Shown here: piece by piece, positions 1 to 64,000 of the stretch
Layout of the letters: each line of letters starts with the position of its first letter
Position numbering within the stretch: the first letter of the stretch is position 1
Assembly (NCBI GenBank): GCA_029821875.1
Contig: JALGXW010000001.1
Span: 161,987 to 225,986 of the forward strand
Direction of reading: 5' to 3'
From: Candidatus Hebobacterum abditum
GTDB taxonomy: Bacteria > Armatimonadota > Hebobacteria > Hebobacterales > Hebobacteraceae
DNA: 64,000 bases
Position numbers and translations under genes: made by a program
The notes under the pieces: generated by a model
Databases searched by the model: none
Told to the model about the DNA's origin: nothing
The model's input: only the letters and a program-made list of their open reading frames with translations

Positions 1-53
1 GCCAGAAGCCGGCCCCGCTGCCCCTGGGACTGCTGCCGGGCACGCTGGACTGA
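1..53 (+). CDS. 3' end of an unidentified upstream gene (partial, continues left of window)
   Basis: Frame 3 reads QKPAPLPLGLLPGTLD then TGA at 51-53 with strong GC3 bias typical of coding sequence in this genome; too short to identify. Confidence 0.25.
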   Translation, partial: QKPAPLPLGLLPGTLD

Positions 54-214
54 GCCCTTTCGGGGCAGGGAGGGCGATGTGCTCGCCGCAGACTGGCTGG
101 AACGCCTTGGCCCTCAAAGCCGGCTGAATTCGTGGAATAAGGGATATGTGACACCAAGCTGTCGCTGAAGCTTGCCTAGCCAACTGAAGCAGTCGAGCAG
201 AGCGAACCTCTGAT

Positions 215-246
215 GGCCCGGAGGCCGTAGGCCTCCGGGCTTTTTT
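215..246 (+). terminator. Rho-independent terminator (plus-strand orientation)
   Basis: Perfect GC-rich inverted repeat GGCCCGGAGGCC / GGCCTCCGGGC with 3-nt loop (GTA) followed by TTTTTT at 241-246; on the minus strand the hairpin is not followed by a U-tract. Confidence 0.55.
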
Positions 247-414
247 GCATGGGGCGGCGGGGGCAAAAGCAGACGCCGCTTGAGAGCGCGCATTCTAGGC
301 GCGTTGACATAGACATACCGTGGTGCTGTCCTTGGCACCCCTCCTCCGTGGACAGCCGCCCGCCGGCAGACCGGCGGGCGGCTTGCTCTTGTGTGATGGC
401 GCTGGGAATCGCGC

Positions 415-2236
<1,822 letters not shown>

Positions 2237-2330
2237 TCAAGCAGCGCCCGGCGTGCAGGCGACGCGAGCAGGCAAGTCGTAAGAGTGGCATGGGCCTCTT
2301 GCCGCGGGCCGAGCTGCCACCTCGGGCTGC

Positions 2331-2360
2331 TTGACACTAGTTGGAGCGCCTCACTATAAT
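2331..2360 (+). promoter_or_regulatory. sigma70-type promoter TTGACA-18-TATAAT
   Basis: TTGACA at 2331-2336 and TATAAT at 2355-2360, 18-nt spacer, sitting in the divergent tgt/membrane-protein intergenic region. GGGAGG RBS at 2373-2378 and a TTG start at 2385 follow. Confidence 0.5.
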
Positions 2361-2384
2361 CCGAAGGAGCCGGGAGGCAGCAGT

Positions 2385-3143
2385 TTGCCCCAGGTTATCT
2401 GCCCGCAGTGCGGAGCAAGGAACGACACGCGCGCGGCCGACTATCCGTTCTGCGCGGGCTGCCAGGACAATCTGGCGAAGTGCGGGTATTGCCGCTGGTT
2501 TGACTCCGAAACGGGGACCTGCACTCATCCGGTAGTCGCGGGCATATTTGAAGTCGGCGAGTCGGCAACGCCACCGTGTGTCTACCACACACCGAACGAG
2601 CGCGTTGTGGTCGGTCGCCGACTGCTGCAGGTGCTGATCTGGGCCCTCGCGGTCGCTGTTATCGGGCTGATCGCTTTTGGTGTGGCGAGGTTGCGCGGGC
2701 CGCCGCAGCCGCCGCCTGTCGCGAGGCTGGACTTGGCGATCGAGGCCAACTATGAGGGTGCTGTGGTCGGGCAGCCGTTCCCGGTGACGGCCCTGATCTA
2801 CAACACCTCCAGCCTGTGGGCCGCGACCGTACGGTTCGAGATAGCAGGGCGATCACTGGACGAGTTCGAGCTGGTCTCGGTGGAGCCGAGGCCGGTGTCT
2901 GGAGCAAGGCGAAGGCGAGGCAGATGGGAAATCCTCTCGTATCCGGCCTTGAGGCCCGGAGGGCGTCAACGTATTATCCTTGAGGTGATACCGAAGAGGC
3001 CTGGGACGCTGCACCTAACGGTGAGGCTGGTCTCCGGTGACAACCTGTACCACGGAATGGCCGACCTGCCCGTGATTGTGGAACCAGGCCCGGGCGAGGC
3101 GGAGGGCGAGCCCACATCGGGAGATGAGGAGGGGCGACTATGA
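2385..3143 (+). CDS. membrane protein with N-terminal double zinc-ribbon, one TM helix and a C-terminal beta-sandwich-like (DUF11/CARDB-like) domain
   Basis: CPQCG...CAGCQ...CGYCRW...CTH Cys pairs, then the hydrophobic LLQVLIWALAVAVIGLIAFGVA. Start is set at the in-frame TTG at 2385 rather than the listed 2331, which is actually the -35 hexamer. The stop overlaps the next ORF as ATGA. Confidence 0.55.
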   Translation: MPQVICPQCGARNDTRAADYPFCAGCQDNLAKCGYCRWFDSETGTCTHPVVAGIFEVGESATPPCVYHTPNERVVVGRRLLQVLIWALAVAVIGLIAFGVARLRGPPQPPPVARLDLAIEANYEGAVVGQPFPVTALIYNTSSLWAATVRFEIAGRSLDEFELVSVEPRPVSGARRRRGRWEILSYPALRPGGRQRIILEVIPKRPGTLHLTVRLVSGDNLYHGMADLPVIVEPGPGEAEGEPTSGDEEGRL

Positions 3144-3385
3144 GGCCCGGCGACGCGCTACTCAAGCGCAGGATTCGCAGCGAGTTCATCAAGCGCGAGC
3201 TGAATTCGGACCAACTGGAAATCCAGGTCATCCACGGGGTGGCGTACCTCAGCGGGGAGCTGAGGGGCACGCGCTCGAGGAGGGTGCCGGACTGGAAGAA
3301 GGAAATGGGCCTCATCGAGAGCATCATATTGCAGATCCACGGCGTTCGCGGCATAGACAACCGAATCAAGTGCTTCGACCTTTGA
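3140..3385 (+). CDS. small BON-domain-like protein (81 aa)
   Basis: GAGGAGGGG RBS 5 nt upstream of the ATG. Two BON-like half motifs: LEIQVIHGVAYLSGEL and IILQIHGVRGIDNRI. Confidence 0.45.
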   Translation: MRPGDALLKRRIRSEFIKRELNSDQLEIQVIHGVAYLSGELRGTRSRRVPDWKKEMGLIESIILQIHGVRGIDNRIKCFDL

Positions 3386-4026
3386 CAGGTTGCTCCAGGG
3401 GGAGTTCCGACGCCGGGCTTCTCGTCGTTCTGTCCGGGCCTTCCGGGGTGGGGAAGGGGACGGTTGTGGCCCATGCGATGTCCCTCAAGAGCGAGGGAGC
3501 ACACAGGCTTCGCCGCTCCGTCTCTGTTACCACGCGGCCGCCGCGCCCCGATGAGAAGGACGGGGTGGATTACTTCTTCTGTGGCCTCGAGGCGTTCGAG
3601 GGGAAGGTCCAGCAGGGCCGACTCCTGGAGTGGGCCACCTATCTCGATAACCGGTACGGGACGCCAGCCGACTGGGTCGATCAGCAGCTCGCGTCGGGAA
3701 GTAATGTCGTGCTGGAGATAGAAGTCCAGGGCGCGATGCAGGTGAGGGAGCGGCGCCCGGAGTCCGTACTCATATACATGCTTCCTCCATCCTGGCGAGC
3801 CCTCCGTCGCAGGCTTCGGACCCGGCGGAGCGAAAGCGAGGAGGTCCAGCGGAAGCGGCTGGCCGTGGCTCGTGAAGAGGTGAAATGGGTGTCGGCGTAC
3901 TCGTATCTGCTTGTGAACGATCGCGTCCCAAGGGCGGCCCGGAGGTTGCTGGCCATCCTCGAGGCGGAGCGCGCCCGCGTCGAGCGGGCCGACTTAGGCC
4001 CGTGGTTCGGGGGCGTCGATGACTAA
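3382..4026 (+). CDS. gmk: guanylate kinase
   Basis: P-loop LLVVLSGPSGVGKGT and TTRPPRPDEKDGVDYFF motifs. Start assigned to the in-frame TTG at 3382, about 12 aa before the P-loop; the listed ORF start at 3076 is a spurious upstream extension. Confidence 0.85.
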   Translation: MTGCSRGSSDAGLLVVLSGPSGVGKGTVVAHAMSLKSEGAHRLRRSVSVTTRPPRPDEKDGVDYFFCGLEAFEGKVQQGRLLEWATYLDNRYGTPADWVDQQLASGSNVVLEIEVQGAMQVRERRPESVLIYMLPPSWRALRRRLRTRRSESEEVQRKRLAVAREEVKWVSAYSYLLVNDRVPRAARRLLAILEAERARVERADLGPWFGGVDD

Positions 4027-5239
4027 GCCACTTGCCGGTAGAGTCGTCGTCTTGGGCATCACGGGAAGCATCGCGGCCTACAAAGGCGCGGAGCTCGCGC
4101 GGCGTCTCATGGACCTCGGCGCGGATGTGCACGCGACGCTCACCCGCGCGGGTGCGGAGTTCATCACGCCGCTCACGCTGCGCACGCTCACTGGGAACCG
4201 AGTCACGGCGGATATGTTCGAGGATCCGGAGGAGTGGGAGGTGAGGCACGTCTCCCTCGCCGAGCGCGCGGCAGCCGTCGTCGTTGCGCCTGCAACCGCC
4301 GATGCAGTTGCGAAGCTTGCCCTCGGCCTTGCGGATGAGTTCATCTACACCGTTGCGCTGGCGACGCGGGCGCCGCTCGTCGTGGCGCCGGCGATGAACG
4401 ATAAGATGTACGCGCACGCGTCGGTTCAGGAGAACCTGGCGCGGCTGCAGGCCAGGGGGGCCCACGTCGTCGAGCCGGAGGTGGGTCTTCTGGCATCCGG
4501 CGCGGTCGGCATGGGGCGCCTGGCCGAGCCCGAGTCCATCGCCGCGGAAGTAGCGCGGTTGGTCTCCGACGGCGACCTGGCTGGCGCGCGCGTGCTTGTG
4601 ACGGCCGGCCCCACCCGGGAGGCGCTGGACCCAGTGCGCTTCATCTCGAATCGATCCAGCGGGAAGATGGGATACGCCCTGGCCGCAGCGGCCGCCATGC
4701 GGGGCGCCGCTGTGACTCTGGTGTCAGGCCCTGTGGCAGCTCCGGGGCCCGAGGGCTGTGACGTCGTTCGAGTTGAGACCACGGCAGAGATGTACGACGC
4801 GGTCCTCAGCCGCGCCCCGAAGTGTGATGTGCTCATCGCGGCCGCGGCCCCCGCGGACTACGCGCCGGCATCCCCGGCCGGTCAGAAGATGAAGAAGGGA
4901 GCGGAGCCGCTGACCATCGAGCTCCAGCCGACGCCGGACATTCTTGCTGAGTGCGGCCGTCGGAAGCAGCCCGGCCAGCTCCTCGTGGGGTTCGCGGCTG
5001 AGACGGAGAATCTCCTGGCGAATGCGGGCGAGAAGCTTCGGTCCAAGAATCTCGACCTCATCGTGGCTAACGAGGTGTCCGGGACTTGCGTCGGGATCGA
5101 CTCCGACCGCAACGCAGGATACATCCTATTCGCCAGCGGGGAGAGCGCTGAGTTGCCGGTGATGGCTAAGGACGAGTTCGCGCAGCGTGTTCTGGACGCG
5201 GTCGTGCAACGACGAGCGGCAGCACAACACGAGGACTGA
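4019..5239 (+). CDS. coaBC: bifunctional phosphopantothenoylcysteine decarboxylase / phosphopantothenate-cysteine ligase
   Basis: 406 aa; N-terminal flavoprotein domain (VVLGITGSIAAYK) and C-terminal CoaB domain (GPTREALDPVRFISNRSSGKMG). Overlaps gmk by 8 nt. Confidence 0.9.
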   Translation: MTKPLAGRVVVLGITGSIAAYKGAELARRLMDLGADVHATLTRAGAEFITPLTLRTLTGNRVTADMFEDPEEWEVRHVSLAERAAAVVVAPATADAVAKLALGLADEFIYTVALATRAPLVVAPAMNDKMYAHASVQENLARLQARGAHVVEPEVGLLASGAVGMGRLAEPESIAAEVARLVSDGDLAGARVLVTAGPTREALDPVRFISNRSSGKMGYALAAAAAMRGAAVTLVSGPVAAPGPEGCDVVRVETTAEMYDAVLSRAPKCDVLIAAAAPADYAPASPAGQKMKKGAEPLTIELQPTPDILAECGRRKQPGQLLVGFAAETENLLANAGEKLRSKNLDLIVANEVSGTCVGIDSDRNAGYILFASGESAELPVMAKDEFAQRVLDAVVQRRAAAQHED

Positions 5240-5296
5240 CTCGGCAGCCAGCGTCGGGGCGTGTTTCACTACCAGGGGAAACGGAACGAGGGATAG

Positions 5297-6445
5297 ATGA
5301 AAGACGAGCACTATCTGTTCACATCCGAATCTGTTACCGAGGGTCATCCGGACAAGATGGCCGACCAGATCTCGGACGCGGTCCTCGACGCTCTGCTCGA
5401 GCAAGATGAGAACAGTCGCGTCGCATGCGAAACCCTCATCACGACTGGACTCGTCATCGTCGCAGGGGAGGTGACCACGACCGGGTACGTGGACATTCCG
5501 GCTGTGGTTCGCGAGACGATACAGGACATCGGCTACACGCGTGCCAAGTTCGGCTTCGACTCGGAGGTCTCGGGGGTCCTGACCGGCATACAGGAGCAGT
5601 CTCCCGACATCGCGATGGGCGTGGACATCGGGGGGGCCGGCGACCAGGGGATGATGTTCGGTTACGCCGTGAACGAGACGCCGGAGCTCATGCCCATGCC
5701 CATCATGCTCGCCCACAAGATGGCGCGGCGGCTCTCCGAGGTCCGGCGGCTCGGGGAGGTGGATTACCTGCGACCGGACGGCAAGACGCAGGTCACTGTT
5801 GCCTACAACAACGGGAAGCCGGTCCACCTTAACAAAATTGTCGTGTCGGCGCACCATCGACCGGACGTGGATCACGAGCGGATCCGCAGCGACATGATCG
5901 ATCTCGTGGTTCAGAAGATATGTCCGAAGGACATGGTGGACGACGAGACTGACATCCTCGTCAACCCGACGGGCAGCTTCGAGCGAGGCGGGCCGCTCGC
6001 CGACACCGGTCTGACCGGGCGCAAGATCATCGTGGACACGTATGGGGGAGTGGGTCGGCATGGAGGCGGATGCTTCTCGGGCAAAGATGCTACGAAGGTG
6101 GACCGCTCGGCCTCATACATGATGCGCTACGTCGCGAAGAACATCGTGGCCGCGGGCCTCGCCGAGCGCGTGGAAACTCAAGTGGCCTACGCCATAGGGC
6201 ACGCGGAGCCCATGGGCTTCTGGGTCGACACCTTTGGCACCGGGAAGATCGCCGATGAGGCGCTGGCCGACATCTGCACGAAGCTGTTCAAGCTCACCCC
6301 TCGGGACATAATCGACAAGCTGCAGCTGCGGACACCGCAGTTCCGTCAGGTGGCCGCGTACGGTCACTTCGGGCGAACAGACCTCCCGGTCCTCTGGGAG
6401 CAAACGGACATGGCGGACAAGCTGCGGCAGGAGGCGGGCGTCTAG
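5297..6445 (+). CDS. metK: S-adenosylmethionine synthetase
   Basis: 382 aa; [26 protein letters not shown] and DTYGG signatures. GAGGGA RBS upstream. Confidence 0.95.
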
Positions 6446-6464
6446 GCGGGGGCCCGCCGACGGG

Positions 6465-8897
6465 ATGCCGATGTCTCTCTACGCGGAGGTGCTGCCAGAC
6501 CCGGGACGCGCGCTCGGCCAGCTTTTCACCTATCGCGTGCCCGAACACCTGCAGGACGCCGTGAGGGTAGGCTCCCAGGTACTCGTTCCCTTTGGCCCCC
6601 GCACCGTCGTTGGCTTGGTGGGCGCGTTGCGGAGCAGGAGTGGCCGCCAAGACCTGAAAGATGTCGAATCGGTCTTGGCCGACGTGCCCGCGCTCTCCGC
6701 GGATTCCCTGGCCCTCGCCGAGTGGATGGCCCGCTACTACATCTGCGAACTCGGCGAGGCCCTGCGGCCCTTCCTGCCGGAGGGAATGAGCTATCGCATC
6801 AGCCGCCGGTTCCGCCTGACCGGGCAGCCCATCCCCCCCGAGGTGCTTCGGCGCCCCGATGCCGGCCCGATCGCCGAGCACCTCCAGTCGGCCGAGAAGG
6901 AGGTAAGCATCGGGAGCCTCCGGCGGCTCCTTCCCGCGAGCCGGCTCCAGAGGGGCCTCAGGCTGCTCAAGTCGCGCGGCCTGGTCGGCGAGCGTGCTCT
7001 TCTCCTGCCACCTCGTGCCCGCGAGAGGCAAGTTCGGCTGCTCGAGGTGGCGGTGGCCGCCGGGGAGGTCGATCGGTACTGCGAGGCAAGGGCGAATCGC
7101 GCGCCCGCGCGCGTGGCCGCCCTTCGCGTAGCCCTCGTTGCAGGGGCCTCGCCGGCCGGCGAACTCGCTCGGCGGGCAGGTGTCTCCGTCGCCGCCATTC
7201 GGGGACTGGTCGACGATGGCATGTTGCGAGCCCGCTGGATCCCGGTCCGCCGAAGGCCGTGGGCGCAGGCCGCCGATGCGCTCGGCGAGCCCCCGGCTCT
7301 GACGCCCGAGCAGTCCGCGGCCGTCGCGGCCGTGACCGCCGCCGTCGATTCCGGGGAACACGCGTCCTTCCTGCTGTACGGAGTGACCGCCAGCGGGAAG
7401 ACGGAGGTCTTCCTTCGAGCTATCGAGCGCGTTTTGGCTGCTGGCAAGCAGGCCATCGTCCTGCTGCCCGAGATATCGCTCACCGCTCAGGCGATCGGTG
7501 TCTATCGGGGGCGGTTCGGCGAGCGGGTGGCGTTGGTGCATAGCGCGCTCTCGCTCGGCGAACGCTGGGACGAGTGGCAACGGATTCGCAGCGGCGATGC
7601 CGGAGTCGTGTTGGGTGCGCGTTCGGCCATCTTCGCGCCGGTGCCCAAGCTCGGCCTGGTCGTCGTGGACGAAGAGCACGAGACCTCCTACAAGCAGGAA
7701 CAGGCTCCGCGCTACCACGCGCGTGAGGTTGCGCTGAAGCGGGGGGAGCTCAGCCGCTGCCCGGTGCTCCTGGCCAGTGCGACGCCTGCCATCGAGACGT
7801 TCTACGACGCTGAGAAGGGCCGACACAAGCTGCTGCGGCTTCCGCGGCGGGTAGAGGATCGGCCGCTGCCGACCGCACGCGTGATCGACATGCGCGGGAG
7901 CGAGGGAAGGCAGACCATCCTCTCGAGCGCGCTTCGACAGGCCGTCGCCGCACGGCTGCGAGAGGGCGAGCAAGTCATCCTCTTCCTGAATCGCCGCGGG
8001 TTCGCGACCTTCCTGCTCTGCCCGACCTGCGGGCGGGCGGTTAGATGCAAGGAGTGTGGCGTTGCTCTGAAGTACCACCGAGACGCCCGCCAGGTTCGGT
8101 GCCATCACTGCAACTACGCAGAGGTCGCACCGGATATCTGCGCCAACTGCGGCAGTCATCAGATCCGGTTCTCCGGGTTCGGCACAGAGCGTGTCGAGAG
8201 GGAGCTCCGTCGAATACTCCCTGCCGCCCGGCCGGGGCGCATGGATCGCGACACCACGTCTGGCAAGGGGGCTCATGTGCGCATCGTGGGCCAGTTCCGC
8301 AGCGCCGAGACGAACGTGCTCATCGGAACGCAGATGGTTGCCAAGGGCTTCGACTTCCCCGGAGTGACGCTCGTCGGTGTCATATCGGCCGACACCTCTC
8401 TCAACTTGCCCGACTTCCGCGCGGCCGAACGGACCTTCCAGCTGCTCACCCAGGTCTCCGGCCGGGCCGGCCGCGGGGAGAAGGAGGGAGAGGTCATCGT
8501 CCAGACGTACCGGCCCGACGATGACAGCATTCGCGCCGCCGCCGCCCATGACTACGAGTCCTTCTACCGGAACGAGATCGAGAGCAGGCGGGAGTTGAAC
8601 TACCCGCCGGTATCCCAGCTCGTCAACCTCGTTGTCAGTTCGGAGGAGGAGGAGGCTGCATCCCACCGCGCTGGCGTCATTGCGGACGCTCTGCGCCGGG
8701 CCGGGGGGGAGCGAGTGCAGGTGCTGGGGCCTGCGCCTGCTCCTCTGCCGAGGCTGCGTCGGCGCTATCGGTGGCACGTCATGCTGAAGGGACCCCAGGG
8801 CGAAGTGCAGGGGGTGGTCCGAGAGGCGCTGGTTGGTCTGGGGACTGCGGAGGCAGGCATGCTGGCCGTGGATGTGGACCCAGTCTCACTCATGTGA
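6465..8897 (+). CDS. priA: primosomal protein N' (replication-restart helicase)
   Basis: 810 aa; Walker A GVTASGKT, DEEHETSYKQ, Cys4 zinc-binding region (CPTCGR...CKECG...CHHCNY...CANCG) and C-terminal helicase motifs. Confidence 0.9.
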   Translation: MPMSLYAEVLPDPGRALGQLFTYRVPEHLQDAVRVGSQVLVPFGPRTVVGLVGALRSRSGRQDLKDVESVLADVPALSADSLALAEWMARYYICELGEALRPFLPEGMSYRISRRFRLTGQPIPPEVLRRPDAGPIAEHLQSAEKEVSIGSLRRLLPASRLQRGLRLLKSRGLVGERALLLPPRARERQVRLLEVAVAAGEVDRYCEARANRAPARVAALRVALVAGASPAGELARRAGVSVAAIRGLVDDGMLRARWIPVRRRPWAQAADALGEPPALTPEQSAAVAAVTAAVDSGEHASFLLYGVTASGKTEVFLRAIERVLAAGKQAIVLLPEISLTAQAIGVYRGRFGERVALVHSALSLGERWDEWQRIRSGDAGVVLGARSAIFAPVPKLGLVVVDEEHETSYKQEQAPRYHAREVALKRGELSRCPVLLASATPAIETFYDAEKGRHKLLRLPRRVEDRPLPTARVIDMRGSEGRQTILSSALRQAVAARLREGEQVILFLNRRGFATFLLCPTCGRAVRCKECGVALKYHRDARQVRCHHCNYAEVAPDICANCGSHQIRFSGFGTERVERELRRILPAARPGRMDRDTTSGKGAHVRIVGQFRSAETNVLIGTQMVAKGFDFPGVTLVGVISADTSLNLPDFRAAERTFQLLTQVSGRAGRGEKEGEVIVQTYRPDDDSIRAAAAHDYESFYRNEIESRRELNYPPVSQLVNLVVSSEEEEAASHRAGVIADALRRAGGERVQVLGPAPAPLPRLRRRYRWHVMLKGPQGEVQGVVREALVGLGTAEAGMLAVDVDPVSLM

Positions 8898-8932
8898 TAG
8901 ACTTGCGCCTGACGGGCTTCCAGGCAGGAACC

Positions 8933-9499
8933 GTGAGCGATCCATCCAGCCCGGAACTGAAGATCCTGCAGTATGGCCATCCGGCCCTCCGGCAGCGGGC
9001 GAAGAAGATCGGCCGTGTGACTTCGGAGGTGAGAGAACTCGTTGGCACAATGACAGAAGTCATGCGATCGGCGCGCGGCCTTGGCCTGGCGGCGAACCAG
9101 ATTGGAATGGCGCGCCGAGTGGCCGTTGTGGAGATCGCGGACAAGCTGACGGCGCTCATCAATCCGGAGATCGTTAGCGCAACGGGTGCGGAGGCGACGG
9201 ATGAGGGCTGCCTCAGCCTGCCCCGGCTCTACGGGAGTGTAGAGAGGCCCACGGAGGTCGTCGTTCGCGCGCGGGACCTCACCGGGAGGCAAGTGAAGAT
9301 CGAGGCCGAGGGCATGCTTGCGCGCGCTCTCTGCCACGAGATCGACCATCTAAACGGCAAGCTGTTCGTGGATTCGGCCGAGCGCGACACGCTTTACTGG
9401 CTGATAGGCCAGACGGAGGAAGGCGAGCCGCTGACACAGGCGACGACGCTGGAAGACGCGCTCCGGGTCTTTGCCGCCGCGCGGGGCTCAGATGGGTAG
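8933..9499 (+). CDS. def: peptide deformylase
   Basis: GCLSLP, EGCLS and HEIDHLNG motifs. Start chosen at the in-frame GTG at 8933 (MSDPSSPELKILQYGHPALRQRA), the usual distance before the ILxY motif; GTG 8894 is an alternative. Confidence 0.85.
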   Translation: MSDPSSPELKILQYGHPALRQRAKKIGRVTSEVRELVGTMTEVMRSARGLGLAANQIGMARRVAVVEIADKLTALINPEIVSATGAEATDEGCLSLPRLYGSVERPTEVVVRARDLTGRQVKIEAEGMLARALCHEIDHLNGKLFVDSAERDTLYWLIGQTEEGEPLTQATTLEDALRVFAAARGSDG

Positions 9500-10454
9500 C
9501 ACGTCTGGGACGACACTTCAGATCGCCTTTATGGGCACGGCCGAGTTCGCCGTGCCCACACTGCGTGAGTTGGCGGAGGGAGGAGAGGAGATCGCGGCTG
9601 TATTCACGCGCCCCGACCGGCCGGCGGGCCGGGGGCGCCGACTGAGGCCGCCCCCCGTGAAGCGCGCCGCGGAGGAGATCGGGCTGCCGGTTCATCAACC
9701 GGAGCGTGTGGGCGTCGGCGAGGGACTCGGGCTGCTCCGGTCGATGGGGCCGGACCTGATCGTCGTCGTCGCCTTCGGTGAGATTCTCAGCGAAGAGGCC
9801 CTGTCTGTTCCTGGTCTCGGCGGGATCAATACCCACGCCTCGCTATTGCCGCACTATCGAGGCGCGGCGCCAATCCAGCGGGCCCTGATGGCGGGGGAGC
9901 GACTGAGCGGCGTCACCGTGCAGTGGATGTCGGCCGAGATGGATGCAGGCGATATCTTGCTTCAGCGTGAACTCGCCATCGGCGAGGAGGAGGATTTCGG
10001 GAGCCTGCACGACCGCCTCGCCGCCGTTGGCGCCGAGGCGACCGCGGAGAGCGTGGCTCTGATTCGCCGAGGCAAGGCGCCACGCGACAGGCAGGACCAC
10101 TCGCAGGCAAGCTACGCGCCGCCGATTCGGCGGGAGGAACTCGTGATAGATTGGGGCAGATCCGCCCAGGAGGTGGCGCGGCTCGTCTGCGCCTTCTCTC
10201 CTCGTCCGGGAGCGCGAACGACGCACGAGGGCGATCTGCTGAAAGTGCTCGCCGCGCGGCCTGGCAAAAACGCAGCCGCGGCAGGAGGAATCCCTGGACA
10301 GATCATGGAATTGACCAGCGATGGCTTCTGGGTGGCTACTGGTGACGGGCGTCTGCTGGTGACCCGTGTGCAGTCGGCTGGGCGAAGAGCTATGTCCGCC
10401 GCGGAGTACCTGAAGGGGCATCGGCTTCCAGTAGGCGGGCGATTAGGCAGTTGA
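9492..10454 (+). CDS. fmt: methionyl-tRNA formyltransferase
   Basis: N-terminus MGSTSGTTLQIAFMGTAEFAVPTL and HASLLPHYRGAAPIQ motif. The ATG overlaps the def stop (ATGGGTAG). Confidence 0.9.
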   Translation: MGSTSGTTLQIAFMGTAEFAVPTLRELAEGGEEIAAVFTRPDRPAGRGRRLRPPPVKRAAEEIGLPVHQPERVGVGEGLGLLRSMGPDLIVVVAFGEILSEEALSVPGLGGINTHASLLPHYRGAAPIQRALMAGERLSGVTVQWMSAEMDAGDILLQRELAIGEEEDFGSLHDRLAAVGAEATAESVALIRRGKAPRDRQDHSQASYAPPIRREELVIDWGRSAQEVARLVCAFSPRPGARTTHEGDLLKVLAARPGKNAAAAGGIPGQIMELTSDGFWVATGDGRLLVTRVQSAGRRAMSAAEYLKGHRLPVGGRLGS

Positions 10455-10503
10455 TATCGGTGTCGGCTTCCGGGATGTCCCACCCCTCGGAAGAGTCGGG
10501 AAG

Positions 10504-10887
10504 GTGCCCAAAGTGGGAACAGGCGGCGCCGACAACATCGAGCAGCGATGCGATCAGGCCCTGGAGTTGAAGAACCAAGGCCAGTACGACGAGGCCGCGG
10601 CCGAGTTCCAGGAGATCCTGAAGACCTGTCCAGACCATGCCAGAGCACACCTCGGTCTGGGGCTCGTGTTCTGCTTTGTCGGGCGGTTCGATGAGTCGCT
10701 TGAGGAGCTCAAGCGAGCGGTCGAGTGCGACCCAGCATGGGTCGATGGGCACCTGAACCTGGCCAAGACCTATGCCATGCTCGGCATGTACGACGAGGCG
10801 AAGACTGAGTTCAACCTGGTGCTCGAGCTACATCCGGGACATCCTGAAGCCACAAAGCAACTCAAGTACTTCGAGGGTGCGGGCTAG
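10504..10887 (+). CDS. tetratricopeptide-repeat protein (127 aa)
   Basis: Three TPR-like units, e.g. AEFQEILKTCPDHARAHLGLGLVF and GHLNLAKTYAMLGMYDEAKTEF. GTG start. Confidence 0.6.
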   Translation: MPKVGTGGADNIEQRCDQALELKNQGQYDEAAAEFQEILKTCPDHARAHLGLGLVFCFVGRFDESLEELKRAVECDPAWVDGHLNLAKTYAMLGMYDEAKTEFNLVLELHPGHPEATKQLKYFEGAG

Positions 10888-10941
10888 GTCCTCTCGCCCG
10901 CACCTGCTCTTTTCCCAGAGCGGATGCCGCTTCGGTGAACC

Positions 10942-12792
10942 ATGGCCGACTTCACTATTACGTTTCTGCCGAGTCGTGAGTCCGTTTCGGCTGCCGCTGA
11001 CACAACGCTGCTAGACGCGGCCGCCGCCGCAGGGCTGCCGCTCGAGGCCCCCTGCGGCGGGCAGGGCCGATGCGGCAAGTGCCTTGTGAAAGCCGCGGCC
11101 GGGCTCTCTGAGCCGACGGATATTGAGAGACGCGTCCTGTCTCCATCGCAGGTGGGGGAGGGTTGGCGCCTCGCCTGTCAGGCGCGCGTGACCGGCGAGG
11201 CCGAAGTGCTCGTTCCGTACTCCTCCCGGGCCTTCAAGCCTACCGTCCTTATCGAGGGGGCAGCGCGTGAGATCGAAGTGGAGCCTAATGTCCGCAAGCA
11301 GAGCTTCCGTCTGCCCCGCCCCTCTAAGGACGATGCGCGCGCTGACCTGACTCGGGTCATGGACGCGATCGGCGAGGGCCCCCTTCCGCCAGCGCGTCTT
11401 GCTCCCGTTCGGGATCTTCCTCGCCTGCTTCGGAGCAACGCTTATCATGTCACAGCGGTCGTTGCCGGCGGCAGGCTCGTGACGGTGGAACCGGGCGACA
11501 CGTGTGATGAGGCGTACGGCCTTGCTGTGGACGTGGGCACCACAACGGTCGTCGCCTACCTCTGTCATCTTCCCAGCGGAGAACTCGCGGCCGTCGCCTC
11601 GGATCTGAACTCGCAGGCGCAGTACGGTGATGATGTGATCTCCCGGATACACGCGGCCACGAGCAGCGAGGAAGATCTGCTCGGCCTGTCGAGCGCTGTC
11701 GTCACCGTCCTCAACGACCTCGTCGAGCGGGCCACCCATAAGGCGGGCATCCCCGCGACCGCGATCTACGAGATTGCCGTCGTGGGCAACACGTGCATGA
11801 CTCATCTGTTCCTTGGGGTGCCGCCTGCTGGGCTCGGCCGCGTGCCGTTCGTCCCGAGCTTCCGCGCGGGGCAGACCGTCCGCGCGGCTGACCTGGGAAT
11901 CAGCGTGAACCCGGCGGCCAGCGTGTACGTCACTCCGTGCATCGGCGGGTTCGTGGGAGCGGACAGCGTTGGAGTCATCCTCGCTAGCGAGCTGTACCGC
12001 TCCGGCGGGCCGCGGGCGGCCGTGGACATCGGGACCAACGGCGAGATCATCCTGGCGTCGGGTGGCGAGATCTATGCGTGCTCGACCGCGGCCGGCCCTG
12101 CCTTCGAGGGGGCGACGATCAGCGCAGGGATGCGCGCCTCCGTTGGCGCTATAGACGCGGTGCACATCGAGGATGACGTAAGATACCGTGTGATAGGGGA
12201 CGCGCGCCCGCGCGGGATCTGCGGCTCCGCCCTCGTGGACGCCATCGCCGAGTTGGTGCGGGTGGGGGTCATCGCCGACTCCGGCAGGATGGTGGGACCG
12301 CAGGAGGCTGATTCGCTGCCGGAGAAGGTGGGGAGGCGCCTGGTCGAGAATGAGAACGGGACCGAGTTCGTCCTGGCCACGGCGGACGAGGGCTATGGCG
12401 GCGAAGCGATCACGCTGACGGCCCGCGACGTGAGAGAGGCGCAGCTGGCCAAGGCCGCCATCTACGGCGGCATCGAGTTGATGCTCGAGCAGGTCGGAGC
12501 TGCGCCGGATGATCTCGACGAGTTGCTGCTGGCCGGAGCGTTCGGCAACTACATACGGCGTGAGAGTGCGCTCGCCATTGGGCTCATCCCGTCTGTGCCG
12601 ATGGAGCGAATCAGATCGATCGGCAACGCGGCCGGCGTCGGGGCCCGCCTCCTGCTCTGCTCGGTGAGCGAGAGGGTGAGAGCGGAGGAGTTGGCGCGCC
12701 GAGTGAAGCATGTCGAGCTGGCGGAGCGCGAGGGCTTTTACGATCGCTTCGCGGATGCTATGATGCTTCGGCCTCTGCCGGCAGAGGGGTAG
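10942..12792 (+). CDS. RACo-like corrinoid reductive activase: N-terminal plant-type [2Fe-2S] ferredoxin fused to an ASKHA/DUF4445 ATPase domain
   Basis: 616 aa; PCGGQGRCGKCLV...ACQARV 2Fe-2S motif, then an ASKHA-fold region (GLAVDVGTTTVV, DIGTNGEI). Architecture matches reductive activators of corrinoid proteins. Confidence 0.75.
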   Translation: MADFTITFLPSRESVSAAADTTLLDAAAAAGLPLEAPCGGQGRCGKCLVKAAAGLSEPTDIERRVLSPSQVGEGWRLACQARVTGEAEVLVPYSSRAFKPTVLIEGAAREIEVEPNVRKQSFRLPRPSKDDARADLTRVMDAIGEGPLPPARLAPVRDLPRLLRSNAYHVTAVVAGGRLVTVEPGDTCDEAYGLAVDVGTTTVVAYLCHLPSGELAAVASDLNSQAQYGDDVISRIHAATSSEEDLLGLSSAVVTVLNDLVERATHKAGIPATAIYEIAVVGNTCMTHLFLGVPPAGLGRVPFVPSFRAGQTVRAADLGISVNPAASVYVTPCIGGFVGADSVGVILASELYRSGGPRAAVDIGTNGEIILASGGEIYACSTAAGPAFEGATISAGMRASVGAIDAVHIEDDVRYRVIGDARPRGICGSALVDAIAELVRVGVIADSGRMVGPQEADSLPEKVGRRLVENENGTEFVLATADEGYGGEAITLTARDVREAQLAKAAIYGGIELMLEQVGAAPDDLDELLLAGAFGNYIRRESALAIGLIPSVPMERIRSIGNAAGVGARLLLCSVSERVRAEELARRVKHVELAEREGFYDRFADAMMLRPLPAEG

Positions 12793-12858
12793 CCTGCGCG
12801 GCCGCGAGGTCGGCCTGGCAATATGAGGAGATGACTCTCGACCAAGGAGGAGCGGTTC

Positions 12859-13482
12859 ATGGCGGTGCTTGAGGATCTGAAGCAGGCCATCATCTCGGGG
12901 AACCGGGACAAGGCAAAAGAGTTGACGCAGAAGGCGCTGGACGAAGGCGTCGAAGCGCGGACGATCGTCGTCGATGGAATCGCCGCCGCGATGGAGGTGG
13001 TTGGGGAGAAGTTCAGAGCGAATGAATTCTTCGTGCCCGAGTTGCTCATAGCTCAGCGGGCAATGAAGGAAAGCCTCTCGATGATGTCGGGCGCGGAGGT
13101 CGATTACGTCGGGACGGTGGTGATCGGCACGGTCAAGGGCGACCTCCACGACATCGGCAAGAACCTCGTCGCCGCCATGCTGGAAGGCGCAGGATTCAAG
13201 GTTGTCGACCTCGGCGTCGATGTGTCGCCGGCGCAGTTCGTGGAGGCGGGGAAGGAGAACTCGGCCAACCTGGTCGCGATGTCGGCGTTGCTTACAACGA
13301 CGATGGGCTCGATGCGCGATACTGTGGCGGAGTTGGAGAAGGCCGGTCTGCGTGATGCGGTCAAAGTGATGATCGGCGGCGCGCCGGTGACGCAGAGCTA
13401 CGCCGACGAGATCAAGGCCGACGGCTACGCGCCCGACGCGGCGAGCGCAGTCGAGCAGGCCAAGCAGCTCCTTCCGGTCTAG
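12859..13482 (+). CDS. cobalamin-binding corrinoid protein (MtaC/MtbC/MetH B12-domain type)
   Basis: 207 aa; N-terminal B12-binding cap helix bundle followed by a Rossmann domain with the GDLHDIGKNLV DxHxxG motif. AAGGAGGAG RBS upstream. Confidence 0.8.
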   Translation: MAVLEDLKQAIISGNRDKAKELTQKALDEGVEARTIVVDGIAAAMEVVGEKFRANEFFVPELLIAQRAMKESLSMMSGAEVDYVGTVVIGTVKGDLHDIGKNLVAAMLEGAGFKVVDLGVDVSPAQFVEAGKENSANLVAMSALLTTTMGSMRDTVAELEKAGLRDAVKVMIGGAPVTQSYADEIKADGYAPDAASAVEQAKQLLPV

Positions 13483-13592
13483 GCGTAGCCGGCCTCACCA
13501 GCACACAGGCGTTGCGGGAGGGCGAATGCGGCGCAGGCGCCAGCGCACGTGGGGCGACCTGCGCCCGCTTGCCATCATGGACGGGAGCGTGA

Positions 13593-14240
13593 ATGGCTGG
13601 CAGCTCTCCAGGAGCGCGACCCCAGATGACCGCGTACGAGTATCGCCCGCCCCAGAGGAAGAAGAGGTCGCTGCTGCGCACGCGGGTCACACCGCTGACG
13701 GCCGTTCTGGTCCTGGGATCGATCGCCGTGCTCCGTATCTGGGTCGTGGAGACGGCGTACGTAGAGGGGAGTTCCATGGCGGACACGCTCCAATCCGGCG
13801 ACCGAGTGCTCACCCTCAAGCCACTGGGGCCGGAGCGCTTCGACATCATCGTCTTCGGCGAGCCCGGGGGCGATGGCATTGACATCAAGCGGATTGTGGG
13901 AATGCCGGGTGATGTTGTCTCCATGGTGCCGCATGTCACGGTCGTGCGTGGGAGAGAAGTAGTCCTGGGCAGCGATCTCTACGTCAACTCGCAACGCTAC
14001 GACGAGCCGTACACCGCTCCCGTGATGCCGACCTCGCTGGGTCCGATCAAGGTCCCCAGGGACAGCTACTTCGTGTTGGGTGATCACCGCGACGCCAGTG
14101 TCGACAGCAGGCGCTACGGCGCGGTCAAGGCCGATCTCGTTCGAGGCGTGGCGGTGGCGGTGGTATATCCTCCTGCCAGCATCCGTCTGCTGGGCCGGGA
14201 TGAACAGCCCACCGCGATCGCCGCGGATACTACACGCTGA
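13593..14240 (+). CDS. lepB: signal peptidase I
   Basis: TM helix then GSSMADTL (catalytic Ser box), and GDHRDASVDSRRYG (box D/E). ATG 13626 is an alternative start. Confidence 0.8.
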   Translation: MAGSSPGARPQMTAYEYRPPQRKKRSLLRTRVTPLTAVLVLGSIAVLRIWVVETAYVEGSSMADTLQSGDRVLTLKPLGPERFDIIVFGEPGGDGIDIKRIVGMPGDVVSMVPHVTVVRGREVVLGSDLYVNSQRYDEPYTAPVMPTSLGPIKVPRDSYFVLGDHRDASVDSRRYGAVKADLVRGVAVAVVYPPASIRLLGRDEQPTAIAADTTR

Positions 14241-14254
14241 AAGGAGTCGCTCTC

Positions 14255-14644
14255 TTGCGTCCCTTCATGGTTGCCCTCTTCCTTCTCATCGCGATAACGC
14301 TTGGCGCCTTCGGGCAGATCTCGCTGAAGCACGGGATGAAGCAGTTCGGCCCTCTCGGACAGCCGGGCGCCGGACTTGTGTCCAACTTGCTGCGGGCCGT
14401 CTTCACGCCGTACGTGCTCCTCGGCCTGAGCTTGTACGCCATCAGCTCTGGCTTCTGGCTCGTCGTGCTGAGCAGCTGGCAGCTGAGCTACGCCTATCCG
14501 ATGATCGCGACCAACTACCTGCTGGTGGTATTGCTGTCCCGCGTGTTCTTCAAGGAACAGGTTATGCCCCTCCAGTGGGCTGGGATTCTCCTCATGGTCA
14601 CCGGACTGGTGCTGGTGGCCAGCTATGGCGTCTCCAAGGGATAG
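14255..14644 (+). CDS. small 4-TM EamA/SMR-like (ArnE/ArnF-type, DMT superfamily) membrane protein; candidate polyprenyl-phosphate-sugar flippase subunit
   Basis: 129 aa, four hydrophobic helices, EamA-like WLVVLSSWQLSYAYPM. GAAAGGAG RBS 8 nt before the TTG start. Its TAG stop at 14642-14644 is the only stop separating it from the in-frame YfhO ORF downstream. Confidence 0.6.
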   Translation: MRPFMVALFLLIAITLGAFGQISLKHGMKQFGPLGQPGAGLVSNLLRAVFTPYVLLGLSLYAISSGFWLVVLSSWQLSYAYPMIATNYLLVVLLSRVFFKEQVMPLQWAGILLMVTGLVLVASYGVSKG

Positions 14645-14779
14645 AGGCCGCTGGAACACGAATCAGCTAGAAGCAGGCGGATCTTCGTCCTCCTCGCTCT
14701 GCTCGCCGTTCCGACGCTGCTGGTTGGCCCGGCGCTGCTGCCCGGCCGCGCGCTGCTTCCCGCAGACTTCCTCGTCCAG

Positions 14780-17032
14780 ATGGAGCCCTGGCGCTCGCAA
14801 GTCGACGCGATCCCGCGCGCCTACTGGGACCCTCTGGTGTGGGACGGGATTGCGCAGTACTATCCCTGGCGTGTGTTCGCGGCTCGGGCGCTGGGCGCCG
14901 GCGTCTTGCCTCTGTGGAACCCGCACCAATTCTGCGGCACGCCCTTCGTCGCGAACGGCCAGTCGGCGGTGTTCTATCCGCTGAATATCATCTTCTGGAT
15001 CCTTCCCGTCGCAAGCGCCTTCGGGTGGTCGGCCTGGCTGCACCTGGGGCTGACCGGATGGTTCCTCTACTTGTTCCTTCGCCGGCTCGGCGTTGGACGG
15101 TTTGGGACAACTGCGGGGGCCGTCGTGTGGCAGGGCAACGCCTTCTTCGTTGCCTGGATGCATCTGCCTACCGTCCTCGCCACGGCCTCCTGGTTGCCGC
15201 TGGTATTGCTGCTGGCAGGACGAGCCGTCGCCTCGGGCTGGGCGCGGTCGGCAGTGGCCGCGGGCGTGGCCCTCGGCGTCTCCTACCTGGGGGGCCATCC
15301 TCAGGTATTCCTTTTCGTGTGCCTCATGACGGCGGCCTATCTCATCGCTCGCGCGTGGAGTCGGGGCCTGAATCTGGCGCTCCCTGAACGGCTGGGGAGA
15401 CTCGCCTCCATGGGCCTTGTCATCGGCCTGACGGGTGCGGGGCTCTCGGCCCTGCAGACTCTCCCCACCTGGGAGTTGCTCGGGATCGCGCATCGCTCCG
15501 GGGCCCCTGGGCCCGAGGGCTACCGCTACTTCCTCTCTCATGCCATGCCTGGGGCGCAGTTGGCCGGCTTGATCGTCCCCCATGCTTTCGGACATCCTGG
15601 GCTCGGGAGCTATGTGGGTCGAGACAACTATGCCGAGTTCGCAGCCTATGTCGGCGCGGCCGCCGTTGTGCTCGCCATGTGGGGCGCGGTCGGCTCTCGC
15701 ACCTGGTACGCGCGGTACTTCGCGGCGGCCCTGCTCGTGTCGCTCCTTCTGGTGCTGGGCACGCCGCTGAATTGGCCGCTGTATCACTGGGTTCCAGGCA
15801 TCGCCCGCTCGGGCGGCCCGGGACGCCTGGTGCTCCTCGCCGTGTTCGCGATGAGTGTGCTCGCCGCTGTCGGCGCCGATGAGCTCGCGCGCAGGAGCGC
15901 CCAGCGAAGGCTTGGCGCGCTTGGCGGGTTCAGTGTCGCAGTTCTCTTGCTGGGTGCCGGCTACTGGGCCTACCTGCTGCGCGTGAAGCCGGGGGTCATA
16001 GCGCTGCAGCCGGGGGGCGGAACTCGAGCGACGTGGGAGGGCATTCAGGTTGGACTGGTGATCATACTTGCCGTCTCCTGCGTGGTGATGCTCTCGCGAC
16101 CCAGGATGCGGCACATCGGACAGGTGGCCTTGATCATGCTGCTCGCCGCGGATCTGGTGCTGGCCGCGCGCGGCCATCTGCACATCTCGCGACAGCAGTG
16201 GGTCTACAGCGCGCTGCCATTCGAGAGGAGCAAGGAGAGACGCGTCCTCGGCAACGCAAGAGACTGGCCGATCAATCGGTTCCCGATTGCCGCGCTGCCG
16301 CCCAACTCGGCGACTGTCTACCAACTTCGCGATGCCTTCGGATATGACTCGTTGTACTTGGCGCGCTTCCGTGACTTCGCGGCCGCGGTTCAGCATGGGG
16401 ATCCCAGCCCGCCTTTGAATGGGAACATGCTGCTGCCGAGGCTGAGCCAGACATATGGGCTCGACATGATGAGCCTGGCCGCCGTCGAGACAGTGGTCTC
16501 TCCGATCCCTGTGCGCGGGTTGAGGATGGAGCGAGCGGGAGCATACTACGTCTACTCGAACCCGTACGCGTGGCCGCGCGCGTGGGTCGCGGAATCGGCG
16601 GTGCACGTTGCCAGCCACACCGATGCAGTGGCGACACTTGTGCGGCTCGGTCCCAGCCAGGATTGCGTGATAGTCACCGGCATGGAGGAGCTGGCGGGGG
16701 AGGTGGCGGGAGAGGAGCGTCCCAGCGCGCGCGTTCGAGACACGACGCCCAACGAGGTCGCGGTGGAACTCTCCCGGCCTGGCGGCGGCTATCTCTTCCT
16801 TGCGGATGCGTTCGCGCCGGGCTGGCGCGCATACGCCGGCGCGCGGCAGCTTGCCATCCGGCCGGCATACGTGGGATTCCGGACGGTGTCACTGCCTGTG
16901 GACGCAGAGTCGGTCGTTTTCCGCTACGAGCCGGGGAGCTTCCGGGTGGGCCTCTTCGTGTCGCTGCTCACGGCGATGGCGATAGCAGCCGCCTGCGCAC
17001 AGCAGCCGGTCTGGCGACGGGAACAGCGATGA
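14780..17032 (+). CDS. YfhO-family GT-C fold membrane glycosyltransferase, paralogue 1
   Basis: PLWNPHQFCGTPFVANGQSAVFYPLN, typical of the YfhO N-terminal loop; many TM helices; C-terminal extracytoplasmic domain ending in a final TM. Start coordinate is the first canonical start in the track, but the expected first TM helix is encoded in frame upstream without an ATG/GTG/TTG. Confidence 0.75.
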   Translation: MEPWRSQVDAIPRAYWDPLVWDGIAQYYPWRVFAARALGAGVLPLWNPHQFCGTPFVANGQSAVFYPLNIIFWILPVASAFGWSAWLHLGLTGWFLYLFLRRLGVGRFGTTAGAVVWQGNAFFVAWMHLPTVLATASWLPLVLLLAGRAVASGWARSAVAAGVALGVSYLGGHPQVFLFVCLMTAAYLIARAWSRGLNLALPERLGRLASMGLVIGLTGAGLSALQTLPTWELLGIAHRSGAPGPEGYRYFLSHAMPGAQLAGLIVPHAFGHPGLGSYVGRDNYAEFAAYVGAAAVVLAMWGAVGSRTWYARYFAAALLVSLLLVLGTPLNWPLYHWVPGIARSGGPGRLVLLAVFAMSVLAAVGADELARRSAQRRLGALGGFSVAVLLLGAGYWAYLLRVKPGVIALQPGGGTRATWEGIQVGLVIILAVSCVVMLSRPRMRHIGQVALIMLLAADLVLAARGHLHISRQQWVYSALPFERSKERRVLGNARDWPINRFPIAALPPNSATVYQLRDAFGYDSLYLARFRDFAAAVQHGDPSPPLNGNMLLPRLSQTYGLDMMSLAAVETVVSPIPVRGLRMERAGAYYVYSNPYAWPRAWVAESAVHVASHTDAVATLVRLGPSQDCVIVTGMEELAGEVAGEERPSARVRDTTPNEVAVELSRPGGGYLFLADAFAPGWRAYAGARQLAIRPAYVGFRTVSLPVDAESVVFRYEPGSFRVGLFVSLLTAMAIAAACAQQPVWRREQR

Positions 17033-18723
17033 GTGATCCTGGGCAGGGGGAGGGCTCGCGGGGCAGATGGCTCATCGCGGCCCCGGTCCTGCTGTTTGTC
17101 GGCGCCCTCGCCGTGCGCGTTGTCGGGCTCGGCTGGGGCCTGCCCAACGAGGATCACTACTTCTCCTATCACCCCGACGAGGTCTTCCTGCTGCTGCCGT
17201 CCTTCCGCTTTGCCGTCGGCGAGTTCAACCCAGGGTTCTTCAACTACGGGAGCCTCTACCTATACCTCGTCGGCCTGCCGGCCGTGGCGCTGGGCCTTGT
17301 CCCTGACTTCGCTGACTTCCCTCGGGGGGTGCGAGCGCTGTACCTGGAGGCGAGACTCATCACCGCCCTCCTCGGCGCGGCCACGGTGCCTCTGCTCTAC
17401 CTTGCTTTGCGACGCGAGCACAGCTCGATGGCACTGCTGTCCTCCGGGCTGCTTGCCGTCTGTCCGCTGCACGTGGTGAACAGCCATTACGCGACGGTCG
17501 ACGTGCCGGCGACCTTCTTCCTGGCTGTCGCCTTCCTCCTGGCGCTTCGCGGCGCGAGGCAGCCAAACGCGGTTAGTGGGATGCTCGCCGGCCTTGCCGT
17601 TGGCTTGGCTGCCGCCACGAAGTACAACTCAGTCCTGTTCCTCCTGCCGGTGTTGTGTGCTCCACTCCTTGTGAGGCGCGAGAGTGGCTCTCTTGCGGCC
17701 TGGTTCGTGGGCGTCCCCGCGGGGGCAGCACTCGGCTTCCTGATCGGCAACCCCTATGTCTGGACGGAGGAGTTTGCCAAGGGCATCCGTTTTGAGCTTG
17801 ACCACGCGCGCAGGGGCGGCACACTGGCCTTCGAGGGAACCGGCTCTGGCTGGGCCTACCACCTGACTCGCGGTCTCCCCGTCGCGCTCGGCTATCCGCT
17901 GCTCCTTGCAGCCGGCGTTGGCGCCATCGCCGCCATTGTCAGGGGCTCTCCTGCCACCCGTCTGTGCCTCCTGTGGGTCGCCATCTACCTATTTGCCATC
18001 GGCTTCGGCAGAGAGCGATTCATCCGGTACCTGGTCCCTCTCACGCCGTTCCTCTGCCTTCTCGCCGCCTGGGGCGTGTGTTCCCTCGTTGCCGCGAAGC
18101 GCGCCCGGGGGCAGGTGAGCGCCAGCGCTGCAGCCATCGTCCTCGCGCTGCTTTGTGCGCTCTACTCCTTCGGTCAGATCTCCGCGTTCGTCCGGCTCGA
18201 CCCGCGCGATATGGCTTGGCGGAGCGGGCAGACCATACTCGCTTCCCGAGCTGCGGCTGGAGACACGCTCCCCGAGTTTGCTGTTCGGCAGACAGCCTTG
18301 GCTCCCATCCCTGTTGACCTCGGCCGACGTCGGGCGAGGATCGGCCTTGCAGGTGTGCCCTGGCACTACCATCCTCCCGTTTCCCCCTACAACGCTGGCC
18401 AGTTCTCGGTCGCCTGGTTCGAGCGATGGAATAACGCCACAGGTAGCCGGATCGCGATCACGGGGTGGGACGCCGAGCGGCTGCGCGCGGCTCCTCCGGT
18501 GCTCTTCTTCATCTCCGACCTGGAGAGCGCGGATCTCAGGCGCCTCGGCCGCGTGGAAGTCGTCAACTTTCTGTCCGCGCTTGACGAGACATACGGTGCA
18601 CGCGCCGTGTATGGTGCCAGGACCCTTCCTTTCTCCTGGCTTGGGCCGCCTCGACGTCGGCAGCCCCCAGACTGGCTCTATCCCGCGCCGGAGATCACCA
18701 TGTACTACGGTGCCACTCCGTGA
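17029..18723 (+). CDS. polytopic membrane glycosyltransferase, GT-C fold (ArnT/PMT-like, GT39/GT83-type)
   Basis: Start ATG 17029 overlaps the previous stop (ATGA). N-terminal TM followed by a NEDHYFSYHPDE acidic loop motif and more than 10 predicted TM helices. Confidence 0.6.
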   Translation: MSDPGQGEGSRGRWLIAAPVLLFVGALAVRVVGLGWGLPNEDHYFSYHPDEVFLLLPSFRFAVGEFNPGFFNYGSLYLYLVGLPAVALGLVPDFADFPRGVRALYLEARLITALLGAATVPLLYLALRREHSSMALLSSGLLAVCPLHVVNSHYATVDVPATFFLAVAFLLALRGARQPNAVSGMLAGLAVGLAAATKYNSVLFLLPVLCAPLLVRRESGSLAAWFVGVPAGAALGFLIGNPYVWTEEFAKGIRFELDHARRGGTLAFEGTGSGWAYHLTRGLPVALGYPLLLAAGVGAIAAIVRGSPATRLCLLWVAIYLFAIGFGRERFIRYLVPLTPFLCLLAAWGVCSLVAAKRARGQVSASAAAIVLALLCALYSFGQISAFVRLDPRDMAWRSGQTILASRAAAGDTLPEFAVRQTALAPIPVDLGRRRARIGLAGVPWHYHPPVSPYNAGQFSVAWFERWNNATGSRIAITGWDAERLRAAPPVLFFISDLESADLRRLGRVEVVNFLSALDETYGARAVYGARTLPFSWLGPPRRRQPPDWLYPAPEITMYYGATP

Positions 18724-20390
18724 CTGACTCACCTCCGATACGGAGACCCCCCGGCACGACTGCCTCCGAGCTCCGCTGGGCGGGCGGTTTCGCCGCAGTG
18801 GCCGTGCTGCTACTCAGCATCCCGTATCTCTACGGTCTGTCGATCCGGCCCGAAGGCGCCTACTACTCGGGCCTTCTCACCAATCCAGACGAACACAACG
18901 TCTACCTCGCCTACGTGAAGCAGGTCCAGCAAGGCCGCCTCTTCCTGATCGATCCGTTCACTTCGGAGCCGCAGGCGGGGCGCGTCCTCAACGTCTTCTT
19001 CCTTGGCCTCGGTCTATTCGCGCGACTAACGAGGCTCCAGCTGCCTGTCGTTTACCACATGGCGCGGCTCGCCTCTGGGTGGCTGCTGCTGATGGCCATC
19101 TACTGCCTCGGAGCCCAGGCGATAGCCGATGTCCGCGCCCGTCGCCTGGCGCTCGTCCTTGCTGCCTTCGCCTCGGGTCTGGGGTGGGCCTGGCGAGCAC
19201 AGCCAGGGCAGCCACATCCGATAGACTACGGGCCAGGACTCATCATGCCCGAGGCGGTCACGTTTCTCAGCTTGCTGCTCAATCCGCTCTTTTGCTTCTC
19301 GATGTTCCTCATGGTCGCCATCGTGGGCTTTGGCGCGCATGCCTTCTGTTCGGGTTCGCTGCGATCCGCCGTCATCGCTGGGTTAGCAGGTCTCGTCCTC
19401 GGGAACATCCATACCTATGACATAATCCCCGTTGGCGCGACGCTGGCGGTGTTTCTGCCCTACCTGTGGATACGGCGTTCGGCAGGTGTTCGGGCGCTCG
19501 GCCTGGCGGCTCTCTCCGCGGGGATCGCACTCCCATCGGTCGCGTATCAGCTATGGCTCCTACGAAGCGGCGAGGTAACGCTGGCCATCAAGGCCGCTGA
19601 TACCCCAGTCTCCTCTCCGGCCCCGCTCATGCTGGCGATGGGAATCGGCCTGCCGCTTGCCTTCGCAGTGGTTGGGGCTGCCCGCGCAGCATGGCGTGGG
19701 GCGCCGCCCGGCGCGGTGCTGCTGGCAGTCTGGCTTGTGATCGGGCTTGCCGCGCCCTATCTGCCGGACGTCCCCTTCCAGCGCAAACTCGCCCAGGGCG
19801 TCCAGATTCCTGCGATCCTGCTCATGGCGTTCGCCATGCAGCCTCTGCTCGCCCGGGCTAAAGGCTGTGCCGCAGGGATGCTCGCCGCCCTCATCGTGCT
19901 CCTCACACTGCCGTCGAGCGTCCTCTTCGTGGCACGCACTGTGAGGGACTTGCAGACGAACAACAAAGCATACCTGCCCAACCTCATGCCCCCACTCTAT
20001 CTCCGAGCGGACCAGCACGCCGCCTTGAAGTGGTTAGATCAGCGCGCCGACTACGGCGATGTTCTGCTGTGCAGTTCGTTCATGGGAAGCTATGCTCCAT
20101 CCTTGGCAGGAACGCGGGTCTATCTCGGACACTGGGCGGAGACCTTGCACTTCCCACAGAAGCTCAGAGTCTACGCGGCCTTCCTCAACGCGAGGGCAGA
20201 CGACTCATCCAGGGAGGCCTTTGTCCGCCAAGCCGAAATCACGTACGTTCTGCGTGACCGGAGCATCTACGATGATGCGTACAACCTGTCCCCCGAGGGA
20301 GAGGTGCTCCCGTCCTTCGACGCCGAGAGCGCGGCCTGGTTGGTTCCGGTCTACGCGAACGACAGCGTTTCCCTGTATCGTGTAGACTAG
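18720..20390 (+). CDS. polytopic membrane protein, putative GT-C fold glycosyltransferase
   Basis: GTG start overlapping the previous stop (GTGA). TM1, then an NPDEH loop motif, about 11 TM helices and a C-terminal soluble domain. Family not recognised. Confidence 0.45.
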   Translation: MTDSPPIRRPPGTTASELRWAGGFAAVAVLLLSIPYLYGLSIRPEGAYYSGLLTNPDEHNVYLAYVKQVQQGRLFLIDPFTSEPQAGRVLNVFFLGLGLFARLTRLQLPVVYHMARLASGWLLLMAIYCLGAQAIADVRARRLALVLAAFASGLGWAWRAQPGQPHPIDYGPGLIMPEAVTFLSLLLNPLFCFSMFLMVAIVGFGAHAFCSGSLRSAVIAGLAGLVLGNIHTYDIIPVGATLAVFLPYLWIRRSAGVRALGLAALSAGIALPSVAYQLWLLRSGEVTLAIKAADTPVSSPAPLMLAMGIGLPLAFAVVGAARAAWRGAPPGAVLLAVWLVIGLAAPYLPDVPFQRKLAQGVQIPAILLMAFAMQPLLARAKGCAAGMLAALIVLLTLPSSVLFVARTVRDLQTNNKAYLPNLMPPLYLRADQHAALKWLDQRADYGDVLLCSSFMGSYAPSLAGTRVYLGHWAETLHFPQKLRVYAAFLNARADDSSREAFVRQAEITYVLRDRSIYDDAYNLSPEGEVLPSFDAESAAWLVPVYANDSVSLYRVD

Positions 20391-20393
20391 ACC

Positions 20394-21866
20394 ATGGGCC
20401 GCGCATCTGACGGCAACTCCAGATCTCTGCTGATACTGGCGGCGGCCCTTGCCACCGTTGGCCTGGGAATCGCGCTGGTGTTGGGATGGGAGCCAGGCCT
20501 GCGGGGGGAGTGGGTCTGGCGCCGGAATGCGCTTCCCGCGCGCCTCTGGGCTCCACTCGGGATCGGTCTGGCGCTTGTGCTGCTCTCAGCGGCGCTCTGC
20601 TGCGGCCGCCGGTGGGAGGCGGGGCGCCCCTTCCATCGCGCCGCCTGGATGGCCGCACTGATTCTCCTCGTCTTCGCGTTCCAGGTCAGTCTCCTCAACG
20701 CAGTGGGGCCGGCCTGGGTCACTCCTGGCGCGTACATCCTCAGCCCGAACGCCACGACCTACTTCGGCGTGTCGCTCGAGGTCAGCAACGCCGCCGAGTG
20801 GGTCGCCGACTACGCGGCGGCCCTCCCCGCGCTTCCCTACCACGCGGCCACCCATCCACCCGGGTTCGTGCTCTTCTTTCTCGCCATTCGTCGGGCGACT
20901 GCCGCCGTCATTGGCCCTCCTTCGCCGCAACTCGCCGAGCTTGCCCAGAGCTACTCCGATCTCTTTGGGCTCGGGCTGGCTCCTGCCGACGCCGCCGCGG
21001 CGGTCGTGAGTGCACTTGCCATCGCCCTGATAGGCGCGCTGGGACTCCTACCGTTGTACTTCCTGTCCTGTCGCCTCGCCGGCCCCAGGATGGCCATATG
21101 TGCGGCCTGCCTGGCCGGCAGCATGCCGGGCCTTCTCCTGCTTAGTGCATCTCCTGATCTGGTGGTGTGCACGCTCGCGATTGCGACGCTCTCCACCGCG
21201 TATGCCGCCTGGCGCGGCAAGACCATCTGGATTGGGTTGCTCGCCGGCGCGCTTGCAGGTATCGGGCTGTTCTTCAGCCTGGCCTTCGGGCTGGTCGTGG
21301 CGTGGCTTGTCATGTGGGCCTTCGTGGGTGTGTGTCGCGCAGCTCACGCCGGGCGGTACTTCAGGCGGGTACTGCTGTGGGGGATGGCCGCCGCGGCCGG
21401 GCTCGTCATCCTCTATCTGGGGCTCGCCGTGCTCCTTGGGTATCGACCAATCGAGGTCGCCAAGCAGGCCCTGTCCATGCACCGGACGATCGCCGCCACG
21501 GAGTCCGTCCGGACGTACTGGAAGTGGGTGCTGCTGAACCCACTCGAATGCGCGATCTTCGCCGGCCTGCCCCTCACCGTGGCTGCGCTCTGGTCGTGGC
21601 GCGCCCTGGGCGACGAGAGACTGGCGAGGCTCAGGACATTCGTCGTGAGCTGGCTCGCGATACTCGTTCTGCTCGATCTGTCAGGCACGGTGCGCGGGGA
21701 GGTAGGCCGCATCTGGTTGTTTCTGCTCTGGCCGGCGTCCCTGGCCACCGCCGCCTGGTCCACCAGTCGGGCGGGCCGCGAGTACGTCGTGCCTCTGCTC
21801 GTGTTGCTGCAGGTAGTTCAGGCCCTTCTCATGAAGGGCTATCTCACCGTGTACAGCATCCTATGA
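20394..21866 (+). CDS. polytopic membrane protein, putative GT-C fold glycosyltransferase (GT39-like HPPG motif)
   Basis: 490 aa, more than 10 TM helices, a YHAATHPPGFVLFF segment resembling the HPPL(G)K signature of PMT_2/ArnT-like enzymes. Confidence 0.45.
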   Translation: MGRASDGNSRSLLILAAALATVGLGIALVLGWEPGLRGEWVWRRNALPARLWAPLGIGLALVLLSAALCCGRRWEAGRPFHRAAWMAALILLVFAFQVSLLNAVGPAWVTPGAYILSPNATTYFGVSLEVSNAAEWVADYAAALPALPYHAATHPPGFVLFFLAIRRATAAVIGPPSPQLAELAQSYSDLFGLGLAPADAAAAVVSALAIALIGALGLLPLYFLSCRLAGPRMAICAACLAGSMPGLLLLSASPDLVVCTLAIATLSTAYAAWRGKTIWIGLLAGALAGIGLFFSLAFGLVVAWLVMWAFVGVCRAAHAGRYFRRVLLWGMAAAAGLVILYLGLAVLLGYRPIEVAKQALSMHRTIAATESVRTYWKWVLLNPLECAIFAGLPLTVAALWSWRALGDERLARLRTFVVSWLAILVLLDLSGTVRGEVGRIWLFLLWPASLATAAWSTSRAGREYVVPLLVLLQVVQALLMKGYLTVYSIL

Positions 21867-24250
21867 AGGTCCCGAGCAAGAAACTGGATCGCACCTCTTG
21901 GTGGCCGGTGCTGTTGATCGTCGGCTCGGCCTGCGCGTTCTGTTGGCCGGTGTTCGCCGGGCGCGTGATGCTGCCAGCCGACATGTGTCTGCTCATGCTG
22001 CCGTGGAACGAGTTGAGATCACAGTTCCCCGAGTTCTACCGGCCGCACAATCCGATGTTCGATCCGATACAGCAGTATCTCCCCTGGCGGATCTATGCGG
22101 TCGAGTCGCTCAGGGCCGGCTTCATCCCGCTGTGGAATCCCTACGCATTCTGCGGAACGCCGTTTCTCGCCAACCTGCAGTCCACAGTTCTCTACCCCCT
22201 GAACCTGCTGTTCTTGCTTGTCGGCGCTCGGCACGGCTTCGGCGTCTCCGCCATCATCCATCTGAGCCTTGGTGGGCTCTTCATGTACGCCTTCCTACGC
22301 ACACTGGGGCTGAATCCCGCGGCGTCGCTCGTGGGCGCGCTGGTGCTGATGTTCAACGGATTCACAGTGGCGTGGCTCGAGTTCCCGACGCTTTCGCTCT
22401 GGGTCTTCATGTGGCTGCCGGGCCTTCTGCTGTGCTACGAGCGCGCGCTCCGCGCCCCTCGATCCATCTGGCCGGCGCTCTGCGCCGCCGTCGTCGGCGT
22501 GCAATTCCTCGGGGGGCACTTACAGGTGTCCACGTATGTCATGCTCGCGTTCCTGCTCTACGCGCTCGTGCGGGTCGCTGGCGGCAAGGAGAGCGTGGGG
22601 TACAGGGCCGTTGCTGGCGGACTCGCCATCGGCACAGTGGTGGTCGGGCTGGCCTTCGCGGCCGCTCAGGTGCTCCCGACGCTCGAGCTGGCGGAGCACA
22701 GCGGGCGCGTGACGGCCGAATCCGGCGCCGCGGTTGGCACGGCCTTCCCCCTCACGCATCTGGTCCTCTATCTCGTCCCCAACTTCTTCGGGAATCCGGT
22801 GAACTACAACTACTGGGGCGACTATCAGAATCCCGGCGTCATCAACTTCTTTGAGACAGCATGCTATGTCGGTGTGCTCCCGCTGTTCCTGGGCGCTTGG
22901 TCTCTGCGGCTCTGGCGGCGCCGTGAGGTCGTGTTCTTCGGCGCGCTGACACTGCTGGCCGTGCTGGTGGCCATCGGGTCGCCGGTCTACCTGCTGCTGC
23001 ACAAGGCAGTGCCCGGGTTCCGCGAGCTGGCCGGGCTGGGACGCGTGCTCTGCCTGGCCGCCTTCGGCCTTGCCGGTCTCGCCGCCGTTGGCCTCAACGA
23101 TCTCCTCGGCGACAGACTGCCCAAGCGATCCAGCCAATATGTCATCGCTCCCATGCTAGGGCTCGTCTGGATGACGGTCGCCTACTACGAGTATCAGCCG
23201 CTCCGCAACCTCCTCGACGCGACTCTGCGCTTCAACGCGTACCTGGTCTGGCAGATCGTAATCGCGGCTGCGTTGGTGGTCTTTTCCGGCCTTCTTGTCG
23301 GGCTCCGTGTGCGTGCTCGTCTCCCCACAGGCGCCGTCGGCGCGGTGGCCTGCTTGCTGCTCCTTGCCGATCTCTTCCTCTTCGGCCTCGGCTTCAACCC
23401 ATTCACCGATGCCCGAATGGCCTACCCCACGACCGATTCAACGCGCTGGCTCGAGAGTCACATCGAGCACTCGCGGATGGTCTCCCTCGCCTCCGATAGG
23501 CTCGACTGGATGGCCCATAACAGCCCGGTGATCTTTGGGCTGAGGGATATCCATGGGTCGGACTCTCTCCGCGTCAGGCGGTCGTTCGAACTGGTCTCAG
23601 GGGAAGATCTGGACCAGGCTCGCTATCCCCCGTCCGATTCGCCGCTGCTGGATGCGCTGGGCGTCCGCTACCTCATGACCCGCCAACGAGTTGAGGACGG
23701 CTGGATGCTGGCCTATCCGGGACAGAGCCCGATCTACGAGAACACGGAGGCTGTCCCCAGGGCTCGCCTCGTCCACGACTTCCGGACCGGGACCGATGCC
23801 GAAGGCATGGCCGCCCTGCAAGAGGGCGGCCGACGCGCTCGGAAGGCGATCTTGCACCCGGACGGAACGGGCCCTGAGCTGGCTCGCCGGAGCAGTCCGG
23901 CGCTGGGGGATCCCGCGGCGAAGGTGAGCTTCGTGCGCGACGCGCCAAATGAGATCGTCATCGAGACGGAGAGCGCGGCTCCGGCGCTGCTCGTCCTTAG
24001 CGACTCATACTACCCAGGCTGGCGCGCCTGGGTCTACGAGACACCGGCGACCATTGTCCGCGCCAACTACGCATTCCGAGGGATCGCAGTGCCGGCAGGG
24101 CGACAGCGCGTGACACTCCGCTATGAGCCCACAAGCTTCCGCCTGGGACTGTACATCTCGCTGCTTGCCGTCTCGCTGCTGTCGGCCTGGGCGATGGCAG
24201 CCTACCTAGCCGCGCCGGCAAGGACATCAGAGACGGCCGCGCGGTCGTAG
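21863..24250 (+). CDS. YfhO-family GT-C fold membrane glycosyltransferase, paralogue 2
   Basis: ATG overlaps the previous stop (ATGA). N-terminus MKVPSKKLDRTSWWPVLLIV... and PLWNPYAFCGTPFLANLQSTVLYPLN. C-terminal region (SDSYYPGWRAW...LRYEPTSFRLGLYISLL) is parallel to paralogue 1. Confidence 0.75.
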   Translation: MKVPSKKLDRTSWWPVLLIVGSACAFCWPVFAGRVMLPADMCLLMLPWNELRSQFPEFYRPHNPMFDPIQQYLPWRIYAVESLRAGFIPLWNPYAFCGTPFLANLQSTVLYPLNLLFLLVGARHGFGVSAIIHLSLGGLFMYAFLRTLGLNPAASLVGALVLMFNGFTVAWLEFPTLSLWVFMWLPGLLLCYERALRAPRSIWPALCAAVVGVQFLGGHLQVSTYVMLAFLLYALVRVAGGKESVGYRAVAGGLAIGTVVVGLAFAAAQVLPTLELAEHSGRVTAESGAAVGTAFPLTHLVLYLVPNFFGNPVNYNYWGDYQNPGVINFFETACYVGVLPLFLGAWSLRLWRRREVVFFGALTLLAVLVAIGSPVYLLLHKAVPGFRELAGLGRVLCLAAFGLAGLAAVGLNDLLGDRLPKRSSQYVIAPMLGLVWMTVAYYEYQPLRNLLDATLRFNAYLVWQIVIAAALVVFSGLLVGLRVRARLPTGAVGAVACLLLLADLFLFGLGFNPFTDARMAYPTTDSTRWLESHIEHSRMVSLASDRLDWMAHNSPVIFGLRDIHGSDSLRVRRSFELVSGEDLDQARYPPSDSPLLDALGVRYLMTRQRVEDGWMLAYPGQSPIYENTEAVPRARLVHDFRTGTDAEGMAALQEGGRRARKAILHPDGTGPELARRSSPALGDPAAKVSFVRDAPNEIVIETESAAPALLVLSDSYYPGWRAWVYETPATIVRANYAFRGIAVPAGRQRVTLRYEPTSFRLGLYISLLAVSLLSAWAMAAYLAAPARTSETAARS

Positions 24251-25833
24251 GCGAGCAGCACGGGAGTCTCCCCCACGGTGACCTCCCAGACCGGCTCTTC
24301 CTCGCTTACGAGTGACCAGGCCAGTTGAGTGTAGTCGCTCTGCATGGCCTGGAACATCACGTAGTCGGCGGTCCGCGCGTCGGTTTCTTCCCCGGTGAAC
24401 TCGACGTCCGGCCGGAGGCTCCCGGCCTGCTGCTGGAACTCGAGAAGGTAGATGACGCCCGTCGGGATCAACAGCACGCGGGAGGAGGGCTTCTCCACCT
24501 GGTTGAGGAAGAGCGGCGCCTCCTGGAACACCTGCCCCCAGTAGATGGTCTCGAATCCCCGTTGTCTCGCACCTTCGGGCCCTCCCACGAGGATGTTGTA
24601 GTAGGCGAGCTGGTAGGGGTGGGTGCGGGCGATCCCGCTGAGGCTCGGCAGCAGCAGAGCGCCCCCGAGGATCACTGCAACCGCGACCGAGAGGAGCGCG
24701 CCATGGGCCTGCCGGCGGCGAACCGGCCTGGTGAGCTGCGCCTGGAGCCACGCGAACCCCCCTCCGGCCAGCGCGGCCAAGAACGGGAACGCGGGCAAGA
24801 ACAGGCGAACGCCGTTGTACTTCGGGCTGGTCGGCAGTGCGCTGGGGAGCAGTGACAGGGCCAGGCCCAACAGGATCAGGACCCGTTCCGGATCCCTCTT
24901 CCGGCGCGCCCATGCCCGCTGTGCTCCCAGCAGCGACAGCAGCAGGATGAGCGTGGGGGTCGTCACCGCGGTGAGCACGAACGGGTAGTGCCAGGGCGCG
25001 TACTCGTGGAGCTGGCCGAGATACCACACGTTGTAGGCCGCATGCCGGAAGTGGAACGCGAGGTACTCCCTCAGGTGGTCCCCGAACCCAATCCAAAGCC
25101 ACGGCCATCCGAGCACGAACACCGCCGGGCCGATGAGCAAGAGCAGCACCACTAGCTTGAGCCAGCGCTGCTGGTAGAACAAGAGCCCCCAGGCGAGCAG
25201 AAGGACGGGGAGGAAGAACGCGTTAAGTTTCGACATGAGCGCGAGGCCGAATGCCACTCCCGCGAGGACGGTCCAGCGCCAGGAGTTCCTGCGAACGGCC
25301 TCCGCCGCAAGCGCGGCCGTGATGAAGAACCAGGCCGTGATCGGCATATCGAGCGCAATGAAATGCGCGTGAGCGACGACCCGCGGCAGCAGCGCGAAGG
25401 CCAGCGCGCCGAAGAGCGCTCCTCGCCGCCCCCAGATTCCCCGGGTGAACAGGTAGATCGCGCAGGCCGTGAGCGCAAACCAGAGCGCGCTCGGCAGCCG
25501 GATCGCCGCCAAGCCCGGCAGGTACTGGCCAAACCACCGCTCGGAGAAGCCGGAGGCACACTTCTGGAGCGGGGGATGTTCGTGGTTGAGACGCCAGGTC
25601 GAATGGATCTCATCCCGACCGAAGGCCTGGAAGTCCCCGTGGAAGACGCGCGCCCACCAGTCGGCATAGCGGATACCCGCTGAGGCATAGTGCGGCTCGT
25701 CATAGGTGGGGCCGTAGTGGGTTGCCGTCACGACCGTGACATAGAACGTGCCGATGAAGAGCAGGGCGATGAGTGCCCATTCCAGGGGCCCGAGCCTGGG
25801 ACGGTCTACTGGCGGATCTTTCTGAGCTTCCAT
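24202..25833 (-). CDS. GT39/PMT_2-family (ArnT/PMT-like) GT-C membrane glycosyltransferase
   Basis: Start at the MEAQKDPP methionine (ATG 25831-25833). YDEPHY acidic loop and the LNHEHPPLQK signature typical of PMT_2/ArnT-type enzymes; many TM helices. Its 3' end overlaps the convergent YfhO-2 by 49 nt. Confidence 0.7.
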   Translation of the reverse strand: MEAQKDPPVDRPRLGPLEWALIALLFIGTFYVTVVTATHYGPTYDEPHYASAGIRYADWWARVFHGDFQAFGRDEIHSTWRLNHEHPPLQKCASGFSERWFGQYLPGLAAIRLPSALWFALTACAIYLFTRGIWGRRGALFGALAFALLPRVVAHAHFIALDMPITAWFFITAALAAEAVRRNSWRWTVLAGVAFGLALMSKLNAFFLPVLLLAWGLLFYQQRWLKLVVLLLLIGPAVFVLGWPWLWIGFGDHLREYLAFHFRHAAYNVWYLGQLHEYAPWHYPFVLTAVTTPTLILLLSLLGAQRAWARRKRDPERVLILLGLALSLLPSALPTSPKYNGVRLFLPAFPFLAALAGGGFAWLQAQLTRPVRRRQAHGALLSVAVAVILGGALLLPSLSGIARTHPYQLAYYNILVGGPEGARQRGFETIYWGQVFQEAPLFLNQVEKPSSRVLLIPTGVIYLLEFQQQAGSLRPDVEFTGEETDARTADYVMFQAMQSDYTQLAWSLVSEEEPVWEVTVGETPVLLAYDRAAVSDVLAGAAR

Positions 25834-26555
25834 GGCAGAACCAGCGCCTCGGCCACAATCGAGCCGGACATCTTCGACTTGCCGGCCCTTCTCTCCGTGA
25901 AGCAAATGGGCACTTCCACAACGCGGCAGTCGGCCGCCGCGGCGCGGACGGCCATCTCGATCTGGAAACCGTAGCCGCGCGTCCTCACGGCGTCACGGTC
26001 GATGGCCTCGAGTGCGCGGCGGCGCCACATCCGAAACCCGGCCGTCAGGTCCCGGACGCGCGCGCCGAGCACTGCCCGGACATACGTATTGCCCCACGTG
26101 CTGAGCAATCGCCGTCGGAGACCCCATCCCTCGGTGCGCCCGCCTGGCACATACCGAGAGCCGATGGCCAGTTCGGCCTCGCCGAGTGCCTCGAGCAGGC
26201 GGGGAAGGTCCGACGGATCGTGAGAGAAGTCCGAGTCGATCTGGCCCACGAAGTGAACGTCCGGCCGCCGGAGCGCCTCCCCAAAGGCGGCGAGGTAGGC
26301 CGGACCGAGGCCCTCCTTCCGCTCTCGGTGCAGCACAGATACGCGTGGTTGCTCACGCGCGATATCGTCCGCCAACTCGCCCGTGCGGTCGGGAGAGTTG
26401 TCGTCAACCACCAGCAGTCGCCAGCCTCCAGACAGAGCTAGCACGGCCTCAACAAGAGCCGGCAGCGTCTCCCGCTCGTCGTACGTTGGCACCACGACGA
26501 GAGCCTTCCCGGGGTCCGGCCTCGGCGACTCCTCGGTTGATAGCGGTCCTGACAA
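25806..26555 (-). CDS. GT2 polyprenyl-phosphate sugar synthase (DPM1/Ppm1/GtrB/ArnC-like)
   Basis: 249 aa; ALVVVPTYDERETL, LLVVDDNSPDRT and DSDFSHDP motifs of dolichyl/polyprenyl-phosphate mannose or glucose synthases. TTG start preceded by GAGGAG. Confidence 0.8.
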   Translation of the reverse strand: MSGPLSTEESPRPDPGKALVVVPTYDERETLPALVEAVLALSGGWRLLVVDDNSPDRTGELADDIAREQPRVSVLHRERKEGLGPAYLAAFGEALRRPDVHFVGQIDSDFSHDPSDLPRLLEALGEAELAIGSRYVPGGRTEGWGLRRRLLSTWGNTYVRAVLGARVRDLTAGFRMWRRRALEAIDRDAVRTRGYGFQIEMAVRAAAADCRVVEVPICFTERRAGKSKMSGSIVAEALVLPWKLRKIRQ

Positions 26556-26575
26556 AAGCCAACTCCTCTGCTACA

Positions 26576-27619
26576 ATGGCTCAGCCTCTAATGCGGATAC
26601 TATCCATCGCTCCGAGTTTCCATCCCGCCATCGGCGGCGTCGAAACACACGTGCGCCGCGTCTCCGAATGCCTCGTCGACAAGGGCCATGAGGTGACCGT
26701 GCTCACCCACGCCGATGCAGCCTCAGAAGAGACGCTTGCAGGGGTCCGCGTGCGCCGGCTCCCACGAACCGGTTGGCTGAGAGCGTGGAGAGCGGCCCGC
26801 CCCCACATCGCCTCCGCTGATATTGTACACTGCCACGACGCCTACAGCTTCCTCCATTTCTACCTACCATCCTGCTGGTTGCCTCCCCGCCGCCCGGTCT
26901 TCGCCACTTTCCATGGCTACGAGCAGTACCCGATCCTAGGCGAGGCCATCCGCCGCCGGCGCTTCGTCCGGCGGCGAGTCATCAACGCACTCTGCATGGG
27001 GGAGTTCATCTGTCGGTGGTACGAGACGTCGTGCTTCGCGGTGTCATACGGCGGAACAGACCCCGTGGCCGTCCCTCCGTCGCTTCCAGAGCAACCGTCG
27101 GCCGTCTTCATCGGGCGCCTTGCCGAGGACACGTCGCTCATGCTGTACTTGGACGCGCTCGCCATCCTGCGCCACGACTATGGAAGAAACCTTAAGCTCG
27201 CCGTGGTCGGGGAGGGCCCGTTGCGATCGGTGGCAGAGAAGTTCGCGGAAGCTCAAGGCCTGCGCGTAAGGTTCCTGGGCGCGGTGGCCGACCCAGGTCC
27301 CTTGCTCGACGCGGCGAGTTTCGCCTTCGTCTCGGGCTATCTCGGGATCTGGCAGGCCTTGGCTCGGCGGCGTCTCGTCTTCGGCGTCTACGAGAACGAG
27401 CTGAAACGCGACTACGTCGCCTGCTTCCCGGAGGCCGAGAAGGTACTGGTGATCTCCGACAGCGCCGCTGATCTTGCGGCTGTCTTGAACCGCCACGTGG
27501 GCGCGCCCGCCGCTGGCGAGGCAATGCGCGAGCGAGGCGCGCAGCTGGCCGCCGAGAATACGTGGGAGAAGGTCGCGCAGTTGTACCTCGCGATGTACCG
27601 CGCGCACGGCTTCGCCTGA
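26576..27619 (+). CDS. GT4-family glycosyltransferase
   Basis: MRILSIAPSFHPAIGGVETHV N-terminus (GT-B N-domain) and a C-terminal Glycos_transf_1-like region. Start uncertain (ATG 26576 or 26591); the listed ORF start 26186 would overlap the divergent GT2 gene. Confidence 0.75.
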   Translation: MAQPLMRILSIAPSFHPAIGGVETHVRRVSECLVDKGHEVTVLTHADAASEETLAGVRVRRLPRTGWLRAWRAARPHIASADIVHCHDAYSFLHFYLPSCWLPPRRPVFATFHGYEQYPILGEAIRRRRFVRRRVINALCMGEFICRWYETSCFAVSYGGTDPVAVPPSLPEQPSAVFIGRLAEDTSLMLYLDALAILRHDYGRNLKLAVVGEGPLRSVAEKFAEAQGLRVRFLGAVADPGPLLDAASFAFVSGYLGIWQALARRRLVFGVYENELKRDYVACFPEAEKVLVISDSAADLAAVLNRHVGAPAAGEAMRERGAQLAAENTWEKVAQLYLAMYRAHGFA

Positions 27620-27620
27620 C

Positions 27621-29726
27621 ATGCCCAGGTGCACCGTCTCGCTCATCACAACCGTCCTCGACGAGGAGGGGAGCATCGAGCCCCTGCTCCAGTCGCTGGC
27701 CGATCAGCGCAGGCAGCCCGACGAAATCATCATCTGTGATGCCGGGTCCACGGACAGCACGGCTAACATCATCCGGCAGTGGATCGTCGACGGCTTCCCC
27801 GCGCGGCTGATCGTCGAGCAGGGCGCGAACCGCTCCAAGGGCCGGAACCGGGCCATTGAGAAGGCGACCGGCGAAGTCGTTGCCAGCATCGACGGGGGAT
27901 GTGTTGCCGGCAGGGACTGGCTCGCGAACCTGATCGCTCCCTTTGATTCAGATGACCCACCCGACGTCGTCGCCGGCTACTACGAGCCCGACACCGACAC
28001 GCAAATGGAGGACGCAATCGCCGTCGCTACCGTGCCGGCATCGGCCGAGGTTGACCCCGAAACCTTCCTGCCGTCGGGTCGCTCTGTCGCCTTCCGGCGG
28101 GATGCCTGGCGGCGCGTCGGCGGCTACCCCGAGTATGTCGATTACGCCGAAGACACGGACTTCGGCGTCCGGCTCAAGGCAGTGGGCTGCAAGTTCGACT
28201 TCGCGCCTGACGCTGTCGTCCACTGGCGCATGCAGACCGATCTGCTGCGGGTGTTCCGGCAGTTCTTCCGCTACGCCCGGAGTGACGGCCAACTCGGGCA
28301 CTGGTTCGTCCACTACCGAAAGGCCTATCTTGGATTCCTTCTCGCCTTCTTGCTGGCATTGCTCACCGAGACCGGCTCCGCGTGGGCGCCGTTTGTGCTG
28401 GTGGGACTGCTCGCCGCCCACTGGGTGCGCTACACGACACGCGCCCGGCATCGAGGCGCGGAATGGCTTGCCGCGCTTGTGTCTCCGGGTGTTTCGCTGA
28501 CAGTGGATGCCGCGCACCTCGTCGGCTATTCCCGCGGTTTCCTCCGCCATCGGCCTGCTCCGCCCCGGCTGCCGGCCGATCGGCCGCTGTCAGTCGCCCA
28601 GGTGACCTATACCTATCGCCCGCTCTCAGGCGGGGCCGACGTCTATGTTTCCCAGCTCGCGGAGATGATCACAGCGGCCGGACACGAGCACCGCGTCTAC
28701 CAGCGACAATCCGAAACCGACGCGGCCGACGTGACCTTCGTGCCCAATCCCTGGCATGGTGCGCCGCTCGAGTTCTGGACCCAGGCGCTGGCGCTGTTTC
28801 GCCTTCGCAAGGAGCTGCTCGCGCACGACGTGGTGATCTGCCACTACCCGCACTACTTGCTCGCGCTGGACCTCATGAGCTTCTTCGCGAGGCGGCCTCT
28901 ACGTGTGGCGGTCTCCCACGGGGTCTTCTGGGATGACGCGCCGGGTTCGCCGAAGAGCTTCGTCAAGGCGTGGCTCACGAAGATCGCATTCCGTCGAGCT
29001 CACCTCTACATCGCCAATGATTCTCACTTCCTTCGCGCCATGGGAATGGAGATCGAGCCCCGCCAGGCCATGAACTCGCTGATTGCGCCGGGCGTGTGGT
29101 TCGTCCCCAACGGTGTGGATGCTGAGAAGTTCCGGCCCGCCCAGCCGGCACACAAGTTGCGCGAATGGAACGCAATCCTCGTGCCCCGGAATCTCTTCCG
29201 CAACCGCGGCATTCACCTCGCCATCGAGGCCTTCGCTCAGTTCCATCCCCTGCATCCGGAGACGATCCTGTTCATCGTCGGCGGCGGAGGTCAGCGGGAG
29301 TATGTGGCGGCCCTGAAGCGGGAGGTCGAGGAGCGCGGCCTCCGCCGGTGTGTCGTCTTCTATGGGCCAGTGCCCCGCGACGAGCTGCCTGCGATCTACT
29401 CGAGCGCCGAGATGACACTCATCCCATCCATATGTGGCGAGGGCACGTCTCTCGGCGCACTGGAGAGCATGGCCTGTGGCACGGCCACCATCTGCACCTA
29501 TGTCGCCGGCCTCCGCGACCTCCCCGGGCCGCACTGTCTGCCGATGGTCGCCGGCCTGGTCGAGACGATGGAGGCCGTGTATCCGAACCGGAAGCAGGTA
29601 GGGGAGGAGCAGCGGGAGATCGTCTCCGAGGTCTACTCTATCGAGAGGTGGCGCGCGGCGTGGCGCGGTGCGCTGGCCGCGTGCGGGGTAAGGGAAGGAC
29701 CCGAGCAGGACCCGGCCAGCGGCTGA
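27621..29726 (+). CDS. bifunctional glycosyltransferase: N-terminal GT2 domain fused to a C-terminal GT4 (GT-B) domain
   Basis: 701 aa; N-terminal SLITTVLDEEG...ICDAGSTDST...DGGC GT2-like region, a central TM/hydrophobic segment, and a C-terminal GT4 region (EGTSLGALESMACG). Confidence 0.75.
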   Translation: MPRCTVSLITTVLDEEGSIEPLLQSLADQRRQPDEIIICDAGSTDSTANIIRQWIVDGFPARLIVEQGANRSKGRNRAIEKATGEVVASIDGGCVAGRDWLANLIAPFDSDDPPDVVAGYYEPDTDTQMEDAIAVATVPASAEVDPETFLPSGRSVAFRRDAWRRVGGYPEYVDYAEDTDFGVRLKAVGCKFDFAPDAVVHWRMQTDLLRVFRQFFRYARSDGQLGHWFVHYRKAYLGFLLAFLLALLTETGSAWAPFVLVGLLAAHWVRYTTRARHRGAEWLAALVSPGVSLTVDAAHLVGYSRGFLRHRPAPPRLPADRPLSVAQVTYTYRPLSGGADVYVSQLAEMITAAGHEHRVYQRQSETDAADVTFVPNPWHGAPLEFWTQALALFRLRKELLAHDVVICHYPHYLLALDLMSFFARRPLRVAVSHGVFWDDAPGSPKSFVKAWLTKIAFRRAHLYIANDSHFLRAMGMEIEPRQAMNSLIAPGVWFVPNGVDAEKFRPAQPAHKLREWNAILVPRNLFRNRGIHLAIEAFAQFHPLHPETILFIVGGGGQREYVAALKREVEERGLRRCVVFYGPVPRDELPAIYSSAEMTLIPSICGEGTSLGALESMACGTATICTYVAGLRDLPGPHCLPMVAGLVETMEAVYPNRKQVGEEQREIVSEVYSIERWRAAWRGALAACGVREGPEQDPASG

Positions 29727-29776
29727 TGCCACTTCCGATATCGGTGCTCTGAAGTAGGCGGCGGCCGAAGACCGAA

Positions 29777-29803
29777 GCGCCCCCGCGTGACGCGCGGGAG
29801 CGC
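29777..29803. terminator. GC-rich hairpin between convergent genes (possible bidirectional terminator)
   Basis: GCGCCCCCGCG / CGCGGGAGCGC stem, 11 bp with one mismatch, 5-nt loop. Only weak U-tracts on either strand. Confidence 0.3.
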
Positions 29804-29832
29804 CTCTCTCGAACCCCTCTGCGCTTCTTTCG

Positions 29833-30714
29833 TTACATTGCCAGTATCTTGTCGAGCGCGAGCGAGGTGTTGGCCAGCCTGGTTTCGGGTGCATGGGCGT
29901 AGTGCGGGATCATCTCCGCGATGAGGAAGTCGTCGTAGCCGACCTCCTTCAGCGCCTTCATCACCTCGGGCCAGTTGACATCACCCTCCAGCAGATCGAC
30001 GAAGCCGTCGAGGTTGCCCACGGTGCGTCGGAAGTCCTTCACATGCACCTTCTTCACCCGCTTGCCGAGGATTCGGATCCACTGCTCCGGCATACCCAGG
30101 AGCATGATGTTGCCGACATCGAAGAACCAGCCCAAGTACTCGCTGCCGAACTTGTCGATGAAGTCACGCGCCTCCAACGGGCTGAGGAACATCTTGTTCC
30201 AGACGTTCTCGATCCCGATGGCGACTTTGTTCCTCTCGGCCACCGGGACCAGCTCTTTCATGGCATCCTCGACGCGCTGCACCGCGACGTCGTACTGCAC
30301 GACCTCCATCGCGGGGTTGAAGAACACCTCCACTGCGCCCGGCACCACGAGTATGCCGGTGGCGCCGAGCAGGTTGGCGACCTCCAGGCAGCGGCTGACG
30401 CACTCGATCCCCTTCTTCCGCGCCGCCGCGTCGCTTGACGTCAGCGGGTACTCCCACAGCATCCCGGTCGTCACCGAGGCGGCCCGGAGCCCTGCGCCGT
30501 CCAGCTTCTTCCGAAGAGCCTTCGCGTCGTCATCGGACATGTCGATGTTCAGCGGCCCATCGGGGAAGAGGCAGACTTCGATGCCCTCGTAGCCGAGCTT
30601 CTTCGCCTCCGCAATCGCCTCGTCGATGTCCTTCTTCCCCTCGAGTCCACCTGGGAAAGACCAGTAATTGATGCCTTTCTTCACCGTCTTCCTCCTCGCG
30701 TTCAGGTCCGGCAT
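29833..30714 (-). CDS. sugar phosphate isomerase/epimerase (xylose-isomerase-like TIM barrel)
   Basis: 293 aa; GYEGIEV, IGIENVWN and VHVKD motifs of the AP-endonuclease-2/xylose-isomerase-like TIM-barrel family. Confidence 0.8.
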   Translation of the reverse strand: MPDLNARRKTVKKGINYWSFPGGLEGKKDIDEAIAEAKKLGYEGIEVCLFPDGPLNIDMSDDDAKALRKKLDGAGLRAASVTTGMLWEYPLTSSDAAARKKGIECVSRCLEVANLLGATGILVVPGAVEVFFNPAMEVVQYDVAVQRVEDAMKELVPVAERNKVAIGIENVWNKMFLSPLEARDFIDKFGSEYLGWFFDVGNIMLLGMPEQWIRILGKRVKKVHVKDFRRTVGNLDGFVDLLEGDVNWPEVMKALKEVGYDDFLIAEMIPHYAHAPETRLANTSLALDKILAM

Positions 30715-30809
30715 GGTATTCGCTGAGCCGTCTGCAACTCCCTCCCCCAGGACCGGCGGGATTCGATGGCGAAGGTGGCTGGGCCGATCTTCATCTGCCG
30801 CCCATTGAG

Positions 30810-32189
30810 GTGAGCATGGCGGAGCGCCCGGTTGAGAAGGGGCAAACCGTGAGACTCCGGCTCGACTCTCTCGCCGTCGGTGGCGAGGCGGTCGGACGGC
30901 ATGAGGGCATGGCCGTCTTCACCCTATTGGGATGCCCGGGCGATGAGGCCGAGGTGGAGATCACGGAGGTCTCTCGACGGTTCGCTCGCGGTATTGTCCG
31001 GTCGGTCATCGAGCCATCGCCCGACCGCGTCGATCCGCCCTGCCCGCACTTCGGCGATTGCGGGGGGTGTCAGCTCCAGCACGTCTCGTATGAAGCCCAG
31101 CTCCGGCACAAGACCGCGATGGTGCGCGACGCGCTCCAGCGCATCGGCGGGCTCACAGATGTCGAGGTCGGTGAGACGGCCAGCATGGACGAGCCCTGGC
31201 GCTACCGGAACCGCGCGCAGTACAGCGCGGCCGTGAACGAGTCGGGAGAACTGGCGCTCGGCTTCGCTCGGTTCCACGCTCACGAGATAGTCGCACTGAC
31301 GGAGTGCGAGCTGCAGCATCCTCTCTCCGAGCGGATCCGCACGGCTATCGAGCGACTCCTCCCGCCCACCGATCAGGGGGGCCGGGAGCGGCCGCTGCTT
31401 CTCGGGGTTGAGACGTTCGTCTCCTTCTCTGCGGGGCGGGCCCTCATTACTCTCGTCTGCGAGGGCCAGCCTGCGTTCGTGCGACCACTGGCCGATGCAC
31501 TCACGGAAGACGTTTCGGAGGTGGCCGGCGTTCTGTTCGCCCGGCGACGCGGGCGAGCCGCGGTGCACCGCTCGCCGGCCGAACTCGTCATGGGCGAAGG
31601 GCACCTGCTGGAAGAGGTCGGTGGCCATACCTATAGGGTGTCTGCCGATTCCTTCTTCCAGACCAGTCCGGTGCAGGCCGCGCGTGCGATCGAACTGGTG
31701 AGAGAGTGGGCGGATATCGGCCCGGGCGACACCGTGGTCGATCTCTACTCTGGCGTGGGGACCTTTCTCTTGCCCCTTGCCGGAAGGGCCCGACGCGCGT
31801 TCGGGGTCGAAGCGGCCGAGTCGGCGGTGAGTGATGGGAAGGCAAACGCGCGCGCCTGGGGCCTGCGCAATGTGACCTTCTACCAGCGCAACGTGGAGCG
31901 AGTACTGCCGAGATGGGTCGAGCGCGGCCGCACGGCTGATGTCGTGGTGCTGGACCCGCCGAGGAAGGGCGCCGGCCCCATCGTCACCGCCTCTGTGGCC
32001 AAGCTGCAGCCGCGCCGCATCGTCCTCGTCTCCTGCGACCCCGCCACCCTCGCCCGCGATCTGAAGCACCTGGCCGAGTTGGGTTACCCCTGCGCCCGCG
32101 TGCAGCCCATCGACATGTTCCCACAGACGTGGCACGTTGAGGCGGCGGCTTTGTGTGAACGCCAGGCCGAGGCCGACGGGGCCGCCTGA
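30810..32189 (+). CDS. rlmD: 23S rRNA (uracil-C5)-methyltransferase RlmD/RumA
   Basis: 459 aa; N-terminal TRAM domain, 4-Cys cluster CPHFGDCGGCQLQH, C-terminal SAM-MTase motifs (VVDLYSGVGTF, DPPRKG). Confidence 0.85.
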   Translation: MSMAERPVEKGQTVRLRLDSLAVGGEAVGRHEGMAVFTLLGCPGDEAEVEITEVSRRFARGIVRSVIEPSPDRVDPPCPHFGDCGGCQLQHVSYEAQLRHKTAMVRDALQRIGGLTDVEVGETASMDEPWRYRNRAQYSAAVNESGELALGFARFHAHEIVALTECELQHPLSERIRTAIERLLPPTDQGGRERPLLLGVETFVSFSAGRALITLVCEGQPAFVRPLADALTEDVSEVAGVLFARRRGRAAVHRSPAELVMGEGHLLEEVGGHTYRVSADSFFQTSPVQAARAIELVREWADIGPGDTVVDLYSGVGTFLLPLAGRARRAFGVEAAESAVSDGKANARAWGLRNVTFYQRNVERVLPRWVERGRTADVVVLDPPRKGAGPIVTASVAKLQPRRIVLVSCDPATLARDLKHLAELGYPCARVQPIDMFPQTWHVEAAALCERQAEADGAA

Positions 32190-32248
32190 TGCATTCTGTA
32201 TGTGCGAGGCAGCGCTGAGGCCCCTCCCTCAAGCGCCTGACGCACACA

Positions 32249-33211
32249 CTACTCATCGCCTTCTGACAGCCAAGGGGGAGACGTGTCCTCGGGTGTCAGG
32301 CTCTCCTCGGGCTCGAACTTCCTCGGTTTCAGCCGACGCACGAGCGAGGTAACGTCGTCGGCCTTGCACGCATCCTCGATACCATCCGCGTCGGCGTGGC
32401 GTGATAGGATGACGAGCGCTTCACCGTGCCAGAGCACCTCGAACAAGAGCAGGCAGTCATTGAGCTGAGCATCGAGGCGGACGACGGGCGAGACGAGCTT
32501 CGCCCAGTTCTTCACTTGGCCGGAACGCCCGCGCGGAGCGATGAACCCGGTCGCACCGGCCCCCGCGCCCTGGGCGAACGCGTCCTCAAGCCGGTCATAC
32601 GGGCAACACAGGTATCCCCATGGCAGAAGCTGTGGGCCATCGATTCTGTAGTCTCTTGCCTGGAACACCGCTATCTTTCGGCATTCGAACTCCCTTTGGA
32701 AGTGCTCCATGGCAGCGGCGGTGCCCTCCGGCGTAAATACGTTGACCTCGTCTGGGTGTTGCTCAGCTACCCACGAGGGTATGAAGCAGACTTCGTAGTC
32801 ATCAGGGTCGTAGAGCTGTTTGAGAACGCGAGCCCACATGCGGGCGAGGGCCCGCTGCTCCAGCGGCGTTGGCTCCCAGTCATCCGTCTCCGGCCCGGCT
32901 ATAGCCGCCATCCCAATGCCCGTGTAGGGCGGGAGATCTAGTGGGGGCCCACATTCGATGGGAGCCTCGGGTAGCCCGAAGTGCAGACCGCGGTTCAGGA
33001 CGCACTCAGCGCCGCTGTCCTCCAGCCACTCACAACCCCAGTCCAACTGAACAGATGATACGCCTTGCTCGGTGTCGATACGCTTGGACACAGGTCGGAA
33101 GACCGTGTCCGCACCGTACCACACGCCCGCGATATCTCGCCGCCAGTCCGGCGCGAACCCGGGGATCTTCCGTGGGTCCAAGGTGAAGTGTTTCCCGCTG
33201 TCTTCCCCCAT
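32249..33211 (-). CDS. hypothetical protein (320 aa, acidic C-terminus)
   Basis: Long ORF with coding-like composition; no recognisable motif. Confidence 0.5.
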   Translation of the reverse strand: MGEDSGKHFTLDPRKIPGFAPDWRRDIAGVWYGADTVFRPVSKRIDTEQGVSSVQLDWGCEWLEDSGAECVLNRGLHFGLPEAPIECGPPLDLPPYTGIGMAAIAGPETDDWEPTPLEQRALARMWARVLKQLYDPDDYEVCFIPSWVAEQHPDEVNVFTPEGTAAAMEHFQREFECRKIAVFQARDYRIDGPQLLPWGYLCCPYDRLEDAFAQGAGAGATGFIAPRGRSGQVKNWAKLVSPVVRLDAQLNDCLLLFEVLWHGEALVILSRHADADGIEDACKADDVTSLVRRLKPRKFEPEESLTPEDTSPPWLSEGDE

Positions 33212-33361
33212 GGAGCCCCCTCTATAGGCCAGACATGAACTCCCATACAGAGTCGGCCGCGCCGGGTAGGCCTTCGTGGCCGACTCGGGGGGACAATTCG
33301 CCGCCGCGCTGCCGGAGGCCTGCCGGTTCCGCTGGAGCAGCTCAGTCGAGTCGAAATGGTG

Positions 33362-33601
33362 TCACTTCTTGCGTCCGGCCACGAGCTTGTTGTAGAGCTT
33401 GTCGCCGAGGCACTCTCTCGCCATCTCGCAGTGGTCGATGCAGCCCTGGAGACGCTCCCGCGAAACGACGGTGCCGCAGTCGGCGCACTTGACCTCGATC
33501 TCGTCGGTCCAGATCTCCACCTCGGAATGGCAGACCGGGCAGGGGATGAACTCCAGCGTCGGCTGCTTGAACTGCTTCGCCCCTGGGCACTCGCTCCACA
33601 T
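33362..33601 (-). CDS. small Cys-rich protein (zinc-ribbon CPVC...CADCG plus CIDHC...C), 79 aa
   Basis: Start placed at MWSECPGAKQ because it is preceded by a GGAGAG RBS at 7-nt spacing; the longer ORF version would run through the regulatory palindrome at 33681-33694. Confidence 0.5.
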   Translation of the reverse strand: MWSECPGAKQFKQPTLEFIPCPVCHSEVEIWTDEIEVKCADCGTVVSRERLQGCIDHCEMARECLGDKLYNKLVAGRKK

Positions 33602-33680
33602 TGCTCTGCTCTCCACATAGATCACGGGGTGAGATGTCCGTGTCCACATGGATGATAGCCGGGAGGGGGCGTGGAACTCC

Positions 33681-33694
33681 TTGACCTGAGTCAA
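33681..33694. promoter_or_regulatory. Palindromic FNR/Dnr-type box TTGACCTGAGTCAA (TTGAC-N4-GTCAA), site 1
   Basis: Perfect inverted repeat in the divergent region between the small Cys-rich gene (-) and the crp/fnr-family gene (+), 21 nt upstream of the latter's ATG. Confidence 0.5.
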
Positions 33695-33714
33695 CTGCGG
33701 GAGGAGGAGCTTAC

Positions 33715-34398
33715 ATGGGAGCAGTCACGGCATCTGACCTGGCAGGATGGCAGCTGTTCTCCTATCTGCCGGCGGGCGATACGGCTCGCCTGGCTCGCGT
33801 CGCCACCCAGCACCGGTTTGGCAAGGGACAGACGATCTTCTCCGAAGGCGATCAGGCAGATGCGCTCTGGGTCCTCCTCAAGGGGCAAGTGAAGATCTTC
33901 AAGCTGTCGCCCGACGGGAGAGAGCAGGTCATGCGCATCGTGCGTGGGGGAGAGTCCTTTGGCGAGGCCGCCGCGCTCTCGCAGGGCGACTACCCCGCCC
34001 ACTGTGAGGCGATTGCGCGCTCGGTCGCAGTACGATTTCCGGCCAACGACTTCCTGGCCCTACTCAAAGGCAGCCCCCAACTCGCGGTCAATATGATCGT
34101 GGCGCTCAGCCAGCTTCTGCGGGGCTTCGCCTCATTGGTGGATGCCCTCGCGCTCCGCGAGGTGTCGGCGCGGCTCGCCAAGTATCTCCTCGACGCCTCT
34201 GTTCGCGCGAAGAGCGACGCTGTCGTCCTCGAGGTCCGCAAGAGCCTCCTGGCCGCTCGTCTTGGCACGGTGAGCGAGACGCTCTCCCGTACGCTGCGCC
34301 GTCTCCGGGAGCGCCGCATCGTGAGAGTTGAGGGCCAGCGCATCGACATCCTCGATCGCCCTGCCCTCCAGCAGATCGCGGCTGGGATGAGGATCTGA
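33715..34398 (+). CDS. Crp/Fnr-family transcriptional regulator
   Basis: 227 aa; cNMP-binding-like beta-roll (GQTIFSEGDQADALWVLLKGQVKIF...GESFGE) and a C-terminal HTH with FNR-type recognition helix VSETLSRTLRRL (E--SR). Only one Cys, so not an Fe-S FNR sensor. GGGAGGAGGAG RBS. Confidence 0.85.
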   Translation: MGAVTASDLAGWQLFSYLPAGDTARLARVATQHRFGKGQTIFSEGDQADALWVLLKGQVKIFKLSPDGREQVMRIVRGGESFGEAAALSQGDYPAHCEAIARSVAVRFPANDFLALLKGSPQLAVNMIVALSQLLRGFASLVDALALREVSARLAKYLLDASVRAKSDAVVLEVRKSLLAARLGTVSETLSRTLRRLRERRIVRVEGQRIDILDRPALQQIAAGMRI

Positions 34399-34404
34399 CA
34401 GCTC

Positions 34405-34418
34405 TTGACCTGGGTCAA
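34405..34418. promoter_or_regulatory. Palindromic FNR/Dnr-type box TTGACCTGGGTCAA (TTGAC-N4-GTCAA), site 2
   Basis: Same half-sites as site 1, 7 nt after the crp/fnr stop and centred 70 nt upstream of the ferredoxin-like gene's ATG. A TATCCT -10-like hexamer at 34441-34446 would put the box at about -41.5, the class II activation position. Confidence 0.55.
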
Positions 34419-34480
34419 GGCGCTTCGAGCGGGCCCTGCGGTATCCTGCTGATGACAGTGCAATCTGCAGGAGGAAAGAG

Positions 34481-35251
34481 ATGGCTAGGGTCCGCAACAT
34501 AATCCACATCGACGAGGAGAAGTGCAACGGCTGTGGGCAGTGTGCCACGGCCTGCGCCGAGGGCGCGATCGAGTTGGTTGACGGGAAGGCGCGCCTCGTC
34601 AGCGAGGTCTATTGCGACGGTCTGGGCGCATGCATCGGCGAGTGCCCGACGGGGGCCCTCTGGATCGAGCAAAGGGAGGCCCCGGACTACGACGTCCAGG
34701 CCACGCGGGAGCACCTCCAGAGCATCGGGCGCGATCCAAACGCCGCCCATGACCCCGGCGCGGAGAACGAACACGCGCCGGCCGAGGCCGGTCAGAACCT
34801 GGCCTGTGGCTGCCCCGGCACCGCCGCACGGGCATTCACACCGGCCGGGCAGGAGGCTCCCACGGGCCAGCCGTCCGCGCTGGGACAATGGCCGGTGCAG
34901 CTCACACTGGTGCCGCCGGATGCGCCCTACTTCCAGGGCGCCGACCTGCTGGTGACGGCGGACTGCGTCCCCTACGCCTACGCCGACTACCACGCCGATC
35001 TGCTCGCCGGAAAGGCGGTCGTGGTGGGCTGCCCGAAGCTCGACGATGCTGACTTCTACGCCAACAAGCTGGCAGCGATTCTCACGGCCTCGGACATCCG
35101 CTCGATCACGGTGGCGATTATGGAGGTTCCCTGCTGCGGCGGACTTCTGAGGATCGTCGAGCGGGCGCTCGAGCAGTCCGGCAAAGATATCCCCGTCGAG
35201 GTCGCTACGATCGGTGTGCGCGGGGAGAAGAGGGTGCCGGCCGCGGCATGA
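34481..35251 (+). CDS. ferredoxin-domain protein: N-terminal 2x[4Fe-4S] ferredoxin fused to a C-terminal Cys-rich domain
   Basis: CNGCGQCATAC...C and CDGLGACIGECP cluster motifs; C-terminal CGCPG, CVPYAYADYH, GCPKLDD and VPCCGG motifs. AGGAGGAAAGAG RBS. Confidence 0.7.
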   Translation: MARVRNIIHIDEEKCNGCGQCATACAEGAIELVDGKARLVSEVYCDGLGACIGECPTGALWIEQREAPDYDVQATREHLQSIGRDPNAAHDPGAENEHAPAEAGQNLACGCPGTAARAFTPAGQEAPTGQPSALGQWPVQLTLVPPDAPYFQGADLLVTADCVPYAYADYHADLLAGKAVVVGCPKLDDADFYANKLAAILTASDIRSITVAIMEVPCCGGLLRIVERALEQSGKDIPVEVATIGVRGEKRVPAAA

Positions 35252-35319
35252 CATCTCCTTGAGTTGTCGGCCTGGCACAGCAATCGTCGCGCACGTCGTA
35301 CGAGCTCGGCCGCAGGGCG

Positions 35320-37557
35320 ATGCTGCGGGAGCGGCAAACTATCGGCACCATGGGTCTGAGACGAGCTGACCTGAAGATAACGGGCATGCACTGCGCGGCC
35401 TGCGCGTCTCGCGTCGAGAGTGCGCTGCGCGAGACCGAGGGGGTCTCCGAGGCGAATGTGAACTTCGCCACGGAGAGTGCCGGCCTCCTCTATGACGACG
35501 AGCGTCTCGGCCTCGAGGAAATTGCGGCCGCGGTCGAGGCGGCGGGCTATGGCGTCGTCATGCCGGGCGCCGAGGATGACGAGCGCGCAGCGAGAGAGCG
35601 AGAGCTTCGCACTCTCCAACGGAAGCTGTGGTTCTCGCTCGCCGCCGTTGCCGTGATCATGCTGAGCATTCACGTCGTTTCTCACGTCGTGGCGGTGCCC
35701 GCCGAGGCGCTGCTCGTCGTCGCGACACCGGTTCAGTTCTGGGCCGGGGCCCAGTTCTACCGCGGAGCCTGGACGGCTCTGCGCGGCCGCTTCGCAGACA
35801 TGAACACACTCATCGCCGTGGGGACCTCGGCCGCCTACTTCTACAGCCTGGTGGTCACCCTCAGGCCGGACGTCATAGTCAGTGTAGGTGCGGAGATCCA
35901 CCTCTATTACGACACCTCGGCAATGATCATCACGCTGATCCTGCTGGGCCGGACGCTGGAGGCCAGGGCGAGAGGACGGGCCTCCGAGGCCATCCGGCGG
36001 CTCATGGGGCTCCAGGCGAAGACGGCCTGCGTGCTGCGAGATGGTGAAGAAGTGGAGGTCGCCATCGAAGATGTCGTCATCAGGGATGTCGTCGTCCTGA
36101 GACCCGGCGAGCGCGTGCCTGTGGACGGCGAGGTACTGGAAGGGGAGTCGGCTCTGGACGAGAGCATGGTCACGGGAGAGAGCATGCCCGTCGAGAAGGG
36201 TCCGGGAGACCTGGTGGTGGGCGGCACCGTGAACCTGAGCGGCGCCTTCCGCTTCCGCGCCTCACGGGTTGGAGCGGACACGGTCCTCGCGCAGATCATT
36301 CGGCTCGTCCAGGAGGCCCAGGCCACGAAGGCTCCCATCCAAAGGCTCGCGGATAGGGTCGCAGGCATCTTTGTCCCCATCGTCATCGCCATCGCCGTCA
36401 TCACGTTCGTCATCTGGCTCTTCGTCGGGCCCAATCCGACCTACGCGGTGGTTGCCGCAGTTGCCGTTCTCATCATCGCCTGTCCGTGTGCCCTCGGCCT
36501 CGCTACGCCGACCTCCCTTCTCGTCGGTACCGGGAGAGGGGCGGAGCTCGGCATACTCATACGCAGCGCGGAGGCGCTCGAGGTGGCCGGCGCTGCGGAC
36601 ACCGTGCTCTTCGACAAGACGGGCACTCTGACTCGCGGCACGCCTGAGGTGACCGACATAGTGGCCGCGCCTGGACACACTCAAGAGTCGGTCCTCCGCC
36701 TCGCGGCCTCAGCTGAGCGCTACTCCGAGCATCCCCTGGGCCAGGCCATCGTGAGGGCTGCACGAAACAGGAAGGTCGATATCGCTGAGGCCGCCGACTT
36801 CAAGGCTATGTCCGGCCTGGGAGTGAGCGCCGGCATCGAAGGGACCACCGTGCTGGTGGGCTCCGGCCGGCTGCTGGCCGAGCAAGGCGTGGCCGTCGAA
36901 ACAATGCAGGGACAAGCCGATGTGCTGGCCGGGGAGGGGAAGACGGCCGCGCTTGTGTCCGTGGATGGCAAGACCATCGGCGTGATCGGCCTGGCAGACG
37001 TTGCGAAGGAGGAGGCCAGTGATGCAGTCCGTTTGCTGAAGGAGATGGGCCTGCGGGTCGCGATGGTCACCGGCGACAATGCGCGGACGGCCGAGGCCAT
37101 CGCCCGCGAGGTGGGGGTCGACGACGTGCGCGCCGAGGTCTTGCCAGATCAGAAGGCCGAGGCCGTGAAGGCCCTTCAGGCGGAGGGGCGGCGGGTGGCG
37201 ATGGTGGGAGATGGCATCAACGATGCGCCGGCCCTCGCCCAGGCCGACGTCGGCATCGCCATCGGGCGCGGCACCGACATCGCGATGGAGTCGGCGGACA
37301 TCACCCTGGTGCGAGATGACCTCCGCCTCGTGCCCGAAGCGATCCGGCTGAGCGGGGCGACGCTCCGCAACATCAAGCAGAACCTCTTCTTCGCCTTCTT
37401 CTACAACAGCTTGGGGATTCCGATTGCGGCGGGTGTGCTCTACCCCGTCATTCATACACTTCTCAACCCCGCCATCGCGGCGGGTGCCATGGCCTTCTCG
37501 TCGGTCTCCGTGGTGACGAACGCGCTGAGGCTGCGGACGTATGAGCCTGTCGGCTAG
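35320..37557 (+). CDS. copA: copper-translocating P1B-type ATPase
   Basis: 745 aa; HMA domain [25 protein letters not shown] (CPC motif), DKTGTLT phosphorylation site, GDGINDAP hinge. Confidence 0.85.
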
Positions 37558-37685
37558 CGCGGAGCGCGACGCCGCCGAGCCGGAAGGAAGCCGGCTCCCG
37601 GCCAGCCAAGAAGCTCGGACATGAGGGGGCTGTCGCGTCGCGAGGTGCGCGGCGGCAACCATTACAGGACTGCGGGAGGTCTCTC

Positions 37686-37994
37686 ATGCTAGCCAGCTTC
37701 TCGATTGTTCCTATCGGTGTTGGTGAAGAGCTCGGGGAGCATGTTGCGAAGGTGCTCGACGTGATCGACACGTCCGGGCTCTCGTACAAGCTCGGCGCGA
37801 TGCAAACGACGGTCGAGGGCGAGCCCCACGAGGTAATGGCGCTCATCATGACGTGCCATGAGTTGATGCTGGAGAGCGTGCCCCGAGTGCTGACCCACAT
37901 CGCCATCGATGACCGGAAGGGCGCGAGCGGGCGCCTTGAAGGCAAGGTGAAGGACGTGGCGTCGGTTCTCGGCCGGGAGCTGTCACATGAGTAG
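37686..37994 (+). CDS. MTH1187/YkoF-family (DUF77) small protein
   Basis: 102 aa; MLASFSIVPIGVGEELGEHVAKVLDVI... matches the thiamine/HMP-binding MTH1187/YkoF fold family. GCGGGAGGT RBS. Confidence 0.7.
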   Translation: MLASFSIVPIGVGEELGEHVAKVLDVIDTSGLSYKLGAMQTTVEGEPHEVMALIMTCHELMLESVPRVLTHIAIDDRKGASGRLEGKVKDVASVLGRELSHE

Positions 37995-39036
37995 CGGCCA
38001 CGTTGGCAAGCCGTCCCCGACTCGCCTGGCGCAGCTCCTTGCCGGCAACTTCGGTGCGCCCTCCGACAGCGTGCTCGTGGGGCCCGGCCCCGGCCTCGAC
38101 GCGGCCGTGCTGGACCTCGGCGATGGGCGGGTGATGGCCATTGCGGAGGACCCGATCTTCCCCGCGCCTGGTCTGCCGCTGGAGATCATGGGGCAGTTCA
38201 CAGTGCACATCGGGGCCAGCGATGTGGCCGTCACCGGGGTCAAGCCGACGTACATGACGTACACACTGCTGCTGCCGCGGACCTCGCCGGAGTCGGATGC
38301 TACCGCAATCATCACAGCCATCTCGAAGCACTGCGAGGATCTCGGGATCACAGTGCTGGGCGGCCACACGGGTTGGTATGACGCGGTGACGATCCCGACT
38401 GTGGGCGGCGTCGCGGTGTGGGGATTCGCGGACAAGGACAAGTGGGTGTCGCCGGGCGGGGCGCGGGACGGAGACGCTCTCCTGCTGACTAAGGGTCCGA
38501 GCATCGAGGCGGCGGCGCTGCTGGCCATCCTCTATCGGGATCGCCTGCAAGCCGAGTTGGGCGAGGACATCGTGGGACGGGCCTGTGCGCGTTCTGACGA
38601 GATCACCGTTGTCGCAGACGCATTGACCGCCTTCGAGGCGGGCGGCGTGCATGCGATGCACGACGCGACCGAGGGCGGCGTTCTCGGCGGCCTGTGGGAG
38701 ATGGCATCCGCCTCAGGTGTCGGCATCGACGCCGACTTGGACGCGGTAGACGTGCCGGAAGACATCGCCCAGGTCGCTGCCGCGCTTGGCTTCGATCCCT
38801 GGGCGGCCATCAGCGAGGGGACGCTTCTCGTCGCGGCCGACCCGGGCGCAGTCTCGACCGTGATGGGCGCCTGGCAGAAGGCAGGCATTCAGGCCTGGGA
38901 GATGGGTCGGTTCTCGGGGGCGGCCTCCGAGGTGAGAGTGAGACGCGCGGCGCGGGAGGAGAGTGTTGCGGAGCCGCAGGAGGATCCCTTCTGGGACCTG
39001 TTCTTCGCAGGCCTGGCCGCAGACGCAGAGGGCTAG
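37987..39036 (+). CDS. PurM-superfamily (AIR-synthase-related, ThiL/HypE/SelD-like) protein
   Basis: 349 aa; N-terminal PurM-like domain (DAAVLDLGDGRVMAIAEDPIF, GGHTGWYD) and a C-terminal PurM-C-like domain. Overlaps the previous gene by 8 nt. Confidence 0.7.
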   Translation: MSSGHVGKPSPTRLAQLLAGNFGAPSDSVLVGPGPGLDAAVLDLGDGRVMAIAEDPIFPAPGLPLEIMGQFTVHIGASDVAVTGVKPTYMTYTLLLPRTSPESDATAIITAISKHCEDLGITVLGGHTGWYDAVTIPTVGGVAVWGFADKDKWVSPGGARDGDALLLTKGPSIEAAALLAILYRDRLQAELGEDIVGRACARSDEITVVADALTAFEAGGVHAMHDATEGGVLGGLWEMASASGVGIDADLDAVDVPEDIAQVAAALGFDPWAAISEGTLLVAADPGAVSTVMGAWQKAGIQAWEMGRFSGAASEVRVRRAAREESVAEPQEDPFWDLFFAGLAADAEG

Positions 39037-39072
39037 CGGGACTCGGCATGGTGCGCTGCGAGGCGACCGCGC

Positions 39073-39101
39073 TTGTCAATCGGCACTGAATACGATAGAA
39101 T
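39073..39101 (+). promoter_or_regulatory. candidate sigma70-type promoter TTGTCA-17-TAGAAT upstream of yebC
   Basis: Each hexamer is 5/6 to consensus with 17-nt spacing; 31 nt upstream of the yebC ATG, which has GGGGA/GGAGGG RBS elements. Confidence 0.4.
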
Positions 39102-39132
39102 CTGAGCGAAAGGGGATTCGGAGGGTCCGCGT

Positions 39133-39882
39133 ATGTCCGGCCATTCCAAGTGGCACAACATCAAGATTCGGAAGCAGGCCCAGGATAAGCAGAAGAGCAA
39201 GATCTTCGGCAAGCTCTCGAGGGAGATCATCACGGCGGCTCGGGAGGGCGGGGGCGATCCGGGCGCCAATGCTCGACTGCGCGCTGCGCTGGAGAAGGCG
39301 CGGGCGGCGGGCATGCCTCAGGACAATACCAAGCGGGCCATCCGGCGAGGCACGGGCGAGATCGAGGGTGCCACGTACGAGTCGGCCGTCTATGAGGGCT
39401 ACGCGCCAGGCGGCGTCGCCATTCTCGTGGAGGTGCTTACCGATAACCGGAACCGCATGGTCGGCGAGTTGAGAAGTGTGTTCACCCGGAACGGGGGCAA
39501 CCTCGCCGAATCAAACGCGGTCGCGTGGCTGTTCGATCGCAAGGGAATCGTGCTGGTGCCGACCGAAGCGGCCTCTGAAGAGCAAGTGATGGAGACGGCC
39601 CTGGAGGGCGGCGCCGAGGACTTGCAGACGGACGATACCTCCTATGAGATCCGAACTGAGCCGGGCGATCTCGAATCGGTGAAGCGGGCGCTGGAGGCGG
39701 CGGGCATCACATACGACAGCGCCGAGGCGACCATGGTGCCGCAGACGCGCGTCGCCCTGGGCGAGAAGGAGGCCCAGAAGGTGCTGCGCCTGATGGATGC
39801 CCTCGACGACCTGGACGATGTCCAGCAGGTCTTCGCGAACTTCGACATCCCTGACGCGATCATGGAGGCAGCCGCAGCGTAG
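39133..39882 (+). CDS. yebC: YebC/PmpR-family transcriptional regulator
   Basis: 249 aa; MSGHSKWHNIKIRKQAQDKQKSKIF N-terminus is diagnostic. Confidence 0.9.
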   Translation: MSGHSKWHNIKIRKQAQDKQKSKIFGKLSREIITAAREGGGDPGANARLRAALEKARAAGMPQDNTKRAIRRGTGEIEGATYESAVYEGYAPGGVAILVEVLTDNRNRMVGELRSVFTRNGGNLAESNAVAWLFDRKGIVLVPTEAASEEQVMETALEGGAEDLQTDDTSYEIRTEPGDLESVKRALEAAGITYDSAEATMVPQTRVALGEKEAQKVLRLMDALDDLDDVQQVFANFDIPDAIMEAAAA

Positions 39883-39945
39883 TCGCGGACCGCGGTGGGA
39901 CGTTTGGGGAACGCAGTGGGCGGTGGAGCATTCCTGCTGCGTTAG

Positions 39946-41706
39946 GTGGAGAGGAAGATTTCGAGTTTCGACGTGCTGCTTTCGCGGGTGACGAAGCCCG
40001 CGCGCTACACCAATGGGGAATGGAACGCGGTTCACAGGGACACCGCGTCAGCGCGCGCGCGCTTTGCGCTCGTCTACCCCGATGTATATGAGGTGGGGAT
40101 GTCCCACCTCGGTCTCCAGATCCTGTATCACACCCTGAACTCCACGCCGGACTTCGTGGCCGAACGCGCTTTCGCGCCGTGGCCGGACATGGAGTCCGAG
40201 CTTCGCTCGCGCGGCCTACCACTGACGAGCCTGGAGTCCCGCACGCCGCTGCGGCAGTTCGATGCGATCGGCATCACCCTTCCCTATGAGCTGACCTACG
40301 CCAACGTTCTCAATGTGCTCGACCTGGCCGGCATTCCGATTAGAGCAAGTGATCGCGGACCGGATGATCCTCTGGTAATCGGCGGCGGGCCGGGCGCCGC
40401 GAACCCGGAACCGATGGCCGACTTCTTCGACGCCATTCTCATCGGCGAGGGAGAAGATGCCATTGTCGAGATGGCGGAGGCAGTCGCAGAGGCCGAGCGG
40501 ACTGACGTGCTCCGGCGACTCGCCGAGATAGCGGGCGTGTACGTGCCGTCGTTCTACGAGGTATCCTACGAGGGCGTAGGCCCCCTCGCTCGCGTCACAC
40601 CCCGCGACGGCGCGCCTCCGGTGATCGGGCGCCGGATAGTGGAGGACCTCGACGCAGCGCCGTTCCCCACTCGCCAGATCGTGCCCTTCCTCGACACCGT
40701 GCACGCGCGCGCGACGCTGGAGATCATGAGGGGTTGTGCGAGGGGGTGCCGCTTCTGCCAGGCGGGCACCGCCTATCGGCCGCGGCGGGAGCGCAGCGTG
40801 GCGGCCCTGCTGCGCCAGGCCGACGAGCTCATCGCGAACACGGGATATGATGAGATCTCCCTTCTGGCCTTCACAAGCGTCGACTACGGGGCGATCCAGG
40901 AGTTGGCCGCGCGGCTTGTCGAGAGATTCGGAGAGCGGGGCATCGGCGTCGCTCTACCGTCGCTGCGCGCCGACGCCTTCTCGGTCGCGCTCGCCAACAC
41001 GATACAGAAAGTGAGGAAGACTGGCCTGACCTTTGCCCCCGAGGCGGGCACCGCGCGACTGCGCCGTGCCATCGGCAAGCAGATGGAGGAAGACGACCTG
41101 TTCGCGGCTGCGGAGGCGGCCTTCTCCTCCGGATGGACGCGTCTGAAGCTGTACTTCATGATCGGTCTCCCAACCGAGACGGACGACGACGTTGCGGCGA
41201 TCGGAGACTTGGTTCGGCGTCTGGTGCAGTTCGGACGCGGTGTGCTTGGCCCTCGCCGCAACCGCCTGCAGATCGCTGTCAGTGCCGCAACGTTCGTGCC
41301 GAAGCCTCACACGCCGTTCCAGTGGGTGGGGCAGCATGCTCGGGACGAGCTCGAACGGAAGCACAGGATACTGCAGACCGCCCTGCGTGGACGTCACATC
41401 AAGCTGTCCTGGACTGACCCCGGCACGAGCGCGCTGGAGGCAGCCGTGTCTCGCGGTGACCGCAGAGTTGGCGCTGCCATAGAGGCCGCGTGGCGCGAGG
41501 GCGCCCGGTTTGACTCGTGGGGCGAGTATTTCGACTTCGGCCGCTGGGAGGCGGCATTCTCCCAGAAGGGTCTGTCAATCGGTGACTACGCGAACTCGCC
41601 TCTCGACTATGGGGCGCATCTCGCCTGGGAACATGTGTCATGCGGGCCCGACAAGAGCGTCCTCAAGGCGGAAGCGGAGAGGGCGATCGAGGGCGGAGGG
41701 CTCTGA
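39946..41706 (+). CDS. B12-binding-domain radical SAM protein, TIGR03960-type
   Basis: 586 aa; N-terminus VTKPARYTNGEWN, CxxxCxxC as CARGCRFCQAG, characteristic of the family that pairs with TIGR03936. Confidence 0.8.
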   Translation: MERKISSFDVLLSRVTKPARYTNGEWNAVHRDTASARARFALVYPDVYEVGMSHLGLQILYHTLNSTPDFVAERAFAPWPDMESELRSRGLPLTSLESRTPLRQFDAIGITLPYELTYANVLNVLDLAGIPIRASDRGPDDPLVIGGGPGAANPEPMADFFDAILIGEGEDAIVEMAEAVAEAERTDVLRRLAEIAGVYVPSFYEVSYEGVGPLARVTPRDGAPPVIGRRIVEDLDAAPFPTRQIVPFLDTVHARATLEIMRGCARGCRFCQAGTAYRPRRERSVAALLRQADELIANTGYDEISLLAFTSVDYGAIQELAARLVERFGERGIGVALPSLRADAFSVALANTIQKVRKTGLTFAPEAGTARLRRAIGKQMEEDDLFAAAEAAFSSGWTRLKLYFMIGLPTETDDDVAAIGDLVRRLVQFGRGVLGPRRNRLQIAVSAATFVPKPHTPFQWVGQHARDELERKHRILQTALRGRHIKLSWTDPGTSALEAAVSRGDRRVGAAIEAAWREGARFDSWGEYFDFGRWEAAFSQKGLSIGDYANSPLDYGAHLAWEHVSCGPDKSVLKAEAERAIEGGGL

Positions 41707-41707
41707 G

Positions 41708-42442
41708 ATGGCCCAGTTCATCTGCCGCTACCAAAAGGGCGAACGGGTCAGGTGGATCTCTCATTTGGATCTCAAGCGCACACTCGAGCGCGCAATGAGG
41801 CGGGCCGGGCTGCCGCTGGAGCTAACGAAGGGACACAACCCGCGCCCGAAGCTCAGCTTTGGGCCGCCACTCCCACTCGGCGCGACTGGCGATGCAGAGC
41901 TGCTCGCCCTGCATCTGGCAGAGCCCCTGGAACCGGAGGGGCTGAAGCAGCTCCTAAACCGGCAGCTGCCATCTGGGCTCGAAGTACTGGAGGCGTGGCG
42001 AGTTCCTGTCCATCAGAAGCGGGAGACCTTCGGGCAGGTGGACGTGGCCGAGTACAAGATCATGGTGTCCAACGGGCTGAATGAGGAAGAACTTGGCAAT
42101 CGCGTGAGCGGCCTCATGGAGTCGGAGACGCTGCCCGTTCGGCGCGGGGGCGGCCGTCCCGAGCGTGAGGTCGACCTAAGGCCGCTCATTATCAGCCTGG
42201 CGGTATCCAGAACGGGACCGCACGAGATCGAGCTGCAGGCCCGTCTGAGAACGGGCAGTCACGGAGGAGCTCGGCCTCAGGAGGTCGTGGACCTGCTTGA
42301 CTTGAACGACGACGGGCGCGTGGTTCGCTACCACCGCACCGGCCTGTATGCTTCCGCCGGGCCGCCAACACAGCGCCGCGGCGGCGTGTGGCGGCGATGG
42401 ACGCGAGCCCGCAGAAGTCGAGGAAAAGACTCAGAGTCATGA
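41708..42442 (+). CDS. TIGR03936/DUF2344 radical-SAM-associated protein
   Basis: MAQFICRYQKGERVRWISHLDLKRTLERAMRRAGLP is a typical DUF2344 N-terminus. ATG placed 2 nt after the upstream stop; the listed ORF start 41510 is a spurious extension. Confidence 0.75.
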   Translation: MAQFICRYQKGERVRWISHLDLKRTLERAMRRAGLPLELTKGHNPRPKLSFGPPLPLGATGDAELLALHLAEPLEPEGLKQLLNRQLPSGLEVLEAWRVPVHQKRETFGQVDVAEYKIMVSNGLNEEELGNRVSGLMESETLPVRRGGGRPEREVDLRPLIISLAVSRTGPHEIELQARLRTGSHGGARPQEVVDLLDLNDDGRVVRYHRTGLYASAGPPTQRRGGVWRRWTRARRSRGKDSES

Positions 42443-44415
42443 AGAAAGAGATCGTCGTAAACGCGAGCGACCTCGAATCCAGAGTGGCGATTCTAGAGGA
42501 CGGGGAACTTGCGGAGCTACATGTAGAGCGCGACCCCCGCATCGTCGGCAGCATATACAAGGCGCGCGTTGTGAGCGTTCTGCGAGGAATGGACGCGGCC
42601 TTTGCGGATGTCGGGCTCGACCGCAACGTCTTCCTTTCTGCTGATGACGTAGGCTTCGTCAGCCGAGACGGTGTTGCGGCCACCCCGGCCCCGAGATCCG
42701 CATCCATCGCTCAGCGCCTCAAGGAGAAACAGGAAGTTGTAGTCCAGATCGTGCGAGCGCCCGTGGCCGGCAAAGGAGCGCGGGCCACCACGCGGCTCGC
42801 GTTGCCCGGACGGTACCTCGTTCTCCTGCCCTCGCATGGGACACAGGTGGGAGTGTCACGCAAGATCGAGGAGCGCAAGGAGCGAGACAGACTTCGCAGG
42901 ATCGGCGAGCGAATCCGGCCGAAAGATGCCGGCTTGATCATCCGGACCGAGGCGGAGGGCCATGATCGAGGAGATCTCGAGGCTGACCTCAAGGTGCTGC
43001 TCGACCTGCGGGATCGCCTGACAAAGAAGGCGTCTCGGGCGAAGGCACCCGCTGTCCTGCACCAGGACCTGACGCTCATCTACCAAGTGATCCGAGACGT
43101 CTTCACCGACGACGTCGAGCGGTTGATGATCGACGAGAAGAGCGTCTACGACAATGCAGTGGAGCTGGTCAAGCTCATCGCGCCGAAGCTCCGCAAGCGG
43201 ATCAAGCTGTATCGCGGACGCTTGCCCATCTTCCACAAGTACAGCATCGAGGACGAGATAGACCGGCTGCTGAGACGGAGAGTCTGGCTCGGAGCGGGAG
43301 GTTACATCAGCATCGACCAGGCCGAGGCGTTCGCAGCCATTGACGTCAACACCGGGCGCTACACCGGCTCAAAGGGGCTCGAGGACACAATCTTCCGGAC
43401 GAACATGGAGGCCGCGGAGGAGATCGCCCGTCAGCTCAGGCTGAGAGACTTGGGCGGCATCATCGTCATCGACTTCATCGACATGGAACGGGCCAGGAAC
43501 CGCAGCCGGGTGACAAAGGCCTTCGAGGCCGCGCTGAAGCGGGATCGGCAGCGAACGAAGATACTCCATCTGAGCCCGCTTGGGCTTGTGGAGATGACGC
43601 GGAAGCGTCGCGGCGAGAGCCTCATGGGCATACTGACCGAGACATGTCCTCACTGCGCCGGTCTGGGGCGGGTGCGTCGCCCGCTTACCATTGCCCTCAA
43701 GCTCGAGCGCGAGGCCTATCGGCTGGCGGCTGAGGACAAGGTGAAGGCAGAGGTGATCCGGGCGGCTGCGGCCGTTGCGGATATCCTCATAGGCGAACTC
43801 GGGGCCCGCGCTGCTGCCCTGGAGACGCACGCCGGGACCACGCTATACATCCGTGCCGACCACAACCTCGCAGTGGAAGAGCACGAGTTGCTGCCCACTT
43901 CTCGCGCCGAGGCCGAGCGGCTCGTGAGCCCCCACAGCCGTGGTGAGGAGGTCGTGCTGGACCGCGTGGATCCCCCACAGCCCGGGGAAGGGGATGAAGT
44001 CTATGGCTGGGCGGACGGCTACCGCGTCCTCGTGGACACCAGCAAACCTGTGGCGGAGGGGTCTGTCATAGTGCTGACCGAAGCTGGCCGCTCCTTCGGC
44101 CGAGGGCACGTGAAAGGAGCCGCGCCGGCGGCACAACCGGCGCGGCGCAAGGGCGGCAAGCCTGCAGCGGCCCGCAAGCGTCGCCGGCCCCGCCGGAAGG
44201 CCAAGGCGGCGAAGGGTGGTAGGACCGCGGAGGCGGCTGGGAAGGCGGGTTCGGACTCCGGCCGGTCCAAGAAGGAGGCGGCCCGACCTGAGGAGCCTCG
44301 CGAGCAGGCCGCAGCGCCGCAAAAGACACCAGCCGCGGGGAGCGCAAAGAAGAAGCAGGGGCTGCTGCGGCGCGGCGCGAGGCGGCTCGCAAGGGGCCTG
44401 CGGCAGCCGGTCTGA
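42439..44415 (+). CDS. ribonuclease E/G-family endoribonuclease with basic C-terminal tail
   Basis: S1 domain (VGSIYKARVVSVLRGMDAAFADVG), catalytic core (DFIDME, GGIIVIDF), CPHCAGLG zinc-link. 90-aa Arg/Lys/Ala-rich C-terminal tail. ATG overlaps the previous stop (ATGA). Confidence 0.85.
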   Translation: MKKEIVVNASDLESRVAILEDGELAELHVERDPRIVGSIYKARVVSVLRGMDAAFADVGLDRNVFLSADDVGFVSRDGVAATPAPRSASIAQRLKEKQEVVVQIVRAPVAGKGARATTRLALPGRYLVLLPSHGTQVGVSRKIEERKERDRLRRIGERIRPKDAGLIIRTEAEGHDRGDLEADLKVLLDLRDRLTKKASRAKAPAVLHQDLTLIYQVIRDVFTDDVERLMIDEKSVYDNAVELVKLIAPKLRKRIKLYRGRLPIFHKYSIEDEIDRLLRRRVWLGAGGYISIDQAEAFAAIDVNTGRYTGSKGLEDTIFRTNMEAAEEIARQLRLRDLGGIIVIDFIDMERARNRSRVTKAFEAALKRDRQRTKILHLSPLGLVEMTRKRRGESLMGILTETCPHCAGLGRVRRPLTIALKLEREAYRLAAEDKVKAEVIRAAAAVADILIGELGARAAALETHAGTTLYIRADHNLAVEEHELLPTSRAEAERLVSPHSRGEEVVLDRVDPPQPGEGDEVYGWADGYRVLVDTSKPVAEGSVIVLTEAGRSFGRGHVKGAAPAAQPARRKGGKPAAARKRRRPRRKAKAAKGGRTAEAAGKAGSDSGRSKKEAARPEEPREQAAAPQKTPAAGSAKKKQGLLRRGARRLARGLRQPV

Positions 44416-44459
44416 GAGGGCCCAGCGGGAGTCGGCGGAGGGCCGCGTCGTCGAGCCGT

Positions 44460-44489
44460 TTGACACATCCCCCAGCGGTTTGATAACAT
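44460..44489 (+). promoter_or_regulatory. candidate promoter TTGACA-18-(TGa)TAACAT upstream of rplU
   Basis: Perfect -35 hexamer; extended -10-like TGaTAACAT. GGAGG RBS 10 nt before the rplU ATG. Confidence 0.45.
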
Positions 44490-44513
44490 AGCCTGTCTGG
44501 AGGCACATGACCG

Positions 44514-44855
44514 ATGTACGCCATCGTCGAGACCGGCGGCAAGCAGTACCGCGTCTCGGTTGACGAAGATGTCGTCGTTGAGAAGCTTGCGGCCGAGCCC
44601 GGCCAGAAGGTCGAGTTCGAGCAGGTTTGTCTCGTGGCCCGTGACGGGAAGGTCACGGTGGGGAAGCCCTGGGTGAGGGGCGCGAAGGTGACATGCCGCG
44701 TTCTCGGCCACAGCAGAGGCAGCAAGATCGAGGTCTTCACGTACAAGGCGAAGGAGAACATCAAGCGGAAGCTCGGCCATCGGCAGTCGTGCACTCGGCT
44801 TCGAGTAGAGAAGATCACCGCGGGCCGCGCCCGCAGGAAGAAGAAGGAGAGCTGA
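44514..44855 (+). CDS. rplU: 50S ribosomal protein L21
   Basis: [25 protein letters not shown]. Confidence 0.95.
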
Positions 44856-44856
44856 G

Positions 44857-45117
44857 ATGGCGCACAAGAAAGGAATGGGGAGCTCGCGGAACGGCCGGGA
44901 CAGTCGGTCGAAGCGGCTGGGCGTGAAGGCTTTCGACGGGGCTCTGGTTCCCGCTGGCGCCATCATCGTTCGTCAGCGGGGGACTCCCATTCGGCCGGGC
45001 CGGAATGTTGGGCAAGGCCGCGACGACACTCTCTATGCCAGAGTTGAGGGCATCGTCCAGTTCGCTGGCAAGTCTGGGGGCCGCCGCCAGGTTCACGTTT
45101 TGCCAGCCGCCCACTGA
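44857..45117 (+). CDS. rpmA: 50S ribosomal protein L27
   Basis: [28 protein letters not shown]. Confidence 0.95.
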
Positions 45118-45122
45118 CGGCC

Positions 45123-46418
45123 GTGCCGGCCGGCAGAGGCCGCGCAGTGTTTGTTGATGAGGCGGAAATAGAGGTCGCCGCCGGTGACGGCGGCGACGGT
45201 CTAGTCAGTCTCCGGCACGAGAAACACGTTCCGCGCGGGGGGCCGGACGGGGGCAATGGCGGCCGCGGAGGCGATGTGAGGGGAACGGCTGATCCGAGTT
45301 TGCGCACCCTTGTCGACTTCACCTACCGCTCTCACTATCGGGCTGAGGGCGGCGTCCGGGGGGGATCCAACAACCGCCGCGGACGAGATGGTGCTGACGA
45401 GATCATCCGGGTGCCCGTAGGTACAGTCATCAAGGACTCCGCGGACCAGTCGGTCCTCGCCGACGTAACACATGGCGGCCAGGAGACAGTGCTGGCGCGA
45501 GGCGGCCGCGGGGGTCGGGGGAATGCCAGCTTCGCGACAGCCACCCGCAGGACTCCTCGCTTTGCGGAGAAGGGAGAGCCGGGCGAACGCCGACGCCTCA
45601 GCCTGGAGTTGAAGCTGCTGGCCGATGTCGGCTTGCTCGGCATGCCGAATGTCGGCAAGTCCAGTCTCATCGCGCGCGTTTCGGCGGCGCGCCCCAAGAT
45701 TGCGGACTACCCGTTCACCACGCTCGTGCCGAACCTGGGTGTGGTGAGAGTCGAGGAGGGAACGAGCTTCGTGATAGCGGATCTCCCGGGTCTCGTGGAG
45801 GGGGCCCATCGAGGAGCCGGTCGCGGGGACAGATTCCTGCGACACGTGGAGAGAACGCGTCTGTTGATCCATATGTTGGACGCCACCGTTCCCGATCGCG
45901 ATCCGCTGGCCGACCTAGCCGTTCTGAACGAGGAGCTGAGGCTGTATCAGGAGGAGTTGGCGTCCCGAAGGCAGCTCGTGGCCCTCAACAAAATCGATCT
46001 GAGGCCTCCGGCCGAGAAGCTGGAGGCAGTTGAGGAGTCGCTCCGGGCAGAGGGATACGACGTGTTCCGGATCTCCGCCCTCACCGGTGAGGGCGTATGG
46101 GAGTTGATGGGACGAGCGGTTCAGCTTCTGGCGCAAGAGGAGCCGCAGACGCGCGAGGAGATGCCGCCGCCCCCTCGGGCAGAGCCGCGCCCGAAGCGGC
46201 CGCTGCGGGTGGAGAGGGCGGGCACTGGCAGCTACCTGATCAGTGGCGAGGATGTGGAGCGGGCCGTCATCATGACCGATCTGGAGAACGAGGAGGCCGT
46301 GCGCCACCTCCATCGGCGACTTGAGCGGATGGGCGTCATGCGCCGGCTCCGTGACCTTGGAGCCAGGGACGGCGACCGGGTCACCATCGGGACCGTCGAG
46401 CTTGATTTCGTGGAGTGA
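45123..46418 (+). CDS. obg: GTPase Obg/CgtA
   Basis: FVDEAEIEVAAGDGGDG Obg fold N-domain, G-domain motifs GMPNVGKSS and DLPG, C-terminal OCT domain. Start GTG 45123 or 45147. Confidence 0.9.
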   Translation: MPAGRGRAVFVDEAEIEVAAGDGGDGLVSLRHEKHVPRGGPDGGNGGRGGDVRGTADPSLRTLVDFTYRSHYRAEGGVRGGSNNRRGRDGADEIIRVPVGTVIKDSADQSVLADVTHGGQETVLARGGRGGRGNASFATATRRTPRFAEKGEPGERRRLSLELKLLADVGLLGMPNVGKSSLIARVSAARPKIADYPFTTLVPNLGVVRVEEGTSFVIADLPGLVEGAHRGAGRGDRFLRHVERTRLLIHMLDATVPDRDPLADLAVLNEELRLYQEELASRRQLVALNKIDLRPPAEKLEAVEESLRAEGYDVFRISALTGEGVWELMGRAVQLLAQEEPQTREEMPPPPRAEPRPKRPLRVERAGTGSYLISGEDVERAVIMTDLENEEAVRHLHRRLERMGVMRRLRDLGARDGDRVTIGTVELDFVE

Positions 46419-46427
46419 GGTCGTAAG

Positions 46428-47690
46428 GTGTCGACAATCGTAAGGGATGAAGTCATCGCGAAGGGGAGGCGAGCGCAGACGGCGTCGGCGCGCTTGTCCG
46501 TAATGGACCGCGAGCAGAAAGATCGCATTCTCCTCGCCATGGCCGAAGCGGTGGAGGGCAGCAAGGAGCGCATGCTGGAGGCAAACGCTCGCGATGTGAC
46601 CGCGGCCGAGAAGCGCGGCGCGAGCGCCACGCCGATCGACCGGCTGCTGCTGGACGAGGCGCGCATCGCTGACATGGCGGAAGGGCTGCGCACCGTTGCG
46701 CGCCTGCCCGATCCGGTGGGCGAGGTCATCGGCGGGTGGCGACTGCCCAACGGCCTGGAGATCAGCAAGGTGCGCGTCCCGCTTGGAGTCGTCGGGATCA
46801 TCTACGAATCGCGGCCCAACGTCACCGTGGACGCTGCAGGGCTCTGCTTGAAGGCCGGCAATGCCACTCTCCTCAGGGGGGGGTCAGACGCAATAGGCTC
46901 CAACGTAGCTCTCGCTGGCATTCTCAACGAAGCCGGCGCGCGAGAAGGCCTGCCGGAGGGTGCGATCGAGATCATCGAGACCGCCGACAGAGAGGCCGCC
47001 GCGGAGCTCATGCGCTTGACCGAGTACGTCGATGTGCTCATTCCGCGCGGCGGCGGGGGACTGATCAAGCGTGTCAAGGAAGAATCGACCGTTCCGGTGA
47101 TCGAGACGGGCGAGGGGAACTGCCATGTGTATGTCGACGGGACGGCCGACCTCGACCAAGCCGAAGCGATTGTGGTAAACGCGAAGTGCCAGCGCCCGAG
47201 CGTGTGCAACGCGGCCGAGACGCTGCTCGTGCACAGGGAGGTCGCAGCCTGCTTCCTGCCTCGGGTGGGGGCGAAGCTCAGAGAGATGGGCGTGGAGTTG
47301 CGGGGCTGCGAGGAGACACTCCGCCACCTGCCGGAGGCGAGGCCGGCCGGCGAGGAGGACTGGCGGACGGAGTTTCTGTCGCTGATCCTCGCCGTCAAGG
47401 TGGTGGCTGACGTCGGCGAGGCCATCGGCCACATCAGCCGCTATGGCACGAAGCACTCCGAAGCCATCCTGACGGAGGATCTTAGGAACGCTCGCCGCTT
47501 CACCAGAGAGGTAGACGCGGCCGCCGTCTACGTCAATGCCTCCACTCGGTTCACCGACGGGGGGCAGTTCGGGATGGGAGCAGAGATAGGCATCAGCACG
47601 CAGAAGCTGCATGCGCGCGGGCCCATGGGGCTCTCGGAGCTGACGAGCTACAAGTACGTCATCGTGGGCGAGGGGCAGATTCGCTCGTAA
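46428..47690 (+). CDS. proA: gamma-glutamyl phosphate reductase
   Basis: 420 aa aldehyde-dehydrogenase-fold protein with ProA-type N-terminus and catalytic Cys region (ETGEGNCHVYVD). GTG start with GGAG RBS. Confidence 0.9.
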   Translation: MSTIVRDEVIAKGRRAQTASARLSVMDREQKDRILLAMAEAVEGSKERMLEANARDVTAAEKRGASATPIDRLLLDEARIADMAEGLRTVARLPDPVGEVIGGWRLPNGLEISKVRVPLGVVGIIYESRPNVTVDAAGLCLKAGNATLLRGGSDAIGSNVALAGILNEAGAREGLPEGAIEIIETADREAAAELMRLTEYVDVLIPRGGGGLIKRVKEESTVPVIETGEGNCHVYVDGTADLDQAEAIVVNAKCQRPSVCNAAETLLVHREVAACFLPRVGAKLREMGVELRGCEETLRHLPEARPAGEEDWRTEFLSLILAVKVVADVGEAIGHISRYGTKHSEAILTEDLRNARRFTREVDAAAVYVNASTRFTDGGQFGMGAEIGISTQKLHARGPMGLSELTSYKYVIVGEGQIRS

Positions 47691-47702
47691 ACAGGAAGAA
47701 CG

Positions 47703-48332
47703 ATGGGGGAAGCGCTCGGGATAATGGGAGGAACCTTCGACCCGATTCACTTCGGGCATCTGGTGGCGGCTGAAGAGGCGCGCCTCCAGTTCGAGCTGGC
47801 CCGTGTCATCTTCGTGCCAAACGGCCATCCGCCGCACAAGAAGGACTACGATGTCACGGCGGCCGAGCGGCGCTATGAGATGGTCTTCCTGGCCACCGCG
47901 AGCAACCCTGGCTTCGAGACCTCACGAGTCGAACTGGACCGCGAAGGGCCATCGTACTCAGTGGATACGCTCGCGGAGTTTCGGCGCCGGTTCGGCGCGG
48001 GTACGCGGCTCTACTTCATCACTGGCGCCGACGCCGTGCTCGAGTTGCTGACGTGGCACGAGCCGCGTCGCCTGGCGGAGATGTGCGAGTTCATCGCTGT
48101 CATACGGCCCGGGTATGACTTGCGACGTCTGGAGGAGGCACTGGGCGCAGACCTCATGGCACGGTGCCGGGTGCTGGCGATCCCGGGCGTTGATATCTCT
48201 TCCACGGGACTTCGACGTCGGGCGGCCGGCGGCGAGTCACTCCGCTACTTCACGCCGCCCGCAGTGGAGCAGTACATAGGGGCTCACCGGCTATACGCCG
48301 ACCTGGGCGCGGGCGCGTCAGCGGCGGGATAG
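47703..48332 (+). CDS. nadD: nicotinate-nucleotide adenylyltransferase
   Basis: GIMGGTFDPIHFGHL (H/TxGH nucleotidyltransferase motif), 209 aa. Confidence 0.9.
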   Translation: MGEALGIMGGTFDPIHFGHLVAAEEARLQFELARVIFVPNGHPPHKKDYDVTAAERRYEMVFLATASNPGFETSRVELDREGPSYSVDTLAEFRRRFGAGTRLYFITGADAVLELLTWHEPRRLAEMCEFIAVIRPGYDLRRLEEALGADLMARCRVLAIPGVDISSTGLRRRAAGGESLRYFTPPAVEQYIGAHRLYADLGAGASAAG

Positions 48333-48405
48333 ACGGCGCAACACATTGTACACCGTCCCTGGGCTCAGCCTGGACGAGCCTGGAGGGGGAGGAGGTGAAA
48401 GGATC

Positions 48406-48663
48406 GTGGCGGTAACTCTCTATGTCGGGAACCTTCCCTGGACCGTCACGGAAGACGAGCTGGCCGAGACCTTCAGCAGGATTGGGCAGGTGGGAGCGGT
48501 CCGCATCATTGCCGATCACGTTACGGGACGCTCTCGCGGCTACGGCTTCGTTGAGATTGACGGTGTGGGTCTGGAGGAAGCTATCCATGCAATGGATGGG
48601 GTGGAGGTCAGAGGTCGACGTCTCACCGTGGGCCCGGCCAGACCCCGCCCCCCGCGTCATTGA
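48406..48663 (+). CDS. RRM-domain RNA-binding protein (about 86 aa)
   Basis: RNP2-like LYVGNL and RNP1-like RGYGFVEI. Start set at the in-frame GTG 48406 preceded by a GGAGGAGGTGA RBS; the listed ORF start 48346 is a TTG extension. Confidence 0.7.
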   Translation: MAVTLYVGNLPWTVTEDELAETFSRIGQVGAVRIIADHVTGRSRGYGFVEIDGVGLEEAIHAMDGVEVRGRRLTVGPARPRPPRH

Positions 48664-48764
48664 GCGCTGTGTAGGGCCTCGAGCGCCGAGGACGCCGACG
48701 ACAGGCGGCACTGTGCGGGGCTCGTGGAAGGTAGCGCGGCCGGAGCCGAACTGGTAGAAGAGCC

Positions 48765-49970
48765 TTGGTGACAGCAGACGAATCACTGGAAGCGTCGCAG
48801 AACAGACGCCTGGCGTTCGAGTGGTGGTGGCTGATCTGGATCGCCGCGGGGGCCTGCGTGTTCCTCTCTGGCGCCCTGCTCGGCGCCGTCGCAGGCGGCG
48901 GATCGGCTGGCGAGGATGACGGATTCCTTCACCTCCTTGCACCGCCCTTCGGGGGCCGCGATCGCGTCACGGTGCTCGCCGTCGGAGTGGATACCTCCGA
49001 GGGGAGGGGCCTCGCCGATACGATCATCGCACTGGCCGTCTGGCCGGCACGAGGGGACCTCGCCGCGCTCTCGATTCCTCGCGACAGCCGCGTGCTCGTG
49101 CCAGGGGTGGGGGTGATGCGCATCAACGCCTCTCATTCCTATGGCGACCGCCCGCTGACGGTACGCACCGTCGAGATGCTGCTCGGGTCTCACTTCGACT
49201 ACTACGTTGAGGTGGACGTCCCGGGGCTGGTGGGCCTCGTCGATGCAGTAGGCGGCTTGGACATTGAGGTGGAGAAGCGGATGTACTACCGCGACCGATC
49301 GCAGGACCTGCTCATCGATCTTCAGCCCGGGCTGCAGCATCTCAACGGCGAACAGGCAGTTGGCTATGTCCGGTTCCGCCACGACGCAACGGGCGATATC
49401 GGGCGCATCGAACGGCAGCGCAAGTTCCTCCGCGTGCTTGCCCGCGAGCTCCTGTCGCCGAAGAAGGTGGGCCGGATCCCGAGCCTCGTCGACGCCTTTC
49501 TCGAGACGGTGGACACGAACCTGGCAGTCCGGGATATTCTGAGCCTCAAGAAGCTCGTGGAGCAGGTCGGGCCCGACGGAGTCCTGATGGAGACGCTGCC
49601 GGGCCATCCCCGGATGATCGACGGTGACAGCGTGCTGGAGCTGGACGCGGATCAGGTGCAGCGAACCGTCGATAGGGTCCTGTGGGGACAGGGAACCAGA
49701 GTTGTCGTATTGAACGCTACCGACATCAAGGGCTTGGCGGCCCGCACGGCTGAGTTCCTCGCCGAGCAGGGCTATGACATTCTGGATGTCGGTAATGCAG
49801 ACCGTAAGACGGGAAGTACTCTGATCCTCGACCACCGCGGGCAGGCCCGGCGCGCACAACGGGTCGCGGGAACGCTCGGCATGGGTGTTATCTCCGCAGT
49901 GCCTGACGGCGACAACCCGGCCGATGTCACTGTGATCCTCGGGGGTGACTTCGGGAGCGCTACTCGATGA
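48765..49970 (+). CDS. LCP (LytR-CpsA-Psr) family cell-envelope glycopolymer transferase
   Basis: N-terminal TM, LCP core (VLAVGVDTSEGRGLADTIIALAV...RDSRV...GEQAVGYVRFRHDATGDIGRIERQRKFL) and a C-terminal LytR_C-like domain. Confidence 0.8.
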   Translation: MVTADESLEASQNRRLAFEWWWLIWIAAGACVFLSGALLGAVAGGGSAGEDDGFLHLLAPPFGGRDRVTVLAVGVDTSEGRGLADTIIALAVWPARGDLAALSIPRDSRVLVPGVGVMRINASHSYGDRPLTVRTVEMLLGSHFDYYVEVDVPGLVGLVDAVGGLDIEVEKRMYYRDRSQDLLIDLQPGLQHLNGEQAVGYVRFRHDATGDIGRIERQRKFLRVLARELLSPKKVGRIPSLVDAFLETVDTNLAVRDILSLKKLVEQVGPDGVLMETLPGHPRMIDGDSVLELDADQVQRTVDRVLWGQGTRVVVLNATDIKGLAARTAEFLAEQGYDILDVGNADRKTGSTLILDHRGQARRAQRVAGTLGMGVISAVPDGDNPADVTVILGGDFGSATR

Positions 49971-50365
49971 GCGAACGGGCCGCGCGCGTCGATGCGTCCT
50001 GTGGCGGGCTGTCGGCCGAAGACAAGGCCGCACGCGCGCGGGGCGCGCTGATCGACAGGCGGGCCGTCGATCCGGTTCTGCTCGACATGCGAGAGATCAC
50101 GCTCATCACGGACTACTTCTTGATCTGTCACGGAACGTCCAGTGTCCATGTGCGCGCCCTCGGCGACGCCGTGCTGGAATCGCTCAAGGAGATAGGCGTG
50201 CGGCCCAGCGGCGTAGAGGGCCGCGGTGAGGCGCAGTGGGTGCTTCTGGACTATGGCGATGTGATCGTTCACATATTCGGACAGGAAGAGCGAGAGTTCT
50301 ACTCGCTGGAGAGGCTCTGGAGCGACGCGCGCCGACTGTCGGATCGAGAATCCGGCCCGAGCTAA
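49967..50365 (+). CDS. rsfS: ribosome silencing factor RsfS (Iojap)
   Basis: LITDYFLICHGTSSVHVRAL...WVLLDYGDVIVHIF. Confidence 0.85.
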   Translation: MSERAARVDASCGGLSAEDKAARARGALIDRRAVDPVLLDMREITLITDYFLICHGTSSVHVRALGDAVLESLKEIGVRPSGVEGRGEAQWVLLDYGDVIVHIFGQEEREFYSLERLWSDARRLSDRESGPS

Positions 50366-50367
50366 TC

Positions 50368-51066
50368 ATGTCAGACGAACCGACCCTATCGGAGATACAG
50401 AACCGGATCCGCGAGCTGCTCGGCCGCGCCACTCTTCTTCGCGCGCGGGGGGAGCGCAGGGAGGCGCTCCAGCTGACCCAGCAAGCCATCGATCTGGACG
50501 AGAGAAGCTGGGAAGCGCACGAGTTGATGGGCGACCTCCACCTCGATATGGGCCGAGGCGATCTCGCCCTGGAGAACTACCGACGGGCGCGGGAGCTCAA
50601 CCAGTCGCGAGGGGTGCTCGAGGAGAAGATCGGGCGCGCCGCACTCGCTCGGGCTGCGCGGCAGCGCGCCGCCAGCATGTCCGAGGCGCTCCTGGAGGGG
50701 ATGGGCGGGCCCTCGACCGTCAAGCGCAAGCCTGGCCTGGCCGCGGTGCTCTCCCTCATAGTCCCCGGGCTCGGCCAGCTCTACAACGGCGAGGTGATCA
50801 AGGGCTTCATCATGGCAGCGCTCTTCATCGCGCTGTTCGGCCTGACCGCGGTTGCACTTCGCGCTCACATTGCCGCAACTCCCGCCTCCGCACAGGGGAT
50901 CCTGTACGGTCCGCGCGTTGACATCGGCCGCATTGTGTCGGGGCTCTTCAGCGGCCTCAGTGCGGTCTGGGTGGTGCTGCTCGCGTGCCTCTGGATCTAC
51001 TCCATAGCTGATGCCGGCATCCGCGCCAGCAAGACCATGACCTCCGACTCGACAGGGCTCGTGTGA
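50368..51066 (+). CDS. TPR-like N-domain protein with two C-terminal TM helices
   Basis: ATG 2 nt after the rsfS stop; helical repeat N-terminus; hydrophobic segments VLSLIVPGLGQLY..IMAALFIALFGL and VWVVLLACLWIYSIA. Confidence 0.5.
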   Translation: MSDEPTLSEIQNRIRELLGRATLLRARGERREALQLTQQAIDLDERSWEAHELMGDLHLDMGRGDLALENYRRARELNQSRGVLEEKIGRAALARAARQRAASMSEALLEGMGGPSTVKRKPGLAAVLSLIVPGLGQLYNGEVIKGFIMAALFIALFGLTAVALRAHIAATPASAQGILYGPRVDIGRIVSGLFSGLSAVWVVLLACLWIYSIADAGIRASKTMTSDSTGLV

Positions 51067-51707
51067 GCGCCGACATGGAGAAGACCCCCCAGCTGCGCGA
51101 ACTCGCCCGGCTCGCAGTCGGAGAGGGCATGGACCTTCCTCGGCCCGGAGAAGCCGGGGAGATGGCGCTGGAGGAGGCTCTTGCTAGAAGGCGGAGTGTA
51201 CGCAGCTTCTCCCCGAAGGAGCCTGGGTTCCATCAGGCCGCGCAGCTGCTCTGGGCCGCACAGGGCGTGACCTCCGAAGACGGTCTGCGAGCGGCCCCGT
51301 CGGCAGGGGCGGGCTATCCGCTCGAGACGTATCTGGCGTGCGTCCACGGCCTCCTCCGCTACGAGCCGGCGAAGCATGCCGTCACGAAGGCTGAGGCCGA
51401 AGACATCCGTGGGCCGCTTGCCTCGGCCTGCTTCGGACAGGCCTTCATTGCTGAAGCGCCTCTGTCGATCATCTTCTCCGCCGTCTTCGAGCGCACGACG
51501 AGCCGCTACGGCGACCGCGGCATCCGCTACGTCTACATGGATGTCGGCCACGCAGCTCAGAACGTCCACCTGCAGGCCGAGGCCCTCGGCCTCTGCTCGG
51601 TGCCGGTGGGCGCCTTCGATGACGAGGCCGTCGCCGACGTCCTCCGTCTCCCTTCCGACCAGAGGCCGGTGTACATCGTCTCTATCGGCTTCGCCGCTCG
51701 CGCCTGA
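51063..51707 (+). CDS. SagB/ThcOx-type (nitroreductase-fold) dehydrogenase-domain protein
   Basis: 214 aa; RRSVRSFS...GAGYPLETYL...VYMDVGHAAQNVHLQAEALGL, typical of SagB-type nitroreductase-fold proteins. Overlaps the previous gene (GTGA). Confidence 0.65.
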   Translation: MSADMEKTPQLRELARLAVGEGMDLPRPGEAGEMALEEALARRRSVRSFSPKEPGFHQAAQLLWAAQGVTSEDGLRAAPSAGAGYPLETYLACVHGLLRYEPAKHAVTKAEAEDIRGPLASACFGQAFIAEAPLSIIFSAVFERTTSRYGDRGIRYVYMDVGHAAQNVHLQAEALGLCSVPVGAFDDEAVADVLRLPSDQRPVYIVSIGFAARA

Positions 51708-51709
51708 GC

Positions 51710-51738
51710 TTGACCGGCCTCTTGGCCTACCCTATAAT
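51710..51738 (+). promoter_or_regulatory. sigma70-type promoter TTGACC-17-TATAAT driving tRNA-Arg
   Basis: TTGACC 51710-51715, TATAAT 51733-51738, 17-nt spacer; tRNA 5' end 11 nt downstream of the -10. Confidence 0.6.
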
Positions 51739-51749
51739 CGTACGCGCGT

Positions 51750-51824
51750 GCCCCAGTGGCCAAGTGGATAAGGCACAGGCCTCCGGAGCCTGGATCGCAG
51801 GTTCGAATCCTGCCTGGGGTACCA
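51750..51824 (+). tRNA. tRNA-Arg (anticodon CCG), CCA encoded
   Basis: Hand-folded cloverleaf: 7-bp acceptor stem GCCCCAG/CTGGGGT (G1-U wobble), D-loop AAGTGGATAA, anticodon stem CAGGC/GCCTG with loop CU-CCG-GA, T-arm GCAGG-TTCGAAT-CCTGC, discriminator A and encoded CCA. Confidence 0.8.
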
Positions 51825-51870
51825 TTCCCGTCTAGTTCTTCTGTCTCCGACCCGCCGGAGCGAACCGGAC

Positions 51871-52716
51871 GTGACGGCAGCACCAATGGACAACGTCCGC
51901 GAGCACTACGACCGGCTTGCACAGTACGAGTGGGACCGTCTGTTCCAGGATCCCTATCACTCGCTCGAATGGCGGTCGACCATCGCCGCGCTCGATGAGT
52001 ATCTGCCCTCGTCCGGCCGCCTCCTCGACGCCGGCGGCGGGCCAGGCCGATACGCCGCGGAGCTGTGTCGGCGTGGCTACCAGGTGTTCCTCCTCGACTA
52101 CTCCGAGAAGTGCGTAGAGCTGGCTCGGCAGAGCTTTGCCGAGCTGCCCGCGGAGGTGGCAGGCCGCCTGGAGGCGGCCGAGGTCGGCGACATCCGCGAT
52201 CTCTCCCGATTCTCCGATGAGAGCTTCGATGCGGCGCTCTGCTTGGGAGGTCCGCTGTCACACATCATGGACCGTGCCGAGCGGGAGCGGGCCATGTCGG
52301 AGCTGGCACGGGTAGTGAGGCGAGAACGGCCGGTCTTTGCTTCCGTGATGGGCTACTTCGCCGTGCTGCGAACTCTCCTGTGCAGAGATCCCGGCTCCCT
52401 GGGCTCGTCTGAGCGTAAGGCCCTTCTCGGCAAAGGCGACCACGTTCATCACGAAGGCGGGTACTGTGACTGCCACTTCTTCCGGCCTGAAGAGCTTCGC
52501 GAACTGGCCGAACAGGCAGGCCTGAAGACGGTCGAACTCCGAGCGCTCGAGGGGCTGTCATCCAATCTCTCAGAAGCCACGAACGCCTTGCGGGAAGAGG
52601 ACGATGGGCGTTGGGAGGCGTGGCTCGAGGTCTTGGACGCAACCTGCAGGGAGCCTTCGGTCGTGGCGACGTCGGAGCACTTCCTCTATGTCGGGCGGCG
52701 CCCCCCTGCAGCCTGA
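51871..52716 (+). CDS. class I SAM-dependent methyltransferase
   Basis: LLDAGGGPGRYAAEL (motif I), FLLDYSEKCVELA, FDAALCLGGPLSH. Confidence 0.75.
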   Translation: MTAAPMDNVREHYDRLAQYEWDRLFQDPYHSLEWRSTIAALDEYLPSSGRLLDAGGGPGRYAAELCRRGYQVFLLDYSEKCVELARQSFAELPAEVAGRLEAAEVGDIRDLSRFSDESFDAALCLGGPLSHIMDRAERERAMSELARVVRRERPVFASVMGYFAVLRTLLCRDPGSLGSSERKALLGKGDHVHHEGGYCDCHFFRPEELRELAEQAGLKTVELRALEGLSSNLSEATNALREEDDGRWEAWLEVLDATCREPSVVATSEHFLYVGRRPPAA

Positions 52717-52918
52717 GACAAGAGCGCGTGTCTGAGCACGTGAAGGCCCGCGAGGATGCCCTGTGACACCACGGGAATGATAGCAGCGACACACGCGCGC
52801 ATGGTGTAACCATTGGCTGAGGCATCTACCGCGCTTTCGCCTCGCGCTTGGGTATTGTATAATGGGAGTACATAGACGGTATCCTGCCGGAGCCTATCTG
52901 TAGACTCAGGAGGAACGT

Positions 52919-53761
52919 GTGAACACAGCCAAGACAGTCGGCCTCATGGTCCTGCTGACAGGGCTGTTCATCGTGGTCGGCTACTTCATCGGGGGCGAGC
53001 AGGGCATGATCATCGCCTTTGGGTTTGCCTTCTTGATGAACGTTGTCAGCTACTGGTTCTCCGACAAGATCGTGCTGGCGATGTATCGGGCCAAGCAAGT
53101 GGATGAAGCGACCGAGCCAGGCCTCTTCCGGATCGTCCGTCGCCTGGCGCAGCGAGCAGGCATGCCCATGCCGAGGGTGTACATTGTCCCCCAGGCGCAG
53201 CCGAACGCGTTTGCGACCGGACGGAACCCGAAGCACGCGGCAGTCGCCGTTACGCAGGGCCTGATGCAGATCATGAACGATGAGGAGCTCGAAGGCGTCC
53301 TCGCGCACGAGATCTCCCACGTCGGGAATCGCGATATTCTCATCGGCACCATTGCCGCAACGTTGGCCGGTGCCATCATGATCCTCGCCCGGATCGCTCA
53401 GTTCGCGGCCATCTTCGGAGGCGGCGGTCGCGACCGCCGCGGCGGCGGCATCGCTCTGATCCTCGTAGCGATCGTCAGCGCCATCGCGGCGTTGCTTATC
53501 CAGATGGCCATCTCTCGGTCCAGAGAGTACCAGGCCGATGCCTCAGCGGCGAAGTTGAGCGGGAACCCGCGCGGCCTTTCCCGTGCTCTGGACTCCCTCC
53601 GCCGGAGTACGCAGCGTGTGCCAATGGAGGCGAGTCCGGCGACGTCGCATATGTTCATCGTCAACCCCTTCACGAAGAAAGGGATGAGCTCCCTCTTCAG
53701 CACGCACCCGCCCGTCGAGGAGCGGATTCGGCGTCTGGAGCGGATTCGAACGAGTCGCTGA
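52919..53761 (+). CDS. htpX: zinc metalloprotease HtpX (M48)
   Basis: HEISHVGNRD HExxH motif, 4 TM helices, AGGAGG RBS. A TATAAT at 52858-52863 lies upstream. Confidence 0.9.
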   Translation: MNTAKTVGLMVLLTGLFIVVGYFIGGEQGMIIAFGFAFLMNVVSYWFSDKIVLAMYRAKQVDEATEPGLFRIVRRLAQRAGMPMPRVYIVPQAQPNAFATGRNPKHAAVAVTQGLMQIMNDEELEGVLAHEISHVGNRDILIGTIAATLAGAIMILARIAQFAAIFGGGGRDRRGGGIALILVAIVSAIAALLIQMAISRSREYQADASAAKLSGNPRGLSRALDSLRRSTQRVPMEASPATSHMFIVNPFTKKGMSSLFSTHPPVEERIRRLERIRTSR

Positions 53762-53869
53762 TCTCTCCGGGCGCAGCCCCGGACGGTTATCCCCTCGCCA
53801 GGCGATGGTTGGGGGATGCCAGGCCTCCTGCGTCGAACTCCGGTCCCAGGTAGGAGTGGTGATCCTGCG

Positions 53870-54967
53870 ATGGCCCAATCCTCGCGCTCAGTTACGGTTG
53901 GCGGCGTCAGGATCGGCGGCGGCGCGCCGATCACGGTTCAGTCCATGACCTCGACGGATACTCGCGACGTCGACGCGACAGTATCCCAGATTCGTCAGAT
54001 CGAGGATGCTGGCGCGGACCTCGTCCGGGTCGCCGTGCCCGACGAGGAGGCCGCTCAGGCCCTCAGCCGGATCAAGTCGCAGATGTCCGTGCCGCTGATC
54101 GCCGACATCCACTTCAACTACAGACTGGCGGTTGCGGCCGCCGAGCAGGGCGTGGACAAGCTCCGCCTCAATCCCGGCAACCTCAGCCGGCCGGAGCAGG
54201 TAGAGGCGGTCGTCGCGGCGGCCGGCGAGCGCGCCATCCCGATACGGATCGGGGTCAACGCAGGCTCCGTTCCGGAGGATGCCAGGGAGCGTCACAAGGG
54301 ACGTGGCGACGTGCAGGAGCAGGTCGCGGCGGCCATGGTTGACACTGCCCTCGGCCACGTGGAGCTGCTCGAGGGGTGGGGCTTCAGCGACATCGTCGTC
54401 TCGCTGAAGGCCTTTGACCTGCGCTCCACCTGGCTGGCGAACCGCTTGTTCAGAAAAGAGCGCGACTACCCGCTGCATCTGGGAATCACCGAGGCCGGAC
54501 TGCCGCCTGCGGGGATCGCGCGCTCTGCCATCGGCATCGCGATGCTTCTCAAGGAGGGAATCGGCGATACCATCCGTGTTTCTCTCACAGGAGATCCTGT
54601 GCTGCAGGTGAGCGTGGGTCGGGAGATCCTGTCGGCCCTCGAGTTGGGCGGCGCGGGCATAACGCTGGTGACATGCCCCACCTGCGGCCGGTGCGAGTTG
54701 GACCTGGCGGGCCTGGCGCGATCGGTGGAGGGGCAGCTTCGCCCTATCGATCGGGATCTCCGCAGGGAAGGGCGTTCGCTTCGAGTGGCGGTGATGGGAT
54801 GCGTCGTCAACGGGCCGGGTGAGGCGCGTGAGGCCGACGTCGGCATCGCTGGAGGTGCGAGCAGAGGTGTGGTATTCGTTGGGGGCAAGCCGATCGCGAC
54901 CGTCCCCGAGGGAGAGCTCGTTGGCGCCCTCGTCGATGCAGTGAACGATTATCTGAAGGGCGAGTGA
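53870..54967 (+). CDS. ispG: 4-hydroxy-3-methylbut-2-enyl diphosphate synthase (flavodoxin)
   Basis: MAQSSRSVTVGGVRIGGGAPITVQSMTSTDT N-terminus, 4Fe-4S ligands CPTCGRC...C. Confidence 0.9.
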   Translation: MAQSSRSVTVGGVRIGGGAPITVQSMTSTDTRDVDATVSQIRQIEDAGADLVRVAVPDEEAAQALSRIKSQMSVPLIADIHFNYRLAVAAAEQGVDKLRLNPGNLSRPEQVEAVVAAAGERAIPIRIGVNAGSVPEDARERHKGRGDVQEQVAAAMVDTALGHVELLEGWGFSDIVVSLKAFDLRSTWLANRLFRKERDYPLHLGITEAGLPPAGIARSAIGIAMLLKEGIGDTIRVSLTGDPVLQVSVGREILSALELGGAGITLVTCPTCGRCELDLAGLARSVEGQLRPIDRDLRREGRSLRVAVMGCVVNGPGEAREADVGIAGGASRGVVFVGGKPIATVPEGELVGALVDAVNDYLKGE

Positions 54968-54987
54968 CCACCGGGGAAGCACAGGCT

Positions 54988-55329
54988 ATGCCGCGCCGAC
55001 AGAAGCCGAGCCTGATAGAGCTCCTGGTAATCGTGTCCATCCTCGGGATTCTAGCCGCCATCGTTATCCCGGCGATGGAGCAAGCGCGTCAACGCCCTCC
55101 CTCTTCCGGGGAGCGCGTCGGCCAGGCGCATGATGTTGCGGGCGGGCCCGAGGGCTTCGACGGTCAGCTCAACACAATCGAGGTTCCCGAGCTGTCGCAG
55201 GGCCGGGATGGCGGCAGTCCCGGCCGAGCTATAGGCGTGCTCATAGGTCTCGTGCCCGTCATCCTGCCCGTCGTCGTCGTGCTGATCATCTTCGGGCGCG
55301 TGCGGCGGCAGTTGTCGGGAGGCGGATAG
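54988..55329 (+). CDS. prepilin-type N-terminal-domain-like small membrane protein (non-canonical, no Gly at -1)
   Basis: MPRRQKPSLIELLVIVSILGILAAIVIPAM resembles a class III (type IV pilin / T2SS pseudopilin) signal with Glu at +5, but lacks the G/F cleavage site. A second hydrophobic helix sits at the C-terminus. GTG 54964 is an alternative start. Confidence 0.5.
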   Translation: MPRRQKPSLIELLVIVSILGILAAIVIPAMEQARQRPPSSGERVGQAHDVAGGPEGFDGQLNTIEVPELSQGRDGGSPGRAIGVLIGLVPVILPVVVVLIIFGRVRRQLSGGG

Positions 55330-55409
55330 TTCTTGGGCGAATCGTCGGTGATCAGCTAGCGCGGTCGAGGTGTCTACTGCTTTCTCGCACGTTCATCCAC
55401 ATTCCGGGC

Positions 55410-56135
55410 GTGGGTCCCGTCACGGAACGGCGCATCTGGGACAGCGGCGTGCTGTCCTGGCGCGACTTCATGCGGGAGCCCGGCGCCGCGGGTCTGCCTG
55501 CCCGAATCACAGGGAAGGCGGAGAGCGCCATTGGCGCCTCGCTGCGCCACCTCGAGGCCGGGAACCACAGCTACTTCGCCTCTGCCCTCGCGTCGAGGGA
55601 GCATTGGCGGGCCTACCCGGAGTTCTCCCATCGAGTCGCCTACGTGGACATCGAGACAACCGGAATGGGGGAACACGACTCGGTGACGATGGTGGGGGTG
55701 TACGATGCCCGCGGTGTCCGCATCTACACGAAAGGCGAAGACCTCCAGGACTTCGCCGACGACATCCGGCAGTACGGACTCCTCGTCACGTTCTTCGGGT
55801 CGTGCTTCGACCTGCCGTTTCTCCGCCGGCGCTTCCTCGGCCTGCGCCTCGACCAACTGCACATTGACCTCTGTCATGTGCTGCGTCGCCTCGGCCTGAA
55901 GGGTGGATTGAAGAACATCGAGCGGCAGCTGAACATCGCTCGCAGCCCCGAGACTGAGGGCCTCGGCGGGTGGGACGCGGTCAGGCTGTGGCGGGAATGG
56001 GAGCGCGGCAGTCAGGAAGCTCTGGATCTGCTCAAGGCCTACAACCGGGAGGACATCGTCAACCTCGAGAGGCTGATGCACTACGCCTACGAGCACATGT
56101 GCGAGAAGACGGGCATCCCGGCTCAGGCTGTGTAG
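55410..56135 (+). CDS. RNase-H-like / DEDD 3'-5' exonuclease-fold domain protein (YprB/PF13482-like)
   Basis: VAYVDIETTGMG (exo motif I), FFGSCFDLPFL, YNREDIVNLERL (motif III-like). About 75-aa N-terminal extension of unknown function. Confidence 0.55.
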   Translation: MGPVTERRIWDSGVLSWRDFMREPGAAGLPARITGKAESAIGASLRHLEAGNHSYFASALASREHWRAYPEFSHRVAYVDIETTGMGEHDSVTMVGVYDARGVRIYTKGEDLQDFADDIRQYGLLVTFFGSCFDLPFLRRRFLGLRLDQLHIDLCHVLRRLGLKGGLKNIERQLNIARSPETEGLGGWDAVRLWREWERGSQEALDLLKAYNREDIVNLERLMHYAYEHMCEKTGIPAQAV

Positions 56136-56196
56136 CTTCTTCGCGCGAAGAACCTTTCGAGGCTCTCCCGCGTCCAATCGGCAGGGAAGAGAGGGG

Positions 56197-58017
56197 GTGA
56201 TGGCAGTGCGCCTGGCCTATGCTCCTTGGATCGTGCTGGGAGCCGTTGTCCTTGTGACGGCAGCGGCTCCGTCCCTGCGCGAGCAGGTCGGGTCGATGCC
56301 CGATGCGCTCATGCCGCGACTGGGGGAGGAGCCCGATCCCTCCGAGGCACATCTGGCACAGATCCAGCCGTGGTGTGATCGCGCCGTTGCCTTCGTCGAG
56401 CAACATCACCCAGACGACCCCGACATGATGCTGGCCGCCGGGGTGCTGGCCGGCGATGTCTCCCTGCTGCAGCGCGCGGCCGAGGCCAGCGACGATCCCG
56501 TCGCGTGGGCGGCCTACTGCGAGCTGCTCGAAAGCTGCGGGCCAGGCCTGACCTGCGGAGGCGGCTTCGAGCGCATCGGCTTGAGCGGCATCGACCCCGC
56601 CGACACGGCCGCTGTAGAACAGGAAGAGCGACGCATCGCTGAATCAGGGCTCCCGGCGAAGCTCACGCCCCAGGAGGTCCAGCCCAACCTTCGGGCGCTT
56701 CGAGCCTGGCAGGACGCCGATCCCGAGAACGGTCTGCCCGTCGCGCTGGAGGCGCGCTACCTGTATGCACTTCATCGGGACCGAGACGCGCTCATCGTCT
56801 GGTCCCAGGCCGGGCGAATGCCGCTCGCCACGCCCCATGCGATCCCTCGCGCCCGCGAGGCACAATGCCTTCTCACCGCGATGGGGATGCCCCAGGCCGA
56901 CGCGCTCGCGAGCTCCTGGCAGGTGATCATCCTGCCGAGCTTCGCGCGCCTCCGCAGCCTCGCCCGCGTCGCCTACTACGAAGGTCGGCGCGCGCAGATG
57001 GCGGACGATCCGTGGGGCGCCATCAACTGGTGGCAGTCCACCGTCGGGCTCGGCCGCAACCTCCAGGACTCGGCCGAGACGATCATCCAGTTCCACGTGG
57101 GCGTCGCCATCGAGGGCATCGGCGCCCGCCCCGTGTGGCGGTGGCACCACGACAACGTCACCGGCATCCCGGATGGGCCACTCTTGGGTGGCCGCTACTT
57201 CCACGGCCCTCAGCACGACTTCTACGTTGAGCACATGGACTGGAGGGCCGAAGAGGATATGATCGAGAATCTCGCTGGGGCGAGAGTTCGCAGCGGCCTC
57301 GTGCACGAATACACTGGCGGACCCGGCGGCCTTGGCGCATTTGAGGACTACTACCAAGCCAATCGCCACATTGGGGCGGCGGCCCTCTGGGCCTTCTTCG
57401 CCATTGTAGTGATAGCTGTCCTCGTGCTGTTCGGCACGTGGTCGCGGCGCGCCGCAGATGATGCGACACGACTCAGCAGCGCATGGCAGTTCCTCCTCGC
57501 GGTGCTTATCTTGCTGCCGGCCGCGGCGCTGGTCACCCTCGCACTCGCCAGCGGCGGCGCCGGCCCTGCCCTGAGGAGCGCGTCTCCGGCTGCGGGCCCG
57601 GCGGCGTCCATTGCACTTCCGGCTGGCCAAGCGGCCGTCGCGGCGACTCTACGTGCGGCCCGTGCCTGGGTCGAGGCGAGGCCCTATGTGGCGATAGGCT
57701 TGGCCGCGGCATCGGTGCTGGCTGTGCTGTTGCTTCCGCTGCTCGGGGCGGTCCTGGCCCGCGCAGGCGGGGCCCGGGTGCGGACGGCGTGGCGAGGGAA
57801 TCTGCGCCGCGTGCTACCGGTCGCGGTCGCCCTGTCTGCGCTTCTGTTCCTGTACTTCAATGTGACCGCGCTTCGCATCCGCGGTGCGTGGTTCGCCAAG
57901 TGGTCTGCGCCAGGGGTGACCGAGTTCAGCGACATGGTCGACCAGCTCGGCGGAGCGTGGCAGGAGCCGGACATCCCCTTCGACGCCTGGCGGGCCGAGC
58001 TGCCACCTGGCGCATAG
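56197..58017 (+). CDS. uncharacterised membrane protein family, tandem paralogue 1 (N-terminal signal-anchor, about 380-aa extracytoplasmic helical domain, 4 TM, conserved C-terminal DAWRAE motif)
   Basis: AGAGAGGGGG RBS. Shares the motifs WQxADPENxLPV, YEGRRAQ, WWQST, GIPDGPLLGGR, GPQHxFYV and C-terminal PDIPFDAWRAELPP with the next two genes. Confidence 0.6.
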   Translation: MMAVRLAYAPWIVLGAVVLVTAAAPSLREQVGSMPDALMPRLGEEPDPSEAHLAQIQPWCDRAVAFVEQHHPDDPDMMLAAGVLAGDVSLLQRAAEASDDPVAWAAYCELLESCGPGLTCGGGFERIGLSGIDPADTAAVEQEERRIAESGLPAKLTPQEVQPNLRALRAWQDADPENGLPVALEARYLYALHRDRDALIVWSQAGRMPLATPHAIPRAREAQCLLTAMGMPQADALASSWQVIILPSFARLRSLARVAYYEGRRAQMADDPWGAINWWQSTVGLGRNLQDSAETIIQFHVGVAIEGIGARPVWRWHHDNVTGIPDGPLLGGRYFHGPQHDFYVEHMDWRAEEDMIENLAGARVRSGLVHEYTGGPGGLGAFEDYYQANRHIGAAALWAFFAIVVIAVLVLFGTWSRRAADDATRLSSAWQFLLAVLILLPAAALVTLALASGGAGPALRSASPAAGPAASIALPAGQAAVAATLRAARAWVEARPYVAIGLAAASVLAVLLLPLLGAVLARAGGARVRTAWRGNLRRVLPVAVALSALLFLYFNVTALRIRGAWFAKWSAPGVTEFSDMVDQLGGAWQEPDIPFDAWRAELPPGA

Positions 58018-58078
58018 AGCGAAAGGCAGGCAATAGCGGCCACTTGCTGCTTTCGGGCGGCCGCGTTGGCAGGGAACT

Positions 58079-59962
58079 ATGATTAAGCCGCGCCTATCGT
58101 GGCTGGTTGTGGTCGCCGTCGTCTGCATCATCGCCGCGGTGCCGACGCTGCGCCACCACGCGGGGCTCGCCTGGCTCTCACTGAAGCCGGGGGACATAGA
58201 AGCACTGGGACTCGACGAGAACATGCCTGCGGAGGCGCATGGACCGCCCTCCTACCTCCGCGTCCTCAGTCAGCTCCGATCCCACCAAGCGAGAGCCATC
58301 GCCTTCGTCGAAGAGCACTATCCGGACGACCCGCGCATGCTGACCGCGGCGGCGCTCCTCGCTGACGAGTTCTCTCCAGGAGATCGGACTCTGCGGCTGC
58401 TCGAGCGCGCCGCCGAGCTGGGCGAGAAGCCAATTGCCTGGGCCGCCTACACCGAACGTCTCGCGGCGAAGGGCCCGCACTATGCCCGCGTGGGGTCCGG
58501 CGGGGTCGACCCCGACGACGCATTCGCAATGCAGGCTGAACGCTCGCGCCTCGCCCACTCCGGCATCCCGGACAAGCTCTCCCCGGAAGAGGCCGAGCCG
58601 ATGTTGGCTGTCGTCCGCCGGTGGCAGGCGGTCGATCCCGAGAACGCCCTCCCTGTCGTCCATGAATCCGTCTATCTGTACGGCCTCCACCAAGACAGGG
58701 AGGCGCTCATGGCCTGGGCCAGGGCCAGCCGGCTGCCCACACTGACCGCCCATTCCACAGGCCACATGCATGCCATCACCGATGTGCTCGTGGCCATGGG
58801 CATGCCTGAAGCAGACGCGCGCCTCGCCGCCTGGTCGAGCGTCCGCTGGCGGCATTTCGCTCGCCTACGGGACTGCGCTCGCATCGCCGGATATGAGGGG
58901 CGCGTCGCCCAGATCGAGGGCCGCGCCGAAGACGCCGTCACCTGGTGGCAGAGCACCTTCGACATCGGGCGCCACATGCAGGACTCCGCCGATACTCTCA
59001 TCGGCTGGCTGGTCGGCTCGGCCGTCATGAGCATCGGCACCCAGCATGTCTGGCAGTGGATCCATGACGAGCGGTCCGGCATCCCCGACGGCCCCCTCCT
59101 GGGCGGGCGCATCTTCTACGGGCCTCAGCACGGCTTCTACGTGTCCGTCATGGGCGCGGAGGCCGACGAGGACATGCGGGCCGCTCTTGTCCTCGCCAAG
59201 GTGCGCACGAAGTTGCGCCGCGGAGGCGGCTGGCCGCAGATCGCGGACGAGTACTACCTTGCAGCCGGCTATCTTCACTATGCTGGTACGCTGCTGATCG
59301 CGGCCATGGCTCTGGTGGTCGTGTTCTGCGCCCTTGGTATCTGGTCTCGCCGCGCTGCCGACGACGCTGTTCGGTCCGGCCCCCTGTGGAACCCAGTGCT
59401 GCTCGGCCTCATCTTGCTGCCGCTGGTCGTCGGAGCCCTCGCCGTACCGTTCGTCGGGGAACGTATGCCGACCAGAATGCCCGACCTCCCCGACATCGTT
59501 CCCTTCGACATTCCAGTGGAGAGCGTGGACCTCGGCCCCTTCGTGTTCTTCGGCCCGCCCATCCTCTCAGTGCTGCTTGCCGTGTTCCTCACCAGCCTGG
59601 CCGGACACAAGGGCCAGGCGCCTGGCGCCAGCCCGTTCGCCGCCTGGCGGGGCTACATCCGGCGCATCTTCCCGCCTGTGCTCGCCGTCTTCGCGCTCAT
59701 CTTCCTCGCTCTCATCATCAGTGGGCGGAACATCCGCAAGGACTGGGCTGCCTACTGGCGCACCCCCGGCAACACCGAGATGTCGTGGCATATCGAGCAC
59801 ATCGGCCCCGAATGGCACAATCCCACTATCCCACCGGACGCCTGGCGGGCCGCGCCGCCTCCTCCACCTCCACCTCCTCCGCACCCTCCAGGCAGACGCG
59901 GGATGCGAGGCTCCATGGGCAGGCGAGGTATGCGAGGCGCCCCAGGAGGCAGAGGGCCCTAG
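58079..59962 (+). CDS. uncharacterised membrane protein family, tandem paralogue 2 (with C-terminal poly-Pro/RG-rich tail)
   Basis: Same architecture and motifs as paralogue 1. C-terminus HNPTIPPDAWRAAPPPPPPPPPHPPGRRGMRGSMGRRGMRGAPGGRGP. Confidence 0.6.
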   Translation: MIKPRLSWLVVVAVVCIIAAVPTLRHHAGLAWLSLKPGDIEALGLDENMPAEAHGPPSYLRVLSQLRSHQARAIAFVEEHYPDDPRMLTAAALLADEFSPGDRTLRLLERAAELGEKPIAWAAYTERLAAKGPHYARVGSGGVDPDDAFAMQAERSRLAHSGIPDKLSPEEAEPMLAVVRRWQAVDPENALPVVHESVYLYGLHQDREALMAWARASRLPTLTAHSTGHMHAITDVLVAMGMPEADARLAAWSSVRWRHFARLRDCARIAGYEGRVAQIEGRAEDAVTWWQSTFDIGRHMQDSADTLIGWLVGSAVMSIGTQHVWQWIHDERSGIPDGPLLGGRIFYGPQHGFYVSVMGAEADEDMRAALVLAKVRTKLRRGGGWPQIADEYYLAAGYLHYAGTLLIAAMALVVVFCALGIWSRRAADDAVRSGPLWNPVLLGLILLPLVVGALAVPFVGERMPTRMPDLPDIVPFDIPVESVDLGPFVFFGPPILSVLLAVFLTSLAGHKGQAPGASPFAAWRGYIRRIFPPVLAVFALIFLALIISGRNIRKDWAAYWRTPGNTEMSWHIEHIGPEWHNPTIPPDAWRAAPPPPPPPPPHPPGRRGMRGSMGRRGMRGAPGGRGP

Positions 59963-59972
59963 GACAGGTGGC

Positions 59973-61775
59973 ATGAGTAAGCTCAGGCTTCCCTGGCTCA
60001 TCGTCGCCCTTGTCGTTGTGGTGGTCGCTGCCACACCGACGCTCCGACAGCTCGCCAGGCGCCAACTGAGGGCCGCTCTCTATCGGCCCACTGAAAGTGA
60101 CCCCGGAGCCGAATGGCTCTTTGGGGAGCGCCATCTCTGGAGCCCCGCGGCGCATGGGATGGCTTGGAGCTCTGCTCCCGACATTGGGGACCGTGCGATC
60201 CCCTTCGTGTTGGCTCACCATGCGGACGATGCCGAGATGCTCACCGCGGCCGCTGTTCTGGGCGAAGGTGAGGCGACTGACCTCGAGTGGCACGGACGGC
60301 CGGACGACGCGGAAGCTCTGAGAAAGGAGATGCACTCGCTCCTCAAGCGGGCCACATCACAGCACGGCCCGCCCGCCTGCTGGGCCGCTTACGCTGAGTA
60401 TGCGTTGTGGCATCTGACGTGTAACCGGATCGGCGCGTTGGGGATCGATCCCGAAGACGCTCAAGCCGTCCAGGAGGCGCGCTGGGAGCTGGAGGAGAGG
60501 CTAGCGTCTGATGCCGAACTGGGCTTCGTCGAGCCCACGTCCACGCAAGTCGAGGAGGCTCTTGGCGCTCTCCGCGGATGGCAGCAGGCCGACCCCGAGA
60601 ACGCGATGCCAGTCGCCCTTCGGGCGTGGGTGCTGTACGCTCTGGAGCGGGACGAGGAAGCCATAGCGGCGCTGAAGGAGGCCGCGAGCTTGCCGATCGC
60701 GACCGGCCGCGGGGCCGAACGGGGCGAGGCCGTCCGCGCGCTGGCCCTGGAACTGGACGCTTCTCCGTTGGACGCGATTCTCACAGCCAGCAACGTCTGG
60801 AGCAGCCCGTGGGTCCTGGGCAGGCTTCGGTCTCTCGGGCGCATCGCCGTCTACGAAGGGCGCCGCGCCCAGCTCGAAGGTCGGCCCGAGGATGCCATCG
60901 CGCTATGGACCGCTGCCATCAACCTCGCACGCAGCCACTCGAGGTCGGCCCACACGTTGATTGAGCATCTCGTGGGCCTGGCAGTGGAGGGAATCGCCGC
61001 CAGCCCGGTATGGCGCTGGTGCCCTGACAGCGTCACTGGCATCCCCGATGGGCCGCTCATGCGCGGCCGCCTCATGTACGGGGCTCAGTATGAGTTCTAT
61101 GTCGAACAGATGGGCGAGGAGGCCGCCGACCAGATCAGAGACAGTCTTCTGGTCGCCAAGCTCCGCTCTGCCATGCACAGGGATTACTACGGTGCTGACA
61201 CCTCCTACGAGCGTCTCTTGCTCTCTGGCTACTTCCCGTTCATCGGCCAGCTCGTCGCCGGGGCAGGGCTGCCGCTGGTGGCCCTTCTCGTCATCGTGGG
61301 GTTCTTCGGCCGAAGCTATGGAGTGCCTGGGGAGTGGGTGCGCAGGTTGAGACGCCTCGCGGTGTGGCTCCTCGTCGTCACGACCATCGCCATTGCGTGG
61401 GCGCTCGGCGGAGCACGCCTCTTCCCCGAATCCCCGATATATCCCGGCCTTCCACTTAGCCTCTTCGCCTTGCCGGGTCTGCTCGTGCTTGTGACGACCT
61501 TCCTCTTCGCCCTCTTTGCATGGGCCGACCGCGGCCCGTTCATTGCGACTTGGGGCGCGAGCCTGCGGCGTATCGTCCCACCCATGCTTGCGCTGCTCGC
61601 CGTCTGGTATCTAGTGATCTCCATCATGTCGGTTGACAGCTGCTGCAGATCGGCCCAGGAGCTCGGCCGGCCCGAAATGGCGAAGTTCATTGAGCAGGCC
61701 GGCCCCGAATGGCACAATCCCACCATTCCGCCCGACGCCTGGCGGGCCGAGTACCCGCCGAACCTCCAGCCTTGA
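59973..61775 (+). CDS. uncharacterised membrane protein family, tandem paralogue 3
   Basis: ATG 59973, 10 nt after the paralogue-2 stop; the listed ORF start 59334 is an out-of-context extension. C-terminus GPEWHNPTIPPDAWRAEYPPNLQP. Confidence 0.6.
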   Translation: MSKLRLPWLIVALVVVVVAATPTLRQLARRQLRAALYRPTESDPGAEWLFGERHLWSPAAHGMAWSSAPDIGDRAIPFVLAHHADDAEMLTAAAVLGEGEATDLEWHGRPDDAEALRKEMHSLLKRATSQHGPPACWAAYAEYALWHLTCNRIGALGIDPEDAQAVQEARWELEERLASDAELGFVEPTSTQVEEALGALRGWQQADPENAMPVALRAWVLYALERDEEAIAALKEAASLPIATGRGAERGEAVRALALELDASPLDAILTASNVWSSPWVLGRLRSLGRIAVYEGRRAQLEGRPEDAIALWTAAINLARSHSRSAHTLIEHLVGLAVEGIAASPVWRWCPDSVTGIPDGPLMRGRLMYGAQYEFYVEQMGEEAADQIRDSLLVAKLRSAMHRDYYGADTSYERLLLSGYFPFIGQLVAGAGLPLVALLVIVGFFGRSYGVPGEWVRRLRRLAVWLLVVTTIAIAWALGGARLFPESPIYPGLPLSLFALPGLLVLVTTFLFALFAWADRGPFIATWGASLRRIVPPMLALLAVWYLVISIMSVDSCCRSAQELGRPEMAKFIEQAGPEWHNPTIPPDAWRAEYPPNLQP

Positions 61776-61801
61776 CGGGCCGCGCTCGCTCATGGTATAA
61801 G
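61772..61801 (+). promoter_or_regulatory. candidate promoter TTGACG-18-TATAAG for the ileS leader
   Basis: Both hexamers are 5/6 to consensus with 18-nt spacing, immediately after the paralogue-3 stop; predicted TSS about 61808, just upstream of the leader ORF ATG at 61814. Confidence 0.45.
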
Positions 61802-61813
61802 TGCAACAGACAG

Positions 61814-61900
61814 ATGAACCGCATGGCCATCCTGATTGCCAGCATCATCATTATCGACCCGGCGGTGAGCCGGGAGCGATGCTGGATGTCAGGAAGGTAG
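61814..61900 (+). CDS. Ile-rich leader peptide MNRMAILIASIIIIDPAVSRERCWMSGR (28 aa; 25 aa from second ATG)
   Basis: Six Ile in ten residues, including four consecutive Ile codons ATC ATC ATT ATC at 61844-61855. Located between a promoter and mutually exclusive hairpins directly upstream of ileS. Confidence 0.5.
   Translation: MNRMAILIASIIIIDPAVSRERCWMSGR
61861..61873 (+). promoter_or_regulatory. antiterminator arm GGCGGTGAGCCGG (pairs with 61927-61939)
   Basis: 12 of 13 positions complementary to CCGGCCCACCGCC (61927-61939), which is also the 5' arm of the downstream terminator. Begins 5 nt after the last Ile codon. Confidence 0.4.
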
Positions 61901-61929
61901 TCCCAGACAACGAGCGCCAGCAGGCTCCG

Positions 61930-61966
61930 GCCCACCGCCAGACGAGGCGGTGGGCTTTTCGCGTTT
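61930..61966 (+). terminator. intrinsic terminator / attenuator hairpin upstream of ileS
   Basis: 10-bp GC-rich stem GCCCACCGCC / GGCGGTGGGC, 6-nt loop, followed by CTTTTCGCGTTTG. 26 nt upstream of the ileS ATG. Confidence 0.55.
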
Positions 61967-61991
61967 GTGGTGCTAGGAACGGAGCGGGGAG

Positions 61992-64000
61992 ATGTTCGAG
62001 GAGCAGTCAGGTCTGCCCGATCAGACAGAGTTGGAGAAGGGGGTGCTCGCGTTCTGGCGCGAGAGGAGAATCTTCGAGAAGCTGCGAGAGAAGAACCGCG
62101 GCGGACCGCGCTTCTCCTTCCTCGACGGCCCCATCACGGCCAATAATCCCATGGGCATCCACCATGCCCGCGGCCGCACTCTGAAGGACCTGTCCCAGCG
62201 CTACTGGGCCATGCGCGGCCGCGACCAGCGCTATCAGAACGGCTTCGACTGTCAGGGGCTGTGGGTGGAGGTGGAGGTGGAGCGCGAGCTCGGCTTCACG
62301 AGCAAGCGCGACATCGAGCGCTACGGAGTGGCCGAGTTCGTCGAGCGCTGCAAGGAGCGCGTCCGCCGTTTCGCCGATCTCATCACGCAGGACTCCATCC
62401 GCCTCGGCTGCTGGATGGACTGGGAGCGCTCCTATTCCACCGATTCCGAGACGAACAACTATGCCATCTGGCACTTCCTCAAGAAGTGCCATCAGCGCGG
62501 CCTCATCTATCGGGGCGCCGACGTCATGCCCTGGTGCCCGCGCTGCGGCACCGGGCTCTCCCAGCAGGAGGTGCAGGATGGGTATCGGGAGACGACCCAC
62601 CCAGGGGTCGTCGTCAAGTTCCCGTTGAGGGGCCGCGCGGGCGAACATCTGCTGGTCTGGACGACGACTCCCTGGACATTGACGGCGAATGTCGCCTGCG
62701 CCGTCCAGCCGGACGCTGCCTATGCACGGGTCCGCCAGGGGGATGGCGTCTACTACCTGGCGGCGGAGCGCGTGCGCGAGGTACTCAGCCAGAGCGCACC
62801 GTGGCGAGTCGAGCGTGGACTGCCAGCGAGCGAGCTGGTGGGGCTGGAGTACGATGGACCATTCGATGACCTCCCACTCGCAGCCGAGGCAGCGGCGGCT
62901 CACCGTGTAGTGTCCTGGACAGAGGTTTCCGAGGCGGAGGGCACTGGCATCGTCCACATCGCACCGGGCTGTGGCAAGGAAGATTACGACCTCGGGCGCG
63001 AGCTCGGGCTGCCGGTTGTTGTGCCTATCGACGAGAACGGCACGTTCGTGTCGGGTGCGGGCCCCTACGAAGGGATAACAGCGTCCGAGGCGGGCGATGC
63101 GATTGTCGCGTCGCTTCGCCAACGGGGCTCGCTCTACCGCGTCGATGAGCACAGGCACAGATACCCGCACTGTTGGCGATGTGGCTCTGAGCTGCTGTTC
63201 CGGCTCGTCGACGAGTGGTTCATCGCGATGGACCCATGGCGGGAGGAGATCAAGCGGCTCGCGCGAGAAGTGGCGTGGATACCAAGCTATGGTCGGGAGG
63301 TCGAGCTGGACTGGCTGGCCAACATGGGTGACTGGATGATCTCCAAGAAGCGGTACTGGGGGCTTGCGCTCCCCATCTGGCGGTGCGAATGCGGCTGGTT
63401 CGACGTGATCGGCGACAAGGCTGAGCTTCGAGAGCGGGCCGCCGCCGGCTGGGCGGATTTCGACGGCCACACTCCGCACCGTCCCTGGATAGACGCGGTC
63501 AAGGTCAAATGCGCGAAGTGCGGGGAGCTTGCCAGTCGCATCCCCGATGTCGGCAATCCTTGGCTGGACGCTGGGATCGTGCCGTACTCCACCATGGGCT
63601 ACTTCGAGGATCGTGAGGAGTGGGAGAAGTGGTTCCCGGCCGACCTGATCGTCGAATGCCTCCCGGGCCAGTTCCGCAACTGGTTCTACGCGCTCCTCGC
63701 CATGAGCGCCATGCTCGAAGGCCGCACGCCGGTAAGCACGATCGTCGGGCATGGGCTCGTCGTTGACGAGGACGGCGAGGAGATGCACAAGTCGAAGGGC
63801 AACGCGGTCCTCTTCGCTGAAGCTGCCGAGGAAGTTGGCGCCGATCTCGTACGGTGGATGAGCGCGGCGCACCCGGTCGTGCAGCCCCTACGCTTCGGGT
63901 CGGCGTCGGCAATGGCGGCGAGTGGCTGGCTCCGCACGCTGTGGAATGTGTACAGCTTCTTCGCCACCTACGCGAATGTGGACCGCTGGCCGATGTCCCA
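61992..64000 (+). CDS. ileS: isoleucyl-tRNA synthetase, type 2 (eukaryote/Thermus-like), 5' partial; continues beyond window end
   Basis: Uninterrupted frame-0 ORF from ATG 61992 to the window end. N-terminal region aligns residue-by-residue with the remembered Thermus type-2 IleRS N-terminus, and a KMSKS-region EEMHKSKGN is present. Not in the ORF track because it lacks a stop in the window. Confidence 0.85.
   Translation, partial: MFEEQSGLPDQTELEKGVLAFWRERRIFEKLREKNRGGPRFSFLDGPITANNPMGIHHARGRTLKDLSQRYWAMRGRDQRYQNGFDCQGLWVEVEVERELGFTSKRDIERYGVAEFVERCKERVRRFADLITQDSIRLGCWMDWERSYSTDSETNNYAIWHFLKKCHQRGLIYRGADVMPWCPRCGTGLSQQEVQDGYRETTHPGVVVKFPLRGRAGEHLLVWTTTPWTLTANVACAVQPDAAYARVRQGDGVYYLAAERVREVLSQSAPWRVERGLPASELVGLEYDGPFDDLPLAAEAAAAHRVVSWTEVSEAEGTGIVHIAPGCGKEDYDLGRELGLPVVVPIDENGTFVSGAGPYEGITASEAGDAIVASLRQRGSLYRVDEHRHRYPHCWRCGSELLFRLVDEWFIAMDPWREEIKRLAREVAWIPSYGREVELDWLANMGDWMISKKRYWGLALPIWRCECGWFDVIGDKAELRERAAAGWADFDGHTPHRPWIDAVKVKCAKCGELASRIPDVGNPWLDAGIVPYSTMGYFEDREEWEKWFPADLIVECLPGQFRNWFYALLAMSAMLEGRTPVSTIVGHGLVVDEDGEEMHKSKGNAVLFAEAAEEVGADLVRWMSAAHPVVQPLRFGSASAMAASGWLRTLWNVYSFFATYANVDRWPMS

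Follow-up and report, generated by a model that had tools for sequence, protein, structure and literature searches.

Which mechanism controls ileS at this locus, in an uncultured and probably Armatimonadota lineage? The probable phylum is based on Obg homologues, ~70% identical, to which NCBI gives the name Armatimonadota. Aminoacyl-tRNA synthetase genes are usually under riboswitches of the T-box type (in Firmicutes and Actinobacteria), protein autoregulation, or no control, and leader-peptide attenuation of a synthetase gene is best known from Escherichia coli pheST. In the window (the whole stretch of DNA analysed here, 64,000 nt), an intergenic gap of 216 nt (61776–61991) precedes ileS, and sequence inspection reveals an element spanning 61772–61967 that comprises a promoter, an Ile-rich open reading frame (ORF), and an intrinsic terminator. 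The original prediction had read this arrangement as a leader-peptide attenuator, and its promoter, leader ORF, complementary segments, and terminator are all found at or within one base of where it had placed them. The features of the locus, all on the forward strand, are as follows.

61772–61777, forward strand: −35 hexamer TTGACG, from sequence, overlapping the stop codon (61773–61775) of the upstream paralogue gene.
61793–61801, forward strand: extended −10 element TGGTATAAG, from sequence, with an 18-nt spacer to the −35 TTGACG.
61814–61900, forward strand: leader ORF of 28 codons plus TAG, encoding MNRMAILIASIIIIDPAVSRERCWMSGR, with ATG at 61814, TAG at 61898–61900, and conserved boundaries.
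61829–61855, forward strand: regulatory Ile codons, namely ATC at 61829, ATT at 61835, and the run ATC ATC ATT ATC at 61844–61855.
61826–61846, forward strand: region 1 (GCC, UCCUGAU, CCAGCAUC), 5′ strand of the 1:2 anti-antiterminator hairpin in MFE folds, overlapping the Ile codons.
61858–61874, forward strand: nested GC hairpin CCCGGC-GGUGA-GCCGGG inside 1:2, present in every fold and in the RNAalifold consensus, sequestering part of region 2a.
61861–61898, forward strand: region 2, of which 2a (61861–61877, GGCGGUG-A-GCCGG-G-AGC) pairs with region 3 and 2b is 61878–61898.
61917–61939, forward strand: region 3 (CCAGCA, GCU, CCGGC, CACCGCC), antiterminator 3′ strand, of which 61930–61939 doubles as the terminator 5′ arm.
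61930–61967, forward strand: intrinsic terminator GCCCACCGCC-AGACGA-GGCGGTGGGC with the tract TTTTCGCGTTTG; 10-bp GC-rich stem 61930–61939/61946–61955, tract at 61956–61967.
61992–64000, forward strand: ileS, the regulated gene, from translation, running past the window edge (full protein 990 aa).

The ileS product of the window is 100% identical to P0001, a protein that scores 653.9 bits against TIGR00392 ileS (cut-off 621.4). In the leader promoter, the −10 hexamer TATAAG (61796–61801) is directly preceded by TGG, creating an extended −10, and (T/G)TGGTAT is kept throughout the leader family, with TTGAC spaced identically from the −10 in most homologues despite their differing upstream genes. 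Judged from the position of this promoter, transcription of the leader would start near 61808, leaving a 5′UTR of ~6 nt. A consensus scanner listed neither the leader promoter, because the final −10 base is G and not T, nor the terminator, because just 4 T occur among the first 8 bases, although the positions of both are conserved across homologues. No Shine–Dalgarno sequence is evident upstream of the leader ATG (ACAGACAGAUG), unlike ileS, which has candidates at 61981–61984 (GGAG) and 61986–61991 (GGGGAG). Initiation at the leader ATG would therefore need a very short or unstructured 5′UTR.

Homologue look-ups and a metagenome pattern scan together gave 24 distinct variants of the leader element from uncultured relatives. 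All 22 variants with downstream sequence adjoin ileS on its 5′ side, and the other two contigs end before ileS; the distance from the conserved core to ileS is 116–131 nt in 20 variants, 250 nt in L125, and 384 nt in L126. For an unbiased sample, ten ileS genes were chosen by IleRS similarity alone (66–89% identity), and the leader is present at 10 of these 10 loci. The metagenome scan with the core pattern GGCGGTGNGCCGGGAGCGATG returned 34 matches, 19 of which carry the leader; the other 15 were discarded as chance matches that have no leader ORF and in some cases lie within long open frames. At more distant ileS loci, collected by a genome-contig search with the IleRS N-terminus (best 51–68% identical), the leader was found in none by an Ile-codon scan or by covariance model R1. 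A recurring AGGATCATCGTCGG upstream of Gaiellales ileS resembled an Ile-rich mini-ORF and was rejected, as it lies in a conserved, thioredoxin-like coding region on the opposite strand.

The upstream neighbours of the leader include members of the paralogue family, opposite-strand rpsL/rpsG, a methyltransferase gene, a DinB-like gene, and a zf-HC2 anti-sigma gene, and the leader and its promoter accompany ileS whatever this neighbour is. Such linkage bears on whether the hairpin regulates ileS at all. It could instead terminate transcription of the upstream paralogue or of a small peptide gene, with ileS transcribed from elsewhere or by leaky read-through; the hairpin does lie downstream of the paralogue gene, whose stop codon the −35 hexamer overlaps. 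We regard this as extremely unlikely, since the element stays with ileS where the upstream gene is unrelated or divergent, its own promoter is conserved, the terminator sits 36 nt ahead of the ileS ATG (61992) with no promoter-like site found between terminator and ileS, and an alternative pairing with the terminator 5′ arm is conserved and includes the concerted change in L128 described below.

If the element does regulate ileS, a further question is whether RNA or the ribosome reads the signal. The hallmarks of a T-box riboswitch are a Stem I with a specifier loop and a conserved …GGUGGNACCGCG… in the antiterminator bulge. RF00230 has no match in the whole window at the Rfam gathering threshold and none across 61650–62100 with permissive filters at E ≤ 10, where the other Rfam families give noise-level matches only. 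None of the Rfam leader families (Thr_leader, Leu_leader, His_leader, Trp_leader, Phe_leader, and others) reaches its gathering score, the sole gathering-threshold match in the window being an unrelated tRNA at 51750. The UGGNACC T-box core is not visible in the leader sequence, and the T-box is absent at twenty related ileS loci. These results argue against a riboregulator made of RNA only, in which direct binding of a trans factor by the core and the AUCAUCAUU tract would select terminator or antiterminator, the small ORF being incidental. Such a factor could be uncharged tRNA-Ile (T-box-like), IleRS in an autoregulatory role like that of E. coli ThrRS, or a small ligand. In favour of this reading, the leader ORF lacks a Shine–Dalgarno sequence, and AUC is the codon to be expected in a T-box specifier for tRNA-Ile(GAU). 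We nevertheless consider regulation by RNA only very unlikely, and the leader ORF supplies further evidence against it.

The boundaries of this ORF are fixed. Relative to the conserved core, its start codon lies at −44, −47, or −50 in 24 of 24 variants and its stop at +37 in every one of them, as TAG in 15, TAA in 6, and TGA in 3, for a length of 27–29 codons. Indels inside the ORF occur in multiples of three only (in L083 an ATT is inserted in frame), and the distance from stop to terminator is free to vary (30, 31, 32, 33, 34, 39, 60, or 62 nt). The N-terminal residues of the peptide are variable, yet the frame stays open. Boundaries held by three different stop codons, together with indels of this kind, would be unexpected in an untranslated RNA.

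Within this frame, the window leader has 6 Ile among its 28 codons, 4 of them consecutive. The 64-kb window has, on its two strands together, one run of at least four consecutive ATH codons, where ~0.04 would be expected from trinucleotide frequencies, and Ile accounts for 21% of leader codons versus 4.2% in three neighbouring genes (~5-fold enrichment). The variants each contain 2–7 Ile, all within residues 1–15 and none later; a few have just 2–3 (SIILTT, EIAIAG). Synonymous changes among these codons, which also speak against RNA-only regulation, are seen in L125 and L126, where the run is ATC ATA ATT ATT, and in the codon aligned to 61835, which is ATT, ATA, or ATC among variants. A His reading of CAGCATCATCATTAT in the +1 frame (Q-H-H-H-Y) was also considered and rejected: it lacks both a start codon after the promoter and a conserved stop, and L125/L126 (HHN) and L116 interrupt its His run while keeping the Ile frame.

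A translated leader need not sense Ile, and the element could act as a general translation-speed sensor or encode a nascent arrest peptide, PAVSRERCW, with the Ile codons merely a hydrophobic feature. The nearly invariant C-terminal half of the leader peptide and the variants with few Ile codons would both fit. However, the substitutions seen in the core change the residue (V to A, S to R, R to Q); amino-acid selection is therefore not acting on the C-terminal half, whose conservation lies at the RNA level. Moreover, the enzyme whose gene is regulated has Ile as its cognate amino acid in every case, the enrichment of its codons falls exactly over region 1, and the drifted L125 and L126 keep Ile through synonymous codons while losing the alternative His reading. 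Coupling to translation that is not specific to Ile is thus very unlikely indeed, and we return to a leader whose Ile codons are themselves read.

Folding of the leader reveals how such reading could be transmitted to the terminator. For the 166-nt leader the folding energy is −79.6 kcal/mol (z = −5.2 versus dinucleotide shuffles), and the full-length MFE structure has the 1:2 hairpin and the terminator together in 20 of 21 homologues. The strong 1:2 hairpin, which pairs 61826–61846 with 61878–61898 in MFE folds and lies over the Ile codons, was absent from the original prediction. Its inner stem CCAGCAUC/GAUGCUGG is conserved, and its two strands have changed in a compensatory way in L086 (GCAGCAUC/GAUGCUGC) and L090 (CGGCAUC/GAUGCCG). 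Fixed-column counting left many cells of the outer 1:2 stem unpaired because its register shifts between lineages, and per-sequence folding was used in its place. The nested GC hairpin is invariant in 20 of 20 sequences, and covariation therefore speaks neither for nor against it. At the terminator, 99% of cells are paired across the family, both sides have changed in 5 of 11 pairs, and the stem is recovered in the RNAalifold consensus. For the OFF structure, 86.9% of cells are paired versus 32–50% in slid controls, and 11 pairs have changed on both sides, a number reached by 0 of 500 shuffles.

The competing antiterminator is built on GGCGGTGAGCCGG (61861–61873), which is 12/13 complementary to CCGGCCCACCGCC (61927–61939). 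This pairing had been proposed in the original prediction and exists, in a structure longer than described there: 61861–61885 pairs with 61917–61939, and in its extension UGCUGG (61880–61885), from the same region 2b that otherwise partners region 1, pairs with CCAGCA (61917–61922). Folded without the terminator 3′ arm, the antiterminator is predicted at −44.5 kcal/mol (z = −3.8). Both the 2:3 and the 3:4 structures envisaged earlier appear in the predicted folds, and the element recurs in the 24 variants, with compensatory changes in some. Over 20 sequences, 90.5% of antiterminator cells are paired versus 29–46% in slid controls. When region 1 is masked and region 4 left out, an 18–23 bp antiterminator forms in 21 of 21 homologues; when region 1 is masked and region 4 present, the terminator is still in the MFE structure. 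Antitermination must therefore be kinetic, as it likewise is in E. coli trp. The longer 5′ strand also largely resolves an earlier caveat, namely that the leader stop codon lies beyond the antiterminator arm: this strand reaches 61885, so that its base would lie beneath a ribosome positioned at the stop (61898), and the 1:2 hairpin overlaps the Ile codons.

Covariation support for the antiterminator is thin. Most antiterminator pairs never vary (8 of 21) and give none because the core is invariant, and the effective number of independent sequences in the covariance model is 2.15. The 2:3 pairing specifically has a single compensatory event, in L128, where concerted U-to-C, A-to-G, and U-to-C changes in regions 2, 3, and 4 yield GGCGGCG, GCCCGCCG, and CGGCGGGC.

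Across IleRS identities of 66–100%, the nucleotides of the 28-nt core CCCGGCGGUGAGCCGGGAGCGAUGCUGG and of the codons ATC ATC ATT hardly vary, and high-GC members show almost no synonymous change. This invariance, like the non-synonymous character of the core changes and the lack of amino-acid selection on the C-terminal half, speaks for RNA-only regulation; however, it needs no trans factor, since each core base joins two or three mutually exclusive helices. Because the core and the AUCAUCAUU tract remain almost invariant while IleRS falls to 66% identity, we also considered a dual sensor that adds to ribosome stalling a second direct interaction, either binding of tRNA-Ile or IleRS or a PAVSRERCW arrest peptide. 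Such a combination is conceivable though unlikely; if true, it would combine leader-peptide attenuation with a T-box-like or autoregulatory RNA in one hybrid.

Taken together, the sequence anatomy, fold energetics, family-wide conservation, coding signatures, covariation, and exclusive linkage to ileS make it highly probable that the element is a ribosome-mediated (leader-peptide) transcription attenuator that makes transcription of ileS depend on how much charged tRNA-Ile is available. The original prediction of such an attenuator thus gains computational support from the ileS linkage, the coding signatures, the preserved alternative pairings, and the lack of an Rfam match. From these features we infer the transcription start, translation of the ORF, ribosome stalling, and conditional read-through in the following model. 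The dedicated extended −10 promoter would produce a transcript beginning a few bases before the 28-codon ORF. When Ile-tRNA is sufficient, or when the leader is not translated (OFF), region 1 (61826–61846) would pair with region 2b (61878–61898) and the nested GC hairpin (61858–61874) would occupy region 2a, leaving region 3 (61930–61939) free to pair with region 4 (61946–61955) and form the intrinsic terminator; a ribosome that had read on to the stop codon (61898) would lie over the base of region 2 as well. When Ile-tRNA is scarce (ON), a ribosome stalled on the Ile codons would cover region 1 together with the nested hairpin's 5′ arm, and at codon three or four of the Ile run its footprint would extend over the first 3–6 nt of region 2a. 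The freed region 2 (61861–61885) would then pair with region 3 (61917–61939) upon transcription of the latter, and this 2:3 pairing would take the terminator 5′ arm and allow RNA polymerase to continue into ileS. The net effect of low Ile or low IleRS activity would be more IleRS, which is the logic of a T-box with the ribosome as reader.

E. coli thrL, ilvL, and ivbL follow a 1:2 / 2:3 / 3:4 three-hairpin logic and have Ile among their regulatory codons. The ileS element shares this logic and the use of Ile codons; those leaders, however, serve biosynthetic operons with mixed Thr/Ile or Leu/Val/Ile codons, whereas the ileS element precedes a synthetase gene and uses Ile only. Lopatovskaya et al. 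(2010) reportedly surveyed attenuators of aminoacyl-tRNA synthetase genes. Like the ileS element, E. coli pheST (pheM) has a leader-peptide attenuator directly before the synthetase gene, with a cognate-codon ORF and mutually exclusive hairpins. The ileS element differs in its use of Ile and not Phe, in belonging probably to Armatimonadota and not Gammaproteobacteria, and in its lack of sequence similarity. Its leader ORF is 27–29 codons long, versus 14 in pheM, contains the nested GC hairpin, and has no obvious Shine–Dalgarno sequence. pheST has been cited as the paradigm of this type (PMC1262725).

An Ile-codon leader had been called unusual for ileS, which somewhat overstates the case. In Caulobacter crescentus, CCNA_03934 is an 'ileS leader CDS', a small ORF immediately upstream of ileS identified through ribosome profiling and CDS mapping, in a study where it was used purely as a control and attenuation was not characterised (PMC4117421). 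It offers a partial precedent for a translated ileS leader, in another phylum, likened to ours by annotation and position alone. Leader peptides have been predicted upstream of trpS and leuS in Streptomyces (PMC1262725), and, in Bacillus, a His leader before hisS paralogues (PMC2965389). Like the ileS element, these are computational cases of a cognate-codon leader before a synthetase gene outside the Proteobacteria; they concern other amino acids and other phyla and are unrelated to it in sequence. The actinobacterial ileS T-box is translational and senses tRNA-Ile charging (PMC1262725), and so has both its target, ileS, and its signal, the charging state of tRNA-Ile, in common with the ileS element. 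The T-box binds uncharged tRNA and sequesters the Shine–Dalgarno sequence, whereas the ileS element is proposed to use the ribosome as sensor and an intrinsic terminator as output.

The mechanism itself is not new: it is an already-known kind of attenuator and opens no long-standing question. On ileS, it would represent a third solution beside the T-box and protein autoregulation, in which the sensing of tRNA charging has been reinvented, and it would extend ribosome-mediated attenuation beyond Proteobacteria, Actinobacteria, and Firmicutes to an uncultured, probably Armatimonadota lineage. An RNA-family entry could be seeded with the 24-variant alignment and the covariance model, which would also make the annotation of these MAGs better; in L081, the leader region is currently annotated as a 63-aa hypothetical protein. 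In L125 and L126, tandem TTGAAC repeats lie before ileS and hint at further layers of control.

On sequence and folding models, the element upstream of ileS is very probably a leader-peptide transcription attenuator that senses isoleucine through a run of Ile codons. It is composed of the following features, listed with the genes on either side.

56197-58017, 58079-59962 and ~59960-61775, + strand: three tandem paralogous genes of ~600 aa each, upstream of the leader
61772-61777, + strand: -35 element TTGACG, overlapping the stop codon (TGA, 61773-61775) of the paralogue gene that precedes it
61796-61801, + strand: -10 element TATAAG, 18-nt spacer from the -35, classed as an extended -10 (TGGTATAAG) because TGG directly precedes it
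61814 (ATG) to 61898-61900 (TAG), + strand: leader ORF, product MNRMAILIASIIIIDPAVSRERCWMSGR
61829, 61835 and 61844-61855 (ATC ATC ATT ATC), + strand: leader Ile codons
61861-61873: GGCGGTGAGCCGG, complementary at 12 of 13 positions to CCGGCCCACCGCC at 61927-61939
61930-61955, + strand: terminator hairpin GCCCACCGCC-AGACGA-GGCGGTGGGC, then TTTTCGCGTTTG
61992, + strand: start of ileS, protein beginning MFEEQSGLPDQ…

The promoter, Ile-run mini-ORF, complementary segments and terminator of the original prediction were all found as described on reading 61500-62300. Both promoter and terminator are absent from the output of a simple consensus scanner, the former because its -10 ends in G and the latter because just four T occur among the first eight bases; by the same scanner, the interval from the hairpin to ileS has no promoter-like site. 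A database protein of 990 aa matches the window IleRS at 100% identity and scores 653.9 bits against the NCBIfam ileS equivalog model (cut-off 621.4). Long spurious ORFs cross the leader in other frames of this GC-rich DNA, among them one of 127 aa from GTG 61801 (61801-62184, + strand) and one of 63 aa from 61709. In the related locus L081 the source annotation has a gene of 63 aa (23-214) across the leader region, and the 28-codon leader ORF carries no annotation of its own.

The leader matches no curated leader family. At Rfam gathering thresholds the window has no match besides the tRNA at 51750, a tRNA-Arg with anticodon CCG (51750-51824, + strand) that is the sole RNA gene detected within it. 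With permissive filters (E <= 10) across 451 bases around the leader, only noise was returned (plant-virus hairpins, miRNAs), and the T-box, which the original prediction had named as a usual control of ileS, is absent there. Nor does composition explain the Ile run. A run of at least four consecutive ATH codons occurs once on both strands of the 64-kb window (~0.04 expected), and Ile makes up 21% of leader codons versus 4.2% in three neighbouring genes (67 ATC, 7 ATT, 6 ATA).

Folding of the 166-nt leader gives a minimum free energy (MFE) of -79.6 kcal/mol (z = -5.2), in a structure that contains the terminator and a long hairpin, 61826-61846 with 61878-61898, that the original prediction lacked. 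The stems of this 1:2 hairpin are GCC/GGU, UCCUGAU/GUCAGGA and CCAGCAUC/GAUGCUGG; the Ile-codon region forms its 5′ strand, and a 6-bp GC hairpin, CCCGGC-GGUGA-GCCGGG (61858-61874), is nested within it. The two alternatives that had been proposed, 2:3 and 3:4, are both predicted. With the terminator 3′ arm removed, a fold of -44.5 kcal/mol (z = -3.8) joins 61861-61885 to 61917-61939 through the helices GGCGGUG/CACCGCC, GCCGG/CCGGC, AGC/GCU and UGCUGG/CCAGCA, so that the antiterminator is about twice the length of the 13-mer first recognized. The lower antiterminator helix and region 1 compete for the same strand, GAUGCUGG. As modelled, the leader is a complete classical attenuator, with 1:2 (anti-antiterminator), 2:3 (antiterminator) and 3:4 (terminator) pairings.

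From this arrangement we infer the following stalling and stop-codon geometry. A ribosome stalled with its A site at one of the run's early Ile codons would protect roughly 61829-61860, and with it the whole of region 1 together with the nested hairpin's 5′ arm. Region 2, thus freed, would pair with region 3 once the latter emerges, keeping the terminator from forming and allowing transcription of ileS. With sufficient Ile-tRNA, a ribosome at the stop codon (61898) would cover about 61883-61910, the base of the antiterminator, and after release the very stable 1:2 and nested hairpins would sequester region 2 while the terminator folds. The original prediction had cautioned that the stop lies beyond the antiterminator arm; this holds for the 13-mer, but the extended helix reaches 61885, where a ribosome at the stop would cover its base. 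One weak point is that a ribosome halted later in the run, at its third or fourth Ile codon, would also occlude part of region 2a.

These structures are conserved across a 20-leader alignment. The OFF structure (1:2, nested hairpin and terminator) has 86.9% of cells paired, versus 32-50% in slid controls, and 11 pairs changed on both sides, a count reached by 0 of 500 shuffles. The terminator is 99% paired, with both-side changes in 5 of its 11 pairs, and the inner 1:2 stem reads CCAGCAUC/GAUGCUGG in the window, GCAGCAUC/GAUGCUGC in leader L086 and CGGCAUC/GAUGCCG in leader L090. For the antiterminator, 90.5% of cells are paired (29-46% in slid controls), and the helix is mostly invariant. Its best support in these sequences is leader L128, where region 2 changes from GGCGGUG to GGCGGCG, region 3 from GCCCACCGCC to GCCCGCCG and region 4 from GGCGGUGGGC to CGGCGGGC, a concerted change of the kind predicted for a strand common to two helices. 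RNAalifold recovers the nested hairpin, lower antiterminator helix and terminator de novo in its consensus. When homologues are folded individually at full length, the 1:2 hairpin and terminator occur together in the MFE of 20 of 21; with region 1 masked and region 4 untranscribed, an 18-23 bp antiterminator forms in all 21. Once region 4 is present the terminator is thermodynamically favoured, so antitermination must be kinetic, as it is in E. coli trp. Leaders L125 and L126, and only these, carry an extra GC-rich hairpin in the interval from the leader stop to region 3 (alignment columns ~105-135; CAGGGTGCC-CAAG-GCACCCTG in L125), so this segment tolerates large insertions.

The protein database contains two IleRS at 89% identity to that of the window and about twenty at 66-76%. 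In the DNA of ten closer homologues, chosen solely by IleRS similarity, the leader lies directly 5′ of ileS in every case. Scanning metagenome contigs for the exact pattern of the conserved core, GGCGGTGNGCCGGGAGCGATG, gave 34 loci, 19 with the leader; the other 15 are chance matches with no leader ORF, some within long open frames. The scan and look-ups together yield 24 distinct variants. The core-to-ileS distance is 116-131 nt in 20 of them and 250 and 384 nt in the low-GC L125 and L126; in two further variants the contig ends before ileS. Genes 5′ of the leader vary (the paralogous membrane-protein family, divergent rpsL/rpsG, a methyltransferase, DinB-like, zf-HC2 anti-sigma), and the TTGAC-17/18-TGGTAT promoter and leader accompany ileS whatever the upstream gene. 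A covariance model of 20 leaders, whose effective sequence number of 2.15 reflects few independent lineages, scores the window copy at 163 bits and finds no second full copy in the window and none in 80 distant loci; its one other match at E < 0.01 is the terminator palindrome on the opposite strand.

The leader was not found among distant IleRS loci (51-68% identical), retrieved from species-representative genomes with the IleRS N-terminus, and Rfam detects no T-box in the 20 distant ileS loci scanned. Eight Gaiellales/Thermoleophilia MAG loci (L009, L032, L039, L055, L063, L065, L075 and L076) share the same ileS type with a divergent conserved coding region upstream, which looks like a thioredoxin gene; their short intergenic region has no Ile mini-ORF and no covariance-model leader match, and an Rfam scan of L009 shows no T-box.

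Several independent sequence signatures suggest that the leader ORF is probably translated. All 24 variants have their start codon 44, 47 or 50 nt ahead of the core and their stop exactly 37 nt beyond the core's first base (TAG in 15, TAA in 6, TGA in 3), and stop-to-terminator distances take values of 30, 31, 32, 33, 34, 39, 60 and 62 nt. ORF length changes by +3 or -3, and an extra ATT in variant L083 gives five consecutive Ile. Residues 2-9 are highly variable with the frame kept open (MNRMAILIA, MRRVSSLLA, MSRHGLSLIG, MSGRFFLMT, MTHHAICIA and others), lineages differ synonymously at the codon aligned with 61835 (ATT, ATA or ATC), and the run in L125 and L126 reads ATC ATA ATT ATT. The number of Ile residues per variant ranges from 2 to 7; they are confined to the first 15 positions, with none among the last 13. 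A His-His-His reading in the +1 frame was rejected: it lacks both a start codon 3′ of the promoter and a conserved stop, and its His run is lost where the Ile frame retains Ile, which leaves the Ile frame as the likely functional one. No Shine-Dalgarno sequence precedes the leader ORF; ileS has GGAG/GGGGAG. The C-terminal half of the peptide, PAVSRERCW, is conserved, and the few changes seen in it are amino-acid replacements (V to A, S to R, R to Q), which places the conservation at the RNA level rather than the peptide. That the near-invariant 28-nt core additionally binds tRNA-Ile or IleRS seems quite unlikely. The conserved ORF signatures, alternative helices and linkage to ileS computationally support the attenuator reading.

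At the sequence level the leader appears to have all the defining features of the leader-peptide attenuator class, and its mode of action would be that of the pheST (pheM), thr and ilv attenuators of E. coli. Actinobacterial ileS is under T-box control, and leader peptides were predicted for Streptomyces trpS and leuS (PMC1262725). Bacillus hisS paralogues are preceded by a His leader, and as of 2010 leader peptides were held to be unknown outside Proteobacteria and Actinobacteria (PMC2965389). The original prediction regarded such a leader as unusual for ileS. It is newly seen in this clade, but Caulobacter has an annotated "ileS leader CDS", CCNA_03934 (PMC4117421), which provides a precedent. 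We describe a classical attenuator type that would be new on ileS in an uncultured clade of probable Armatimonadota affiliation. The nearest Obg matches with an organism name, about 70% identical to the Obg of the window, are assigned to that phylum by NCBI.

Of the three tandem paralogues that precede the leader, copies one and two share 40% identity, and the second, the sole copy scanned, has no Pfam match. By eye, their translations have hydrophobic N- and C-terminal stretches resembling membrane segments. The motif GPEWHNPTIPPDAWRA occurs near the C-terminus of both the second and the third copy and has a degenerate form in the first (WQEPDIPFDAWRAE), and the second has a poly-Pro/Gly-Arg C-terminal tail (PPPPPPPPPHPPGRRGMRGSMGRRGMRG…). 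The gene upstream of ileS ends in the same GPEWHNPTIPPDAWRA motif in L085 and L088, and Pfam-less genes of similar size occupy this position in L082 and L084. In L125 (1957-1983) and L126 (1941-1975), a TTGAAC-containing unit is repeated in tandem three to four times, at 8-nt spacing, just upstream of the ileS Shine-Dalgarno, within the enlarged terminator-ileS spacer (250 and 384 nt from core to ileS, versus about 130 elsewhere); the array might serve as a second promoter or bind a regulator. About 100-120 nt 3′ of ileS, the close relatives L081, L083, L084 and L085 carry an ECF sigma-factor gene together with a FecR/PD40-domain (anti-sigma-like) gene.
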